DNA from: an uncultured Rhodospirillaceae bacterium
GTDB taxonomy: Bacteria > Pseudomonadota > Alphaproteobacteria > UBA8366
Length of the DNA: 64,000 nt
NCBI GenBank assembly: GCA_964408805.1
Contig: CAYPAV010000016.1
Coordinates: forward strand, 23,006 to 87,005
Direction: 5' to 3'
The notes under the pieces were generated by a model. It worked only from the letters and a program-made list of their open reading frames with translations, had not been told where the DNA came from and did no database searches. Positions 1 through 64,000 of the stretch are shown here, piece after piece. Position 1 is the stretch's first letter, and every line of letters starts with the position of its first letter. The position numbers and the translations under genes were made by a program.

Positions 1-4
1 ACAC

Positions 5-970
5 TTGGAATATACGACATTGGGCAAGACCGGATTGCGCGTCAGCGTCGCGGGTTTGGGCTGCGGCGGCAACAGCCGACTTGGCATGGGCGCCGGGAAA
101 ACCGTCTCAGAGGCGGCCGACGTCGTCCGCGCCGCCATCGAACTCGGCGTCAATTATTTTGATACCGCCAGAAACTATGGAACCGAGCCCGTCGTCGGCC
201 TTGGGATCAAGGGCGTTCGTCGGGACGACGTCGTGATTTCGACGAAATCTACGGTCAAGGTCGAAGGCACCCGCCTCACGGCGGAACAATTGGTCGCCAA
301 TCTCGACCATTCCCTGACGCAATTAGGCTCGGATTATGTCGATGTCTACATGCTGCATGGCGTTGCCCCCGTCGATTACGACTATTCCCTGGAGGTTTTG
401 GCACCCGCGTTGCTGAAGGAGCGCGAAAAGGGAAAATTTCGCCATCTCGGCATCACCGAGACCGCGCCCCGCGACCCGACCCAACAAATGCTGCAACGCG
501 CCGTGGAGGCGCCGTGTTGGGAGGTCGCCATGTTCGCCTATCACATGATGAACCAGAATGCGCGGACGCATGTCTTTCCCAGGATGCTCGAGAAGCGCAT
601 CGGTACGCTGCTTATGTTCGTGGTCCGCAATATCTTCAGCCGGCCCGGTTTGCTGGAAAATACCGTTAGGGAGTTGGTAGGAAACGGAGACCTGCCCGCC
701 GACTTCCCCGACCAAGACGACCCCTTGGGTTTTCTCGTTCATGACGGCGGCGCCACGAGCATCATCGACGCGGCTTATCGTTTCGTTCGGCATCAACCCG
801 GGACCGACGTCGTCTTGTTCGGGACCGGTAATCCGGCTCACTTGAGATCAAATATCGACTCTATTCTGCAACCGCCCTTGCCCGGCGCCCACGTCGAGAA
901 GCTTTATAATCTGTTCGGCGATCTGAAGAGCGTCGGCCTCGACCTGCCGGACAAGATGCCGAAGCCTTGA
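5..970 (+). CDS. Aldo/keto reductase
   Basis: LGKTGLRVSVAGLGCGG N-terminus; FDTARNYG (Asp/Tyr), ISTK (Lys) and MLHG (His) catalytic tetrad; LFGT. TTG start at the window edge is uncertain. Confidence 0.88.
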   Translation: MEYTTLGKTGLRVSVAGLGCGGNSRLGMGAGKTVSEAADVVRAAIELGVNYFDTARNYGTEPVVGLGIKGVRRDDVVISTKSTVKVEGTRLTAEQLVANLDHSLTQLGSDYVDVYMLHGVAPVDYDYSLEVLAPALLKEREKGKFRHLGITETAPRDPTQQMLQRAVEAPCWEVAMFAYHMMNQNARTHVFPRMLEKRIGTLLMFVVRNIFSRPGLLENTVRELVGNGDLPADFPDQDDPLGFLVHDGGATSIIDAAYRFVRHQPGTDVVLFGTGNPAHLRSNIDSILQPPLPGAHVEKLYNLFGDLKSVGLDLPDKMPKP

Positions 971-1002
971 CGCAGTCGTCGCGCGAAAACGAAACCCCTC
1001 GT

Positions 1003-2001
1003 TTATCCCGTTCCCTTGAAACAGATATTCTCCACCGCTTCGCCAATCGCTAGATGGTCCAGATTGCGTGCGACCGTCTGCCATCGCCGAAGCCGTGCCG
1101 CCCCGGAGCGCGCGCTGTTGTGGGGCGTCATGATCAGGTTATCCAGCGTTTCAAAGGGAAATCGCGAGGGCGGCCGCTCGGGATTCTCCGGCGTCGGATA
1201 ACTGTACCAGACATCGATGACGGCGCCGCCAATCCGTTTCTCCGAAAGCGCCCGGTAAAGCGCTTCCTCGTCGACTACCGCGCCGCGGCCCACATTGATC
1301 AGAACGCCGTCGGGCTTCATCCGTGCGATCCGTTCGGCGTCGATTAGGCCTCGCGTCTCGTCCGAGAGCGGCAGCGCGACGAGGACATAGTCGCTCTCGC
1401 CGAGAAGGTCGTCCAACCCGTCCATGGTCTGGAGTCGTTCGAGCGGCGCGGGGACCGGCCCCGCGGTTCGGCTGACCGCGATCACCCGCATTCCGAAGGC
1501 CGCGGCCCGTGCGGCTGCTTCCCGTCCGATATGTCCGTAGCCCACGACGCCGAGCGTCTTACCGTAAATTTCACCATGGTTGGGCCCCGTACCCGGGATG
1601 CGGTTGTCCCAGCCATGGGTGCGAAACCGCCGGTCCGATTTGGCAAAGCCGATTTCCCACTCCAGCATTGTCCCCAAGATATATTCGGCGATCGCGATCT
1701 CGTGCTCGAAGGCGTTGCAAACCGTACACCCTTCCGGCACGTCTTCGGGATGGAGCCAATCGAATCCGGTGAAGGGGATTTGGTATAGTTTCAAGTTCGG
1801 GACGGTGGGCCACGCCCCCTTGATCCGCCCGCCGACGATGGCGTCCGCGCCAGGGGCAAGATCAACGAAGCGCGCGAAGTCTTCGTCCTCGGACCAATGG
1901 ATGACATTCCAGTTCGTGGTCAATCGATCTTGGATCCAATCGATCCAGGGAATGCACATGCGTCCGGCGAGAAACACCGTAGGCTTATCGGACATCGGCA
2001 T
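1003..2001 (-). CDS. D-isomer-specific 2-hydroxyacid dehydrogenase
   Basis: GVVGYGHIG Rossmann motif, NVGRG, AVIDVW and TPHNS catalytic motifs. Confidence 0.9.
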   Translation of the reverse strand: MPMSDKPTVFLAGRMCIPWIDWIQDRLTTNWNVIHWSEDEDFARFVDLAPGADAIVGGRIKGAWPTVPNLKLYQIPFTGFDWLHPEDVPEGCTVCNAFEHEIAIAEYILGTMLEWEIGFAKSDRRFRTHGWDNRIPGTGPNHGEIYGKTLGVVGYGHIGREAAARAAAFGMRVIAVSRTAGPVPAPLERLQTMDGLDDLLGESDYVLVALPLSDETRGLIDAERIARMKPDGVLINVGRGAVVDEEALYRALSEKRIGGAVIDVWYSYPTPENPERPPSRFPFETLDNLIMTPHNSARSGAARLRRWQTVARNLDHLAIGEAVENICFKGTG

Positions 2002-2031
2002 GGATCTCGTTTCGCGAAATCGGTGTAACGT

Positions 2032-2829
2032 TCAACTCTTCGGCGGCTCGTCCAGCCGTACGACGATGCCCTCGAGATCCGGCGAAGGTGCGGCATAGCG
2101 GTTCAGAACATCGGGATCGTGTCCCGGCACGATATGGTCGTCGCTTGGCGCCAGCTTGCGCAAGCGGCGAAACCCTTCGAGCATCAGGAACAGGTTCTCG
2201 TGCAGCAGAAACGGCGTGCCATCGCTGATGCTTTCGTAATAATGCGCCGCGTCGGAAGCCAAAACGATGGGTCCTCGTTTGGTATTCACCTTCACCGATT
2301 GCTGACCTCGCGAGTGACCCGGAACGTGGTGTACCGATATGCCGGGAAAGAGTTCCTCGTCGCCGTCGTGGAAGACCACCCGGTCGCCGTAGACAGCCGT
2401 CACCATCTGCAAGACCTCTCCAAGCACGAAGGAGTGCCGAAGCGGTTTATACGTCATCGCCCGGCCGGTCACGAAAGACAGTTCCTCGTCCTGGATGTGG
2501 AAATTCGCCTTCGGGAAAAGATCGAGGTTGCCGACATGGTCGTAGTGCATGTGCGAAATGACGACGTCCTCGACCTCGTCCGCATCGACGCCGATCAATT
2601 TCATGCTTTCGGCCGGGCAGCGCAGAAACGTTCGGCCGCGACCTTCCCCCTCGGCCTGGTTGAAACCGATATCAAGGACAACCGTCCGCTCTTCGTTGCG
2701 AATCACCCAGACGAAGTAATCCATCGGCAGGGGCGCTTCGTGCGGATCGCCATACATAAAAATCGTCCCCCGCGTTCCCACGCGTTCGCCGTATTTGATC
2801 GCAAAGACTTCGTATTCGGGAATCGACAT
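2032..2829 (-). CDS. MBL-fold metallo-hydrolase, N-acyl-homoserine lactonase-like family
   Basis: SHMHYDHVG (HxHxDH), PGHS, LASDAAH and PGHD motifs. Confidence 0.88.
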   Translation of the reverse strand: MSIPEYEVFAIKYGERVGTRGTIFMYGDPHEAPLPMDYFVWVIRNEERTVVLDIGFNQAEGEGRGRTFLRCPAESMKLIGVDADEVEDVVISHMHYDHVGNLDLFPKANFHIQDEELSFVTGRAMTYKPLRHSFVLGEVLQMVTAVYGDRVVFHDGDEELFPGISVHHVPGHSRGQQSVKVNTKRGPIVLASDAAHYYESISDGTPFLLHENLFLMLEGFRRLRKLAPSDDHIVPGHDPDVLNRYAAPSPDLEGIVVRLDEPPKS

Positions 2830-2864
2830 TTCCCTCGTTCCTTTCGATGAATGTATCGGGCGTC

Positions 2865-3701
2865 CTAACCGGCTATTTGCGTGCGCTGCATATGGCGGAC
2901 ACTGTCGTGATTATCGTGAACGGCTAGGTGCACCGTGCATCGATTGTCCCAAAACGCGATCGATCCCGGCCTCCAGGCAAACCGGCAGGTGAATTCGGGC
3001 CGGCACTGATGTTTGTAGAGAAATTGTAAAACCGGCGCACTTTCCGCCTCGGTCATGCCGTCGAGATGCATTGTGTAAACGGGATTGACGAAAAGGTGCT
3101 TCCGGCCGGTTTCCGGATGGACGCTGACGACCGGATGGGCGTTGACGGTCGGCTGCCAGTTTGCGTCGTCACGTACCTGGCTGGACCGTTTGGCGTTGAC
3201 GCCCGCTTGGGGGCCCGCCACGCGGATATCGCTGTGCACGGCTTCCAGGTCGCCGAGCAGGTCCTTCATGCCGTCGGACAGGGCGTCATAGGCCATGTAT
3301 TGGTTTGCGAAGATGGTATCGCCGCCATATTCCGGCGTCTCCAACGCGTAGAGGATCGCCCCCATCGGCGGCGTTTCCATCATCGTCGTGTCCGCGTGCC
3401 ATTCCTCGCCGGCGACACTGGTATCGCCGGGTTTCCGCAGCAGGTAGACGGTCTCCTTGTCTTCCTGGCCGAGCTGATAGTTCGGATGGACGAAGAGCTC
3501 GCCGAATCGCCGGCTGAAGGCCTTGTGCCGATCAACAGGGAGGTCCTGATCCCGGAAAAAGATCACCAGATGGTCAAGCAGTGCCTGACGGATTTCACCG
3601 ATCGTTGCGTCATCCAACTCGTCGCCGACCGCAACCGCGCCAATTTCGGCACCGAGCGCCCCTGCGATGGGTGCAACCGTGATTCTTTCGTAAGCCGTCA
3701 T
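2865..3701 (-). CDS. TauD/TfdA Fe(II)/2-oxoglutarate dioxygenase
   Basis: WHADTT (HxD), YGGDTIFAN, HPVVSVHPETGRK and WDNRCTVH motifs. Confidence 0.92.
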   Translation of the reverse strand: MTAYERITVAPIAGALGAEIGAVAVGDELDDATIGEIRQALLDHLVIFFRDQDLPVDRHKAFSRRFGELFVHPNYQLGQEDKETVYLLRKPGDTSVAGEEWHADTTMMETPPMGAILYALETPEYGGDTIFANQYMAYDALSDGMKDLLGDLEAVHSDIRVAGPQAGVNAKRSSQVRDDANWQPTVNAHPVVSVHPETGRKHLFVNPVYTMHLDGMTEAESAPVLQFLYKHQCRPEFTCRFAWRPGSIAFWDNRCTVHLAVHDNHDSVRHMQRTQIAG

Positions 3702-3767
3702 ATCGTCTTGGTCTCCAAACGGGTCGCGTCCGGTGCATCCGGTCCACGGCCTCCAATTTTCGCGGGT

Positions 3768-4295
3768 CTATTTCGACGCCCTGGCACGCAGTTCATTGTT
3801 CACGGTGCGGTCGCCCGCCAGCCAGCGCTTCAAATCCGCATGCGCCCGTTCGCGCCGATCCGTGCAAATTTCAGCACTGTCCGGGTGATCGACGGTGAAT
3901 TCCAGCTTCAGATTATTGGGGTCGTGCACATATAGCGAAACGCAGTATCCGTGATCGGTGACTCGGATCGCATAGTCGTGCGCTTCCAGACGCTCCTTTA
4001 ACTGCGCTTGCGTGTTTGAATCGCACTCGAATGCAACATGTCCGGGAGAGTTCTGGTCCCTCGGGTTTTCGTCCTGATCGCCCCACTGGAAAAACGCCAG
4101 GGTGCTGCGATCCTCGAACTCGAAAAGCGTGTGACAGTATTCGAGGCCCGTTCGCGGGTTTTTCTCCGCCCAGGTCGCCACCAGCGGAATACCAATGACG
4201 TCCTCGTAGAACCGGCGGGTCATTTCCATGTCCCGCGTCACCCACGCGGCGTGATGCAATCTTCTCGGCCGCGAAACGCGATCGCTTGAGTTCAT
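3768..4295 (-). CDS. VOC (glyoxalase/dioxygenase) family protein
   Basis: LHHAAW, GHVAF, DHGYCVSLY and LKLEF metal-ligand pattern. Start moved to ATG 4295, which follows an AGGAGG RBS. Confidence 0.88.
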   Translation of the reverse strand: MNSSDRVSRPRRLHHAAWVTRDMEMTRRFYEDVIGIPLVATWAEKNPRTGLEYCHTLFEFEDRSTLAFFQWGDQDENPRDQNSPGHVAFECDSNTQAQLKERLEAHDYAIRVTDHGYCVSLYVHDPNNLKLEFTVDHPDSAEICTDRRERAHADLKRWLAGDRTVNNELRARASK

Positions 4296-4405
4296 CTCTT
4301 TCGACCTCCTGTCACTATGACCCACGACTTCTATTTGCGGTCTCTCCCAAACTACAGGGGTCCGGAAGTTCCGAAGCGCCTCGATGGATCAGCGCGCCGG
4401 ATTCA

Positions 4406-5164
4406 TTAAAGCGCGAAACGGTGCAGGCCGCCATCGACATGGATCACTTCGCCGGTGATATAGCGCGCCAGCGGCGAGGCGAGGAAGGCGATCAGATAGG
4501 CCATGTCCTCGGGCTCGCCGAAGTATCCGGCCGGGATGTTGGCCTTGATGAACGCGGCGCGCTCATCCGGATCGGCGTGCAGTCGCTCCAATATCTGCTC
4601 ACTGTTGATGCGGCCCGGCGGCAAACTGTTGACGGTGATCCCGTCGGGCGCCAGCACCCGGGACAAGCCCTTGGCCCACATATGCACCGCCGCCTTGGCC
4701 GAGGACGCGACGTTGACACCGCTCGGCTCGCTCGACCCAGTGATATTGACGATGCGGCCGAACTTTTGTTTCTGCATACCGGGCACGAATTGGTGGGTCA
4801 GCCGCCGCAGCATCTCGAAGTTGAGGGTCATGCCCTCGTGCCAGGCGTCGTCCGGCGCGTCCCACGGAATCGGACGCGAGCCGCCGGCACAATTGACCAG
4901 AATATCGAGCCCGTCGAAGGTCTCGTAAACCCGTTCGCGGATCAGCTCCGGCGCGCCCTGGCGGGTTACGTCCTCGGCGATGATGAGCGGGCGCTCACCG
5001 CCCGCCGTCTCGATCTCGCCGGCCAGTTCCTCGAGCAGGTTCTCGCGCCGGGCGACGACGGCGACGCGGCAGCCCTCGGCCGCCAAGACCTTCGCCGTAC
5101 CCCGGCCGATTCCCCGGCTAGCGCCTGTGACGAGACAAATCTTTCCCTCAAGTTGCAAATCCAT
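4406..5164 (-). CDS. SDR oxidoreductase, atypical (no YxxxK)
   Basis: VTGASRGIG, LVNCAG and VIHVDGG. The catalytic position reads ASSAK. Start taken at MDLQLEGK. Confidence 0.88.
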   Translation of the reverse strand: MDLQLEGKICLVTGASRGIGRGTAKVLAAEGCRVAVVARRENLLEELAGEIETAGGERPLIIAEDVTRQGAPELIRERVYETFDGLDILVNCAGGSRPIPWDAPDDAWHEGMTLNFEMLRRLTHQFVPGMQKQKFGRIVNITGSSEPSGVNVASSAKAAVHMWAKGLSRVLAPDGITVNSLPPGRINSEQILERLHADPDERAAFIKANIPAGYFGEPEDMAYLIAFLASPLARYITGEVIHVDGGLHRFAL

Positions 5165-5290
5165 GGTTATACGTGGCACCCAAAATGTTATAGAAAATCG
5201 ATTGCATTCCTGATCGGCGGAAAAACGCTACCACCCCCGGTTTCCGCACACCAGCCAGTGTCGGCGATCGGTTTCGAGCGAGGATACGAA

Positions 5291-6322
5291 ATGGACGATA
5301 AGCTGATCCCAACCACGCTTGTGGGCAGTTATCCCCAACCCGATTGGCTCGTCGACAAGGATATCCTCCTCGGCAGCGGACCACCGCGCGTGCGCATGCG
5401 CGAAGTCTGGCGGCCGCGGGAAGGTTTGCTGGAGCAAGCGCAGGACGATGCCACCTTGGTAGCGTTGCACGACCAGGAACGCGCCGGCATCGATATCGTC
5501 TCGGACGGCGAGATCCGACGCGAGAGCTATTTCAATCACTTCGCCAATGCGCTCGACGGCATCGATTTGGACGAGCCGGGCGTTGTGCCGGGGCGCACCG
5601 GGAAACCGACCGTAGTGCCGCGCGTGGTTGGTCCGATCCAGCGGACGGCACCGGTCCAGGTCCGCGATGTGGCCTTTCTGCGCGCCCATACCGAGAAATC
5701 GATCAAGATCACCATTCCCGGCGCCTTCACCATGGCGAAGATGGCGCTGGACGAACATTACGGCGATCAGGAAGCGCTGATCATGGCCTATGCGGCGGCG
5801 CTGAACGAGGAAGTGCGCGAGCTGAAGGCCGCGGGCGCCGACGTCATTCAAATAGATGAGCCGCACATGCAGGCGCACCCCAAAGAAGCCGGACGCTTTG
5901 GGATCGCGGCGATCGATCGGGCCTTGGAGGGCATCGACGGGCCGACCGTCGTCCATGTCTGTTTCGGTTACGCCTACGTCGTGGCGGAGAAGCCATCCGG
6001 CTATTCCTTCCTGCCCGAGTTCGACAAGTGCTGTGCCACGGCGATCTCCATTGAGGCCGCGCAACCGGGTCTCGATCCGGAGATCCTCGAACGCTTGCCA
6101 AGCAAGCGAATTCTTTACGGTGTGATCGATCTCGGCACGAATGAGGTGGAGACACCTGAACTCATTGCCGACCGGTTGCGCGGCGCCTTGCGACACATTT
6201 CGCCGGATCGCCTTTTCGCAGCGCCGGATTGCGGGATGAAATATCTGCCGAGGGAGGTTGCGTTCGGAAAGCTCAAGGCAATGGTCGACGGTGCCGAAAT
6301 TGTTCGGCGCGAACTTGTGTAA
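5291..6322 (+). CDS. Cobalamin-independent methionine synthase catalytic-domain-like Zn enzyme (MetE C-terminal half only)
   Basis: PTTLVGSYP, DIVSDGE, IQIDEP, VHVCFG (HxC) and APDCG Zn ligands. 343 aa. It is the 3' part of ORF 4286..6322, and ATG 5291 follows a GAGGA RBS. Confidence 0.85.
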   Translation: MDDKLIPTTLVGSYPQPDWLVDKDILLGSGPPRVRMREVWRPREGLLEQAQDDATLVALHDQERAGIDIVSDGEIRRESYFNHFANALDGIDLDEPGVVPGRTGKPTVVPRVVGPIQRTAPVQVRDVAFLRAHTEKSIKITIPGAFTMAKMALDEHYGDQEALIMAYAAALNEEVRELKAAGADVIQIDEPHMQAHPKEAGRFGIAAIDRALEGIDGPTVVHVCFGYAYVVAEKPSGYSFLPEFDKCCATAISIEAAQPGLDPEILERLPSKRILYGVIDLGTNEVETPELIADRLRGALRHISPDRLFAAPDCGMKYLPREVAFGKLKAMVDGAEIVRRELV

Positions 6323-6338
6323 TCCAAGGGAGGCAAAA

Positions 6339-7031
6339 ATGGGATTGGCGAATGGCGTGCATCATCTAGCGATTTGCACAGGGGATATTAAGGCGCAGAT
6401 CGAGTTCTTTACCGATGTGTTGGGCGCGGAGTTGAAGGCGCTCTATTGGATGCATGGGGTCGACGGTACGTTTCACGGTTTCTTGGGATTCGGCGATTCC
6501 TGCTCCGTCGCGTTCGTGCAGAACGACCAGGTCAAGGAAATCGAGCCGAAGGTGGGCATCAGCCACGCGGCGAATACGCGCTCCCCGTCAGCCCCCGGCA
6601 CCATGCAGCACGTCGCCTTCAACGTGGACGACGAGGACGCCCTATTGGCGCTGAGGGACCGCATCCGGTCGCGGGGCATCAACATTTACGGCCCGGTCGA
6701 TCATGGTTTCTGCAAGAGCATCTATTTTGCCGGGCTGGAGGGGCTGAATCTGGAGATCTCGACCAGCGCCGAGGCGATCGACGAACGCGCTTGGATTGAT
6801 CCGGAAGTCGTCGAACTCGCCGGCATCGATGCCCAGGAACTGGCGCGCTACAAGACCCCGGCAACATATGAGAACGAGACGGGCGAACCGGTGCCGCAGC
6901 CGCCTATCAATCCCGACAAGCCGCATTTCATTTATCCGCCGGCGGAATACGAGACGTTGATGACCATGCCGGACGAGGAATTGACTGCGCTGCGCAGCCA
7001 GCCCGATCCGCCGGTTCAGGTGGCAGAGTGA
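6339..7031 (+). CDS. VOC family protein
   Basis: VHHLAI, QHVAFNV, DHGFCKSIY and LNLEI. GGAGG RBS before ATG 6339. Confidence 0.87.
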   Translation: MGLANGVHHLAICTGDIKAQIEFFTDVLGAELKALYWMHGVDGTFHGFLGFGDSCSVAFVQNDQVKEIEPKVGISHAANTRSPSAPGTMQHVAFNVDDEDALLALRDRIRSRGINIYGPVDHGFCKSIYFAGLEGLNLEISTSAEAIDERAWIDPEVVELAGIDAQELARYKTPATYENETGEPVPQPPINPDKPHFIYPPAEYETLMTMPDEELTALRSQPDPPVQVAE

Positions 7032-7046
7032 GTTAGCATCGCCCGC

Positions 7047-8204
7047 ATGACCGAACACATTCTCATTGCCGGCGCCGGATTGGGCGGATTGACCTTGGCG
7101 CTGGCGCTGTTGCGGCGGGGAAGGTCAGTCACGATTCTCGAGCAAGCCGACGCGCTTGGTGAGGTCGGTGCGGGTGTGCAAATTAGCGCCAACGGCGCCA
7201 GGGTGTTGCATGCGCTGGGTCTGGAGGCGGCGCTGAAGAAGGTCGCCTTCCTGCCGGAGGCGGGAGAGATACGGCACTGGCAAACCGGCGCGACGCTGAT
7301 GAGCCGGCCGTTGGGCGAGAGCAGTGTACGGCGTTTCGGATTTCCCTATTACCATCTGCATCGCGCTGATTTTCATCGACTACTCGAAGAGGCGGTGCGC
7401 GATGCCGCGCCGGACTGTTTTCGGCTGGGCGCCAGGGTGGTGGATTTTACCGACGACGGGGATGGCATCGAAGTCATTACGGAAAACGGTGCCAGATATC
7501 AGGGCGACGTACTGGTCGGTTGCGACGGCATTCATTCCAAGGTGCGGGAGCGACTGTTCGGCCGGGATGCGCCGCGCTTCACGGGCGTCGTTGCCTGGCG
7601 CGCAACGATTCCGATAGAACAACTTCCGCCAAACCATGTGCGGCCGATGGCGTCCAATTGGCTGGGCCAAGGCGGCCACTTCGTCCACTACTATCTCCGC
7701 CGTGGCGAGCTGGTGAACTGTGTCGGTTGCTTCGAAACGGCGGAGTGGCAGGCCGAATCCTGGTCCGCGGTTGGCGAGAAGAAAGATTTCGCTCGCGATT
7801 TCGCAGGCTGGCACGAGGACCTGCAAGTACTTATCCGGAACGCCGAAAACTGTTTTCGATGGGGCCTGTTCGATCGCGACCCGATGCCCGCCTGGAGCCG
7901 GGGCCGGGTGACGCTGTTGGGCGATGCCTGCCACCCGATGCTGCCCTTCATGGCGCAGGGCGCGGTGATGTCGATTGAGGACGGCTGTATTCTGACGGCG
8001 TGTTTGGATGCGATCGACGACCCGGAGGCGGCCCTGCGAATGTACGAATCGGTACGCCGCGAGCGCACGGCCGATGTCCAGCAGATGTCGCGGGACAATA
8101 TGAAGATCTTCCACGATGCCGCCGCCGCGACGGAAACCATCTTGGCCGGCCATCGTGCCCGCCACGAGTGGCTCTACGGTTACGACGCGACCGCTCAAAT
8201 ATAG
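7047..8204 (+). CDS. FAD-dependent monooxygenase (salicylate/3-hydroxybenzoate hydroxylase-like)
   Basis: IAGAGLGG, EVGAGVQISAN, VGCDGIHS and LLGDACHPMLP fingerprints. Confidence 0.9.
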   Translation: MTEHILIAGAGLGGLTLALALLRRGRSVTILEQADALGEVGAGVQISANGARVLHALGLEAALKKVAFLPEAGEIRHWQTGATLMSRPLGESSVRRFGFPYYHLHRADFHRLLEEAVRDAAPDCFRLGARVVDFTDDGDGIEVITENGARYQGDVLVGCDGIHSKVRERLFGRDAPRFTGVVAWRATIPIEQLPPNHVRPMASNWLGQGGHFVHYYLRRGELVNCVGCFETAEWQAESWSAVGEKKDFARDFAGWHEDLQVLIRNAENCFRWGLFDRDPMPAWSRGRVTLLGDACHPMLPFMAQGAVMSIEDGCILTACLDAIDDPEAALRMYESVRRERTADVQQMSRDNMKIFHDAAAATETILAGHRARHEWLYGYDATAQI

Positions 8205-8426
8205 GTGTGTGTGTCGCTCCACTATAACGCCGGGCCCCAATTCCATCGGTAATCGCAGAGGCAACAGCTTCACGAATTCATGGGCTGCGCGGTTCTTTTT
8301 GCAGCAATGTTTCTCCGGCGCCCGCAAGCTTTCATGGAGCCGCCGGATTGACTATTTTCGCCTTAGGCAATAATGGCACCTGGAGTGTGTCGGTTCGACT
8401 TTGGACTTTAAACGGAGAGAGCAAAC

Positions 8427-9212
8427 ATGGAATGCAGAATGGACGGACACACGGCGATCATCACCGGCGGCAGTCTCGGTTTGGGACGCGCCATGGCGGT
8501 TGAATTCGCCAAGTCCGGGGCCAATGTCGCCATTGTCGCGCGCCGCGCCGAGGTGCTTGAGGAGGCCAAAGTCGAAATCAAGGCGGCCGCGCCCGACGCC
8601 AATGTCGAGGCATATGCCTGCGACATGTGCGATCCGGCGGCGATCAAGTCGATGCACCAATCGGTCGAGAGCGATCTGGGGCCGGTCGATGTCGTGGTGA
8701 ACAACGCGGGGACATCGCGGGCCATGAAATTCATGGACATCACGGACGAGCTTTGGAACGAAGACCTGGAACTAAAATTGATGGGGGCGGTTCGGCTGAT
8801 CCGTTTGACCTTCCCCGGCATGGTGGAACGCCGCTGGGGACGAATCATCAATGTGCTGAACGTGGGTGCAAAGGCGCCGCGTCCCGGCGGCGCACCGACG
8901 GCGGTCTCGCGGGCGGCGGGCATGGCGCTGACCAAGGCTCTGGCAGGCGAAGGGGCACCGCATAACGTGCTCGTCAATGCCATGCTGGTCGGGTTGATCG
9001 AAAGTGACCAGCACTTGCAGCGGCATCTCAAATCCGGCTCGAACCAATCGCTCGAGGATTTCTACGACAAGATGGGCGAGATGGTGCCGATGGGTCGTGT
9101 CGGCAAGCCGGAGGAGTTCGCCAATATGGCCTGTTTCCTGGCCTCCGACGCGGGCTCCTACATTACCGGGACGGCCATCAACGTCGATGGCAACCGCTCG
9201 CCCGTCGTCTGA
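8427..9212 (+). CDS. SDR oxidoreductase, atypical (no YxxxK)
   Basis: ITGGSLGLG, VVNNAG and INVDG. The catalytic position reads TAVSR. Confidence 0.88.
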   Translation: MECRMDGHTAIITGGSLGLGRAMAVEFAKSGANVAIVARRAEVLEEAKVEIKAAAPDANVEAYACDMCDPAAIKSMHQSVESDLGPVDVVVNNAGTSRAMKFMDITDELWNEDLELKLMGAVRLIRLTFPGMVERRWGRIINVLNVGAKAPRPGGAPTAVSRAAGMALTKALAGEGAPHNVLVNAMLVGLIESDQHLQRHLKSGSNQSLEDFYDKMGEMVPMGRVGKPEEFANMACFLASDAGSYITGTAINVDGNRSPVV

Positions 9213-9272
9213 CCGTGATAGGCTAACCGAGACAGTGTCGAAAATTCCAGCCAAAGCTTGAAAGGCAATGAG

Positions 9273-10163
9273 ATGACGAAGATCAACATTCAATTCACGT
9301 TGTTCTCAGCATTCTATTCGCCGCTTATTTCTACCATGTCCGGCGGATTTCTTGCGGCGGAAGGACTCGATCCGGAATGGTCTATCTCGCCGCCCGGCGT
9401 CTCAGCACTAGCGGCGCTGGAGGATGGTTCGGCTCATGTCGTTCAATCCGCCTTGAGCCAAGGCTTCGGCCCATTATCGAGGGGAGAGACGCCGAGCACC
9501 GTGCATTTTGCGCAAGTCAATGAGATGGATGGGTTTTTCATAACTGCTCGCGAGCCCGACCCCGACTTCACGTGGGAGATGCTGGAAGGCTCCGATGCAG
9601 TGCTGTTCGGCGGCGGACAGCCCTTGGCCATGTTTAAATACGCTTGCCACAAGGCGGGGATCGATTACGACAAGATCAACGCCATCAACCCAGGCGGCGC
9701 CGCCGATATCGACAAGGCCTTTCGGAACGGCGAGGGGAAATATGTCCAGCAGCAGGGTCCCTTTCCCCAACAACTGGAAAGCGATGGGGTCGGCCATATC
9801 GTGGCTCAAGTCGGCCCGCAAATCGGGCCTTGCGGGTTTTCCAGTCTGGCGGCCACCCGGGATTGGCTGGCCAGCGATATGGCGGTCGCATTCATTCGAG
9901 CCTATGAGAATACTCGTACCTATATGAACGAGACCGCGCCCGCCGAAATTGCACGGGCCGAGAAACCGTATTTCCCCGATATCGACGAAGCGGTACTGGC
10001 CGACTGTATTGCGACTTACCAGCAACTCGGCTGCTGGACACCGCATGTGGAGATCACCGAGGCCGCCTTCCAGGCAACCCAGGATATTTACGAATACAAC
10101 GGCTTTATCACGGAGCGCTACGCTTACGACCAAGTCTGCGCCCGCCCGCCTGTTGTCAACTGA
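9273..10163 (+). CDS. SsuA/NMT1/THI5-like periplasmic-binding-fold protein without signal peptide
   Basis: FYSPL..GGFLAAEGLD N-terminal pattern and QP.AMFKY.CHKAGID segment typical of the NMT1/SsuA-type fold. No hydrophobic leader. Confidence 0.7.
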   Translation: MTKINIQFTLFSAFYSPLISTMSGGFLAAEGLDPEWSISPPGVSALAALEDGSAHVVQSALSQGFGPLSRGETPSTVHFAQVNEMDGFFITAREPDPDFTWEMLEGSDAVLFGGGQPLAMFKYACHKAGIDYDKINAINPGGAADIDKAFRNGEGKYVQQQGPFPQQLESDGVGHIVAQVGPQIGPCGFSSLAATRDWLASDMAVAFIRAYENTRTYMNETAPAEIARAEKPYFPDIDEAVLADCIATYQQLGCWTPHVEITEAAFQATQDIYEYNGFITERYAYDQVCARPPVVN

Positions 10164-10220
10164 TTTGCGCGGCAGGGGTGACTCCCGCGCGCAACTCCGG
10201 ATGGATCGAGGACCCTTTTC

Positions 10221-10994
10221 ATGAGCTATGAGTGTTTCAAAATCGAGGTCGCCGACCAGGTAGCGGTGGTCACCATGGACCGCCCGCCCGTCAATGCGCA
10301 GAACCGTCGTTTCCGCGATGAGATCATTGCGATTTTCGACGAACTGAGTGAGCGCGACGACGTGCGCGCGGTAATCCTGACCGGCGCCGGCAAGGTCTTT
10401 TCAGCCGGGGCGGATATCAAGGAGCGCCGCGGGATCACCACCGAGGCCGGCTATTACCGCCAGCACAACCGCGTTACCCGCGAAAGTTTCTATGCCATTC
10501 TTGAATGCGAGAAACCGGTGATCGGAGCGATCAATGGCCCGGCCCTGGGCGCCGGGCTGGCACTTGTCGCGGTTTGCGACATTTTGGTCGCGTCCGAGTC
10601 AGCCGTCCTTGGCATGCCCGAGATCGATGTCGGCCTTATGGGTGGCGCCAAATACGTCAACATGCTGTTCCCGCGCTCGAAGGCGCGCCGGATGCTGCTG
10701 ACCGGCCAGCGGGTCGACGGGCGGGATCTCTTCCGTTTGGGCGTTGTCGAGGCCTGCGTGGCGCCGGACGAACTGATCGATGCGGCGAAGGAGATCGCGG
10801 CCGAAATCGCTTCGAAGAGCCCGCTTGCCGTCAAGGTCACCAAAGAGACCCTCAACACGACCGACAATCTCGGCTTGAGAGACGGTTATCGCTATGAGCA
10901 GGACCTGACCGTGTCCATGTCCAAGACGGACGACGCCAAGGAGGCGCAAGCCGCCTTTGTCGAGAAACGCAAACCGAACTTTACCGGGACCTAG
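10221..10994 (+). CDS. Enoyl-CoA hydratase/isomerase family
   Basis: RPPVNA, FSAGADIKE, KPVIGAINGPALGAG and GMPEIDVG crotonase motifs. Confidence 0.92.
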   Translation: MSYECFKIEVADQVAVVTMDRPPVNAQNRRFRDEIIAIFDELSERDDVRAVILTGAGKVFSAGADIKERRGITTEAGYYRQHNRVTRESFYAILECEKPVIGAINGPALGAGLALVAVCDILVASESAVLGMPEIDVGLMGGAKYVNMLFPRSKARRMLLTGQRVDGRDLFRLGVVEACVAPDELIDAAKEIAAEIASKSPLAVKVTKETLNTTDNLGLRDGYRYEQDLTVSMSKTDDAKEAQAAFVEKRKPNFTGT

Positions 10995-11004
10995 AGCATG
11001 TCAT

Positions 11005-11121
11005 GATCGTATGGCATGGCGTGCGCAGGATGTAGGACTGGATCGCCAGGATGATCTTGTAGGTCCCGGGTTCGATGAAACGCGGCATCAGCCAGTCCAG
11101 ATTGGCCTCTATGACCTCCAT
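11005..11121 (-). pseudogene. Probable remnant of the N-terminal part of an MBL-fold hydrolase gene
   Basis: Manual translation gives MEVIEANLDWLMPRFIEPGTYKIILAIQSYILRTPCHTI. It resembles the pre-HxHxDH segment of MBL hydrolases but has no catalytic portion. Confidence 0.4.
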
Positions 11122-11145
11122 TTCCGCATCACCGCGATAATGCGG

Positions 11146-11161
11146 GGACACCATACTCATT
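11146..11161 (+). repeat. Left inverted repeat of RAYT element
   Basis: GGACACCATACTCATT. It matches the reverse complement of 11886..11901 at 14/16. Confidence 0.7.
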
Positions 11162-11199
11162 AATTTGACCTACCGCCGCCGCCCCCCTAACCTCCCCCC

Positions 11200-11865
11200 A
11201 TGGCTAGACTTCCGCGCGTGGTGGCGCCGGGGGTGCCGCATCATGTGACACAACGCGGCAACCGGGGCCAACAGACCTTCTTCGAGGCCGACGACTTTCG
11301 GCTCTATCTTGAGCTGATGGCGGAATGGTGCGCCGCGCGGGGAGTCGAAATCTGGGCCTATTGCCTGATGCCGAACCATGTCCATCTGATCGCGGTACCG
11401 GAGACCGAGGACGCCCTCCGCCGCGCGATCGGTGAGGCGCATCGGCGCTATACGCAGGCGGTGAACCGGCGGCAGGGCTGGACCGGTCATCTCTGGCAGG
11501 GGCGCTTCGCCTCCTTTGCCATGGACGAACCAAATTTGCTGACCGCCGCCCGCCATGTGGAGCTGAACCCGGTCCGGGCGCGATTGACGGTGGGGGCAGG
11601 GGATTACCGCTAGAGCAGTGCGGCGGCGCATCTCGAAGGGCGGAATGACGGGCTGGCGCGGGTCGGCCCGCTCTTGGAGCGGGCACCCAATTGGGCGGCC
11701 TTCCTGGCCGGCGGGCTTACCTCGGATGAAGGGGACACCATCCGCCGACACGCGCGCACGGGCCGGCCGGCGGGTGACGATGCCTTTCTCGCCGGACTGG
11801 AGGCGGCACTCGGCCGCCCCCTCCGCAAACGCAAACCCGGCCGCAAACGGAAAACCGCCGAGTGA
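11200..11865 (+). pseudogene. REP-associated/Y1 tyrosine transposase (RAYT-like), inactivated
   Basis: MARLPR..PHHVTQRGN, YCLMPNHVHLI (HUH) and WQGRF. In-frame TAG at 11611-11613 sits in YR*SSAAAH (normally W), and the same frame continues to 11865. The expected catalytic Tyr of Y.E.NPVRA is His (CAT, 11554-11556). Confidence 0.88.
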
Positions 11866-11885
11866 GGGCCGCGCGACGGCCTCGA

Positions 11886-11901
11886 AATAAATATGGTGTC
11901 C
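11886..11901 (-). repeat. Right inverted repeat of RAYT element
   Basis: AATAAATATGGTGTCC, 20 nt after the transposase stop. Confidence 0.7.
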
Positions 11902-11922
11902 ACTTATTAAAAATACCGCGTG

Positions 11923-13065
11923 CTAATCCGCCTTGAAGATGTCGTGGCGGCGCATGAAGTCGGGGGCGATGGCGCGGAGGCGGGTGTCGGAGACGCGGCC
12001 CGTCCGAGTCATGTAGGCGTAAGCGAAATCGTAGGGCGCGGCGGTCATCCGGTCGGCCATCGCCTCGTACCAGCGGGCACTTCGGAGCGAGGCCTCGGCG
12101 ATCTTCTCGGCGGGCGGGCGGCGCGCCGCCTCGAACCGTTCGAGCGCGCGGTCGAGCGCATTCTGGTCGTCGCGAAGCGCCCGCCGAAGCGCCCCATGGA
12201 GAGCCAGCGCGTCCTCCATCGCCAGGCGCGTGCCTGAACCGATCGAGAACTGGGCGGTGCGAACCGCATCCCCGATGAGCACGACCCGATCGCGCACCCA
12301 GCGAGCCGAGCGCACGAGATCGAATTGCCGCCACTCGGACTTGTTCGAGATCAGCGGATGGCTGTCGAGCTCGGCGGCGAAGACGGCTTCGCAATATTCC
12401 CGCGAGGCTACGTCCGTCATTGCCCCCAGGCCGGCGCGGCGGAAGGTGTCGGGATCGCATTCGACCAGGAAGGTGCTCATATTCGGCGTGTAACGATAGT
12501 GGTGCGCGCAAAAGACGCCGTCCGCGTTCCGCCGGAAGGTGAGGGTCAGGGTTTCGAACCGCCGGGTGGTCCCATACCAGATGAAGGGGTTCGGCAGTTT
12601 CTCGACCCGCCGGCCGAAATCCGTCACCGCCGCATCGCCGACCAGAGAATTGGCGCCGTCGGCGCCGACGACGAGATCATATTCCGACAGCGCCGCGAGA
12701 TCGTCGACCGGCCGTCGGTAGTGGAGTTCGGCACCCGCCGCCGCCGCGCGAGCCGCCAACAGGTTCAACAATTCGAGCCGGCCGATCGCGCCGAACCCAT
12801 TGCCGTCGATGGCGACCGGCGTCTCCTCGTGAACCACGGTGATGTCGGGCCAGGTCTCGAGATACGCGGCGAGCGCGGCATGAGTGTCGGGATCGTCGTC
12901 CCGCAGGAAATCAAGCGCGCGGTCGGAGAAGACGACACCGAAGCCGAACGTCGCGTCCGAGGGATTGCGCTCGAAGACCTCGATCGCGGTAAAGAGTCCG
13001 TCGCGGGCCAGCAGATAGGCGAGGTAAAGCCCGGCGGGGCCGCCGCCGACGATGGCGACCTTCAC
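11923..13065 (-). CDS. FAD-dependent monooxygenase (resembles the N-terminal module of salicylyl-CoA 5-hydroxylase/anthraniloyl-CoA monooxygenase)
   Basis: IVGGGPAGLY, TFGFGVVFS, VGADGANS and LIGDA..AQFSIGSGTRLAMEDA. Confidence 0.87.
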   Translation of the reverse strand: MKVAIVGGGPAGLYLAYLLARDGLFTAIEVFERNPSDATFGFGVVFSDRALDFLRDDDPDTHAALAAYLETWPDITVVHEETPVAIDGNGFGAIGRLELLNLLAARAAAAGAELHYRRPVDDLAALSEYDLVVGADGANSLVGDAAVTDFGRRVEKLPNPFIWYGTTRRFETLTLTFRRNADGVFCAHHYRYTPNMSTFLVECDPDTFRRAGLGAMTDVASREYCEAVFAAELDSHPLISNKSEWRQFDLVRSARWVRDRVVLIGDAVRTAQFSIGSGTRLAMEDALALHGALRRALRDDQNALDRALERFEAARRPPAEKIAEASLRSARWYEAMADRMTAAPYDFAYAYMTRTGRVSDTRLRAIAPDFMRRHDIFKAD

Positions 13066-13096
13066 GATTCGCGCTCCCGAACCGTACCGGCCCCGC

Positions 13097-13945
13097 TCAC
13101 GCCAGCAGCCAATCCCGCACCAATGCGACCTGGTCCGCCGCCATCAGGGCCGGCGCATGTCCGCAGCCTTCGATTTCCACGCATTCCGCCTTCGGCCCCC
13201 GCCGGGTCATCGCCTCGGCATCGGCCTTCAGCAACAAATCCGAGTTGACGCCCCGGAGCGCCAGCACCGAACACTGGATGGCGTCCCAAAAGGCCCACAT
13301 ATCCGCATCCTCGATCGGTCCCGCCTTGAAATTGTCGGCGATGGCGGGATCGTAGCTGAGGGTAAATTTACCGTTGTCGAGGCGGCGGTGCCCGTGCCGG
13401 GCCATATGGCGCCACTGATCGTCGGTCAGGTCGCCGAAATCCGCATGCACCTCGCGGAGATAGGCCTCGAGAGCCTCCAGATCGTCGAATTCCCGGCGCG
13501 TGCCCACATAGCCGCCGATCCGCTCCAAGGCCGCCTTCGGAAGGAAGGGGCCGACATCGTTGACGATCAGGCGCCGGACCGGCGTCCCGGGCAAACCCGC
13601 CATCAGCATCCCCAGAATGCCCCCCATCGAGGTGCCGAGCCAATCGACCCGCGCCACGTTCAGCCTCGCCAGCAGGGTCGCCAGGTCGCCGAGGTAGCCG
13701 GGGTTGTTGTAATGTTTACCGTCGGCCAGCCAATCGCTTCGCCCCCTTCCCGCGATATCGGGACAAATCACCCGGTAGCGATCCTCGAGCGCGGCGGCGA
13801 GGGTGTCGAAGTCGCGGCCGTTCCGGGTCAGCCCGTGGACGCAGATCAAGACATTCGGATTGTCCGGCGCCCCCCAATCCGTATAGGCAATGCGGTGAAA
13901 TCCGGTCTTGCCGAGACATTGCACCGACCCTTCGGTCATGCCCAT
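13097..13945 (-). CDS. Alpha/beta hydrolase
   Basis: CVHGLTRNGRDF, DIAGRGRS, GTSMGG nucleophile elbow and GHAP. Confidence 0.9.
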   Translation of the reverse strand: MGMTEGSVQCLGKTGFHRIAYTDWGAPDNPNVLICVHGLTRNGRDFDTLAAALEDRYRVICPDIAGRGRSDWLADGKHYNNPGYLGDLATLLARLNVARVDWLGTSMGGILGMLMAGLPGTPVRRLIVNDVGPFLPKAALERIGGYVGTRREFDDLEALEAYLREVHADFGDLTDDQWRHMARHGHRRLDNGKFTLSYDPAIADNFKAGPIEDADMWAFWDAIQCSVLALRGVNSDLLLKADAEAMTRRGPKAECVEIEGCGHAPALMAADQVALVRDWLLA

Positions 13946-13997
13946 GTCGGTTTTCCCCCGTTGATCCGCCCAATTTTCAAACGGCGGTCATGTCCCC

Positions 13998-14633
13998 TCA
14001 AGACAACGCATCCCGCACCCGGCCGAAGACGTCATGGAACATCTCCGTCGTCAGCCGCCCGGTATTGGTGTTGTAGCGCGAGCAATGATAGCTGTCGACG
14101 AGCATCCGGCCCCGGGGTAGCTCGAAGTCGGCGCCATGGCCGAACTTATGCGCGCTCGCCTTCAGCCCATATGCCCGGAGCACCGAAGCATGCGCCACGG
14201 TACCGAGCGCCAGCACGACCTTCAATACCGTCATCGCCCCAAATTCCGCCACCAGGAACGGTCGGCAGGCGTTGAGTTCGGCGCCGACCGGCTTGTTTCC
14301 GGGCGGCACACAGCGCACCACATTGGTGATCCGGCAATCGCGCAAGAGGAGTCCGTCATCGGAACGCGCGTCATAGCGCCCCTCGGCGAAACCGAATGCG
14401 GCCAATGTCGGATAGAGGAGATCGCCCGCATAGTCCCCGGTGAACGGCCGGGCGGTACGGTTGGCCCCCTTCAGTCCCGGTGCCAGCCCGACGACCAGGA
14501 GACGCGCTGAAATAGGCCCGAAACTTTCGACCGGCGCGTTGTGAAATTCGGGATAGGCGGCCTGGTTCTCCCGCCGAAAGGCGGCGAGACGCGGGCAGAG
14601 ATCGCAGTCGACACGCGGCGCGTGCGGCGCCAT
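13998..14633 (-). CDS. Uracil-DNA glycosylase, family 5 (UdgB-like, Fe-S)
   Basis: CDLCPRL, VGLAPG..GANRT.RPFTGD, RCVPPGNKP and YHCSRYNTNT. Confidence 0.9.
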   Translation of the reverse strand: MAPHAPRVDCDLCPRLAAFRRENQAAYPEFHNAPVESFGPISARLLVVGLAPGLKGANRTARPFTGDYAGDLLYPTLAAFGFAEGRYDARSDDGLLLRDCRITNVVRCVPPGNKPVGAELNACRPFLVAEFGAMTVLKVVLALGTVAHASVLRAYGLKASAHKFGHGADFELPRGRMLVDSYHCSRYNTNTGRLTTEMFHDVFGRVRDALS

Positions 14634-14641
14634 GACTTCGA

Positions 14642-15259
14642 TCAGACCGTCTCAACGATCGGATCGTCGTCGTATTCTTCGTAGGTATCGTCGTTCGACG
14701 CCTCGTCATCGGCGGAGCGCGGCCGATGGGCGCGACTGATTTGGTCGGCTAGGTCCGACAACTCGATGAAATGGTCAGCCTGACGGCGCAATTCGTCGGC
14801 AACCATGGGGGGCGACGATTTGACCGTGCTAACAACACTCACCCTGACGCCCTTTTGCTGGACGGCCTCGACCAGGCGGCGGAAATCTCCATCGCCCGAG
14901 AGCAGCACGACGTGATCCAAATGCGGCGCCATCTCCAGCATGTCGATGGCGAGTTCGATATCCATGTCGCCCTTGATCTTGCGCCGGCCGTAGGAATCGG
15001 TGAATTCCTTGGTCGGCTTGGTGACCATCGTATAGCCGTTGTAGTCGAGCCAATCGACCAGTGGCCGTATGGGAGAATATTCCTGGTCCTCGATCAGGGC
15101 CGTATAGTAGAGCGCCCGAATGAGATTGCATTTGCCTCGGAACATCTCCAACAAACGTTTGTAATCTATATCGAAACCAAAGGCGCGCGCGGCTGCGTAC
15201 AAATTGGCGCCATCGACGAATAATGCGACTTTCTCGCCGTCTCTGAAATCCATGGACAT
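14642..15259 (-). CDS. NYN domain protein (LabA/DUF88)
   Basis: FVDGANLY, KGDMDIELAID and SGDGDF acidic PIN-like motifs. Confidence 0.92.
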   Translation of the reverse strand: MSMDFRDGEKVALFVDGANLYAAARAFGFDIDYKRLLEMFRGKCNLIRALYYTALIEDQEYSPIRPLVDWLDYNGYTMVTKPTKEFTDSYGRRKIKGDMDIELAIDMLEMAPHLDHVVLLSGDGDFRRLVEAVQQKGVRVSVVSTVKSSPPMVADELRRQADHFIELSDLADQISRAHRPRSADDEASNDDTYEEYDDDPIVETV

Positions 15260-15534
15260 TGAATATGACCTGCTTTCTTAACGTGAATATTTAAATAAGA
15301 GGGAAGTATCGCGAATAAAGACCCTGCCCTCTTCGGTCTCTCTCTAATAAATTAAGTTAGGAACCACTTCGCCAACCTGCAAGGCCGTCCGAAAATAAAA
15401 TTTCCGACTTAAACGAGGAAGTTCCGTAAATTCTTGTAACTCTATCGAAAAATAGTGAAAACGGTCTTGAAATCGGGGTGTCGTCTCTGATATTTACCCC
15501 TGCCTACTGATTTAACCATTTAGAGAGCCCGCCC

Positions 15535-15918
15535 ATGGCCCGCGTAACCGTCGAAGATTGCGTCGAGAGAGTGTCCAACCGGTTCGAACTCGTGATGTTG
15601 GCGGCCAAGCGCAGCCGCGAGGTTTCGGCGGGATCGCCGCTCACGGTCGAGCGTGACAATGACAAGAATCCAGTCGTGGCCCTGCGGGAGATTGCCGACG
15701 ATACGGTCAAGCTGGAGGATCTCCGCGAGGAACTCGTCCGGGGCCTGCAAAAGCATATCGAGGTGGACGAACCCGAGGAAAGCGATCTCATGGAAATGAT
15801 GACCGCAGCCTCGATGGCGGCGGACGCGAACGCCGATGCGCCGGGTCTGGCGGCGCCGATCGCCGACACAAAGAACGCCGAGGCGGACGGGAAAACTGAT
15901 CCGGAGTCGACCCCCTAA
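15535..15918 (+). CDS. rpoZ: RNA polymerase omega subunit
   Basis: [35 protein letters not shown], with the acidic alphaproteobacterial tail. Confidence 0.97.
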
Positions 15919-15954
15919 GGTGACAGCTCCCTCATGCCGAGAGGATAATGCGGC

Positions 15955-18102
15955 ATGATGCGTCAATTCCAACTCGTCGAGAGAGTCCGGAGCTACGATT
16001 CCCACGCGGATGAGGAAGCCCTCAACCGTGCCTACGTATTTTCAATGAAAGCCCACGGCAGCCAGCAGCGTGCCTCGGGCGATCCCTACTTCTCACATCC
16101 CGTCGAAGTCGCCGGCATTCTCTCCGAAATGAAGCTCGACTCCGCGTCGATCGTAACCGGTCTGCTGCACGATACGGTCGAGGACACGGTCGCGACCCTG
16201 GAGGATATAGAGAAGCTCTTCGGCGAGGAGATTGCGCGCCTCGTCGATGGTGTCACCAAGCTCAGCCAGTTGGAACTGCAATCCGATCAGACCAAACAAG
16301 CGGAGAATTTTCGCAAGCTGTTGCTCGCCATGTCGGAGGATATCCGCGTCCTGCTGGTCAAGCTCGCGGACCGTCTGCACAATATGCGTACCCTCAAGCA
16401 CATTTCGAACTCGGAAAAGCGGGCCCGGATCGCGCGCGAGACGATGGACATCTATGCGCCCCTGGCGGAGCGCATCGGCATTCGCGACTGGAAGGACGAG
16501 CTCGAGGACATCGCCTTCGCCGAGCTCAATCTCGATGCCCGAAATTCGATCCTCAATCGGCTGGCCTTCCTCCGCGAGCGTGGCGGCGACCTGGTCGGCC
16601 GCGTCGTCGCCGAGCTGACCGAAACACTGCGGGCCGAGGGTATCGAAGCGAGGATAACCGGGCGCGAGAAACGGCCCTATTCGATCTGGCGCAAGATGCA
16701 ACGCCGCAATATCGGCTTCGAGCAGCTTTCCGACATCATGGCATTTCGCATCGTGGTCGACTCCACCGATCATTGCTACCGAGCACTTGGGGTCATCCAC
16801 GGCAAGTACCAGCTCGTGCCCGGCAGGTTCAAGGATTACATCTCGATCCCCAAACCTAACGGCTACGCGTCCATCCATAGCAGCGTGATCGGCCCCGAGA
16901 ACCAGCGTATCGAAGTGCAGATCCGCACCGACAACATGCATCGGGTCGCCGAACTCGGCGTCGCCGCTCATTGGCAGTACAAGCAAGGGGTCCCGCTGAC
17001 GGACGGCACGCAGTACCGATGGCTCCGCGAGTTGCTGGAGATCCTGGAGCATGCGACCGAGCCCGAGGAATTCCTCGAGCACACCAAGCTCGAGATGTTC
17101 GCCGATCAGGTGTTCTGCTTCTCGCCGAAGGGCGATCTTTATGCCCTTCCCGACGGCGCCACGCCGGTCGATTTCGCCTATGCCGTCCATACCGACATCG
17201 GCAACACTTGCGTCGGTGCCAAGATTAACGGCGGCATCATGCCGCTGCGGACTCGCTTGCAGAACGGCGACCAGGTGGAGATCACGACCTCGAAGGCGCA
17301 AACGCCGTCGCCGACATGGGAAAGTTTCGTCGTCACCGGCAAGGCGCGGGCTTGTATCCGACGCTTTGTCCGCAGCCAGCAGACCGAGCAATATCGGAGC
17401 CTCGGCCGCGAGATCGTCGACAAGGCGTTCTTCCAGACCGGCTACGAGCTGACTCGAAAGGCGATACGGGGTGTCCTCAAGAAATTGAATTTCAAGAGCG
17501 AGACAGGCCTCTACGCCGCGGTCGGCGAGGGACGCCTGACCGGCCGCGAGATCCTGGAAGCGGTCTATCCGGGCGCGAAGCGAGCCACTCGGCAAGAAAA
17601 CGTCGTCGCACTGGATGACGCGCGACCAAGCGCCAAGCGAGACAACGACCACGCGATTCCCATCAAGGGCCTCATTCCCGGTATGGCGGTGCATTTTGCC
17701 GGGTGCTGCCACCCAATCCCCGGCGACCGCATCGTCGGCATCGTCACCACGGGCAAGGGGGTGACGCTTCACACCATCGATTGCGACGCCCTGGAGAGTT
17801 TCCAGGAATCGCCCGAACGCTGGATCGACGTCGCCTGGGAAGAAGGTTCCCAAGGCGACTTCGAACATGTCGCGCGCATCCATGCGATCCTCGCCAACGT
17901 GCCGGGCAGCTTGGGCACGCTTTCGACCGTCATCGGCCGCGACGGCGGTAATATCTCCAACCTCAAGATCACCAACCGATCGTCCGATTTTTTCGAACTG
18001 CTTGTCGATATCGAGGTCGCGGATGTAAAACAGTTGACCAATATCATCGCCGCGCTCCGGGCGTCTTCGGTCATCCACGCCGTCGAGCGCCAGCGCGGCT
18101 AG
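15955..18102 (+). CDS. spoT: Bifunctional (p)ppGpp synthetase/hydrolase (Rsh)
   Basis: HD domain (LLHDTVEDT), KLADRLHNMRT, GREKRPYSI, EVQIRT, TGS, HFAGCCHP and C-terminal ACT domain. Confidence 0.96.
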   Translation: MMRQFQLVERVRSYDSHADEEALNRAYVFSMKAHGSQQRASGDPYFSHPVEVAGILSEMKLDSASIVTGLLHDTVEDTVATLEDIEKLFGEEIARLVDGVTKLSQLELQSDQTKQAENFRKLLLAMSEDIRVLLVKLADRLHNMRTLKHISNSEKRARIARETMDIYAPLAERIGIRDWKDELEDIAFAELNLDARNSILNRLAFLRERGGDLVGRVVAELTETLRAEGIEARITGREKRPYSIWRKMQRRNIGFEQLSDIMAFRIVVDSTDHCYRALGVIHGKYQLVPGRFKDYISIPKPNGYASIHSSVIGPENQRIEVQIRTDNMHRVAELGVAAHWQYKQGVPLTDGTQYRWLRELLEILEHATEPEEFLEHTKLEMFADQVFCFSPKGDLYALPDGATPVDFAYAVHTDIGNTCVGAKINGGIMPLRTRLQNGDQVEITTSKAQTPSPTWESFVVTGKARACIRRFVRSQQTEQYRSLGREIVDKAFFQTGYELTRKAIRGVLKKLNFKSETGLYAAVGEGRLTGREILEAVYPGAKRATRQENVVALDDARPSAKRDNDHAIPIKGLIPGMAVHFAGCCHPIPGDRIVGIVTTGKGVTLHTIDCDALESFQESPERWIDVAWEEGSQGDFEHVARIHAILANVPGSLGTLSTVIGRDGGNISNLKITNRSSDFFELLVDIEVADVKQLTNIIAALRASSVIHAVERQRG

Positions 18103-18140
18103 TGGATTTGTGCCACTTGTGACGAGGCCGGAGGCAGCGC

Positions 18141-18902
18141 GTGATGGAAAAGCGATATCTGAGACTGGGCGTAAACATCGACCATGTGGCGACGATTCGA
18201 AACGCGCGGGGCATCCGGCATCCGGATCCGGTTCGCGCCGCCGTCATGGCGGCGAAGGCGGGCGCCGACGGCATCACCGCGCATCTTCGCGAGGACCGTC
18301 GCCACATCGCCGACGAGGATATCGAACGCCTTACGAATGAGATCGATCTGCCGCTCAATCTGGAGATGGCGGCGACCGAGGAAATGTTGGAGATTGCCTT
18401 GCGGCATCGTCCGCACGCCGCCTGTATTGTCCCGGAGAAGCGCGAAGAACTGACGACCGAGGGTGGGCTGGATGCGATCGGCGGACATAATCACCTCTCG
18501 CCCCTAATCCGCCAATTGAACGAGGCCGGCATTCGCGTCTCGCTGTTCATCGACCCCGATCCGGCGCAACTCGACGCCGCCGTCTCGCTGCGGGCACCGG
18601 TGATTGAAATCCACACCGGATCCTATTGCGACGTGGAAGGCGCCAACCGGGCCCGGGAACTCGCCCGCATCTCGGCCGCCGCCGAGCATGCCGAGAAAAT
18701 CGGACTCGAATGCCACGCCGGACACGGCCTTTCCTTCGACACGGTCGGGCCGATCGCCGAGATCCAGACCATCGTCGAATTGAATATCGGTCATTTTCTG
18801 ATCGGCGAGGCGATATTCGGCGGACTGGACAGCAGCATCAAACGCATACGCGCCCTGATGGACCGCGCCCGCGCCGAGGTTCAAGGCGAGCAGAGCGCCT
18901 AA
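18141..18902 (+). CDS. pdxJ: Pyridoxine 5'-phosphate synthase
   Basis: [28 protein letters not shown] and ELNIGH. Confidence 0.97.
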
Positions 18903-18903
18903 C

Positions 18904-19323
18904 ATGATCCTCGGGATCGGCACCGATATCATCGATATTCGCCGCGTCGAGAAGACCCTGGAGCGATTTCCGGGCCGCTTCGAGGCACGCTGCTTTACCG
19001 AGATCGAGCGGGCGAAGTCGGACCGCCGGGCCAATCGGGCGGCGAGCTACGCCAAGCGCTTCGCTGCGAAGGAAGCCTGCTCGAAGGCGCTAGGGACGGG
19101 GTTCCGCCGCGGCGTCTTCTGGCGCGACCTTGGGGTCGTCAATCTCCGTTCGGGAAAACCGACGATGGCGCTGACGGGCGGCGCCAAACGGCGGCTCGAC
19201 GAATTGACGCCCGATGGCATGGCGCCGCAGATCGACCTCACCATCACCGACGATTTCCCGCTTGCCCAAGCCTTCGTGATCATTTCCGCCGTGCCGGCGA
19301 CATTGACCGAGGCCGCCGAGTAG
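18904..19323 (+). CDS. acpS: Holo-ACP synthase
   Basis: GIGTDI and [16 protein letters not shown]. Confidence 0.96.
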
Positions 19324-19441
19324 GAATTCATCCGCCTGACGGGCGGCGTGCCTTGACACCTCATGGCCTCCGCCCCACATTGGCGCGGCCCGCCGGGATG
19401 GGACGATCAGGCCGCGTGAACACGGGATTTCGAGCCACCGA

Positions 19442-20209
19442 ATGGACTCCAACAACGCCGAAGATAGCGAGCCCTCGGGTGTTCGAGCGAAGCTTGCCGG
19501 TTTTCTCGAACTTGCGCGCACCATCGTCTATGCCATCCTGATCGCCGTCACCATCCGCACTCTCGCCTACGAGCCTTTCAGTATCCCGTCGGGCTCGATG
19601 ATCCCGACGCTGTTGGTCGGCGATTACCTCTTCGTTTCGAAATTCTCCTACGGTTATAGCCGGCACTCACTTCCCTTCAGCCTGCCCTTGTTCGATGGTC
19701 GTTTCTTCGCCAGCCCGCCGGAACGCGGTGACGTCGCCGTGTTCAAATATCCGGTCCGGGATTCGAATTTCGAGAAAGACTATATTAAACGGATCGTCGG
19801 TCTTCCGGGCGACACGATGCAGGTCAACTCGGGCGTCCTACACATAAACGGCAAACCGGTCCGCCGCCGCAAGATCGGCGAATTCGAACTGGGCGGCGCC
19901 CTGCATCGGGACCTCAAGGTGCCGCTTTATATCGAAACGCTGCCCAACGGCCGGCGTCACCAGCTGATCGAGGTCGAAGGCGATTTCGGTCGTATGGACC
20001 GTACCCGTGAATACACCGTCCCGCCCGGACATTACTTCGCCATGGGCGACAATCGGGACAATTCGCTCGACAGTCGATTCGGCTGGTTCGTGCCGACGGA
20101 AAATCTGGTCGGCCGGGCCGAATTCCTGTTCTTCTCAAAGGCGAGCGAAACCTGGCCGTGGGAGATCTGGAATTGGCGCTTCACTCGCTTTTTCGACGCC
20201 ATCGAATAG
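19442..20209 (+). CDS. lepB: Signal peptidase I
   Basis: IPSGSMIPTL (Ser), YIKRIVGLPGD (Lys) and MGDNRDNS.DSR. Confidence 0.96.
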   Translation: MDSNNAEDSEPSGVRAKLAGFLELARTIVYAILIAVTIRTLAYEPFSIPSGSMIPTLLVGDYLFVSKFSYGYSRHSLPFSLPLFDGRFFASPPERGDVAVFKYPVRDSNFEKDYIKRIVGLPGDTMQVNSGVLHINGKPVRRRKIGEFELGGALHRDLKVPLYIETLPNGRRHQLIEVEGDFGRMDRTREYTVPPGHYFAMGDNRDNSLDSRFGWFVPTENLVGRAEFLFFSKASETWPWEIWNWRFTRFFDAIE

Positions 20210-20231
20210 CTCGCGGTGTATAAACCGAACT

Positions 20232-20903
20232 ATGATGAACGAGCTTCGTGACGCGCTTCAACACGAATTCGCCGATCCGGACCTGATCAAAAAGGCGCTG
20301 ACCCACCGAAGCGCCACGTCCGACGACGGTTTCAGCTATGAAAGGCTGGAATTTCTCGGCGATCGGATCCTCGCCCTTATTGTCGCCGATCTGCTGCTCG
20401 CCGCCTTTCCGGAAGAGGACGAAGGCGCCCTCGCGCGTCGGCACGCGGCGCTCGTTCGAAAGGAGACCTTGGCCGAGGTGGCGCGAGCGATCGATCTTGG
20501 TCCTCATATCGTGCTCGGGACCGGCGAAGACGAGTCCGGAGGACGCGAAAACGACGCCATCCTCTCGGATGTCTGCGAAGCGGTCATCGCGGCCCTCTAT
20601 CGCGAGGGCGGGGTCGAGCTCGCCCGCGTCTTCATCGAACGCCATTGGAGCCCTCGCCTCGAGCAATACGAACATCCGCCGCGGGACGCCAAGACCACAT
20701 TGCAGGAGTGGGCGCAGGGCCTTGGTTTGCCGTTCCCAAACTATGAGGTCGCCGCACGAACGGGACCCGATCACGCACCGGTCTTCACGATTTCCGTTTC
20801 CGTCGAGGGGCATGATTCGGCGGAAGGGATGGGGGCATCGAAACGCGCGGCCGAACAGGAAGCGGCGGCCCGTCTGCTTTCCCGGGTGACGGCCGATGCC
20901 TGA
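20232..20903 (+). CDS. rnc: Ribonuclease III
   Basis: ALTHRS, YERLEFLGD, SDVCEA and dsRBD (DAKTTLQEW). Start trimmed to ATG 20232. Confidence 0.96.
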   Translation: MMNELRDALQHEFADPDLIKKALTHRSATSDDGFSYERLEFLGDRILALIVADLLLAAFPEEDEGALARRHAALVRKETLAEVARAIDLGPHIVLGTGEDESGGRENDAILSDVCEAVIAALYREGGVELARVFIERHWSPRLEQYEHPPRDAKTTLQEWAQGLGLPFPNYEVAARTGPDHAPVFTISVSVEGHDSAEGMGASKRAAEQEAAARLLSRVTADA

Positions 20904-21795
20904 GGCCACACGCTGCGGCTTCATCGCCGTACTCGGCGCGCCGAATGTCGGAAAATCGACCCTGATCAACCAGTTTGTCGGCGCCAAGGTGAGCATCGTC
21001 ACCCACAAGGTTCAGACGACGCGGACCCGCGTCCTCGGCATCATGATCCACGAGGCGAGCCAGCTCGTCTTCATCGATACGCCGGGTATCTTCGAACCGA
21101 AGCGCCGTTTCGATCGAGCCATGGTCGATGCGGCCTGGCGGGGTGCGGCGGATGCCGACCGGATCATGGTGCTCGTCGACGCCAAGCGCGGTATCGACCG
21201 CAATACCGAACGTCTCATCAGCTCATTGGCCGAGTGGGGCCAACCGGCCCTTCTGGTGATCAACAAGATCGATCTGGTCAAACGGAACGCGTTGCTGGCC
21301 ATGAGCGCCGACTTGAACGCGCGGCATCGCTTTGACGAGACCTTCATGGTTTCCGCCCTCAACGGCGACGGGGTCGGCGACATCGTGGAATACTTGGCGG
21401 CGGCGGCGCCCGAGGGTACGTGGATGTTTCCCGAGGATCAGCTCTCGGACTTGCCACAGCGACTGATGGCGGCGGAAATCACCCGAGAGCACCTGTTCCT
21501 GAAGATCCATCAGGAAATCCCCTACGCCACCACGATCGAGACCGAATCCTGGGAGAATTTCAAGGATGGCAGCGTCAAAATCTCGCAGACGGTCTATGTC
21601 CAGCGCGATACCCAAAAAGCGATCGTTCTCGGCAAGGGCGGCCGGCAGGTCAAGGAGATCGGGGCCGCCGCGCGGGAAGAGATGTCCGCTCTTTTCGGCT
21701 GCAAGGTGCATCTCTTCATCCATGTGAAAGTCCGCGACAAATGGATGGAAGACCCGTCGCGCTACAGCGCCTGGGGGCTCAATTACAATGCGTAA
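20896..21795 (+). CDS. era: GTPase Era
   Basis: GAPNVGKST, QTTR, DTPG, NKID and KH domain (IVLGKGG). Confidence 0.97.
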   Translation: MPEATRCGFIAVLGAPNVGKSTLINQFVGAKVSIVTHKVQTTRTRVLGIMIHEASQLVFIDTPGIFEPKRRFDRAMVDAAWRGAADADRIMVLVDAKRGIDRNTERLISSLAEWGQPALLVINKIDLVKRNALLAMSADLNARHRFDETFMVSALNGDGVGDIVEYLAAAAPEGTWMFPEDQLSDLPQRLMAAEITREHLFLKIHQEIPYATTIETESWENFKDGSVKISQTVYVQRDTQKAIVLGKGGRQVKEIGAAAREEMSALFGCKVHLFIHVKVRDKWMEDPSRYSAWGLNYNA

Positions 21796-21804
21796 CAGGG
21801 GGCC

Positions 21805-22527
21805 ATGGACTGGACCGATGACGGCATCGTCCTGAGTGCCAGGAAGCACGGCGAGTCGGCCGCCATCGCGAGCCTGCTGACCCGCGGCCACGGGCGCCAC
21901 ACCGGCCTGGTCCGGGGCGGCAATTCGAGGCGTCAGCGCGGGGTCTTGCAAACGGGAAACATGGTCCGGGCTGCCTGGCGAGCCCGTCTCGAGGAACACC
22001 TCGGCACCTATTCGGTGGAGCTGGTGGAGGGGCATGCGGCACGGGTGATGGATGATCCGGGCCGGCTGGCCGCCATGGCCGCCGCCTGTGCGCTGGTGGA
22101 TATGGTTCTTCCGGAGCGCGAAGCCCATCCGAACCTCTTCGAGAGCCTGGGCGCTCTTCTTGGAACCCTGATCGAGGAGGCATGGGCGGAAGCCTATGTG
22201 ATATGGGAACTGACACTGCTCGCGGAACTCGGCTTCGGGCTCGATCTCACCGAATGCGCTGCGACGGGCGCGACCGACGAACTCATCTACGTCTCGCCCA
22301 AGAGCGGTCGCGCGGTTTCCGCGGACGCCGGCGAGCCATACCGCGACAAGCTGCTGCCGCTCCCGGCGTTTCTACTGTCACCGGCCACGGCCGAGACCGG
22401 CACCCTGTCCGACGGCCTGCGTCTTACCGGGTATTTCCTCGATCGCCACGTCCTGACGCCGCACGACAAATCGCTTCCCGACGCGCGCCAGCGCCTTGCC
22501 GAACGCTTCGGACGGCGAGACAGCTAA
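21805..22527 (+). CDS. recO: DNA repair protein RecO
   Basis: MDWTDDGIVL..RKHGE, LGFGLDL.ECAATG and YVSPKSGRAVS; follows era. Confidence 0.95.
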   Translation: MDWTDDGIVLSARKHGESAAIASLLTRGHGRHTGLVRGGNSRRQRGVLQTGNMVRAAWRARLEEHLGTYSVELVEGHAARVMDDPGRLAAMAAACALVDMVLPEREAHPNLFESLGALLGTLIEEAWAEAYVIWELTLLAELGFGLDLTECAATGATDELIYVSPKSGRAVSADAGEPYRDKLLPLPAFLLSPATAETGTLSDGLRLTGYFLDRHVLTPHDKSLPDARQRLAERFGRRDS

Positions 22528-23444
22528 TTTCGGGTCGGTTGACCGAGACAATCGAGAAATCCCTCCGCCATCCCACGAATCAGCTTCGTATAGGCACCGG
22601 GACCCGCTGCGATCTCCATCCCGAGGGGATCCAGAGGTCTCGCGCGCGCATCCGCCCCTTCCAGCAACGTCGCCATCAGCGCCGGCTTGAATTGAGGTGC
22701 GTGAAAGACGCATCCGACGCCAAGCCGTTGGATTTGCGCGCGTATGTCGTTAAGTCGGCGCGCGCCCGGCGGCCGATCCGGCTCTGCGACCAGGGCGCCC
22801 GCCGGTGACAATCCGAAGCGTCGTTCGAAATATTGGTAAGCATCGTGGAAGACGACGTAAGGCCGCCGCGAGACGGCCGCGAGAGCAGCCCCCACCTCCG
22901 CCGTCAAACGGTCGAGTCGCATCGCCTCCCGATCCGCATTGGCGAGATATTTCGCGGTGTTTGCCACATCCGCCTCGCCCAGAACGCGCGCAATCTCACG
23001 AACCATCACGCTCGCATTTATTGGATCGAGCCAGATATGGGGATCGATACGATCGACGGATGAGTGGTTGTGCAGGCCCAAGTTTCCGCCGTTTCGCACT
23101 GGCCAATGTGTGATCTTCGGCACTCTCGCGAGCGCAATGACCTTGGTTTCCGGCCTCACCGTCCGCAAGAATTTTTCCAGGAAGGTTTCCAGTTCCGGAC
23201 CGATCCAAAAGACGACATTCGCCGACTGTATCAAGCGTGCATCGGAGGGCTTCAAGGCATGGTGATGGGGCGACGCGCGCCGCCGCAGCAGCAACCGCGG
23301 CGCGCCGATTCCCGCCATAACCGTCGCCGCCAACCCGTGGAGGGGCTTGATCGTGGCGACGACCCTCGGGACCTCCGCCCGTCCGCCGGTTAGACCGCCG
23401 ACGAAAGCGAGACAAAATACGAAAATCACCACGAAACATCGCAT
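22524..23444 (-). CDS. znuA: Zinc ABC transporter substrate-binding protein
   Basis: Signal peptide, VATIKPL, SPH, DPHIWLDP and VFHDAYQYFE. Divergent from zur. Confidence 0.9.
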   Translation of the reverse strand: MRCFVVIFVFCLAFVGGLTGGRAEVPRVVATIKPLHGLAATVMAGIGAPRLLLRRRASPHHHALKPSDARLIQSANVVFWIGPELETFLEKFLRTVRPETKVIALARVPKITHWPVRNGGNLGLHNHSSVDRIDPHIWLDPINASVMVREIARVLGEADVANTAKYLANADREAMRLDRLTAEVGAALAAVSRRPYVVFHDAYQYFERRFGLSPAGALVAEPDRPPGARRLNDIRAQIQRLGVGCVFHAPQFKPALMATLLEGADARARPLDPLGMEIAAGPGAYTKLIRGMAEGFLDCLGQPTRN

Positions 23445-23462
23445 CGGATGGGTGCCTAAAAT

Positions 23463-23485
23463 GAATTGTTATGTTATAACGAAAC
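23463..23485. promoter_or_regulatory. Zur box in the znuA/zur divergent intergenic region
   Basis: GAATTGTTAT-GTT-ATAACGAAAC contains the GTTAT-N3-ATAAC dyad that matches the proteobacterial Zur consensus core. Confidence 0.75.
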
Positions 23486-23533
23486 TGATTTAATCCGGCA
23501 TCTAATTATTGTCAACGTCCGGGATGAGCGCCC

Positions 23534-24028
23534 ATGGCCGACACCGAACTGGGTTTTCCCAACCCCGGCCACGATCACGCGCAATGCATCGACGATGCGA
23601 TCAGCGCGGCCGAGCAGATTTGCGCCACGCGGCGCGCCCGCTTCACGCGACTTCGGCGGGACGTCCTTGGCCTGATCTGGCACAGCCATGCGCCCGTCGG
23701 GGCCTATGATCTCCTGGCGATGATGAACAAGGACGGCGGCCGGGTGGCGCCGATGACTGTCTACCGGGCGCTCGATTTCCTGATGGAGCACGGCCTCGTC
23801 CACCGTATCGCGAGCCGGAACGCCTATGTCGGCTGCAATCATCCGGAGGCTCGACATGCGGGCCAGTTCTTGATTTGCCGCGATTGCGGCCGGGTCGCGG
23901 AGATCGAGGAGGAAGCCATTCAGCAAGCGGTTCGCAAGGGCGCCTTTCGCGCGGGCTTCGATGTCACGACGCCAGTCATCGAAATCGAGGGACAGTGTCT
24001 CGACTGCCGTGGCGGCGGCGATGGCTGA
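23534..24028 (+). CDS. zur: Zinc uptake regulator (Fur family)
   Basis: HDHAQC, GAYDLL, VYRALDFL, FLICRDCG and GQCLDC. Confidence 0.92.
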   Translation: MADTELGFPNPGHDHAQCIDDAISAAEQICATRRARFTRLRRDVLGLIWHSHAPVGAYDLLAMMNKDGGRVAPMTVYRALDFLMEHGLVHRIASRNAYVGCNHPEARHAGQFLICRDCGRVAEIEEEAIQQAVRKGAFRAGFDVTTPVIEIEGQCLDCRGGGDG

Positions 24029-24818
24029 ACCCGCCCTACCTTCTTTTCTCGCCGCCCCGCTGATCGAGGCCCACGGCCTTGGTCTGACACTTGGCGGCCG
24101 GCCAATCCTCCAGCACATCGATCTCGACGTGGCGCCCGGCGAGATCGTTACCCTCATTGGGCCCAACGGGGCCGGGAAGACGATGCTGATCCGTCTGCTT
24201 CTCGGGCTGACGCCCCCGGATGCGGGCAACGTGCGCCGACGCGATGGTCTCGTCGTCGGTTACCTGCCGCAAAAGACGGTTATCGATTCCAGCCTGCCGA
24301 TGACCGCCCGCCGGCTGCTCTCCCTCGCCCGGCCGATCGACGCGGCGACGGCGGATGGCCATCTGGCGGAAGTCGGCGCCTCGGGTCTTGCGGATCGAAT
24401 GATCCACGATCTCTCCGGGGGTGAATTGCAGCGCGTCCTCCTGGCCCGGGCGCTCTTGCGAGAACCGGAACTTCTGGTTCTCGACGAACCGGTGCAAGGG
24501 GTGGATTTCTCCGGCGAGATCGAGCTCTACGACCTGATCACCCGGATTCGCAAACGGCGCGGCTGCGGCGTGCTGCTGGTTTCGCATGACTTGCACCTGG
24601 TGATGGCCTCCACGGACCGCGTGGTCTGTCTGAACGGACATGTCTGCTGCTCCGGCAAGCCGGAGGCGGTGAGCCGCCATCCGGAATACCTCTCGCTTTT
24701 CGGCCCGCAGGCGGTTGGGGGACTGGCCGTCTACGCCCATGCGCACGATCACCATCACGAACTCTCCGGCGAGGTCGTCGTCGATTCGCCGGATGACACG
24801 GCCGGGCATCCGAACTGA
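24021..24818 (+). CDS. znuC: Zinc ABC transporter ATPase
   Basis: GPNGAGKT, LSGGELQR, LVLDEP, SHDLHLV, GHVCCSG and a His-rich tail. Confidence 0.93.
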   Translation: MAEPALPSFLAAPLIEAHGLGLTLGGRPILQHIDLDVAPGEIVTLIGPNGAGKTMLIRLLLGLTPPDAGNVRRRDGLVVGYLPQKTVIDSSLPMTARRLLSLARPIDAATADGHLAEVGASGLADRMIHDLSGGELQRVLLARALLREPELLVLDEPVQGVDFSGEIELYDLITRIRKRRGCGVLLVSHDLHLVMASTDRVVCLNGHVCCSGKPEAVSRHPEYLSLFGPQAVGGLAVYAHAHDHHHELSGEVVVDSPDDTAGHPN

Positions 24819-24831
24819 TGAGCAATAATCG

Positions 24832-25629
24832 ATGCTAGACGATTTCCTCTTCCGTGCCTTCCTCGGCGGGCTCGGCGTGGCCCTGGTCGCGGGGCCGCTC
24901 GGCTGTTTCGTGGTCTGGCGCCGGATGGCCTATTTCGGCGCCTCTATCGCCCATGCGGCCCTTCTTGGCGTCGCCCTTGGACTATTCATCGAGGTCGACC
25001 CGCTCCTCGGCATTTTCCTCGTCTCCGTCCTTTTCGCCTTCGCGATCGTGGGCATGGAGCATCTGACCCGGCTGGCCTCCGATACCCTGCTCGGTATCCT
25101 GGCGCATCTGGCGCTCGCACTCGGCGTCATCGCCTTGGCCATAATGAACAATCCCGGGATCGACTTGATGGGCTATCTCTTCGGCGACATTCTCGCCGTG
25201 ACCAGGCTCGATCTCGCCTGGATTTATGTGGGCGGCGGCGCGGCGCTGGCGCTCCTCGCCGTCATCTGGCGCCCCCTCCTCGCCATGACGGTGGACGAGG
25301 ACATGGCCCGCGCCGAAGGGGTGGCGACGAGGCGGACCCGCCTCCTCTTCACCCTGCTGCTGGCCCTGGTGATCGCGATCGCGATGAAGATCGTCGGCGT
25401 CTTGCTTATCGTCTCGCTCCTGATCGTGCCGGCCGCCGCCGCGCGGGCGCTCGCCCGCTCGCCGGAACAGATGGCCCTCGCGGCGGCCTTCATCGGCGTG
25501 GCCGCGGTCGCGGGCGGCCTTCTCGCCTCGCTGCAATGGGACGCCCCTTCCGGACCCGCCATCGTCGTTGCCGCCTTCCTGCTGTTTTTGCTGAGCCGAC
25601 TCGCCAGGCGGGATCGTTCAGCTCGCTAA
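24832..25629 (+). CDS. znuB: Zinc ABC transporter permease
   Basis: GPLGCFVVWRRMAYFG..HAALLG and YLFGDIL; multi-TM. Confidence 0.93.
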   Translation: MLDDFLFRAFLGGLGVALVAGPLGCFVVWRRMAYFGASIAHAALLGVALGLFIEVDPLLGIFLVSVLFAFAIVGMEHLTRLASDTLLGILAHLALALGVIALAIMNNPGIDLMGYLFGDILAVTRLDLAWIYVGGGAALALLAVIWRPLLAMTVDEDMARAEGVATRRTRLLFTLLLALVIAIAMKIVGVLLIVSLLIVPAAAARALARSPEQMALAAAFIGVAAVAGGLLASLQWDAPSGPAIVVAAFLLFLLSRLARRDRSAR

Positions 25630-25701
25630 AACCCCGCGAACCGCCAACAAGGTGTTGCGTCCAAAAGCCGTCCGGGTACTATGCCTGGTAGGAGATTTGC
25701 C

Positions 25702-27930
<2,229 letters not shown>

Positions 27931-27978
27931 GCTGGGCGCCGGACGGCGCGGGGACGGGAAACGCCGCGGAATTGGGTC

Positions 27979-28221
27979 TTACGTGAACGCCTTGAAGGTG
28001 ATCATCGTGAAGGTGTCCTTGATGCCGGGAAGCGTCTGAACCTTCTCGTTCACGAAATGCCCGATATCGGCATCATCGCCCACATAGAACTTGACCAGCA
28101 GGTCGTAATGCCCGGACGTCGAGTAAACTTCCGAGGTCTCCTCGATATTGTCGGCGATCTCTTCGGCGACCTGATAGGACTTGCCGAGATCGCATTTTAT
28201 CTGAACGAAAATAGCCTGCAT
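27979..28221 (-). CDS. Stand-alone Lrp/AsnC ligand-binding (RAM) domain protein
   Basis: 80 aa beta-alpha-beta ferredoxin-like pattern (EVYSTSG.YDLLVK..GI.DTFT); no HTH. Confidence 0.85.
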   Translation of the reverse strand: MQAIFVQIKCDLGKSYQVAEEIADNIEETSEVYSTSGHYDLLVKFYVGDDADIGHFVNEKVQTLPGIKDTFTMITFKAFT

Positions 28222-28395
28222 GTCGCGCGGTCCGAATTGGGGTTCCGTGGCACCACTATACCGGCCCCGCCGGGCCGGGAAAACCGCCGTGACGCGACAC
28301 GCCCAAACGGGTCCCTAATATACGGACACCATGGCGGCCGCCGCGATTTCGGCTATGATCTCCGGACAAACCGCCACCCATGAAAGGAATTTCCG

Positions 28396-28971
28396 ATGAG
28401 TGCCGACCCGAACCGCGTCGTGGTAACCGGGGAAAACCCGTTCATTCGTCTGAGCGCAACCGATGACGGACCGGAGACGACGGTGGCGAGCTTCTGGCGC
28501 AACCTGTTTTCACCGGCGGGGCCCGGGCACGTCCTCTATCTCAAGAGCGAGTTGACCGACGACCAGTGGGAAATCTATTCGGACAATATCGCGATGGCGC
28601 GATGGCTGCAGTCGACCATCCAGGGCATGCTCAACGAAGAGCTCGCGGATACTTCGATCCCGGTGGTCGAGGCCGAATTCTCCAAGGCGGGCGATCCCAA
28701 GAATTTTTGGACCGAATACGTTTTTGCCGATGAGGCCGAGATCTCGCTGACCTGGTACGAGACCGGCGATCCCTTGCTGATCCATACCTCGCCCGGCGCA
28801 ACGCCGGAGCGTCCCTACGGCGTCTGCACGATCCTCGTCCCGGCCCTCGGCGCGCGGCTGACACGGAACGGTGTCGAGGCGGCGGGTCAACCCTGGCCCC
28901 GCGAGCGCGAGGGCCGGCCGTTCAGCACCTGTGCCTTGGCGTTTTCCGAGAGTTGGACCGAGGTCCGCTAG
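28396..28971 (+). CDS. Conserved hypothetical protein
   Basis: 191-aa ORF with host-like codon usage and an AAGGA RBS; no family recognised. Confidence 0.75.
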   Translation: MSADPNRVVVTGENPFIRLSATDDGPETTVASFWRNLFSPAGPGHVLYLKSELTDDQWEIYSDNIAMARWLQSTIQGMLNEELADTSIPVVEAEFSKAGDPKNFWTEYVFADEAEISLTWYETGDPLLIHTSPGATPERPYGVCTILVPALGARLTRNGVEAAGQPWPREREGRPFSTCALAFSESWTEVR

Positions 28972-29918
28972 TCCAATTGGACCCGCGGGTTGAGCGCGCG
29001 ATAGGCGATATCGACCAGCAGGTTGATGATCACGACGAAGAAGCCGAGTACCAGCACGCCCGACTGGATCATCGGGTAGTCGCGCTGAACGATCGCTTCG
29101 TAGATCACCCGGCCGATCCCGGGCCAGGAGAAGATGGCCTCGAGCACGACCGTGCCGCCGAGGAGATCGGCGAGCTGCAGTCCGCTGATCGTCAGCGTCG
29201 GAATCATGGCGTTCCGGAGGGTGTATTTGAAGTTCACCTTAGCGTCGCTGAGGCCGAGCGAACGGGCCGTGTCGACGTATTCCTTGTTCATCTCGTCCAG
29301 CATGCTGGAGCGCGTCAGCCGCGTCGTATAGGCGGCCTGGCGAATGCCGACAGCGATCGCCGGCAAGATCAGAAAGGTCAGGCTTTCCTGCAGATTTTCC
29401 AGCGGGCTGGTATAGCCCGACGACGGCAGCCACCCCAAATGGAGCGCGAACAGCAGGACCGCCATGATCGCGAACCAGAATTCGGGAATGGAGATTCCGA
29501 TGAGCGCACCGACCTGCACCACGTTGTCGACCATCGAATTACGCTTCAGCGCCGCCAAGGTGCCGAGCGGCACCGCGATGAAGAGTGAAAGTGCCATGCC
29601 AACCGCCGCAAGGTAGGCGGTGGCGGGAATGCGGTCCATGAGCTCGAGGGTGACATCCCGCCGCGTGATCAGGGATTTGCCGAGATCGCCCTGCAGAACC
29701 CGGCCGATCCACTTGCCGTACTGGACATAGATCGGCTTATCGAGGCCCATCTCCTTCTCGAGGGCGGCGCGCACTTCCGGATCGTCGATGTCTTCATCGC
29801 CGATCATGACATCGATGATGTCGCCCGGCAGCAGCTCGATGAAGGTGAAGACGACAACGGACAGCACGAACAGTACGGGAATGAGATAAACGATCCGGCG
29901 GATGATATAGGCGAGCAT
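28968..29918 (-). CDS. Peptide/nickel ABC transporter permease (DppB/OppB-like)
   Basis: MLAYIIRR, GDLGKS, SIPEFW, EAA-like loop (YVDTARSLGL), ETIF-type LEAIFSWPGIG and RDYPMIQ. Confidence 0.92.
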   Translation of the reverse strand: MLAYIIRRIVYLIPVLFVLSVVVFTFIELLPGDIIDVMIGDEDIDDPEVRAALEKEMGLDKPIYVQYGKWIGRVLQGDLGKSLITRRDVTLELMDRIPATAYLAAVGMALSLFIAVPLGTLAALKRNSMVDNVVQVGALIGISIPEFWFAIMAVLLFALHLGWLPSSGYTSPLENLQESLTFLILPAIAVGIRQAAYTTRLTRSSMLDEMNKEYVDTARSLGLSDAKVNFKYTLRNAMIPTLTISGLQLADLLGGTVVLEAIFSWPGIGRVIYEAIVQRDYPMIQSGVLVLGFFVVIINLLVDIAYRALNPRVQLD

Positions 29919-30127
29919 GGGCTTGAGGGGGCTTTCTCTCTTCCGTCGGCGCGGGTCTGTTCGGGTGATTACAGCTAAATCGCCGACGATTCCAGCACCG
30001 CGCGACCGAAAGGACACGGTATTCGTGGACATAAGAACCGCCCATGTCCACGGTCCGCCGTGTTTGTCAGCTCTGGCCATCGCACCATATGCTTGACCGT
30101 CGAACTTTACCGGGGCGGGAAAGCAAA

Positions 30128-31573
30128 ATGTCGATCACGCAATTTCAAAATGTCAATTGGATCGTGGCCTGGGACGATGCGAGGAGCGGCCATGTCTACC
30201 TTCGGGGCGGCGATCTCGTCTTCGACGGCAACGAAATAACCTTCCTCGGCAGGGACTATGCCGGCGACGCGGATACGGTCGTCGACGGCGTTGGACTCTG
30301 TCTCATTCCGGGGTTCGTCAACATCCATGCCCATCCGGCCACCGAGGTCTTCTATCGCGGCATCCGCGAGGACCACAGCGTGCCCGAGCATTACATGACC
30401 GGACTCTACGAACGCTCCTGCGCCTATGCCGGCGCCATCGACCGGGACTTGCTGCCGACCGCCGCGGCGGTCGCCTATTCCGATTTGGTGCTGAGCGGGG
30501 TCACCACCCTGGTCGATATCGTCGCCCCCTATCCCGGCTGGGTCGATGTCATGGCGAGGAGCGGTCTGCGCATGTACGGCGCGCCCACCTTCGAGACATC
30601 GCATTGGCATCGCGACAACACACACCAACTGAAATTCATCGAGGACGAGGCGAAGGGCCGGGCGGGGTTCGAGACCGCCCTCGGCCTGGTCGACGAATTG
30701 CGGGGGCACGCGTCGGGCCGTCTCTCCGGCGTCGTCTCCCCCGGCACGATCGAGAAATGCACGCCGGAAATCCTGGCCGAAAGCCATGCGGCCGCCAAGG
30801 CGCGAGATATTCCCTGGACGACCCATGCGAGCCAGTCGGTGGTCGAGTTCAATGTCATGGTCGAGCGCCACGGCATCTCGCCGATCCAGTTCCTCGATCG
30901 CCTGGGCGTTCTCGGGCGGGGATCCATCCTCGGCCACGCCATGCTGATCGACGACAATTCCTGGGTCGGCTGGCACAGCAAGACCGATCTCGAGCTGCTC
31001 GGCGAGAGCCGCACCGGGGTGGCCCATTGCCCGACCCCCTTCATGCGCTACGGAACGACGATGGAAGACTTCAGCCGCTACGTGGACGCAGGCGTTGTGA
31101 TGGGCATCGGCACCGATACCATCCCGCATAATTATATCGAGGACATGCGCTACGCCGCCATTATGGCCCGCGTCGCCAGCCATGACGGCCGCAAGGGGCA
31201 GACGGGCGAGATTTTCCATGCCGGAACCGCGGGCGGCGCGGCGGCCCTGATGCGGGACGACATCGGCCGGCTCGCCGTCGGCGCCAAGGCGGATATCGTG
31301 GTGCTCGACTGCAATCATCCCGTCATGCTGCCGACCCGGGACCCGCTGGCCAGCCTCATTCACTCGGCGGCCGAACGGGCGGTGAAAGACGTCTATATCG
31401 ACGGCAACCAGGTGGTGAAGGATCATGTCGTGACCACGCTCGATCGCGAGGGATCGATCGCGCAGATCGCCGAGGGGCAGGCGCGGATGGAAATCGGCGT
31501 CGAGGATCGCGACTTCGCCGGGCGGACCAGCCTCGAGATCGCCCCCCTCTCCCTGCCGATGATGGGAGATTGA
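30128..31573 (+). CDS. Amidohydrolase (deaminase/chlorohydrolase-like subfamily)
   Basis: PGFVNIHAH (HxH), THASQ, LGHAM, IGTD and G.LAVGAKADIVV. Confidence 0.87.
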   Translation: MSITQFQNVNWIVAWDDARSGHVYLRGGDLVFDGNEITFLGRDYAGDADTVVDGVGLCLIPGFVNIHAHPATEVFYRGIREDHSVPEHYMTGLYERSCAYAGAIDRDLLPTAAAVAYSDLVLSGVTTLVDIVAPYPGWVDVMARSGLRMYGAPTFETSHWHRDNTHQLKFIEDEAKGRAGFETALGLVDELRGHASGRLSGVVSPGTIEKCTPEILAESHAAAKARDIPWTTHASQSVVEFNVMVERHGISPIQFLDRLGVLGRGSILGHAMLIDDNSWVGWHSKTDLELLGESRTGVAHCPTPFMRYGTTMEDFSRYVDAGVVMGIGTDTIPHNYIEDMRYAAIMARVASHDGRKGQTGEIFHAGTAGGAAALMRDDIGRLAVGAKADIVVLDCNHPVMLPTRDPLASLIHSAAERAVKDVYIDGNQVVKDHVVTTLDREGSIAQIAEGQARMEIGVEDRDFAGRTSLEIAPLSLPMMGD

Positions 31574-31577
31574 GATC

Positions 31578-32780
31578 ATGCGCACCTTCGAAGGCATCAC
31601 CGTCATCGACTTCACCCAGGCGATCGCCGGGCCGTATGCCACCTATCAGTTGGCCCTCCAGGGCGCCGACGTGATCAAGGTCGAGCAGCCGGGCATCGGC
31701 GACCAGGGCCGACAGATGTATCCGCTCGACCAGGCTTTCAAGGATGTCGGATATTCCGGCATCTACCTCTCCGCCAATGCGGGCAAGCGCTCGATGACGC
31801 TCGACCTCAAGCACGCGGATGCCAGGGCGGTCGTCCACCGCCTGATCGAAGGGGCCGATGTGGTGGTCGAGAACTTCAAGGCCGGCACGATGGACCGGAT
31901 GGGCTTCGGCTGGGACGATTTGAAGGCGGTCAATCCCCGGCTCGTCTATTGCTCGGTCACCGGCTTCGGGCAATCGGGCCCCCGCGCCAGGGCGGCCGCC
32001 TACGATCCCACGGTCCAGGCGCTCTCCGGCGTGATGGCGATCAACGGTACGGAAGAGACGGGGCCGATGCGGGTCGGCCCCATCGTCGTCGACATCTCGG
32101 CCGCGATCACCGCCGCCTTCGCCATCGCCGGCGCCCTTTTCAAGCGGGAACGGACGGGGAGCGGCGCCTATCTCGACCTCTCGATGCAGGATGTGGGCGC
32201 CGGCATCATGGCGTCCAATCTCATGCAGACCGCCTATGGCGAGGAGCCGCAACCGATGGGCAGCCGCTCCCTCTCCGGCAATCCGATGGCGGACATCTTC
32301 CCAACGAAGGAGGGCGCGCTCCTGTTGATGCCGGCGATCGATGCCCAATCGGTCAAGGTTTGGCCGGTGCTGGGGCGCCCCGAACTGGCGACCGATCCCC
32401 GCTTCGACACGCTGGCGGCCCGGCTCGAGAACGACGCCGAATGCGTCGCCGTCATCACCGAAGCCCTCGCCTCCGCCGACGCCGAGACCTGGGAGGCCCG
32501 CTTCGGCGAGGTCGGCGTCCCCGCCGCCGCCGTCTCGTCGCTGCCCCGCGTCCTCGAAGACGCCCAGCTCGCCCACCGAGGCACCCTCCGCACCGTCCCC
32601 GCGCCGGCCCTCGACGGGCGCGAGATCCTCTACACCGACACCCCCTTCAAAATCACCGACGAGCCCACCGGCGCCGACCACCCCCCGCCGACGGTGGGCG
32701 CGGATACGGACGCGGTGCTGGGGGAAGCGGGGTATACGGCGAACGAGATCGCGGGGTTGCGGGAAGCCGGGGTGGTTTGA
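31578..32780 (+). CDS. CoA-transferase family III (CaiB/BaiF)
   Basis: IAGPYA..LA.QGADVIKVE, NAGKRS, DVVVENF, ITGFG-type SVTGFGQSGP and conserved Asp (VVDIS). Confidence 0.92.
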   Translation: MRTFEGITVIDFTQAIAGPYATYQLALQGADVIKVEQPGIGDQGRQMYPLDQAFKDVGYSGIYLSANAGKRSMTLDLKHADARAVVHRLIEGADVVVENFKAGTMDRMGFGWDDLKAVNPRLVYCSVTGFGQSGPRARAAAYDPTVQALSGVMAINGTEETGPMRVGPIVVDISAAITAAFAIAGALFKRERTGSGAYLDLSMQDVGAGIMASNLMQTAYGEEPQPMGSRSLSGNPMADIFPTKEGALLLMPAIDAQSVKVWPVLGRPELATDPRFDTLAARLENDAECVAVITEALASADAETWEARFGEVGVPAAAVSSLPRVLEDAQLAHRGTLRTVPAPALDGREILYTDTPFKITDEPTGADHPPPTVGADTDAVLGEAGYTANEIAGLREAGVV

Positions 32781-32808
32781 GGAGAAGACAAGTCCGATAC
32801 GGCGCCGA

Positions 32809-33720
32809 TCATCTTTTAAAGGGATGCCGTTCGATCCAGTGCTGGGCGATATCCGCCCGCCGGCAGACCCAAACATCGTCGAACCCGGCGATATATTCGA
32901 GCAGGCGGGCCAGGCCGGCGGCGCGCGCGGGGTGGCCCATGATCCGCATATGCAGCCCGATCGACATCATCTTCGGCGCCGTCGCCCCTTCCTCGTAGAG
33001 CAGGTCGAAGCCGTCCTTGATGAAACGGAAATAATCGTCTCCCGTCGCCAGATAACCGCGCATGAATTTCACGTCGTTGTTGGTCAGCGAATAGGGGACG
33101 ATCAGATGCGGCTTGCCGTCGACCTCGGTCCAATAGGGCAGGTCGTCGCTGTAGGAATCGGAATCATAGGTGAACCCGCCCTCCTCGACCAACAGCCGCC
33201 GCGTATTTTCGCTCGGCGCGTAGCGGCAATACCATCCGAGCGGCCGTTCGCCGACGGTGCGTTTCAGCGAGTCGACGGCAAGACGGATATGCTCGCGTTC
33301 GGTCGCCTCGTCGAGCCGGTAGTGCTCGACCCAGCGCCAGCCGTGGCAGCAGACGTCGTGCCCGGCCGCGCGAATGGCCGCCGCCGCCTCAAGGTTCCGC
33401 TCCAACGCCAGCGCGCATCCGAAGATCGTGACCGGCATGTCATGCACCGCGAACTGCCGCATCAACCGCCAAAAGCCGGCCCGGCTGCCATATTCGAACA
33501 TCGACTCCGCGCCGAGGTTCCGCGCCCCCGGCGGGAACGAGACATTGGAACTCTCGGTGAGGCCGATTTCGGTCTGATCCTCGCCATCGAGGATCGACGC
33601 TTCCGACCCTTCCTCGTAATTGATCACGAAATTCACCGCCAAACGCGCCCCGCCCGGCCATTCCGGATCCGGCGGCGTGGCACCGTATCCGACCATGTCG
33701 CGGGGATAATCCGAAGTCAT
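32809..33720 (-). CDS. Polysaccharide deacetylase family, allantoinase PuuE-like
   Basis: YPRDMVGYG..PP.P.WPGGARLAVNFVINYEEG, ESMFEYGSRAG, HGWRW and MMSIGLH.RI.GHP. Confidence 0.87.
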   Translation of the reverse strand: MTSDYPRDMVGYGATPPDPEWPGGARLAVNFVINYEEGSEASILDGEDQTEIGLTESSNVSFPPGARNLGAESMFEYGSRAGFWRLMRQFAVHDMPVTIFGCALALERNLEAAAAIRAAGHDVCCHGWRWVEHYRLDEATEREHIRLAVDSLKRTVGERPLGWYCRYAPSENTRRLLVEEGGFTYDSDSYSDDLPYWTEVDGKPHLIVPYSLTNNDVKFMRGYLATGDDYFRFIKDGFDLLYEEGATAPKMMSIGLHMRIMGHPARAAGLARLLEYIAGFDDVWVCRRADIAQHWIERHPFKR

Positions 33721-33942
33721 CGCGTTTTCCTTCCCTGCCCGGTGTGGAGTCCGAGGTTTGGAGGATCATAGGGCGGTCCAGGACAGGGCGACAGCGTGCT
33801 TGCATTCGGCCGTGCCGTGGGGAGGCGCGGTGCGTTGATTCGATGTGGAACTCGCTGAGAAAGCTAATTAATTGATATGCTGTCGCCTTCTATCCTTGGC
33901 GTCTACGTAATTCGATAGGGTGTGATCGTATCTCTAGAATTC

Positions 33943-35235
33943 TCAACGGGTAATGAATTTGCGTCTGATACCAATGACAATAAGAGCCATCAAACTCAGA
34001 GAAATCAGGCTTTGCAACGCCATCCAGATCTCCAACCAAAACGCATTGGCTGCTACAAGTGCATTTGTTGAAAATACGTTGAATGGCGTGATGACCGGTT
34101 GAAGGCCAAGAGTAACGGATCGGATGAGGCGTGCTTGAAGACCGTCTTCGCACAATAACTTATGCCATCCATCCAGCTCCAAGCAATTCGACGTCGCAGT
34201 CGCAACATCAAAACAAGAAATCATTGCGCAGGTATAGATGGTAATCCCGACAAGCCATAGGAACGCGCGCCCCGGTAACGTTCCATAAAATGCGGCGGCA
34301 TCGTAAAGGGTACTAATGGTTCGCGCGAAGGTTCCTTGATTGGGTCGGTCCATGCGTTTTTCAAACGCCTGGACATATTTTTCGGCGTCAACATTTCCAA
34401 GCTCACTCAAATTATTTCTCATATTTCGATATGCTTGGGGGTCATCGCTAACGTTGCCTCCAACACATCTCAATGGCGGGTTTCGAACAAATGTCACATC
34501 TCCAGTGAAAACATTTGATCGGGCAGAATCCGTCGAACTAAGAGGAGTGCTGAAGATTCGATTGACCCCGCCACCAATTATCTTGAGCTCATCACAACAA
34601 TTAGGATTGAGAGACAAGCTTCCGATCCACGATTTGGAGATATGAACCTTTGGCAATTCATCAGATGTATTGGTTTCTAGAACAATTCTTCTAACCCACG
34701 AATTAGCAATCCAAATTCTACCACCATATTCTTCGCTCACTACAATTTCGTGAACGTGCAAACCGTTAATAGCCACAAATGAATTCGAAGATTTCAGATG
34801 GATACCGTGTATATGAGCTCGGTTCGGTCCTCCAGCTCGTTCATCATAATTCGCTATATCAATTGTTACTGGCGTGAATCTTTGATCCGCTGAAAGACTG
34901 AGACTTAGGAAATCGCTTCCGTCCATTTCTAAAATAAATGAGGCTGAATTTGCGACCTTTTCATTACATCTACCCTGTACCCACAAGAATGGCGTCGATA
35001 TGCGATTGTCGTCCAGATTCGCATGGATTCTGTTTCCGAACCGGGCTTCAAACTCGTCTACTATCGCTGACGTGACGACCTTTGCTTGGGGTGAAAGCCC
35101 GGAAGTACTCAAAAAACGGTCGAAACCGCTGGGAAGTCTCGGTGTAGAGACCAATTGCCGCACGTAGACATATAGCCCCGCCAAGCCAGACAGGCTAATT
35201 CCGACGAATATGATTGATAGTTGCGATTCAATCAT
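33943..35235 (-). CDS. Hypothetical membrane protein: N-terminal TM, beta-solenoid-like middle, C-terminal multi-TM channel-like domain
   Basis: 430-aa ORF with repetitive I-x-I-x-x-S-W beta segments, QAYRNMR...YGTLPGRAFLW and a C-terminal helix ending IRRKF. Confidence 0.75.
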   Translation of the reverse strand: MIESQLSIIFVGISLSGLAGLYVYVRQLVSTPRLPSGFDRFLSTSGLSPQAKVVTSAIVDEFEARFGNRIHANLDDNRISTPFLWVQGRCNEKVANSASFILEMDGSDFLSLSLSADQRFTPVTIDIANYDERAGGPNRAHIHGIHLKSSNSFVAINGLHVHEIVVSEEYGGRIWIANSWVRRIVLETNTSDELPKVHISKSWIGSLSLNPNCCDELKIIGGGVNRIFSTPLSSTDSARSNVFTGDVTFVRNPPLRCVGGNVSDDPQAYRNMRNNLSELGNVDAEKYVQAFEKRMDRPNQGTFARTISTLYDAAAFYGTLPGRAFLWLVGITIYTCAMISCFDVATATSNCLELDGWHKLLCEDGLQARLIRSVTLGLQPVITPFNVFSTNALVAANAFWLEIWMALQSLISLSLMALIVIGIRRKFITR

Positions 35236-35386
35236 ATTTCAACCATACATTTATTAATCCGGAAAGAAAGAGCTTAACCAAATCGACAGTTCCGATGCCA
35301 GGCGACTAAATGAAATTCTGCCCCCTTAATAGTAGGCATGGCGTTCACATGTTCCCTTATTTTTTGAGGCCGTGAAGCAGTAGCTT

Positions 35387-36034
35387 ATGATGTCTAAATC
35401 AAATGTTATCGCTATGAATTCGGGACGCATCATGTTGATCGCCCGCAAGTCCTGCCAGCGAGCCACCGATCATGACCAGGACGATTCGCTGGCAGCAATC
35501 GTCCTATCGGCTATGGCCCTAGAATGCTTTTTAAATGAGTTTGAGGACAGATTGAGATCATCCCAATTCGAAAGAGAACCCCGTCATCTTCGCGATTTAT
35601 CATTCTCACTTACTACGCTCGAAGAGAAACGAGCGGGCATTCGAGCCAAAATCTCGACAATCCACTACTTTCTCACAGAGGGGTCCAAGATCGATTGGGG
35701 GCATCCGCCATTTCAAGACACAAAAGTTCTTATTGATATTAGAAATAAGTTGATCCACCGAAAGCCTGAGAGATTTGAGTATGAGTTCGAAAATACTGAC
35801 CGGGATTACGAACCGCACAACTTGGTCAAGTATCTTGTCAGCCGGAGTGTAATTGATGCTCCTCACTCAAAGGTTCCGGCTCAATGGAGCCCTTACGTGA
35901 TCTGCCCCGCGACCGCTCGATGGGCGTATAACTCGACACTCCAAACGACGTCCGCCCTTGTCTCCATTCTCCCTCAGGGCAGTGTTTTCAGCGGAACTAT
36001 TCGGTTCTTAACAAAGAATTTTCAGCCAATTTAG
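35387..36034 (+). CDS. Hypothetical protein with HEPN-like R-x4-H motif
   Basis: All-helical pattern with AIVLSAMALECFLNE and IDIRNKLIHRKP. Confidence 0.72.
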   Translation: MMSKSNVIAMNSGRIMLIARKSCQRATDHDQDDSLAAIVLSAMALECFLNEFEDRLRSSQFEREPRHLRDLSFSLTTLEEKRAGIRAKISTIHYFLTEGSKIDWGHPPFQDTKVLIDIRNKLIHRKPERFEYEFENTDRDYEPHNLVKYLVSRSVIDAPHSKVPAQWSPYVICPATARWAYNSTLQTTSALVSILPQGSVFSGTIRFLTKNFQPI

Positions 36035-36141
36035 GACGTTTCAGCCGCTGAACTCGCAATCGCCGCGTTTCCCGCTGTATCATGCCCGGGAACGCAATGC
36101 AGGGTCTACTTGACGCATCACACCAACAGGGGGATCGACCG

Positions 36142-37254
36142 ATGGCGCGGAATGGGATGAAGATCATGGATTCGGACATGCATATCATCGAGCCGCCGGA
36201 TCTTTGGGAGCGTTATATCGAGCCGAAATTCCGGGACCGGGCGCCCAAGGGGTGGCCGGGGCACGAGAACCCCTCGGTGCTTGAAATCGACGGAAGGGTC
36301 TATCCGAAGACGGCGGTGCGGAAGGACGGGAATTATCAGAAAATGTATGGCGGCCTCTACGAGCGCTACAAGCACGCGATCGAGGCCGGCTACGACGCGC
36401 CCAGCCAACTGGTCGGCATGGACAACGAGGATATCGACGTCGCCGTGCTGTTTCCGACACGGGGGCTCTACGCGCTGGCGAGCGACGAGATCGAGCCCGA
36501 TTTTGCCGCCGCCATTTCGCGGGCCTATAACGACTGGCTGGCGGATTTCTGCGCGACCGACCCGACGCGGCTTTTGGGGGCCGCCATGGTGCCGCCGCAC
36601 AATGTCGACTTCGCCGTCGCGGAGACCCGGCGGATGGTCACCGAGCATGGCTTCAAGGCGGTCTTCATGCGCCCGAACCCCGTCAACGGGCGGAACTGGT
36701 CGGACCCGCATTACGATCCCCTCTGGGCGGTGGCGGAGGATCTCGGCATCGCGGTGGCGTTTCACGAAGGCGGCGATGTGGATCTGCCGCAAACCGGCGA
36801 CCGCTTTCCCAATTCGATGATGAGCCATACCTGCACCCATCCCATGGCGATGATGCTGGCGGCGGTCGATATGATCGGCGGCGGTGTCTGCCAGCGCTTC
36901 CCGAAGCTCCGGGTCGCCTTCCTGGAGGGCAATTGCTCGTGGGCGCCGTTTCTGTTCTGGCGGCTCGACGAGCATCACGAATGGCGCCACGAATGGGAAG
37001 GCAAGGAACTGGCGCTGAAGCCGAGCGAGTATTTCAAGCGCCAGTGTTTCTTGTCGATCGAATGCGACGAGGTGCCGGCGAAATACGCCGTGGATGCCTT
37101 CGGCGGCGGCAATATCGTCTTTTCGACCGACTATCCCCATGGGGATTCGAAGTATCCGGAATCGGTCGGCCGATTCTTCGACCTGCCGCTCGCGGAAGAG
37201 GCACAGCGGAAGATCATGTGGGACAACTGCGCCGCGCTCTACGACATTCAATAA
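36142..37254 (+). CDS. Amidohydrolase_2 family (ACMSD/decarboxylase-hydratase-like)
   Basis: DSDMHIIEP, YNDWLADFC, VAFHEG, RVAFLEGNCSW and FSTDYPHGD. Confidence 0.9.
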   Translation: MARNGMKIMDSDMHIIEPPDLWERYIEPKFRDRAPKGWPGHENPSVLEIDGRVYPKTAVRKDGNYQKMYGGLYERYKHAIEAGYDAPSQLVGMDNEDIDVAVLFPTRGLYALASDEIEPDFAAAISRAYNDWLADFCATDPTRLLGAAMVPPHNVDFAVAETRRMVTEHGFKAVFMRPNPVNGRNWSDPHYDPLWAVAEDLGIAVAFHEGGDVDLPQTGDRFPNSMMSHTCTHPMAMMLAAVDMIGGGVCQRFPKLRVAFLEGNCSWAPFLFWRLDEHHEWRHEWEGKELALKPSEYFKRQCFLSIECDEVPAKYAVDAFGGGNIVFSTDYPHGDSKYPESVGRFFDLPLAEEAQRKIMWDNCAALYDIQ

Positions 37255-37264
37255 GAGCGTCCCG

Positions 37265-38179
37265 TCACACTTTCCGCTCGCCCCGCGCGTTCAGCAGGCA
37301 GCCGACGAAGATCACCGCGGCGCCTAAGAGCACGAAGGCGTCGGTCGGCTCCCGGTAGAGGAAATAGCCGAGGATCGCAGCCAGCGGCAGGCGGATGAAA
37401 TCAATGGGTGCGACCAGGCCGGCATCGGCCAGTGCAAAGGCGCGGGCGAAGCAATAATGGGAGCCGAGCCCCGCCAGCCCCGTGACCACCACCCAGGGCC
37501 AAAGTGCGGCCGACGGCATGACCCAGTCCGCCTGCACCAATGCGACACTCAGCGGCAATTGCACCAGGTTCATATAGAACAGGATCGTCAGCGGCTTCTC
37601 GCTCGACGCCATCGAGCGGGTGATCACGAAGGTCGAGGCGAAGCCGACCGCGGCGGCCAAAACGACGAGTGCCGCCGGTTCGATAATGGCGATGCCGGGC
37701 CGGAGGATGATCAGGATCCCGGCGAAGCCGAGCAAGGTCGCGAAGGTTCGCTTCGCGGTCAGGCCCTCGGCCAGGAACAGGGCGGCCAGGATCGAGGTCC
37801 AGATGGGCGCGGTGAATTCGATCGCGAAGACCTCGGCCAAGGGTAGGTGCACGATGCCGTAATACCACCCCGCCTGGGCACCCAGGTGAACGACGTTCCT
37901 GAACCCGTGCAGGCGCCATCGCCCGGTTTTGAAGAGGTGCCCGCCGTAACGCAGGATCAGCACGGAGACGACGGCGAGGCAGAAAATATTGCGGATGAAC
38001 ATGATCTCGAAGATCGAGATTTCCGCCGCCAACTCCCGCCCGGCCAGGGCCATGGCGATGAGGGAGATGACGGCGCCCATCATCCATAGGGTCGCCCGCG
38101 GAAGCGATTGCCCGGGAATGCCTTCTTTCACCAAATCCGTCCCGAATTTCCCGTTATTTGCCCGAGCGGCCGACCGCAT
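37265..38179 (-). CDS. DMT/EamA family transporter
   Basis: About 10 TM segments, LPLAEV.AI.FT.P and APIDF.RL. The start may be GTG 38131. Confidence 0.88.
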   Translation of the reverse strand: MRSAARANNGKFGTDLVKEGIPGQSLPRATLWMMGAVISLIAMALAGRELAAEISIFEIMFIRNIFCLAVVSVLILRYGGHLFKTGRWRLHGFRNVVHLGAQAGWYYGIVHLPLAEVFAIEFTAPIWTSILAALFLAEGLTAKRTFATLLGFAGILIILRPGIAIIEPAALVVLAAAVGFASTFVITRSMASSEKPLTILFYMNLVQLPLSVALVQADWVMPSAALWPWVVVTGLAGLGSHYCFARAFALADAGLVAPIDFIRLPLAAILGYFLYREPTDAFVLLGAAVIFVGCLLNARGERKV

Positions 38180-39530
38180 CGATCAATTTGTCGAGCGAGG
38201 AGGCCGCTTCGATCGATTGCGCCAAGTCGAAAATCTCTTCTGCCTGCGGCCGATCGATCACGCGGCCGCAGCAATCATGAAACTTCGAGGAAAGCCGCGA
38301 CTTCGGAAACCAGCGTTCCGGCTTCCCCATGGCTAGGGGCACGATCTCCTCCAAGTGTTGCCCGCCCGCCGTCTCGATGGTCACCACGGCGCCGAATTCG
38401 GTGTTGCCGGCAACGCGGTCGTCGAGCTCCATCCGCACCTTTTCGACCAGCCCCGAGGCGTTGACCCGGGGTACGGCCGTATCCTCGAAACTCTCCAGCG
38501 TCACGTCGCCGTCAAGCAAGGCCGCGGCGATGCAATAGCCCATGCAGAATTTCGCCTCGAGGCCGGTGGCCGCGCGATCATGGACCATCGGCTCGAAATG
38601 CATCTCGGTGACGCCGACCCGGATGGATTGGATGGTGTCCAGCCCGCCGTCGATTTCGTCGCGGAGGCGGATGGCGGCTTCGATCGGCGGGTGTGCCGCC
38701 CCGCAAGCGGGGTAGGGTTTCAGTCCCAGTCCGAATTCGGTGAGGATCTCGAGCGGGTCCCCCCAGGTCTCGAAATGCTCGGCGGCGATATCGCCGTGAT
38801 GGTTGAAGACCGCCGCGAAGCCGTATCCGTGCTCCAGGATTTCCCCACTGGCGGTGATGCCTTCCCGCGCCATCATTGCCGCCAGCACCCCGTTCCGCGC
38901 CGCATAGCCCGCATGCAGGGGCTTGGTCATGGTGCCGAAATTCGCCCGAAGGCCGCTCGCCGCCGAGGCCGCCATAGCGAGGGTGCGGGCAAAGGCGTCA
39001 CCCTCCAGCCGCAGCATTGCCGCCGCCGTCGCCGCCGCCCCCATGGTCCCGAAGGTACAACTCGCATGCCAGCCGTTCTTGTAATGCGCCGTGTTCAGGG
39101 CGCGCCCCAGCTTGCTGACCATTTCGATGCCGAGAATATAGGCGCTCAAGGCCTCGCCGCCCGACGCCCCCGAAATCCTCCCGGTCGCCAGCATCGACGG
39201 CACGATCGAGGCTCCCGGATGCGCGTAGGCGGGATGGGTGACGTCGTCATAGTCGATCGCATGGGCCAGCGTGCCGTTGTAGAGTGCGGCCTCCTGCGGC
39301 GAGGCCCGCCGGCCGGAGACGACCAAGGGGGCCGCGGGAAATCCGGGCCGGTCCGCCGCATCGCCGACGATCCGCCCCAGCATGTCGGCGACCGGCTCGC
39401 CCGCGCCCGCGACCATGCAGCCAAGGCAATCCGTGATCGCATCGATCGCCATTTCGCGGGCACGCGCCGGGAATGCGGCATCACGGCTTTGCTCGGCGAA
39501 TTCGACGAAGGCGGCGGTGGCGTGGGTCAT
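38154..39530 (-). CDS. MmgE/PrpD family protein
   Basis: NGTLAHAIDYDD, HPGA, GWH..CTFG, NFGTMTKPLHAG and KPYPACG. Confidence 0.92.
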   Translation of the reverse strand: MTHATAAFVEFAEQSRDAAFPARAREMAIDAITDCLGCMVAGAGEPVADMLGRIVGDAADRPGFPAAPLVVSGRRASPQEAALYNGTLAHAIDYDDVTHPAYAHPGASIVPSMLATGRISGASGGEALSAYILGIEMVSKLGRALNTAHYKNGWHASCTFGTMGAAATAAAMLRLEGDAFARTLAMAASAASGLRANFGTMTKPLHAGYAARNGVLAAMMAREGITASGEILEHGYGFAAVFNHHGDIAAEHFETWGDPLEILTEFGLGLKPYPACGAAHPPIEAAIRLRDEIDGGLDTIQSIRVGVTEMHFEPMVHDRAATGLEAKFCMGYCIAAALLDGDVTLESFEDTAVPRVNASGLVEKVRMELDDRVAGNTEFGAVVTIETAGGQHLEEIVPLAMGKPERWFPKSRLSSKFHDCCGRVIDRPQAEEIFDLAQSIEAASSLDKLIDAVGRSGK

Positions 39531-39669
39531 GGCGCGAAGTTTCCGCTTGTCCGGGATTGGTTCGGTTTCGGATAATAAAGCGGAATCCGGCGACAGTGGA
39601 CTCCGCCGTTCCGCCACCCCCACCAATGTGAAGCGATCCACCGACACATCCATCCCGAGAGAGGCGCCG

Positions 39670-40482
39670 ATGACCGACAGCGACAAGGTATTTGGAGGCT
39701 CGATACCGGAGCTCTACGACACCTATCTCGTCCCCCTGATCTTCCAGGCCTATGCGAACGACCTCGCCGAACGCACCGCCGCCCTGGCACCGAAGGCGGT
39801 CTTGGAAACGGCGGCGGGGAGTGGTGTTGTGACGCGCGCCATGGCCGCCGCACTTGGGTCCGATACCCGCTATACCGCGACCGATTTGAACCAGCCGATG
39901 CTCGATCACGCCAAAAGCCGGCAGGAAGGCGACGATCGCATCTCCTGGCAACAGGCCGATGCCCTGGAGTTACCCTTCGAGGATGCCGGGTTCGATGCCG
40001 TCGTCTGCCAGTTCGGCGCCATGTTCTTCCCCGATCGCGTCGCCGGCTATGCCGAGGCCAGGCGGGTTCTGAAGCCGGGCGGGTGTTTCCTCTTCAACGT
40101 TTGGGATGAAATCGGCGCCAACGAGTTTGCCGACGTGGTGACGGAAGTAGCGTCCGGCGTGTTTCCCGACGATCCGCCGCTGTTCCTGGCCCGGACACCG
40201 CACGGCTATCACGATGTGGCGGTGGTGGAGGCGGACCTGCGGTCGGCCGGTTACGCGGATATCGCGATCGCCACCATGGAGGAGACGAGCACCACACCAT
40301 CGGCGCGCGAGGCCGCCTTCGCCTATTGTCAGGGGACGCCGCTCCGAAACGAAATCGACTCCCGCGACGCGAGCCGCCTCGACCACGTCACCGATCTCGC
40401 GACCGAGGCCATTGAGGCTCGCTTCGGAACCGGCACGGTCTCGGGAAAAATCCGCGCCCATATCATCACGGCCGCCGGCTGA
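39670..40482 (+). CDS. Class I SAM-dependent methyltransferase
   Basis: VLETAAGSG, TDLNQPML, ADALELPFED and CQFGAMFFPD. Confidence 0.9.
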   Translation: MTDSDKVFGGSIPELYDTYLVPLIFQAYANDLAERTAALAPKAVLETAAGSGVVTRAMAAALGSDTRYTATDLNQPMLDHAKSRQEGDDRISWQQADALELPFEDAGFDAVVCQFGAMFFPDRVAGYAEARRVLKPGGCFLFNVWDEIGANEFADVVTEVASGVFPDDPPLFLARTPHGYHDVAVVEADLRSAGYADIAIATMEETSTTPSAREAAFAYCQGTPLRNEIDSRDASRLDHVTDLATEAIEARFGTGTVSGKIRAHIITAAG

Positions 40483-40758
40483 CCGGAGCGTTCACGTCGG
40501 GATTAGCCGCTGCCCGCGTTGGGGAAATGGGCCGTTTCATGTTAAGATCGGACCATCGGAGGCCGGAAACATTGGTTGGGCCTCAATAGGATATGCGGTT
40601 TCGGAGCGGCGGGGTTTGCCGCGCTCCCGAGACAGGGGCAATCCCGCGCCGAGCGGCAGTATATCGGTCCAGACCGCATTGGCCCTATCAATGCAGGCCT
40701 GCGCCCCGGGTCGGTTCCGGGCGCTCGTCGATCCGGTCCCAGGTTTGGGAGAGGAACG

Positions 40759-41187
40759 ATGCTCGTATCCGAAATTCTGCGCAAGAAGGGCGGTGCCGTC
40801 GTCACCATGTATCCCCACGAACGGGTGGAAACGGCCATTCGCGTGTTCAAGGAAAAGAAGATCGGCGCCATTATGGTGTGCGGCCCGACCCGCAACCTCG
40901 TCGGCATCATCACCGAGCGCGACGTCCTCCACGCCATGGTCAAGCTCGGCGCCGCGACCCTCGACGAGACGGTCGAGGCGATCATGTCCAAGGCCCCTAC
41001 CTGCAAGCTGGATGACGACGTCAAAAGCGTGATGCATAAGATGACCTTCAAGCATGTGCGCCACGTCCCCGTGGTCGAAGACGGCGAGTTGAAGGGCATG
41101 GTCAGCATCGGCGACATCGTCAAGAACCAGCTGGACGAGGCGCAGCTGGAGATCGACGTCATGCGGGACTACGCCCGGGCGCATTGA
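40759..41187 (+). CDS. CBS domain pair protein
   Basis: KIGAIMV, GIITERD, RHVPVV and GMVSIGD.VK. GGAGAGG RBS. Confidence 0.92.
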   Translation: MLVSEILRKKGGAVVTMYPHERVETAIRVFKEKKIGAIMVCGPTRNLVGIITERDVLHAMVKLGAATLDETVEAIMSKAPTCKLDDDVKSVMHKMTFKHVRHVPVVEDGELKGMVSIGDIVKNQLDEAQLEIDVMRDYARAH

Positions 41188-41211
41188 GGGCGGGGCGGCT
41201 TCGCGACCCGC

Positions 41212-42444
41212 CTAGCCGAAATCGCCGGGAACCGTTTCGCCCGCCGCGACGCCCTCGCCGGCCGGTGAGAAAAGCTTGATCTCGTTGCCGACACCGCGGA
41301 GCGCGTGTTTGCCGAGGGAGTGCCAGTCGCCGTCGAGGTGGCGGGCCACCTCCTCCGAGACCAGGAAGTTGGCGCCGAGGAGCTTGGTCATACCTTCGAT
41401 GCGGGCGGCCTCGTTCGCGGCGGCGCCGATGACGCTGAACTCGATGCGTTCGGGCGTGCCGATATTGCCGTACATGACATCGCCGAGATGAAGCCCGATG
41501 CCGAAGCCGAGCTCGACCTCGCCCGCCTCGCGCCGCGCCGCATTCACCGTCGCCATCCGCGCCGCCGCGTCCTTCGCCGCGCGGGCGGCCTGGTTGCAGG
41601 TCTCGGCGTAGCTGGCCCGTTCGCGGTCGATCGGGAAGATCGCCAGCACCGCGTCGCCGATATAGCGCAGGACCTCGCCGCCGCCGTCGAGCACGGCCCC
41701 CGCCATGAATTCGAAATAGACGTTGAGGAGGGCCAGGAAATCGGCCCGCGGCATGCTGTCCGCCAAAGGCGTCGAGCCGCGGAGGTCCGAGAACCAGATG
41801 ACCGCGTGGATATCCTCGCCGTCGCCGCGCTTGATCTTGCCGGCCAGTACCTTCTCGCCCGATTGCCGGCCGAGATAGGCATCGAGCAGGTTCCGCGACA
41901 CCCGCCGGAGCGCCATCACCTCGGCGAGCCGCGAGAGCGCGGGTCGGATGCGCCGGAGTGCTGTCAGCTCATCCGCAGTGAAGCCGCCCTCCTGCTTGGT
42001 GGCGAAGCTCGCCGAGTGAACCTGCCCGTCGGTGAAGTCGAGCGGCATCATCAAATAGTCGGTGATGCCGTCCGCCCGAAAATCGTCCAGCATCGGAAAA
42101 TCGTCGGGGCAGTCGGGATCGTGGAGCGGGCGATGGATCTCCTCTCCGGTCTCCGCGACGCGCGCCACCGGGTTCCGCTTGAACTCATCCATGTCGAGCA
42201 CGCTGTAGGGCGCCTCGCCGATCTCGACCTCGGCCGCCCCGCGCCGCCAGAAGAAGGCGCGGCCCATGACATTGGGATGCAGCGTGGCCACGAAGACCGC
42301 GGTCCGGTCGAGGGGAAGGCCGCACCCGACGAGCTTCTCCGACAGACGCAGCAGGATATCCTGCGAGAGCGGCGCCCCCGGCGCCCCCGCCACCAGCCAA
42401 TCGACCACGCTTTCGACATCCGGCATCGGTTCAACACCCTCCAT
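41212..42444 (-). CDS. Class III adenylate/guanylate cyclase with N-terminal GAF-like domain
   Basis: WFSDLRGST, YIGDAVLA, GIGLHLGDV.YGNIG and N..AR.E. Confidence 0.9.
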   Translation of the reverse strand: MEGVEPMPDVESVVDWLVAGAPGAPLSQDILLRLSEKLVGCGLPLDRTAVFVATLHPNVMGRAFFWRRGAAEVEIGEAPYSVLDMDEFKRNPVARVAETGEEIHRPLHDPDCPDDFPMLDDFRADGITDYLMMPLDFTDGQVHSASFATKQEGGFTADELTALRRIRPALSRLAEVMALRRVSRNLLDAYLGRQSGEKVLAGKIKRGDGEDIHAVIWFSDLRGSTPLADSMPRADFLALLNVYFEFMAGAVLDGGGEVLRYIGDAVLAIFPIDRERASYAETCNQAARAAKDAAARMATVNAARREAGEVELGFGIGLHLGDVMYGNIGTPERIEFSVIGAAANEAARIEGMTKLLGANFLVSEEVARHLDGDWHSLGKHALRGVGNEIKLFSPAGEGVAAGETVPGDFG

Positions 42445-42610
42445 GATCGTGCCGTCACGATAGCGGGATTCACGGGCTCCGTGAACCGCGCCGATCCGTC
42501 ACGATGGTTTGAGAGCGCGTGATCCGACAATCGATTGAACGGTAACGAGATACGGCGTAGCTTTCCTTATCGCGGCAACGCGCTCTAAATACGTCGGACT
42601 GGACATAACA

Positions 42611-43225
42611 ATGCCAACACATCGTTTCTTTCTCGTCCTCTGCTTCCTCGCGATCGCCGCCGCCCCGGCCGCCGCGAAGGATGTTCGGACTATGGTGCTC
42701 GCGGGCGGGTGTTTTTGGTGTGTAGAGGCCGATTTCGACAAGGTGCCGGGGGTGCTCGGCACGGTGTCGGGCTATGCGGGCGGGCATACGAAGGGTCCGA
42801 CGTATAAACAGGTGACCGCGGGCGGGACCGGGCATTTGGAAGTGGTGCGGATCGCCTACGATGCGGACAAGGTCTCGTTCGAGCGGCTGCTCCATGTCTT
42901 CTGGCGCAGTATCGATCCGACCGACGGTGGCGGGCAGTTCTGCGATCGGGGCGAGAGCTATACGACGGCGGTCTTCGTTGCGAACGCGGCCGAGCGCGCA
43001 GCGGCGGAGGCCTCCAAGCAAAAGATCGACGCGTCGGGCGTCTTGGGGAAGCCGATCGCGACGCGAATCCTCGAGGCCGGTCCCTTCTATCCGGCGGAGG
43101 ACTATCACCAGGATTTTTATCGGACGAACCCGATCCGCTACAACTTATACCGCTTCAATTGCGGACGCGACCGGCGGATCGCCGGGCTCTGGGGTGCGGA
43201 GGCGCATTCGGGGATTTCGCATTAG
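42611..43225 (+). CDS. msrA: Peptide methionine sulfoxide reductase A (exported)
   Basis: GGCFWCVE, GYAGG, GH.EVV, GQFCDRG and AEDYHQ. N-terminal Sec signal. Confidence 0.95.
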   Translation: MPTHRFFLVLCFLAIAAAPAAAKDVRTMVLAGGCFWCVEADFDKVPGVLGTVSGYAGGHTKGPTYKQVTAGGTGHLEVVRIAYDADKVSFERLLHVFWRSIDPTDGGGQFCDRGESYTTAVFVANAAERAAAEASKQKIDASGVLGKPIATRILEAGPFYPAEDYHQDFYRTNPIRYNLYRFNCGRDRRIAGLWGAEAHSGISH

Positions 43226-43273
43226 AGAGGGGGGCCGGGCGCGCAACTTTGAGCGCGGCGCCTTCTCTCCCCC

Positions 43274-44896
43274 CTACCCCAGCAACCGTTTCGCGTCGTC
43301 GCGGAGATCGACCTTTCTGATCTTGCCGGACGCGGTCATCGGGAATTCCTCGACGAAGACCACGCGGCGGGGGATCTTGAAGCTCGCCACCTTGCCGCGG
43401 CAGAGCGCGATGACCCCGTCCTCGTCGATCTCCGCACCCGGTGCCCGTTGCACGAAGGCGACCGGCACCTCGGTCAGGCGTTCGTCCGGAAAGCCGACGA
43501 CGGCGATCTCGTGGATCGCGGGGTCCTCCAGCAGATATCCCTCCACCTCCATCGGGTCGACGTTCTCGCCGCCCACCTTCAGCATGTCCTTGTAGCGCCC
43601 GAGGAAGCGGAAATAGCCGTCGTCGAGCCAGATCGCGGTGTCGCCGGACCGGAACCAGCCGTCCCCGTCGAAGCTGGCGGCGGTCTCCTCGGGTTTCTTG
43701 TAGTAGCCGAGCATCAGGCTGAACCCCCGGACCAGGATCTCGCCCGGCTCGCCCGGCGGCCGTTCGGCGCCGGTCTCGGGGTCGACGATCCGGATCTCGA
43801 AGCCGGGGCCGGGGTAGCCCGAGGTTTCGCAGCGCCGGGTCTCGTCGTCGTCGAGAAAGCAGAGCCCCGCGCCGAGCCAGATTTCGGTCATGCCGAAGCC
43901 GGAGATCGACGTCATGGGGGCGAGCACCTTGGACCCCCGCCGGCAAATCGGCGTGGCGCTATGCATGCCGGCCGCGAAGATGCCGACGCGGAGGCTGTCG
44001 ATATTGCGGGGACGGCCTTCCTGGGCCTCGGTCAGGCCCTTCATATGGGCCTCGAAGCCGTGCATGATCGTCACCCCTTCCCGCTCCACCAGATCGAGGC
44101 ATTCGTCGGGTTCGAAGGTCTCGGTGACGACCTGCCGCGCCCCGGTCAGGACCGACATCATCATCCCCTCGGAGTAGCCGAAGGCATGGAACATGGGGAG
44201 ATAGTTCAGAATGGTGTCGTTCGACGTGATCCCCATGATGAAGGCGCGTTCCTCGATATTGCGGATCAGTTTGTGGCTGTGCATGGCACCCTTAGGGAAC
44301 CCGGTCGTGCCCGAGGTGTACATGATCAGGAAGGGATCGTCGGGATCGACCGACGCGGCGCGGCTTTGAAGCGCTTCGTCGCCGATGTCACGGCCGCCCG
44401 CACGCAGGTTCTCCCAAGAGACGAACCCGTCCTCGGCCGTCTCGCCGAGGATCACCAGGCGGCGCATCTCCGGAAAGTCGGGGTCTTCGATATCGGCGCC
44501 CGAGTTGGGCAGGTCGATGACCTCGCGTACGATCCCGAGATAGTCGATCGGCCCCGAGCGGTCGTGGGTGATCAGCATGACGCTGTCCGACTGTCCTGCC
44601 ACATAGTCGAGATCGTTGGTACGAAAGCGCGTGTTCACGGGAACCTGCACGGCGCCGATCTTGGCCAGCGCCAGGCTGATGAACATCCATTCCGCACAAT
44701 TGTTCAGCCAGAGTGCTACGTGCTCGCCGCGCTCTATTCCCTGGGCCATCAGCCCCTTCGCCGTCAGATCGACCTCGGCCGCCAGTTGGGCATAGGAATA
44801 GCGTTCGTCCCGGAAGACGAGGGCCTCGGCATCGCCGTGCCGCCGGGCCGCCCGATCCGCCAGATCGCCGAACCTGCTTTTCTCGTACCAGTCCAT
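43274..44896 (-). CDS. Acyl-CoA synthetase / AMP-binding enzyme
   Basis: YTSGTTGFPKG, GFGMTE, SGD, GRYKDM.K.GGENV and TASGKI.K. Confidence 0.93.
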   Translation of the reverse strand: MDWYEKSRFGDLADRAARRHGDAEALVFRDERYSYAQLAAEVDLTAKGLMAQGIERGEHVALWLNNCAEWMFISLALAKIGAVQVPVNTRFRTNDLDYVAGQSDSVMLITHDRSGPIDYLGIVREVIDLPNSGADIEDPDFPEMRRLVILGETAEDGFVSWENLRAGGRDIGDEALQSRAASVDPDDPFLIMYTSGTTGFPKGAMHSHKLIRNIEERAFIMGITSNDTILNYLPMFHAFGYSEGMMMSVLTGARQVVTETFEPDECLDLVEREGVTIMHGFEAHMKGLTEAQEGRPRNIDSLRVGIFAAGMHSATPICRRGSKVLAPMTSISGFGMTEIWLGAGLCFLDDDETRRCETSGYPGPGFEIRIVDPETGAERPPGEPGEILVRGFSLMLGYYKKPEETAASFDGDGWFRSGDTAIWLDDGYFRFLGRYKDMLKVGGENVDPMEVEGYLLEDPAIHEIAVVGFPDERLTEVPVAFVQRAPGAEIDEDGVIALCRGKVASFKIPRRVVFVEEFPMTASGKIRKVDLRDDAKRLLG

Positions 44897-45012
44897 CTAT
44901 GGGCCCCTCCCGCCGCACTCATCTTGATCGGTTATCGCATTATCGTCGAAGTCTTCGCATAATTGAAATACGCGAGCGCGGAAAACATGGCAGAGAAGAG
45001 AGGGCAACCGCA

Positions 45013-45582
45013 ATGTCGATGTATCATGAAGGCCACCGCGCCTTGCAGGACAGATATGAAGGGCGCCGGGTCGCCGATCGGATCGAGCAGCACCGAAAGC
45101 ATTTCGAGTTCACCGAGGAAGACAAGGCTTTCATCGAATCCGTGCCGTTCTTCTTTCTCGCCTCGGCCTGGGGCGATGCCGTCGATTGCTCGATGAAGGG
45201 CGGCGAACCGGGGTTCGTCCGCGTCACCAGCCCCCGGGAACTCGCTTGGCCCGACTATGACGGCAACCGGATGTATCGTAGCCTCGGCAATATCGAAAAG
45301 AACCCGAAGGTGGGACTGCTGTTTCTCAAATTCGATGCCGAGAGCACCCGCATCCGGCTGACTGGCAGCGCCAAAATCGACGAGGACGCGGCCGCGATTG
45401 CCAGCCTGCCGGGCGCCAAGCGGCTGATTCGGGTCACCGCCGACTACATTTATTACAACTGCCCGCGCTACATCCCGGAGATGGAAATGGTCACCCCCTC
45501 AGCCCACGGCCCGCGTCCCGACTACACCCCGCCCGAGCCCGAATGGAAGAGCCGCGACTACATCAAGGACGTGCTCGACTGA
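45013..45582 (+). CDS. Pyridoxamine 5'-phosphate oxidase-like FMN-binding protein
   Basis: FFFLAS, DCS.KGG.PGFV and PDYDGN.MY.SLGNI..NPKVGLLF. Confidence 0.88.
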   Translation: MSMYHEGHRALQDRYEGRRVADRIEQHRKHFEFTEEDKAFIESVPFFFLASAWGDAVDCSMKGGEPGFVRVTSPRELAWPDYDGNRMYRSLGNIEKNPKVGLLFLKFDAESTRIRLTGSAKIDEDAAAIASLPGAKRLIRVTADYIYYNCPRYIPEMEMVTPSAHGPRPDYTPPEPEWKSRDYIKDVLD

Positions 45583-45672
45583 GTGTTCGACTCATCCGCC
45601 TCGCGCCGCGAAATATCGGATTAGCGTCAAAGTCTTAGATTTTCTTAATCCTTGCGTGCTATTCATTCGCGC

Positions 45673-45828
45673 ATGCAAAAGCTTCTTTGTCTCCTCGGGG
45701 CTCATTCCTGGTTTTTTTATGAGGAATTGAGCATGAAAGGCGGGACCACTCGCGTCTTCAAGAAATGCGATTCCTGCGGCAACAAGACGCAAATCCCGGA
45801 TCGTCGAAAAAATTCTCGAAAAAAATAG
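45673..45828 (+). CDS. Uncalled 51-aa putative Zn-binding micro-protein (C-x4-H...C-x2-C)
   Basis: Manual translation: MQKLLCLLGAHSWFFYEELSMKGGTTRVFKKCDSCGNKTQIPDRRKNSRKK. It fills an otherwise empty intergenic gap. Confidence 0.55.
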   Translation: MQKLLCLLGAHSWFFYEELSMKGGTTRVFKKCDSCGNKTQIPDRRKNSRKK

Positions 45829-45864
45829 GCCCGTGGCCGAAGGGGCGTCGCCGGAAGCGCTCAG

Positions 45865-46656
45865 CTAATAATTAACGGAATTCGCCGAGCCGCCATCTAC
45901 GGCGATCGACTGGCCGGTCACGATATCGGCGAGCGGAGAACAGAAGAAAAGCGCCGCGGCCGCGATATCCTCGGGCTCGATCAAGCGTCCCATGGGAATC
46001 TCCGCCACGGTATCCGCCTCTATGTCGGCGACGTCGATTCCGGCATCGCGGGCGCGTCGTTCGAAATTCCCCATCATCCGTTCGGTGGCGGTAAAGCCGG
46101 GATGAACGCAATTGATGGTGATGTTATGAGCCGCGACCTGACCGGCCAACTGCTTGGTGAAATTGGCAACACCCGCATTGACGATCCCGTTGGTGACGCG
46201 AAGCGGTGCCGCGATCCTGGCCGTCATGCCGCCGATATTGACGATCCGGCCCCAGCCGCGCGCCTTCATGTGGACCAACGCCTCCCGCGCACACCGGATA
46301 TAGGCCAACAACTTGACGTCGATGTGATATTGCCAATCCGCGTCGCTCTGTTCGTCAAAGGGGGCGCTCCGCGACGTGACCGCGTTATTGACCAGAATAT
46401 CGATCCGGCCGCCCGCGGCGGCGGATTCGGTGACGAAGCGCTCGAGATTCTCCGGCCGACTCACATCCGCCACCATCGGCCAGGCCTCGACCCCGTGTTC
46501 TCGGATGTCCGCCGCGGTCGCCTCCAGCGTCTCCGCAGTGCGCCCGCAGAGTGCCACATGGGCGCCTTCCGCTGCCAAGGCGAGGGCGATGGCCCGGCCT
46601 ATTCCTCGGCTGCCGCCCGTTACCAGCGCGACACGATCCCGCAATTCGAAATCCAT
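45865..46656 (-). CDS. SDR oxidoreductase, atypical (no YxxxK)
   Basis: VTGGSRGIG, LVNNA and IAVDGG. The catalytic position reads NGIVN. Confidence 0.88.
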   Translation of the reverse strand: MDFELRDRVALVTGGSRGIGRAIALALAAEGAHVALCGRTAETLEATAADIREHGVEAWPMVADVSRPENLERFVTESAAAGGRIDILVNNAVTSRSAPFDEQSDADWQYHIDVKLLAYIRCAREALVHMKARGWGRIVNIGGMTARIAAPLRVTNGIVNAGVANFTKQLAGQVAAHNITINCVHPGFTATERMMGNFERRARDAGIDVADIEADTVAEIPMGRLIEPEDIAAAALFFCSPLADIVTGQSIAVDGGSANSVNY

Positions 46657-46879
46657 TCGATCCCTCCGACGTCGAGTGTTGAGCGTCCCATCGAACCTTC
46701 AGAATGTCGCACCCATCACCGATCGTCCATGGCGAGGATGCTCACGAAAATTTGAATTCAAGATATTCGATGGATACCGACGGTATTTCCAATTTGTTAA
46801 CGATTCACGTTCAGGATGAGACCTGCCTGGTATCCGGATAGGCGCCGATAAGAGCGTTCGGGCAGATGGGACCACGCCG

Positions 46880-49231
46880 ATGGAAAACAGATCGAAAGCG
46901 GAACTCGTCGAGGAATTGGAGCGGCTGCGGCGCCGCGTGCAAGAATTGGAAGACGGTCGCCGCGATGCTTCCGACCCGGGTTTTCTGTCGGATGCGATCG
47001 AAGGACTCGACGCGGGCCTCGCCTATTACGATCAAGATGATCGATTGGTTTATCACAATCGACGGTTTCTCGATTTCACCACCGGCATCCGCGACCTGAT
47101 CAAGCCCGGGGTCACTTTCGAGACACTGCTTCGCGCGCGGATCGACCGAGGTCAAAATCGGGTGATCGGCGATCAAGAAGAATGGGTCCAAGAGCGGCTT
47201 CGCCGGTTCCGTTTCCCGGAAGGCCCGATCGAGAGATTCCACGAAGGCCGATGGATACGAATGGAGGAACGCGTCACGGCCAACCGCGGCGTCGTGAGTA
47301 TCCGTACCGATATTCACGACCGGAAGCTGGAACAGGAGGCGTATTCCCGCGCCCGCGAGGCGGTCCGGGAAAGCGAGAAACTACTTCAGGATTTCTTCCG
47401 AAATTCGCCTGCGACGATTTCCATCAAGGACACGGATGGACGTTACCTGGTGGTCAATGAAGGATTCGAACAACTCGTCGGCAAACCGGCCAAAGACGTG
47501 ATCGGCAAGACGCTCCACGAACTGGTAGAGGAAGAATACGCGGCGGAAACAAAGACGCGGGATCGCTTGACGCTGGAGCAAACCGAGCCGATCGTCGCCG
47601 ACAAACTAATAACGGATGCCACCGGCCAAACGCACATTTTCAACTCGACGAAATTCCCGATCAGCAACATCGGGGGTGGGATCGTCGGCGTGGGTTCCAT
47701 CGGCTACGACGTGACCGAATTGCGGGCGTCGATGGAAGCGCTACGCCATTCCGAGGAGAAACTGGCGCGTCTCCTGGACATCAGCCCGGATGCCATCATC
47801 TCAGTCGACAAGGACCACCGGATCCAGCTCTTTAATCAAGGCGCCGTCAGTATCTTTGGATACGGCGAAAGCGAGGTGCTGGCCCAGCCGTTGGAAATGT
47901 TGCTTCCGGAACGATTTCGAAACAAGCACCGGGACCATCTGGAGAACTTCGCCCGTTCATCGACGGGGACGCGGCAGATGTCCGAGCGTGGGGCGATTTC
48001 GGGCTTGCGGAAGGACGGTACCGAATTCCCGGCCGAAGCGTCGATCTCGGTCCTCGAAGAAGAGGACGGACCGACATTCAGCGTTACCTTGCGGGACATC
48101 AGCGAGCGCAAACGGGCGGAGGATAGCCTTCGCGAAAGTGCCGAGAGTTATCGCAACCTGATCGACTTCCTGCCCGTATCTGTCACGGTTCAAGAGGCGG
48201 GAACGATCGTCTTCGTCAATGATCGCGCGAATGAACTTTATGGTGTGCAGCCGCCTGACAGCCTGATCGGAACCCAGGTCGAAAATCTGGTCCATCCCGA
48301 TGAACGGGCGGGATTCCAGGACCGATACGACAGGATTTTTGACGGCGAAGGACCAATCCCCCTCGTCGAGCAACGTCGAGTGCGCCGCGACGGGACGGAG
48401 ATCTATGTAGAGGCGCAACCGACCCGGATCGAATGGAACGGGAAGCCGGCGATTTTGGGTGTCCAGATCGACATCACCGAACGACAACAGGCCGAGGAAG
48501 ACCGCCGTCTCGCCTTGATTCAGGCCGAACAGGCCAATCAGGCGAAGTCGGAGTTCCTGGCGACAATGAGCCATGAACTACGCACACCGCTCAATGCCAT
48601 TATCGGATTTTCGGAGATGCTGGTCGGGCAAATGTTCGGTGCGCTCGGCTCGGCGAAATATCTCGAATATGCCAATGACATCCATGACAGCAGCGAGCAT
48701 TTGCTTCATCTCGTCAACGACATCCTCGACCTCACGGCGATCGAGGCGAGAAAACTTCATTTGGCGAAGGAGGCGCTGAATGTTGGAGATATTGTCGCGG
48801 ACTGCACGCCCGTTCTGAACGATGCGACGAGCCGCCGGAACATCATATACGCAATCGACGTCCCGGATGATTTGCCATCGCTCCAGGCGGACCGGCGCGC
48901 CCTCAAGCAAATCATGCTCAATATCCTCGCCAACGCGGTCAAGTTCACGCCGGACGGCGGCCAAATCGCGCTCAAAATCGATGTCTCGGATGGTCACCAT
49001 TCAATCGAGATCAGCGACACCGGGAAGGGCATTTCAGCGGGAAATCTACCCAATCTCACCGACCCCTTCGTGCGCGTGGAGACCGACCCCTATAAGTCGC
49101 AGGACGGGCCCGGTCTCGGCCTGGCGATCGTGAAGTCGTTGGTGGACCTCCACGACGGCACGTTGGATATCAAGAGCGAACTCGGTTCGGGAACGGCCGT
49201 CACGGTGACGCTGCCGAGCGCGCCCGCTTAG
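46880..49231 (+). CDS. Cytoplasmic multi-PAS sensor histidine kinase (PleC/DivJ/PdhS-like HisKA)
   Basis: Four PAS-like repeats, FLATMSHELRTPLNAIIGFS, N-box NAVKFT, DTGKGI and GLGL. No TM segment. Confidence 0.92.
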   Translation: MENRSKAELVEELERLRRRVQELEDGRRDASDPGFLSDAIEGLDAGLAYYDQDDRLVYHNRRFLDFTTGIRDLIKPGVTFETLLRARIDRGQNRVIGDQEEWVQERLRRFRFPEGPIERFHEGRWIRMEERVTANRGVVSIRTDIHDRKLEQEAYSRAREAVRESEKLLQDFFRNSPATISIKDTDGRYLVVNEGFEQLVGKPAKDVIGKTLHELVEEEYAAETKTRDRLTLEQTEPIVADKLITDATGQTHIFNSTKFPISNIGGGIVGVGSIGYDVTELRASMEALRHSEEKLARLLDISPDAIISVDKDHRIQLFNQGAVSIFGYGESEVLAQPLEMLLPERFRNKHRDHLENFARSSTGTRQMSERGAISGLRKDGTEFPAEASISVLEEEDGPTFSVTLRDISERKRAEDSLRESAESYRNLIDFLPVSVTVQEAGTIVFVNDRANELYGVQPPDSLIGTQVENLVHPDERAGFQDRYDRIFDGEGPIPLVEQRRVRRDGTEIYVEAQPTRIEWNGKPAILGVQIDITERQQAEEDRRLALIQAEQANQAKSEFLATMSHELRTPLNAIIGFSEMLVGQMFGALGSAKYLEYANDIHDSSEHLLHLVNDILDLTAIEARKLHLAKEALNVGDIVADCTPVLNDATSRRNIIYAIDVPDDLPSLQADRRALKQIMLNILANAVKFTPDGGQIALKIDVSDGHHSIEISDTGKGISAGNLPNLTDPFVRVETDPYKSQDGPGLGLAIVKSLVDLHDGTLDIKSELGSGTAVTVTLPSAPA

Positions 49232-50256
49232 AGGCCTTCGCGCACGCGCGGGATCACCGCCTCCGCAAACAGCTGCATCGTCTCCAGCGACAATGATTTC
49301 GGCATGCCCGCCCATTCCAGGCTGAGGACCAAGTGATTGACCCCGATCTTCGCATTGAGATCGAGAATTTGCGCGGCGACTTCGTCGGGCGAGCCCAGCA
49401 AGAACCGGTCTCCGATCAGATCGTCGAAATCCTGACCTAGATTGTTGTCGCCCTCGGGCATCTCCTTGCTCTGGCCCCATTGGTGATAGGCCTTGTATTT
49501 CTTTTCGAGATAGGGACGGCAGAGACGAATGGCCTCCTCTCGGGTCGCCGCAACGAAGGCCTCGCGCCGCATCGGCAATTCGCCGGGGAAGGGTTTTCCG
49601 GCCTCGTCGAGGGCGCGTTTGTAGATCTCCATTTGGCGAATGATGGTCTCGATCTGGCTATGCGGGTTGATATACCAGCAATCGCCCATCCGGGCCGCCC
49701 GCGCCAATGCCGCGTCCGCATTCGCCCCGATCCAGATCGGCGGATGCGGGTCCTGCAAGGGTTTCGGCAGACAGGTGGCACCGTTCAACTCGAAATGCGC
49801 GCCCTTCATGTCGACCGCATCCTCGGTCCACAGACGCTTGATCGCGATCAGGTTCTCCTCGAAGCGCTTGCCGCGTTGGTTTTTCGGCGACCCGAAGGCA
49901 TCGAACTCGACATCGCGGTAACCGAGGGCGGCACCGAAGATCAGCTTCCCCCCGCACATGATGTCGAGGGTGGCGAGCTGCTCGGCGATATCGAGCGGCT
50001 TGTGAAGCGAGAGCAGGATGATCCCCGCATTGAGCCGCACATTCGGCGCCTCGGCCGAAAGGCGCGCCAGGATCGGCAATTGCTGAAAGGCCTGAAATGG
50101 GGCGGTGCTGTAATGACTTCCCTTGGTCAGCGTATCATAACCGAGCTCGTCGGCCCGCCGCGCCAAGGCACAGAGCTCCTCGAAACGCGCATGGATATCG
50201 TCTTCCCTCGGGTATTGGCCCCGCAGCATCAATCCGAACTGAAAGTCTTTCGCCAC
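49228..50256 (-). CDS. LLM class flavin-dependent oxidoreductase
   Basis: ADELGYD, AEQLATLD..GG.LIFG.ALGYR..EF, PPIWIGA and GSPDEVA. Confidence 0.9.
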   Translation of the reverse strand: MAKDFQFGLMLRGQYPREDDIHARFEELCALARRADELGYDTLTKGSHYSTAPFQAFQQLPILARLSAEAPNVRLNAGIILLSLHKPLDIAEQLATLDIMCGGKLIFGAALGYRDVEFDAFGSPKNQRGKRFEENLIAIKRLWTEDAVDMKGAHFELNGATCLPKPLQDPHPPIWIGANADAALARAARMGDCWYINPHSQIETIIRQMEIYKRALDEAGKPFPGELPMRREAFVAATREEAIRLCRPYLEKKYKAYHQWGQSKEMPEGDNNLGQDFDDLIGDRFLLGSPDEVAAQILDLNAKIGVNHLVLSLEWAGMPKSLSLETMQLFAEAVIPRVREGL

Positions 50257-50407
50257 GATCGGCCTCCCACTGTCTCACCGTCGGTCCTTGAATTGAGCTG
50301 TATCGCGCGCCGGGTGCGACCAGCCCGGATTTTGTTCGAGTTCGTGGCGGAAATTGATTTCCATCTTGCCTATGATCCTTGCACATTGGCGAGCGGAGGT
50401 GGATCGA

Positions 50408-52540
50408 TTGAAAGCAGGGGCAATATATTTCGGCTGGTTTCTGTTGGTGATGCTCGGCCTTACCGGGTCGGCCGCCGCGGCCGATCGGACGGGCGCGCGC
50501 GGCCTTTCGGACAGCACCAGCCCCTATCTTCGCCGTCACGCCGCGGACCTCGTCCAATGGCGGGGTTGGGGACCAGCCGCCTTCGCCGAGGCGGCGGCGA
50601 AAGACAGAGTGATCTTCCTTTCGATCGGCTATTCGGCCTGCCATTGGTGCCACGTAATGCAACGAGACAACTTCGCCAATCCGAAGACGGCGGCGCTGCT
50701 GAACAAGACCTTCGTCAACATCCTGATCGATCGCGAACAATTCCCCGAGGTCGACCGCATCTATCAACACGCCGCCGAACGCATGGGGCTGCCCTATGGC
50801 TGGCCGCTCAACTTCTTTCTGACGCCGAAAGGAATTCCCCTCTACGCCGGCACCTATTTCCCGCCAAAACCGCGCATGGGATTGCCGGCCTTCACCGTGA
50901 TCGCGCGCATCGTCGCCACCAGCTATCGCCACGAGCGCGAGATCGTCGAAACCCAAGGCGCCGGTCTTGTCGCCTCCCTGCACGCCGCCATCGCCGATCA
51001 AACCGGGCGATTGAGCGAAGAGGGATTGCGGGATGCCGCCGAAAAACTGCTCGCCTCGGTCGACCGAAGAAGCGGGGGCTTCGGCGATGCCATGAAATTC
51101 ACCCATTTCCCGTCGGTCACCGCCCTTTGGCGGGCCTATCTTCGTACCGGAAAGACGCGATCTCGGGAGGCCGTTGCCTTGACCCTTCGCGGCATGACGC
51201 GGGGCGGGCTCTACGACCATATCGGCGGCGGCTTCGCGCGCTTCGCCATCGATCCCGAATGGGAGATCCCGCATTTCGAGAAGATGCTCGACACCAACGC
51301 CCAGGCCGTGGAGCTGATGACGGCGGTATGGCGCGAGACCCGGGACCCCGCCCTCGAGCGCCGTATCGAGGAGACCGCGGGGTTTATCATCCGCGAACTC
51401 GGCCATAAGGGAAGTGCCTTCAAGGCGGGACTCGATTCCGATGGCGAGACGGGCGAAGGCGCCTATTACGTCTGGCGGGCGGCGGAGATCGACAAGCTGC
51501 TCGCGGCCGAGGCGCCCCTCTTCAAACAGGCCTTCGGGATCGAACCAGCGGGAAATTGGGTCGATGGACTGAACATTCTTCGCCGGACGAAGGCCGATGA
51601 CGAGGCGATCGCCAAAGAATTGGGCATTCCCGTCACGGCGCTCTGGCCGCGCCTTCGCGACATGCTCGGTCGCCTGCGCGCCGCCCGGGCCAAGCGGCCC
51701 CGACCCTTCACGGACAATAAGATACTCGCCGATTGGAACGGCCGCGCGATCGCGGCCCTGGTCGAGGCGGGCCGGACCTTCGACCGGCCCGCCTGGCTCG
51801 ACCGGGCGCGCAAAGCCTATGGGTTTGTCGTCAGGCATCTTTCGATCAAGGGCCGTCTCGCCCATTCCTGGTACAAAGGCATCGCCGAACCCGGCGCGCG
51901 GCTTGGCGACTATGCGGAGATGATGCGCGCCGCGCTCATCCTGCATCAGGCGACCGGCGAAGACGCCTATCTCGCCGACGCCAAACGCTGGCTGAAGGAA
52001 GCCGCCTCGCTTCGCGACCCCGGCAAAGACGGCTATTTCCTGGTCGGGGCCGATGAAGGCGGCCCCCTGCCTCGCCTGAAGCTCGGCTTCGATGCGTTGA
52101 TGCCGTCCGCCAATGCGGTCATGGCGGCCAATCTAGGGACCCTCCATCTTCTCACGGGAGACGCCCGATACCGCAAACAAGCGGAGGCGATTCTGACGCT
52201 CTTCTTTTGGGCGGCTCGACAGGAACCACTGACTTATGGCGCTCTCCTGAATGCGGGCGACCTGTTGTTGAACGGGACCCGGGTGGTGATCATCGGCCAC
52301 CGTGAAGAAACTGGAACGAAGGCGCTCCTCAAGACGGCCTGGCGCACCAGCCTCGCCGGCCGCGTGATCACGAACGTTGCGTCGGATGCGGCACGCCGCC
52401 CCGCCCGCTGGATGAAGGATCTCCGACGGATCCAGGGCAAGCCCACGGCTTTCTTATGCGACGAGACGACTTGTTCGGCGCCAATGACCGACGCCGCCGC
52501 ACTGCATCGCGAATTGCTGAAGTTCCGCCGTGCTAAATAG
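50408..52540 (+). CDS. Thioredoxin-domain (DUF255) / six-hairpin glycosidase-like YyaL family protein with signal peptide
   Basis: SPYL..HA..V.W..WG, SIGYSACHWCHVM, YAGTYFP, GGLYDH.GGGF.R, PHFEKML and DNKIL..WNG. TTG 50408 follows GGAGGT. Confidence 0.88.
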   Translation: MKAGAIYFGWFLLVMLGLTGSAAAADRTGARGLSDSTSPYLRRHAADLVQWRGWGPAAFAEAAAKDRVIFLSIGYSACHWCHVMQRDNFANPKTAALLNKTFVNILIDREQFPEVDRIYQHAAERMGLPYGWPLNFFLTPKGIPLYAGTYFPPKPRMGLPAFTVIARIVATSYRHEREIVETQGAGLVASLHAAIADQTGRLSEEGLRDAAEKLLASVDRRSGGFGDAMKFTHFPSVTALWRAYLRTGKTRSREAVALTLRGMTRGGLYDHIGGGFARFAIDPEWEIPHFEKMLDTNAQAVELMTAVWRETRDPALERRIEETAGFIIRELGHKGSAFKAGLDSDGETGEGAYYVWRAAEIDKLLAAEAPLFKQAFGIEPAGNWVDGLNILRRTKADDEAIAKELGIPVTALWPRLRDMLGRLRAARAKRPRPFTDNKILADWNGRAIAALVEAGRTFDRPAWLDRARKAYGFVVRHLSIKGRLAHSWYKGIAEPGARLGDYAEMMRAALILHQATGEDAYLADAKRWLKEAASLRDPGKDGYFLVGADEGGPLPRLKLGFDALMPSANAVMAANLGTLHLLTGDARYRKQAEAILTLFFWAARQEPLTYGALLNAGDLLLNGTRVVIIGHREETGTKALLKTAWRTSLAGRVITNVASDAARRPARWMKDLRRIQGKPTAFLCDETTCSAPMTDAAALHRELLKFRRAK

Positions 52541-52653
52541 GCAAGAGGCGTAAGACCCATCCCGCTGGCCGATCGGCGGAATGGCGATAAGTCTGTTCTG
52601 GAAATAATTTCGTGCGATTATGCGTTCCGACGTGAAACCGGGAGAGCGGGCTC

Positions 52654-54366
52654 TTGAAGAATATCAATGACGGCGGCGAGGCGATCCTTGAGGCGTTTCG
52701 TAATCTCGACGTGGAATATGTCATTTCCTCGCCGGGCTCCGAGTGGGCACCGTTCTGGGAAGCCTTGGCGCGGCAGAAGCGGGACGGAGCCGACGGGCCC
52801 ACCTATATGGATTGCGGGCACGAGATTCTCGCGGTCACCATGGCGGCGGCCTATACGAATATCACCGGGCGCATGCAGGCGGTGCTGCTCCATGCGGGTG
52901 CGGGGCTGATGCAAGGCTCGATGGCAGTCGCGGCCACGCGGGCGATGGAGACGCCGATGCTGGTAATGTCCGGCGAGACGCTCGGCTACGGCGAAAGCGA
53001 CGATTTCGATCCCGGCTCGCAATGGTATCGCAACCTCTCCACCCCCGGCGGCGCGCAGCGGCTGCTCGACCCGATGGTGAAATGGTCGCAACAGGTTCCG
53101 GCCGCCGAAACCCTCTATGAAAGCGTCCTTCGCGCCGGCGAGATGGCGCAGCGCACTCCCATGGGCCCGACCTATCTCTGCGTCTCGATGGAGACGATGA
53201 TCGAGGCCTGGCCGCGCCCGGAGGTGCTGCGCAAGGTCCCGCGGGCACCGAAGCGCCAACCGACGCCGGAAGACATCAAAGAGATCGCGACCATGATCGC
53301 CCAGGCGAAGATGCCGGTGATCTCGGCCGAGAACGCGGGCCCGAGCAACGAGGCCTTCGATGCCCTGGTGGCGCTGGCGGACCGGATGGCGATCCCCGTG
53401 GTCGAGGGTCAGGGCGGCTTCTATGCCAATTTCCCGAAATCGCACGACCTTTACCTCGGAACCCTGATCAATCCTCTTCTTGACGAGACGGACCTCGTCC
53501 TCCTCGTCGAGAGCCGAGCCCCCTGGTATCCGCCGAGTAATGTGCCGCCGAACCTCCCCGTCGTCGCGATCGCGGAGAATCCGCTGAAATCCCAGATGGT
53601 CTACCAGGTCATGAATGCGGGGCGCTATCTGGAAGGTGACCCGGCGATCACGCTTCGCCTGCTGCTGGAAGAGCTCGACCGGCTCGGCTTCGACGAAGCG
53701 CAGGTCGAGACGCGGCGGAAACACTGGCGGGAGGCCCATGGGCGCTGGCGGGACGGCCTCCGCGCGACGGAGAAAAAGGCCGCCGGCGAGGACCACATCA
53801 CCGTGCCCCATCTTATGAAGACGCTCCGCGAAGTGATGCCGGAAGAAACGAGCTATGTGGACGAGACCATCGTCCATTCGAGTACCATTCGCGACCACAC
53901 GATGTGGGACGACACACAGACCTATTACCGCGCCCCGAGCGGCCTCGGCCAAGGGCTCGGCTACGCGCTCGGCGTCAAGCTGGCACTTCCGGAGCGCAAT
54001 ATCGTGGCGATGCTCGGCGACGGTACCTATATGTACAACCCGGTCGTACCCGCGATCGCCTTCGCCGATGAGCACGACCTGCCGCTCCTCATCATCGTTC
54101 TCAACAACATGAAATACGCGGCGATGCAGCACTTCCACGACCAGTTCTATCCGAACGGCACATCGCGCGCGGAACAGGACTATTACGGCGTCCACATCAA
54201 GGGCCCGAAATACGAGGAGGCCGCCCAGATGGTTGACGGCTATGCGAAGCGAGTCGAGAACCCGGCCGAACTGAAAGGCGCCCTGGAAGAAGCCCTGGCC
54301 GCCATCCAGGGCGGCAAGACCGCCATCCTCAACGTGATCATGCCGGGCCAAGGAGCGCTCCGATAA
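52654..54366 (+). CDS. Thiamine-diphosphate-dependent enzyme (acetolactate synthase/decarboxylase-like)
   Basis: PGSEW, GHE (catalytic Glu), G.LG-type SGLGQGLG and GDG-x24-NN ThDP motif. Confidence 0.9.
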   Translation: MKNINDGGEAILEAFRNLDVEYVISSPGSEWAPFWEALARQKRDGADGPTYMDCGHEILAVTMAAAYTNITGRMQAVLLHAGAGLMQGSMAVAATRAMETPMLVMSGETLGYGESDDFDPGSQWYRNLSTPGGAQRLLDPMVKWSQQVPAAETLYESVLRAGEMAQRTPMGPTYLCVSMETMIEAWPRPEVLRKVPRAPKRQPTPEDIKEIATMIAQAKMPVISAENAGPSNEAFDALVALADRMAIPVVEGQGGFYANFPKSHDLYLGTLINPLLDETDLVLLVESRAPWYPPSNVPPNLPVVAIAENPLKSQMVYQVMNAGRYLEGDPAITLRLLLEELDRLGFDEAQVETRRKHWREAHGRWRDGLRATEKKAAGEDHITVPHLMKTLREVMPEETSYVDETIVHSSTIRDHTMWDDTQTYYRAPSGLGQGLGYALGVKLALPERNIVAMLGDGTYMYNPVVPAIAFADEHDLPLLIIVLNNMKYAAMQHFHDQFYPNGTSRAEQDYYGVHIKGPKYEEAAQMVDGYAKRVENPAELKGALEEALAAIQGGKTAILNVIMPGQGALR

Positions 54367-54390
54367 TCGGGGTGCCGGCATGACGATGCC

Positions 54391-55371
54391 ATGAATCACG
54401 GCGGAGATTTGGCCGCGGCCGAAGCCCGCTTCGGACGCCCGGCAGAGCAATGGCTCGATCTCTCGACCGGGATCAATCCGAACGCCTACCCGGTTCCGAG
54501 CATCGACCCGGCTCTGTTCCAAAGCCTCCCGCAAGCAACGGGCGAAGCGAAGCTGTTGGCCGCGGCCGCCGCCTACTTTCGCGCCGCACCCGAGGCGGCT
54601 CTCACCGCGGCACCCGGAACCCAGGCGCTCATTCAATGGCTACCCAGACTAAGGGCCGAGAGCCGTATCGGCGTTCTCGGCCCGACCTATGGAGAGCACG
54701 AGATCTGCTGGCGCGCCGCCGGGCACACTGTCGAGATCTTGACCGAGCTGCCGGTACATCCGGCCGTCGATGTCTGCGTGGTCGTCAATCCCAATTCGCC
54801 GGACGGCCGCCGGCACGATGCGGAAGCGCTCCAGTCCTTGGCGCGGCAATTGGCCGAAAAGGGCGGATGGCTGGTCGTCGACGAATCCTTCGCCGACCCG
54901 CATCCCGAACTTAGCCTCACCGGTTCGGCGGGGGCAGATGGGCTGATCCTCTTGCGATCCTTTGGGAAGTTCTTCGGTTTGGCGGGCCTCCGCCTTGGAT
55001 TCGCGATGGGCGACACATCGATCGTGGAACCCATTCGCGGCGCGATCGGTCCTTGGGCGGTGTCCGGTCCGGCGATGGAAATCGGCGGCCGCGCGATGCG
55101 AGATTCGGAATGGATCGCCGCGACACGAGCGACCTTACGAGCGCTTGCGGAGAGATTGGACCGAATGCTCACCGATCACGGGCTGGCGGTCATCGGCGGC
55201 ACCGATCTCTTCAGGTTGGTCGAGCACGCCGATGCGAAGGACCTTTTCCGAAGGCTCGCCGAACGGGGCATCTTGACGCGCGCGTTCGATTTTCGCGACG
55301 ACTGGCTCCGCTTTGGTTTCCCCGGAGGCGACGCGGATTTCGAACGTCTCGACGCCGGCTTGAGCGCGTAA
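54391..55371 (+). CDS. cobD: L-threonine-O-3-phosphate decarboxylase
   Basis: HGGDL, WLDLSTGINP, VVNPNSPDG, VDESF and RSFGKFFGLAGLRLGF (PLP Lys). Confidence 0.92.
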   Translation: MNHGGDLAAAEARFGRPAEQWLDLSTGINPNAYPVPSIDPALFQSLPQATGEAKLLAAAAAYFRAAPEAALTAAPGTQALIQWLPRLRAESRIGVLGPTYGEHEICWRAAGHTVEILTELPVHPAVDVCVVVNPNSPDGRRHDAEALQSLARQLAEKGGWLVVDESFADPHPELSLTGSAGADGLILLRSFGKFFGLAGLRLGFAMGDTSIVEPIRGAIGPWAVSGPAMEIGGRAMRDSEWIAATRATLRALAERLDRMLTDHGLAVIGGTDLFRLVEHADAKDLFRRLAERGILTRAFDFRDDWLRFGFPGGDADFERLDAGLSA

Positions 55372-55375
55372 CCCT

Positions 55376-56689
55376 TCATGCGCGGTCGACCAGATGGAGA
55401 AATGAGCCGGCGACATTGCCCGCCCGGGCACCGACGGCGCTGCGTCCGGACCCCAGCGCGTCCTCCACTCTGAATAGCTGGTCGCTCCCGGTTTCCCAAA
55501 CCACCGAAGCGTAATGAAATTCGTGCCCGCGAAATTGCGTGCCCTTGGGACCGAACGGACATGCCTCGATCAATTCCGCCCGGCGGTAACCGAGATGCAG
55601 TTCGCGCTCGGCAAAGGACGTCTCGAGCCGCAACAAACCGGCCATCCGGTGGCGCCGACCGTCGGCATCGGTAAGGGAATCGCCCAGCACCATATAGCCG
55701 CCGCATTCGCCGAAGACGAAAGCATCCCGCTCGGCGGCCCCGCGAAGCCCGGACATGAACCGGTCATGCCCGGCAAGACGGCCCGCATGGAGCTCCGGAT
55801 ACCCACCCGGAAGATAGACCGCATCCGCCTCGTCGGGCGGGGCCTCGTCGCCAAGGGGCGAGAAAAACGCGATCTCGGAGCCGGCGCGCCGCCAGCCCTC
55901 CAACACATGGGGATAGGCAAAGGAAAACGCCGCGTCCCGGGCAACGGCGATTTTTTGGCCGATCGGCGGGAGCGAGGATCGTTCCGTCCCGCCGCCGATC
56001 ACGGCCGGCCGCGCCAGCGAGGATACCTTCTCGGCATCGACATGCGCCGACAAAATCTCCACCGCCTGGTCCAAGAAATCGTCCAAGCTTTCATGTTCCG
56101 ACGCTTGAACCAGACCGAGATGCCGATCCGGCAGGGCCAAGGCCTCGGATCTGGGCAGCGTACCAAGGACCGGAACCGCTTCATCCGCCATCGCCCGCGC
56201 CAATAACTCGGCGTGCCGCGGGCCGCCGACCCGATTGAAGACGACGCCGGCCACCTCGACATCTTTCCGGTAGCCGGCGAGGCCCCGGACGATCGCGGCG
56301 GCGGTCGCCGCCTGTCCACCGACATCGATCGCGAGTACGACCGGAAACCCGGTCATGGCGGAGACGTCGGCGGTGGAACCGGTGCCGTCGGCGGCACCGT
56401 CGAAAAGACCCATGACGCCTTCGCCGATGACGATATCCGCATCCCCGGCAATGTCCTCGACCACGGCGGCGATAGTCTCGCCCCGCATTGCCCAGGCATC
56501 GATATTGCGACAGGCTCGGCCGGTTGCCGCTTCATGGAAGCGGCCATCGATATAATCCGGCCCCACCTTGAATGACGAGACGCGGTGACCTTTGCCGGCC
56601 AGGCACCGCAACAGGGCCAACGTCAAGATCGTCTTGCCGCTACCCGAGGCAGGGGCGGCGACGATCAGGCCGCGTGGCGCCAACGTCAC
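55376..56689 (-). CDS. cobB: Cobyrinate a,c-diamide synthase
   Basis: SGSGKT, FKVGPDYID, EGVMGLFDG, RHLGLV, GGYPE, ECGG and HEFHY. Confidence 0.93.
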   Translation of the reverse strand: MTLAPRGLIVAAPASGSGKTILTLALLRCLAGKGHRVSSFKVGPDYIDGRFHEAATGRACRNIDAWAMRGETIAAVVEDIAGDADIVIGEGVMGLFDGAADGTGSTADVSAMTGFPVVLAIDVGGQAATAAAIVRGLAGYRKDVEVAGVVFNRVGGPRHAELLARAMADEAVPVLGTLPRSEALALPDRHLGLVQASEHESLDDFLDQAVEILSAHVDAEKVSSLARPAVIGGGTERSSLPPIGQKIAVARDAAFSFAYPHVLEGWRRAGSEIAFFSPLGDEAPPDEADAVYLPGGYPELHAGRLAGHDRFMSGLRGAAERDAFVFGECGGYMVLGDSLTDADGRRHRMAGLLRLETSFAERELHLGYRRAELIEACPFGPKGTQFRGHEFHYASVVWETGSDQLFRVEDALGSGRSAVGARAGNVAGSFLHLVDRA

Positions 56690-56693
56690 GGGA

Positions 56694-57533
56694 TCAACCG
56701 GTCTTGGGAAAGGCGTGCGTTCCAAGCGGGTTCGCATCCAATCGCTTGCCCGCCAGCGCCCCCAGCCAGTCTAGGCCCGCGCGCAAACGCACCACCTCGC
56801 CGACGACGAACAAGGCGGGTGGTGCCAACCCGGCCGCTTTCGCATCCTCCGCGCAGTCGGCGAGCGTCGTTTCCAACACGCGTTGTTCCTCGGTCGTCGC
56901 TTTCGAGATCACGGCGACGGGCTCGGCCGCATCCCGGCCGCCCGCGATCAGCCGCGCCGAAATATTCGCCAGATGCTTCAACGGCATGTAGACCACGATG
57001 ACGTTCGACCCCTTGGCGACGGCGGCCCAATCGACACTGTCCGGCACCACGCCGGCGGCGTTGTGGCCGGTCACGAAGGTCACCGATGAATTTGTGTCGC
57101 GATGGGTCAGCGGGATGCCCGCATAGGCGAGGCCGCCCACCCCGGCGCTGACGCCTGGAATGATGCGAAAATCGACCCCGGCCTCGACCAGCGCCATCGC
57201 TTCCTCGGCGCCGCGGCCGAAGATCAGGGGATCGCCGCCCTTCAAGCGCAGCACGCGTTTGCCGTCGCGCGCCAATTGGATCAGCCGATGAGAGATCGCG
57301 GCCTGCGTCGGCGACGGCTTGCCGCCGCGCTTGCCCGCATATTCCAACGCCGTCCCCTTGGGCACCAGCGAGAGCACGTCCTGGCTCACCAACGCGTCGT
57401 AGATGACGACGTCCGCCTGTTCGAGCCCCCTGGCGGCATAGAGCGTCAACAAGCCCGGATCGCCCGGCCCCGCGCCCGCAAGCCAGACCCAGCCAGGTTC
57501 CAAGGATGGCAAGGAATATCCGTCGGCACTCAT
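56694..57533 (-). CDS. cobA: Uroporphyrinogen-III C-methyltransferase
   Basis: GAGPGDPGLLT, YDALV, RLKGGDP.IFGRG.EE, PGVSA and P.THR. Confidence 0.94.
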   Translation of the reverse strand: MSADGYSLPSLEPGWVWLAGAGPGDPGLLTLYAARGLEQADVVIYDALVSQDVLSLVPKGTALEYAGKRGGKPSPTQAAISHRLIQLARDGKRVLRLKGGDPLIFGRGAEEAMALVEAGVDFRIIPGVSAGVGGLAYAGIPLTHRDTNSSVTFVTGHNAAGVVPDSVDWAAVAKGSNVIVVYMPLKHLANISARLIAGGRDAAEPVAVISKATTEEQRVLETTLADCAEDAKAAGLAPPALFVVGEVVRLRAGLDWLGALAGKRLDANPLGTHAFPKTG

Positions 57534-57596
57534 TGCCAAAATCTACACCGTGCACGGAGCTAGGCAAAGAGGCGGCAAAGCCGCTAAATTCCCGGC

Positions 57597-58682
57597 ATGG
57601 CACGAAAACCGGAAGGTCCCTTGCGACGCGGCTGGACGACGGGGGCTTGCGCCACCGCCGCGGCGCGGGCCGCCTATACGGCCCTTCTCACGGGCCGCTT
57701 TCCGGATCCTGTACAGATCACCTTGCCGAAGGGTCAGACACCCAGTTTCGCGCTGGCGAAACAGGTCCTCGGCGAAGACCGCGCGACCGCGGGAATCATC
57801 AAGGACGCCGGCGACGATCCCGATGTCAGCCACGACGCCCTGATCATGGTTCAGGTCAAGCACGCACCGCCGAAAAGCGGCGTCTCCTTCGTCGCCGGCG
57901 ACGGGGTCGGCACCGTCACCCGGGAGGGCTTGGAACTTGCCGTCGGTGAGCCCGCGATCAATCCGGTGCCACGGCGCATGATGCAAGCGACGATCGCAGA
58001 GGTGGCCCGAGAATTTGGCGGTTCCGGAGACGTGGAGATCGAAATTTCCATCCGCGACGGCGAGACGATGGCAGAAAAAACGATGAACGGCCGGCTCGGG
58101 ATCGTCGGTGGACTCTCTATCCTGGGCACCACCGGAATCGTAATCCCGTTCTCCTGCGCCTCCTGGATCCATTCGATCCACCAGGGGATCGATGTCGCGC
58201 GGGCAGGTGGTATCGAGCATGTCGCGGGCGGCACTGGCCGGACCTCGGAAGCGGCCGTCCAGGCGCTTTACGACCTTTCGGATCAGGCCTTGATTGATAT
58301 GGGCGACTTCGCGGGCGGCATGTTGAAATACCTCCGCGATCATCCAATTCCGCGCGTAACCATCGCTGGCGGCATCGCCAAGATCTCGAAGCTGGCGGAT
58401 GGATATCTCGACCTTCATTCGGGGCGCAGTGAGGTCGATTTCGAGCAACTGGCGAAGTTGGCGGAAGAATTGGGCGCGGACGCGGCACAAATGACCCAAA
58501 TTCAAGCGGCCAACACGGCGCGTCAGGTCGCCGAGATTTGCCGTCAGGCGGATATCCCGATTGCCGATGCCCTCGCCGGACGCGCCCGCGACGTGGCGGC
58601 CGGTCTGTTGTCGGCAGCAACGACCGTCGAGGTTCTGATCTTTGATCGGAACGGCGAACTTGCCGGACGATCCGATGGCTGA
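57597..58682 (+). CDS. cbiD: Cobalt-precorrin-5B (C1)-methyltransferase
   Basis: LRRGWTTGACATAA, KDAGDDPD, AINPVPR, T.NGRLGI.GGLSILGTTG and MGDF.G. Confidence 0.95.
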   Translation: MARKPEGPLRRGWTTGACATAAARAAYTALLTGRFPDPVQITLPKGQTPSFALAKQVLGEDRATAGIIKDAGDDPDVSHDALIMVQVKHAPPKSGVSFVAGDGVGTVTREGLELAVGEPAINPVPRRMMQATIAEVAREFGGSGDVEIEISIRDGETMAEKTMNGRLGIVGGLSILGTTGIVIPFSCASWIHSIHQGIDVARAGGIEHVAGGTGRTSEAAVQALYDLSDQALIDMGDFAGGMLKYLRDHPIPRVTIAGGIAKISKLADGYLDLHSGRSEVDFEQLAKLAEELGADAAQMTQIQAANTARQVAEICRQADIPIADALAGRARDVAAGLLSAATTVEVLIFDRNGELAGRSDG

Positions 58683-59439
58683 GAGGCCCAAACCGTTGAT
58701 CCTCGGCGGCACGCGAGACGCGCTCGATCTCGCCGAGGCGCTCCACAATCGGGGCAACTTCGATGTTGTCACCTCCCTTGCGGGCCGGACATCCGCGCCA
58801 ATCCGACCGAAAGGGCGGTTGCGTGTCGGCGGTTTCGGGGGTTCCGCCGGCTTGGTGGCGTATCTCAACGACGAGGGAATCGCCCTGCTGGTCGACGCAA
58901 CCCATCCCTTCGCGGCCACGATCAGTGCCAATGCCGCGGCCGCAACCGAAGAGACCAACGTCCCGCGCCTCGTCCTCGCGCGCCCGGAATGGCAACAGGT
59001 GGCGGGAGACGAATGGATCGACGTCGCTTCGCCCGAGGACGCAGCGCGGCATCTCGCTCCCCTGGGCGGGCGCGTTTTTCTCAGCGTCGGGCGGCAGGAT
59101 CTCGGTTCCTTTGCGAATTGCCGCAACACCTGGTTCCTGCTGCGCACCATCGAACCCCTCGGCAACGATGTTCCGCTCGAAGCACATGAAGCGATCATCG
59201 GACGCGGTCCCTTCTCGCACGACGACGAACGAGCTCTGCTTGAACGCTACGCGATAGACCGTATCGTCTCGCGAAACAGCGGCGGCACGGCAACCCAGGG
59301 CAAGCTCTCGGCGGCGCGGGCCCTCGGACGTCCCGTCGTCATGATCCGCCGCCCACTCGTCCCAAAGGGTGATGTCGTCGATACGGTGGAAAAAGCGGTC
59401 CGGTGGGTGGAGGCCGCCGCGCTACGCCACCGGTTTTGA
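58675..59439 (+). CDS. cobK: (Cobalt-)precorrin-6A reductase
   Basis: LILGGT, SLAGRT, GGFGG, DATHPFA, GPF and NSGG. Confidence 0.93.
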   Translation: MAERPKPLILGGTRDALDLAEALHNRGNFDVVTSLAGRTSAPIRPKGRLRVGGFGGSAGLVAYLNDEGIALLVDATHPFAATISANAAAATEETNVPRLVLARPEWQQVAGDEWIDVASPEDAARHLAPLGGRVFLSVGRQDLGSFANCRNTWFLLRTIEPLGNDVPLEAHEAIIGRGPFSHDDERALLERYAIDRIVSRNSGGTATQGKLSAARALGRPVVMIRRPLVPKGDVVDTVEKAVRWVEAAALRHRF

Positions 59440-59526
59440 TTTGAATCAATGTACGCCGCCGCTTGATTGCGTAAACTTACCGTCAGCGCAGGACTGAGGG
59501 TCACCAAACCGAAGGGAGATCGGGCG

Positions 59527-60600
59527 ATGAAGTTCGGCCTATTTTATTTGTTCAGCGATTTCGGAAACATATCCCAGGATAAACTCTTCTCGGAAGTGAT
59601 GGAGGAGATCGAGCATGGAGAATCGCTCGGTTTCGAATCCGTCTGGCTGCCGGAACACCATTTCGCCATCTACGGCATGTTGGGCAACCCCTTGTTGCTC
59701 GCGGCCGCGGTGGCGCAGCGCACGAAAACGATGAAGATCGGCACCGCGATTGTCGTCCTTCCGTTGCAGCACCCGCTGCGGGTGGCGGAAGACGCGGCCA
59801 TGGTCGACGCGCTGAGCGGCGGGCGTTTGCTGCTCGGTGTCGGACGCGGCTACCAGCCGCCCGAATTCAAAGGCTTCGACGTGCCCCAGGGCGAATCCTC
59901 GGAGATGTTCGTGGAAAGCTTCGAGATCATCAAGAAGGCCCTGATGGGCGAGACGTTCTCGCATGAGGGCAAGTACTGGAGTTTCAAGGATCCCCTCGAG
60001 ATTTACCCGAAACCCCTCCAGACGCCTCATCCGCCGTTCTACGTGGCCAGCGTCAGCCGGCGCAGTCTGGATGTGGCGGCGCGGTACAACATGTCCTTGA
60101 TGCGCTCACCCCAGTTCAGCAACCTCGACGACGTGGCCTCCGCGTTCGACGAATATTCGGGCCTCATGAGCGGTTATGGAAACGATGCCAAAGCCTTGGA
60201 TCAGCCTGTCTCGATGCGGGTCTATGTCGCGCCGACCGACGAGGAGGCCAGGGCCGAGACCAAGCACGCGCTCTGGTTCTATAACCTCCTCGGCACCCTG
60301 GTGCCGGGCGCCAAGGGACGCGAGGACGTGCCGAAGGGCTATGAGAAATACCCGATGGACCCGGATGCGCTCGCCAAGCTGACCCTGGATGACGTTTGGG
60401 AGCGGGGCACCGCCTTCGGCTCGCCGGAACGGGTCACCGAGATCCTGAAGCACTACATGCACAAGCTCGGTGTCGAGAATTTCATCATCCAGATGCGGAT
60501 CGGCGGTCTGGAGCATGACAAGGTGATGCGGTCGATGAATCTCTTCGCGAACGAGGTGATGCCCGCCCTTCGTGAGGAGGCCCTTCGAATGGCCGCCTGA
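59527..60600 (+). CDS. LLM class flavin-dependent oxidoreductase
   Basis: MKFGLF, VWLPEHHF, HPLRVAED.A.VD.LSGGR..LG.GRGY and GSPE.V. Confidence 0.92.
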   Translation: MKFGLFYLFSDFGNISQDKLFSEVMEEIEHGESLGFESVWLPEHHFAIYGMLGNPLLLAAAVAQRTKTMKIGTAIVVLPLQHPLRVAEDAAMVDALSGGRLLLGVGRGYQPPEFKGFDVPQGESSEMFVESFEIIKKALMGETFSHEGKYWSFKDPLEIYPKPLQTPHPPFYVASVSRRSLDVAARYNMSLMRSPQFSNLDDVASAFDEYSGLMSGYGNDAKALDQPVSMRVYVAPTDEEARAETKHALWFYNLLGTLVPGAKGREDVPKGYEKYPMDPDALAKLTLDDVWERGTAFGSPERVTEILKHYMHKLGVENFIIQMRIGGLEHDKVMRSMNLFANEVMPALREEALRMAA

Positions 60601-60607
60601 ACCGGAG

Positions 60608-62023
60608 CTAACCCGCGCAGCATGAGAGCTTGGTCACGTCCTTGTCGAATGTCTGCGCGGCCAGCTTCAGCCCCTCCACCGTCGTCAGGTAGGGAAAGAT
60701 CGTTTCCGCGAGATCGGTCACGGTCAGTCCCTGCTTGATGGCGAGGACTGCGGTCTGGATCGTGTCGGCCCCCTCGGGTGCGGCGATATGCGCACCAAGA
60801 AGTTTGTCCGTCGCCCGGTCGGCGACAAGCTTGATCACCCCCCGTGTATCGCGCGCGGCCAAGGCCCGAGGTAACTGGTTCAGCGGGAAGATGGACGTCT
60901 TGGCGTCGAACCCGCGCGCCACCGCAGCCGATTCAGTCAAGCCGACGCTCGCCACCTGCGGATCCGTAAAGACGACACCAGGCACGGCGCTGTCGTCATA
61001 GGTCCGGCTGTTGCCGTTCATTGCGTTGAAAGCCGCGATCTTGGCGCCATGAGCCGCCATGTAGACGAACTGGTCCTGACCCGTTACATCGCCCGCCGCA
61101 TAGACACCCGGTTTAGTCGTCCGCATTTGGCCGTCGACTTTGATCCCACCATTCCCGATTTGGTCGACACCCACTTCCCTCAAGCCAAGGCCGTCGGTGT
61201 TCGCCATGCGCCCGGCGGCGATCAGCACATGTTCCGCCTCCAGCCGTTTAGAACCATGGATGCCGGTGACGGTAAGGGCCACGCCGTCGCTCGTCCGCTC
61301 GATTTTTTCATACGCCACGCCGCCAAGAACGGTAATGCCTTCGTCCGTCAGGCTGGTTGAAAGCAGCTCGCTGATCTCGGGCTCGCCTTCGGGCAGAAGA
61401 CGGCGACGGCAAAGGATTGTCACCTGGACGCCCGCCCGGGCGAACATCTGGGCAAGCTCGCAGCCAATATACCCGCCCCCCACGACAAGGAGAGAGACTG
61501 GCAATTCGGTCAGATCGAGCGCTTCCGTGCTGGTCAAAAACGGCACGGCATCCATACCCGGTATGTCCGGAACGGTCGGCCGTGACCCGGTCGCAATGAT
61601 GGTTCGGTCGGCCTCGATCGCGGTGCCGTCGATATCAACACCCCGGTCGGTCAGACGGGCGCGTCCCTTGAGATAGGACACACCGCTATATTCCGGCAAC
61701 AGGTCGAGATATTTCGCCTGTCGCAATTCGGTGACCAGACCATCCTTCTGCCGAACCGCCGCTTGCCAATCCTCGACGTGGGACTCCGAATGGATTCCGG
61801 CAAAGCGCGCCGCCGCGGCGGATTGATGGATTGTTTCCACCGCCCGCAACATCGCCTTCGAGGGCACGCAGCCAACATTGACGCAGGTCCCGCCGATCTC
61901 GCCATGACCGATCAGTGCCACCTGCGCGCCTTCCTCGGCAGCCGTGATGGCGGCGGAGAACCCGGCCGATCCCGCACCGACAACGATCAGATCATAATCA
62001 CCGCCCGTTTCCTCGGTGGTCAT
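60608..62023 (-). CDS. merA: Mercuric reductase (core, no N-terminal NmerA domain)
   Basis: GAGSAG, GGTCVNVGCVPSK redox dithiol, FTDPQVA, FPYLT.VEGLKLAAQTF and C-terminal LSCCAG. Confidence 0.96.
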   Translation of the reverse strand: MTTEETGGDYDLIVVGAGSAGFSAAITAAEEGAQVALIGHGEIGGTCVNVGCVPSKAMLRAVETIHQSAAAARFAGIHSESHVEDWQAAVRQKDGLVTELRQAKYLDLLPEYSGVSYLKGRARLTDRGVDIDGTAIEADRTIIATGSRPTVPDIPGMDAVPFLTSTEALDLTELPVSLLVVGGGYIGCELAQMFARAGVQVTILCRRRLLPEGEPEISELLSTSLTDEGITVLGGVAYEKIERTSDGVALTVTGIHGSKRLEAEHVLIAAGRMANTDGLGLREVGVDQIGNGGIKVDGQMRTTKPGVYAAGDVTGQDQFVYMAAHGAKIAAFNAMNGNSRTYDDSAVPGVVFTDPQVASVGLTESAAVARGFDAKTSIFPLNQLPRALAARDTRGVIKLVADRATDKLLGAHIAAPEGADTIQTAVLAIKQGLTVTDLAETIFPYLTTVEGLKLAAQTFDKDVTKLSCCAG

Positions 62024-62250
62024 GGTGTTTCCTTCACCGGATCGTCTGAATTCTTGCGGACGCGATAAAAGCCGTAGGCCACGACGAGGATGGCGATCGC
62101 CATCGCAGGCAGCAGCACGTAGTCGAGCCAGGCGAGCCAGCCCGAAAGACCGATCGCACCCAACACCACGACAAGGAAGGGAGTGAAACAACAGATCGCC
62201 GCGATTCCCCCACCAATGCAGCCGGTCTTCAAAATCGTCTTGTCTTTCAT
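62020..62250 (-). CDS. merF: Mercury transporter MerF
   Basis: 76 aa, CCFTP vicinal Cys, LDYVLLPA, two TM helices; overlaps the merA start. Confidence 0.92.
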   Translation of the reverse strand: MKDKTILKTGCIGGGIAAICCFTPFLVVVLGAIGLSGWLAWLDYVLLPAMAIAILVVAYGFYRVRKNSDDPVKETP

Positions 62251-62334
62251 TCCATGCCTCTCAATCCGCCAACCAACCGAATCGGTCGACGAAGTATCCG
62301 CCAAAAACCGCCGACTGGACCGGCGTCGAATGGC

Positions 62335-62365
62335 AAGTTACAACCTGTAGCAACTACAGGTTCAA
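62335..62365 (-). promoter_or_regulatory. MerR-controlled promoter/operator for merF-merA
   Basis: On the minus strand: TTGAAC (-35), 19-nt spacer, TAACTT (-10). Perfect dyad AACCTGTAG-CAA-CTACAGGTT at 62342-62362. Confidence 0.9.
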
Positions 62366-62392
62366 GTGATCTCAGCAATGCGAGGCCTTCAC

Positions 62393-62812
62393 ATGTCCGC
62401 GATCTCGATTGGAGAACTTTCGAACCGATCCGCCGTGAATATCGAGACCATCCGCTATTACGAGCGGATCAAAGTGATGCCGTCGCCGCCGCGCACGGCC
62501 GGCGGTCACCGTGTTTACGATGACGATCACGCCAAACGTCTCAGCTTCGTCCGCCGAAGCCGCGAGCTTGGGTTTAGCCTGAAAGAGGTTCGACAGATGC
62601 TCCGTCTGGTGGATGGCGGCGAGGTCGACTGCGATCAGGTTCGGGAGATGACCTTGGAACATCTGCTTGATGTCCAGGCGAAGATCGCCGACCTGAAGCG
62701 CATGGAAAAAACCTTGAAGGAAACGGCCGCGCGCTGTGCCGAAAACCAAACACCGGATTGCCCGATTATCGAGGCATTGTTCGATCACGATGGAGTCATC
62801 CCGAGTTTGTGA
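62393..62812 (+). CDS. merR: Hg(II)-responsive MerR family regulator
   Basis: IGELS..S.VNIETIRYYE, RTAGGHR.Y, FVRR.RELGFSL.E; Cys in VDCDQV and C-x7-C (CAENQTPDC). Confidence 0.92.
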   Translation: MSAISIGELSNRSAVNIETIRYYERIKVMPSPPRTAGGHRVYDDDHAKRLSFVRRSRELGFSLKEVRQMLRLVDGGEVDCDQVREMTLEHLLDVQAKIADLKRMEKTLKETAARCAENQTPDCPIIEALFDHDGVIPSL

Positions 62813-62879
62813 TTTTCGCTAGGACGGAAGCCACCGTACGGTACACGGCGAAAAAGTTACGACCGCAGGGAAGACATTC

Positions 62880-63809
62880 GTGAAAAGCGATCAGATTATA
62901 CTTCACCATTACCCCCAATCTCCCGTGACCGAAAAGGTCCGGGTGGTGCTCGGCATGAAGGGTCTGTCGTGGAAATCGGTCATGATTCCGCGCTTGCCGC
63001 CGAAACCGAACCTGATGCCGCTAACCGGGGGCTACCGTCTGACCCCGGTGATGCAGATCGGCGCCGATATCTATTGCGATACTCAATGCATAATTCGCGA
63101 GCTCGAGCGACGGTTTCCCGACCCGACTCTATTCCCAGGCGGCGCCGAAGGCATGGCCTGGGGAATAGGCCAATGGACCGACGGACCCCTGTTCAAGGAC
63201 GTGGTCACCGTGGCATTGGTCGAGATGAGTCCGAATATGCCGCCGGAATTCCTCGCCGATCGCGGTCCGCTCTATTTTGGCGCGGATTTTTCGCTGGAAG
63301 ACATCAAGGCCAGATACGCGGAATGTCTGGCCAATGCCCGCGCCCAATTTGGCTGGATGGATGATCGCCTGAAGTCCCGCGATTTCATGCTTGGGCCGGA
63401 ACCCGGGCTACCGGACGCGCTGGCTTATTATCCGGTCTGGTTCCTGCGCGACCGGATGGCGGACGCGGAAGGCTTTTTTCCGCAATTTCAGAATCTCGTC
63501 GCTTGGGAACGTCGCGTCAAAGCGATCGGCCATGGCCGCCCGGAAGAGATGAGCGATCTAGCAGCTCTTGATTTCGCCAAGGCCGCCGACCCGGAAACGC
63601 CCGAACAGGACGATACCGGCGACCCCTTGGGTCTGGACCTTGGAGACGAGATTACCGTCAAACCGGTCGCCGGTGGCCCCCAAGTCGCCGGGGACCTTCA
63701 CGGCCTGTCCGCCAACCACGTCGCAATCATGCGCGAGGACGAACAGGTCGGGCGGGTCTGCGTCCACTTCCCCCGGGTCGGTTACCGGATCAAGCGAAAA
63801 CAGCGATAG
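62880..63809 (+). CDS. Glutathione S-transferase family protein
   Basis: HHYPQSP.TEKVR..LG.KGL.W, LTGGYR.TPVMQIGADIYCDT and C-terminal RVCVHFPRVGY. Confidence 0.88.
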   Translation: MKSDQIILHHYPQSPVTEKVRVVLGMKGLSWKSVMIPRLPPKPNLMPLTGGYRLTPVMQIGADIYCDTQCIIRELERRFPDPTLFPGGAEGMAWGIGQWTDGPLFKDVVTVALVEMSPNMPPEFLADRGPLYFGADFSLEDIKARYAECLANARAQFGWMDDRLKSRDFMLGPEPGLPDALAYYPVWFLRDRMADAEGFFPQFQNLVAWERRVKAIGHGRPEEMSDLAALDFAKAADPETPEQDDTGDPLGLDLGDEITVKPVAGGPQVAGDLHGLSANHVAIMREDEQVGRVCVHFPRVGYRIKRKQR

Positions 63810-63813
63810 GCGC

Positions 63814-63999
63814 CTATACCAGACGTCTATCGGAATAGGTCGCCTCGTCGGTCTCGTCCGCCTCGCTCTCGCCCATCAACAACAGGGATTCGCGTGCCTT
63901 CGAGTGAAGCCGTCGGAATTCACGCCTCAGGCCCTCCAACGCATTCGTCGCATCGATCTTGTCGGTCGCGTTCCACATATCCCGCATCTCCTTTAACCA
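63814..63999 (-). CDS. 3' end of a CDS that starts beyond the window
   Basis: Open frame WLKEMRDMWNATDKIDATNALEGLRREFRRLHSKARESLLLMGESEADETDEATYSDRRLV* running from the window edge. Confidence 0.5.
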   Translation of the reverse strand, partial: WLKEMRDMWNATDKIDATNALEGLRREFRRLHSKARESLLLMGESEADETDEATYSDRRLV

Positions 64000-64000
64000 G

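Follow-up and report, generated by a model that had tools for sequence, protein, structure and literature searches.

A low-GC islet in an uncultured Rhodospirillaceae bacterium carries a candidate stand-alone HEPN effector and an unrelated solo membrane protein

A compositional islet in the window, the term used here for the whole stretch of 64,000 nucleotides that was analysed, is best explained, with a probability of about 0.55, as a short, horizontally acquired segment that has gone to fixation in a population of marine bacteria and that carries two independent cargo genes, namely, gene B, coding for a stand-alone HEPN effector, and gene A, coding for an unrelated solo membrane protein. Judging from sequence and from analogy with known systems, it is plausible that B is a new stand-alone HEPN defence effector. 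As such it would be a compact (~205 aa) and uncatalogued addition to the HEPN defence repertoire, missed by Pfam, PADLOC, NCBIfam and PHROGs. The features of the islet and of its surroundings are as follows.

32809-33720, minus strand: flanking polysaccharide-deacetylase-like gene (Pfam search)
33848-33855, plus strand: left copy of GAACTCGC (chance match)
33856..36040, no strand: low-GC foreign islet, ~2.19 kb (GC profile, genome-wide z, GC3)
33943-35235, minus strand: gene A, 430 aa membrane protein (ORF)
35236-35386, no strand: AT-rich divergent spacer, 151 bp (sequence)
35387-36034, plus strand: gene B, stand-alone HEPN-like protein, 215 aa, or 206 aa from ATG 35414 (ORF)
36050-36057, plus strand: right copy of GAACTCGC (chance match)
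36082-37254, plus strand: flanking Amidohydro_2 gene (Pfam search)

Between ~33,850 and ~36,050 the GC profile falls to 0.40-0.50, compared with 0.62-0.74 in the flanks. The islet as a whole has a GC content of 0.461 against 0.621 for its own genome, giving a z of -5.35 (2-kb windows, 0.622 ± 0.030), and 0.15% of the 2-kb windows of this genome are as low. The GC3 values of genes A and B, 0.436 and 0.523, fall 0.28-0.37 below the 0.803 and 0.806 of the two flanking genes, and the overall GC contents of the two islet genes are alike (0.456 and 0.475). The borders hug the two genes closely, and the site is a divergent intergenic region between the deacetylase-like gene (-) and the amidohydrolase gene (+). 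Thus, the lower-GC islet with two divergent ORFs and a 151-bp spacer, as described in the earlier note on this DNA, is borne out. The spacer presumably holds the promoters of both genes; promoter and terminator scans returned consensus-level promoter-like matches only, at counts no higher than in shuffled sequences. Searching the islet against Rfam yielded no family and no RNA gene, and its tandem repeats amount to one trivial 1.9-copy repeat, with none that is antitoxin-like.

The interior of the islet is missing from all 40 relatives compared, none of which is of the same genus. Since it is both a compositional outlier and absent from these genomes, the horizontal acquisition proposed earlier is supported. 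The flanking genes are adjacent to each other in none of the 40 relatives, so the insertion point cannot be defined in that way. Metagenome contigs from four studies carry the islet at 100% identity with both ORFs intact, and none of them skips it; the empty site with one copy of GAACTCGC that the earlier note had suggested looking for was therefore found neither in the relatives nor in these contigs. Relatives of A or B were encountered in no viral contigs, phage records or plasmid records, and the sequence of B in no metatranscriptome run searched.

We also considered the islet as a mobile element or genomic island with mobility of its own, which was rejected: the ORF list has no integrase or transposase within the islet, there is no tRNA within ±9 kb, and its edges show neither longer terminal direct or inverted repeats nor a target-site duplication. 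The only candidate for the latter, GAACTCGC, is present at both edges; this pair is attributed to chance, as the earlier note had allowed, because the six copies in the window compare with an expectation of 4.33 ± 2.12 and are equalled or exceeded in 27 of 100 shuffles.

Two conserved positions bear on the identification of gene B as HEPN-like.

35522..35524, plus strand: invariant Glu46 of B, in the helix motif [AG][LF]E[CS][FY][VIL]N[ED] (alignment, 25 sequences)
35741..35758, plus strand: R119-N-K-L-I-H124 of B, an R-x4-H HEPN signature inside the family motif LRNxLVHRKPE (alignment, 25 sequences)

HEPN domains are defined by an R-x4-6-H motif with a polar residue (N/D/H) straight after the arginine, a second conserved acidic residue upstream, typically within E-x3-[KR], and an all-alpha helical bundle (PMC3710099). 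Both the motif and the upstream acidic residue are found in gene B. In its rare family (~29 clusters), 25 aligned sequences with identities down to 29% have R119 and H124 invariant and N120 nearly so (at least 90%), and the R-N-x3-H motif is also retained in a distant member, P0028. The context of E46 is E-x3-N, not E-x3-K/R, and its aligned counterpart in RiboL-PSP HEPN is likewise a conserved Glu within a helix. The start at ATG 35414, which gives 206 aa, is the one used in the database gene call (P0002) and in most homologues. An AlphaFold2 model of B is all-alpha, with a pLDDT of 91.1 and a pTM of 0.88.

Alignment of the B family with 15 genuine PF18735 proteins by hhalign gave a score of 33.6 (P = 2.2e-4) at a probability of only 45%, as compared with 15.3 ± 3.2 (maximum 23.4) for 30 block-shuffled controls and 12.2 for the reversed alignment. 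In this alignment the R-N-x3-H motif, which pairs with RN.IAH of RiboL-PSP HEPN, and the Glu helix are both in register. PF18735 is also the best Pfam HEPN match of the family consensus, with an E-value of 0.037 and 14.3 bits, under the curated cut-off of 28.4 bits; no HEPN model matches B at its curated threshold. Searches with the B model by Foldseek gave nothing significant in PDB or BFVD (best E-values, 0.65 and 0.43), the weak PDB matches including the HEPN proteins AbiV, 7bxo_F (HEPN-MNT toxin) and Csm6 (E 1-3.5, TM 0.24-0.37), and a PDB sequence search with the B profile returned nothing meaningful. Neither A nor B is matched by any model of Pfam, PADLOC, NCBIfam or PHROGs, in agreement with the earlier view of both as ORFs of unrecognised function, and PADLOC gave only scattered single-member matches across 25 B-family members (E 0.0025-0.04 for the A and B families together). 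The earlier call of B as HEPN-like is thus supported by the sequence, with its invariant R-N-x3-H and upstream Glu and the register of the two with RiboL-PSP HEPN, and by the all-alpha model. Together these place it in an uncatalogued family with the RiboL-PSP/AbiD-F-like group as its apparent nearest relative. B is a probable RNase.

The homologues of B are enriched in defence islands and mobile elements, which supports the defence link suggested for the islet as far as B is concerned: eight of ten annotated loci place them beside defence genes or on mobile elements. Four of the ten directly abut known systems (type I R-M/GmrSD/AbiE, Avs3a twice, PDC-M01/PtuA-like with LmuB, and PDC-M26A/Mrr), and four more lie on integrase or conjugation elements carrying TA or STAND genes. 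At locus L009 the start of the homologue overlaps the stop of HsdR by 4 nt, within an island of type I R-M, GmrSD and AbiE; Avs3a lies 66 bp downstream of the homologue in two independent loci, and our search found no literature on an Avs3 accessory gene. One homologue adjoins a PDC-M01A/PtuA-like and PDC-M01B pair, Lamassu LmuB and a PIN-TPR gene, and another adjoins PDC-M26A, PDDEXK and Mrr genes. Yet another sits on an ICE with RES-Xre, others have an integrase as neighbour, together with ParE pairs or a NACHT protein, and the TA genes around B homologues on integrative elements comprise ParE, RES-Xre and PhdYeFM. Two contexts are neutral. At L020 the homologue forms a single-gene low-GC islet with no partner, 17 GC points under its locus. 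The homologue at L064 is a pseudogene. No neighbour of B is conserved across 12 loci. A type II toxin of an adjacent HEPN-MNT pair was considered for B and rejected, given that no MNT/NTase gene is adjacent to it in the window or to its homologues in the annotated loci. Since it recurs directly next to type I R-M, Avs3a and Septu-like genes, B is a candidate, testable at little cost, for the role of second-line RNase or of accessory partner to known systems.

Sequence analysis divides the product of gene A into a predicted TM anchor at the N-terminus, a soluble, beta-rich domain of repeats and, at the C-terminus, a 2-TM module.

35158..35220, minus strand: predicted TM1 of A, aa ~6-26 (Kyte-Doolittle 19-aa windows >1.5)
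34450..34815, minus strand: beta-solenoid-like repeats of A, aa ~141-262, in ~22-aa units such as RIWIANSWVRRIVLETNTSDEL and KVHISKSWIGSLSLNPNCCDEL (self-alignment)
33949..34269, minus strand: C-terminal membrane module of A, aa ~323-429 (hydropathy, conserved columns)

The repeats give a self-alignment z of 4.4 for A and of 5.6 for the consensus of its family, and beta strands are predicted in this region even in a poor AF2 model, which was obtained from a two-sequence alignment, has a pLDDT of 35 and is unusable. The family consensus has a weak match to Toastrack/DUF4097 (E = 0.027). In the C-terminal module, TM2 and TM3 are separated by a ~50-aa loop in which C351, W357 and C362 are conserved, and TM3 is followed by a basic tail (IRRKF). 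The earlier description of A as a channel-like membrane protein stands for this TM-loop-TM layout but not for a channel family or pore signature, since no Pfam channel family is matched at E<=1 and a PDB sequence search with the A profile gave nothing meaningful. The A4 HMM matches the C-termini of proteins of 499-710 aa that bear PF13576 repeats (E down to 1e-25). A as a pentapeptide-repeat protein, that is, one with at least eight contiguous repeats, was nevertheless rejected: none of the pentapeptide Pfam models (PF00805/PF13576/PF13599) matches A or its 36 closest family members, and what is shared with the PF13576 proteins is the C-terminal membrane module only.

The family of A is the larger one and has no name, with 436 representative clusters at E<=1e-3; 37 of its members have no Pfam match and, in PADLOC, gave only the scattered single-member matches mentioned above. 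The closest homologue of A, at L012, is 71-73% identical and lies on a contig that ends before any neighbour. A scan of metagenome contigs with the A alignment found no relatives. Elsewhere, A-like genes are solitary and of low GC (mean -10 points, in seven of nine), next to housekeeping genes such as those for HflX, GlnE, GuaA and an aminotransferase; the neighbourhoods inspected show no association with defence islands, and the suggested defence link thus fails for A. The most likely role of A, independent of B, would be that of a membrane-perturbing or scaffolding accessory protein. With its consistently foreign composition, this sizeable group of membrane proteins, whose function is unassigned, is worth a proper structure prediction.

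Taken together, a working scheme for the islet can be put forward. Like other R-x4-H HEPN proteins, B would be a metal-independent endoribonuclease, its active site being composed of R119, N120 and H124 plus E46, probably across a homodimer. In uninfected cells it would be latent and, upon activation by phage or mobile-element attack, it would cleave tRNA, rRNA or mRNA, stopping translation and leading to abortive infection or growth arrest. Its homologues in other genomes may act as second-line effectors beside type I R-M, Avs3a, Septu-like and Mrr/McrBC-like genes. A would be anchored in the membrane, with a beta-solenoid domain predicted to be cytoplasmic and a 2-TM hairpin in common with Pentapeptide_3 proteins, and would travel alone. 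It would be unusual for so potent an RNase to lack any visible antitoxin or regulatory domain, and this counts against reading B as a HEPN effector.

Whether A and B belong together bears directly on this scheme, as the earlier note had taken them for a candidate two-gene module. An A-like ORF occurs near none of 12 B loci (within ±8-10 kb), and a 2156-aa protein encoded beside B homologues has no similarity to A. In a set of 400 genomes from this class, A-like genes turned up in 21 and B-like genes in none, so that all 21 A-positive genomes lack the latter. A conserved two-gene A+B defence system is rejected, as the two are not neighbours in any of these loci or genomes; A and B are best read as two independent single-gene cargo modules. 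Of two findings named in the earlier note as telling against its proposal, homologues that never co-occur is what was found for the pair, and a lack of defence-island enrichment is not what was found for B. As this case shows, solo cargo genes that are unrelated may end up side by side in a compositional islet, so being adjacent in one is not evidence of a system. Still, A and B may have been co-acquired and be functionally coupled in this lineage, since they share one tight islet, a similar GC and a common divergent spacer. They could then form a functional abortive-infection module in which one partner is the infection sensor and the membrane protein works together with the HEPN RNase, A serving, for example, as pore effector or as inhibitor or anchor of B. 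Besides the shared 2.19-kb islet and 151-bp control region, the preservation of the pair in metagenomes from four studies and the lack of another visible regulator for B favour such a module, which we find improbable given the missing co-occurrence, the existence of both families as single-gene islets, the somewhat unequal GC3 (0.44 vs 0.52) and the lack of a convincing PADLOC match for either family. It is more speculative still that the A family might represent membrane effectors or sensors of a new class, solitary and highly mobile, in which a beta-solenoid related to pentapeptide repeats, possibly a nucleic-acid mimic and presumably cytoplasmic, gates a 2-TM pore, and that A was recruited here to restrain or execute the response of B, making a lineage-specific two-gene abortive-infection unit.

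Other explanations dispense with a defence role for B. The islet might be neutral or decaying cargo, with B a non-catalytic or housekeeping RNA-binding HEPN-like protein and A an unrelated envelope protein, neither of them related to conflict. This would suit the metatranscriptome result, the pseudogene at L064, the two neutral contexts of B and the housekeeping neighbours of A, and is unlikely in view of the strict conservation of catalytic-type residues at identities down to 29%, the eight of ten annotated contexts tied to defence or mobile elements, and two ORFs that are intact and invariant across independent metagenomes. Rather unlikely, too, is that B is the toxin of an addiction (TA-like) module which stabilises mobile DNA instead of acting against phages, its antidote being an unrecognised small protein, an RNA or A itself. 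TA systems frequently use HEPN toxins (PMC3710099), and B homologues do occur among TA genes on integrative elements; however, neither MNT nor any other conserved neighbour was found in the 12 loci, the islet has no Rfam match or antitoxin-like tandem repeat, solo copies such as that at L020 have no partner, and in four loci B directly adjoins recognised anti-phage genes. That the ORFs are spurious frames in AT-rich non-coding DNA can practically be dismissed, as long open frames are rarer, not commoner, in low-GC DNA of a high-GC genome, and the idea is refuted by homologues of both genes (29 clusters for B, 436 representatives for A) that have diverged yet span the full length and keep conserved motifs. 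Two independent cargo genes, of which B is the HEPN effector, thus remain our preferred reading.

When compared with known systems, A resembles the Pentapeptide_3 (PF13576) membrane proteins in its homologous C-terminal 2-TM module (QxYRNLR ... YGxxPxRP ... GWxxxLC ... NP ... IRRRFK), and pentapeptide-repeat proteins in having a central, beta-rich tandem-repeat domain of ~20-22 aa per unit, whose consensus, I-x-N-[SC]-W-I-x-x-L, is however not A(D/N)LXX. Practically nothing is known of what membrane pentapeptide-repeat proteins do biochemically (PMC8145042). B shares with RiboL-PSP HEPN (PF18735), which Anantharaman et al. (2013; PMC3710099) classified close to AbiD/AbiF among the HEPN families, a length of ~200 aa, an all-alpha structure, predicted in the case of B, and the in-register R-N-x3-H and upstream Glu helix. 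It differs from that family in its conserved C-terminal extension (P143, W179-A180, P196), its extended motif, its sub-threshold bit score and the lack of an L-PSP fusion or a ParB operon; PF18735 itself has no match in the genome of the islet. AbiV, the Lactococcus HEPN RNase (PDB 9bj5/9bj6/9bj7), is a small helical HEPN Abi protein and appears five times among the top 50 Foldseek PDB matches of B, not significantly (E 1-3.5, TM 0.24-0.36), but it does not have the canonical motif H that B has (PMC3710099).

Two further systems are linked to R-M. The anti-phage system ApeA consists of one HEPN protein, has no antitoxin and occurs within or beside R-M operons; it has been proposed to cause abortive infection by RNA (tRNA anticodon) cleavage upon activation by an infection signal (bioRxiv 10.64898/2026.01.26.701840). 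B is similarly a stand-alone HEPN-like protein with no visible antitoxin and with homologues found with R-M, although it has no HEPN_Apea Pfam or ApeA PADLOC match, and a ligand pocket or large oligomer is not a known feature of B. PrrC is a second-line HEPN RNase restrained by an R-M enzyme, and the PrrC/RloC anticodon nucleases are linked to type I R-M (PMC3710099). B is unlike them in having no N-terminal ABC-ATPase regulatory domain and no adjoining R-M system in the window, whereas its homologue at L009 recalls PrrC in its position at the end of an hsdMSR (+GmrSD) operon, where it overlaps hsdR by 4 nt.

The window spans C16:23006-87005 of the source genome, and its GC profile falls from 0.62-0.74 to 0.40-0.50 between ~33,850 and 36,050, in a stretch (the islet) flanked by a polysaccharide-deacetylase-like gene and an Amidohydro_2 gene. 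It thus lies among catabolic genes, where it fills what would otherwise be the intergenic space between two divergent genes. Compared with two-kb windows of the source genome (5.24 Mb, 61 contigs, GC 0.621; windows 0.622 ± 0.030, n=10,263), the islet has a GC of 0.461 (z = -5.35), a level to which just 0.15% of the windows fall. At third codon positions, GC drops from 0.803 and 0.806 in the flanking genes to 0.436 in gene A and 0.523 in gene B. The low-GC islet between catabolic genes described in an earlier note is thus confirmed, as are its two divergent ORFs around a 151-bp spacer.

ORFs of the islet (window coordinates).
33943-35235, minus strand: gene A, membrane protein of 430 aa
35387-36034, plus strand: gene B, HEPN-like protein of 215 aa

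The repeat noted earlier, GAACTCGC, does occur at both islet edges, but it carries no signal: its copy number in the window (6) is close to the 4.33 ± 2.12 expected, and the edge copies are therefore uninformative. The islet has no longer terminal repeats, direct or inverted; scans for tRNA genes and Rfam families were negative, and no tandem repeat of any consequence was seen. Elsewhere, the source genome has nine more regions below 0.50 GC (C30:1-12000, C27:47501-50500 and C10:188501-191000, on other contigs, and six others), the largest of ~12 kb at a contig end, which are possible additional foreign islands.

The islet interior is missing from all 40 related genomes of the same family or order, which, together with its outlier composition, shows that the islet is foreign DNA and bears out the proposed horizontal acquisition. 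The two flanking genes are adjacent in none of these 40 genomes, and an empty-site comparison is therefore impossible. The exact islet sequence occurs in seawater and marine metagenomes from at least eight studies, contigs from four studies span both junctions at 100% identity, and no metagenome contig skipping the islet was found. Since all junction contigs carry it, the islet has gone to fixation in the population sampled; searches of metatranscriptome runs did not find it. Positions 32000-38000 show zero differences from metagenome contigs of four independent seawater studies (2019-2023), which indicates that the source strain is very clonal, widely sampled and marine.

Gene B is outside every curated family, with no matching model in Pfam, PADLOC, NCBIfam or PHROGs. 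A first search returned a single diverged relative (51% identity), and a profile search widened the family to 29 clusters of 165-238 aa. In an alignment of 25 sequences, with identity as low as 29%, E46, Q110, R119, H124, K126, P127, E128, P143, W179, A180 and P196 are invariant and N120 nearly so, giving the signature LRNxLVHRKPE, with the helix motif [AG][LF]E[CS][FY][VIL]N[ED] upstream of it. In most homologues, as in the database gene call P0002, translation begins at the residue equivalent to Met10, which makes ATG 35414 a plausible true start (206 aa). One 238-aa homologue (P0012, on a 1006-bp Logan contig) is a fusion of HsdM_N (aa 1-115) with a B-family protein shortened to its C-terminal two-thirds, which keeps LRNELVHRKPE and lacks the Glu helix; either a type I R-M locus was truly rearranged or the assembly is chimeric.

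By published criteria (PMC3710099), HEPN domains are poorly conserved apart from R-x4-6-H, in which R is followed by a polar residue, and a conserved acidic residue further upstream. B fits this sequence pattern, and its conserved residues are, as judged from the alignment, of the HEPN catalytic type. The family consensus matched HEPN_RiboL-PSP (PF18735) under the cut-off (E = 0.037). Against 15 bona fide PF18735 proteins drawn from genomes of the source's class, the B family scored 33.6 in hhalign (P = 2.2e-4, probability 45%, 93 columns), the Glu helix and RN..H motif each falling in register; 30 block-shuffled controls gave 15.3 ± 3.2 (maximum 23.4), the reversed control 12.2 and the unrelated A family 14.2. 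The AlphaFold2 model from the family alignment is confident and all-alpha (pLDDT 91.1, pTM 0.88). The Foldseek search suggested earlier returned nothing significant from PDB or BFVD, AbiV, a HEPN-MNT toxin and Csm6 recurring among the weak, non-significant matches. Independent homology support is therefore moderate, and the HEPN-like character ascribed to B holds: in all likelihood it is a divergent HEPN domain from the RiboL-PSP/AbiD-F neighbourhood.

Relatives of B are embedded in defence and mobile loci, as seen in eight of ten annotated, independent loci.

Genomic contexts of B homologues.
L009-11: integrase, PhdYeFM, HsdM-HsdS-GmrSD-HsdR, B, 2156-aa protein (Avs3a), AbiEi/AbiEii
L017: two integrases, B, 2155-aa protein (Avs3a)
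L014-16: HATPase_c_3, cytosine methylase, DUF2357/PDDEXK_7, PDC-M26A protein, B, Mrr_cat, NOV_C
L018: mobilisable element with relaxase, MobC, integrase
L022: integrase, DUF4062, 1225-aa NACHT-like protein, B
L065: conjugative element with Tra genes, Xre-RES pair
L067: integrase, two ParE pairs
L068: Lamassu LmuB_C; PDC-M01A/PtuA-like and PDC-M01B pair directly upstream of B; then PIN-TPR-GreABC, DUF4365
L020: neutral, B alone between IclR and LutABC, GC 17 points under the locus
L066: neutral

The giant neighbour in L009-11 and L017 is Avs3a (PADLOC PDLC02167, E = 1.5e-205 and 1.9e-212; SeAvs3, PDB 8dgc, E = 1.2e-123). In both loci (L009:8974-16166 and L017:3226-10439), 66 bp separate the gene for this ~2155-aa protein from a B homologue upstream of it, and these two homologues are the closest to B (51% and 48% identity). 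The B family matches no PADLOC model of an Avs3 partner, and AVAST type III loci may have in it an accessory gene that has gone unrecognised. In L009:5981-9630, the B homologue ends the HsdM-HsdS-GmrSD-HsdR operon, its start and the hsdR stop sharing 4 nt, which suggests translational coupling to the type I R-M system. In L068, the 1318-aa PIN-TPR-GreABC protein directly downstream of B (10758-14714), without a PADLOC match, is another unclassified resident of this Lamassu/Septu-like island. The family has few, scattered members: among 185,579 species representatives, a pattern-based scan turned up six loci (Nitrospirae, Acidiferrobacteraceae, Tepidiphilus, Arenimonas, Aquabacterium, Desulfobacteraceae), and scans of viral contigs and of phage and plasmid records gave none. 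The homologue at the last of the six, in a Desulfobacteraceae MAG, is broken into ORFs of 80 and 121 aa (L064:9947-10614) and is probably a pseudogene.

For A, a word-based search gave one relative (71-73% identity), on a 1.4-kb contig ending inside the gene; the next nearest, P0032, has 46-47% identity. Exhaustive HMMER yielded 436 representative clusters at E <= 1e-3 (266 at <= 1e-10), and neither Pfam nor PADLOC convincingly matched A or 36 aligned relatives. Hydropathy indicates three TM segments (aa 1-26, 323-347, 401-429), the first two separated by a soluble region of ~295 aa whose core (aa ~141-262) is built from ~22-aa units in tandem (z = 4.4 in self-alignment, and 5.6 for the family consensus), predicted as beta strands, though the AF2 model is poor. 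The Toastrack beta-solenoid is a weak match to the consensus (E = 0.027). The best-conserved positions fall in the C-terminal module (Q267, R270, N271, R297, Y311, W357, L361, P384 and a basic tail), and the family HMM matches the C-termini of 499-710-aa proteins (E down to 1e-25) whose N-terminal parts are Pentapeptide_3 repeats. By this match, A is a relative of the membrane-anchored pentapeptide-type solenoid proteins, whose biochemical roles are essentially unknown (PMC8145042). The positive-inside rule suggests a cytoplasmic solenoid and a periplasmic loop with two conserved cysteines. With no channel family matched and the AF2 model unusable, nothing beyond the TM-loop-TM layout sustains the earlier label "channel-like".

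That A and B form a functional unit is quite improbable. Their adjacency is the one observation in favour of a system, and the undescribed two-gene module once envisaged does not stand: the 12 B-homologue loci scanned with the A-family HMM contain no matching ORF, A-like genes occur in 21 of 400 genomes of the source's class against 0 of 400 for B-like genes, and A has no similarity to Avs3a, B's recurrent neighbour. The two are not a conserved pair; they are apart in all other loci and genomes examined, and thus each behaves as an independently mobile solo module, one of each here. Co-acquisition or a functional link in this lineage is conceivable, the contig of A's closest homologue ending inside the gene. 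The defence-island association holds for B (type I R-M, Avs3a, Septu-like pair) but not for A, whose relatives are single genes, ~10 GC points poorer than their surroundings in 7/9 loci, adjoining HflX, GlnE (with a small HTH gene), GuaA or an aminotransferase. Four lone A-family/Pentapeptide_3-type genes (L049:12683-13774, L050:444-1751, L051:6922-8580, L054:1875-3632), 10-16 GC points under their loci, are wedged among such housekeeping genes, which suggests spread as single genes without visible mobility machinery.

That B is an addiction-type toxin seems improbable: no conserved neighbour, and in particular no nucleotidyltransferase antitoxin, was found at the loci examined. It is doubtful, too, that A and B have no conflict-related role: two B contexts are neutral and A's neighbours are housekeeping genes, against eight defence or mobile loci for B. 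We favour, at a probability of roughly 0.55, a foreign islet in which B is a latent HEPN RNase and A has a separate role at the membrane. B would be a metal-independent endoRNase with an active site formed by R119, N120, H124 and E46, probably at a dimer interface; latent before infection, it would then cut tRNA, rRNA or mRNA and arrest translation. For experiments, the recurrent adjacency of B-family genes to type I R-M, Avs3a and a Septu-like pair offers a useful lead.

HEPN RNases are already well known as defence effectors, and B, which is missing from every library searched, would add another. The latent-RNase mechanism is proposed by analogy with ApeA, a single-gene HEPN system proposed to cleave tRNA anticodons upon ligand activation (bioRxiv 10.64898/2026.01.26.701840), and with the R-M-embedded PrrC (PMC3710099), which the L009 homologue of B resembles in its place at the end of a type I R-M operon.
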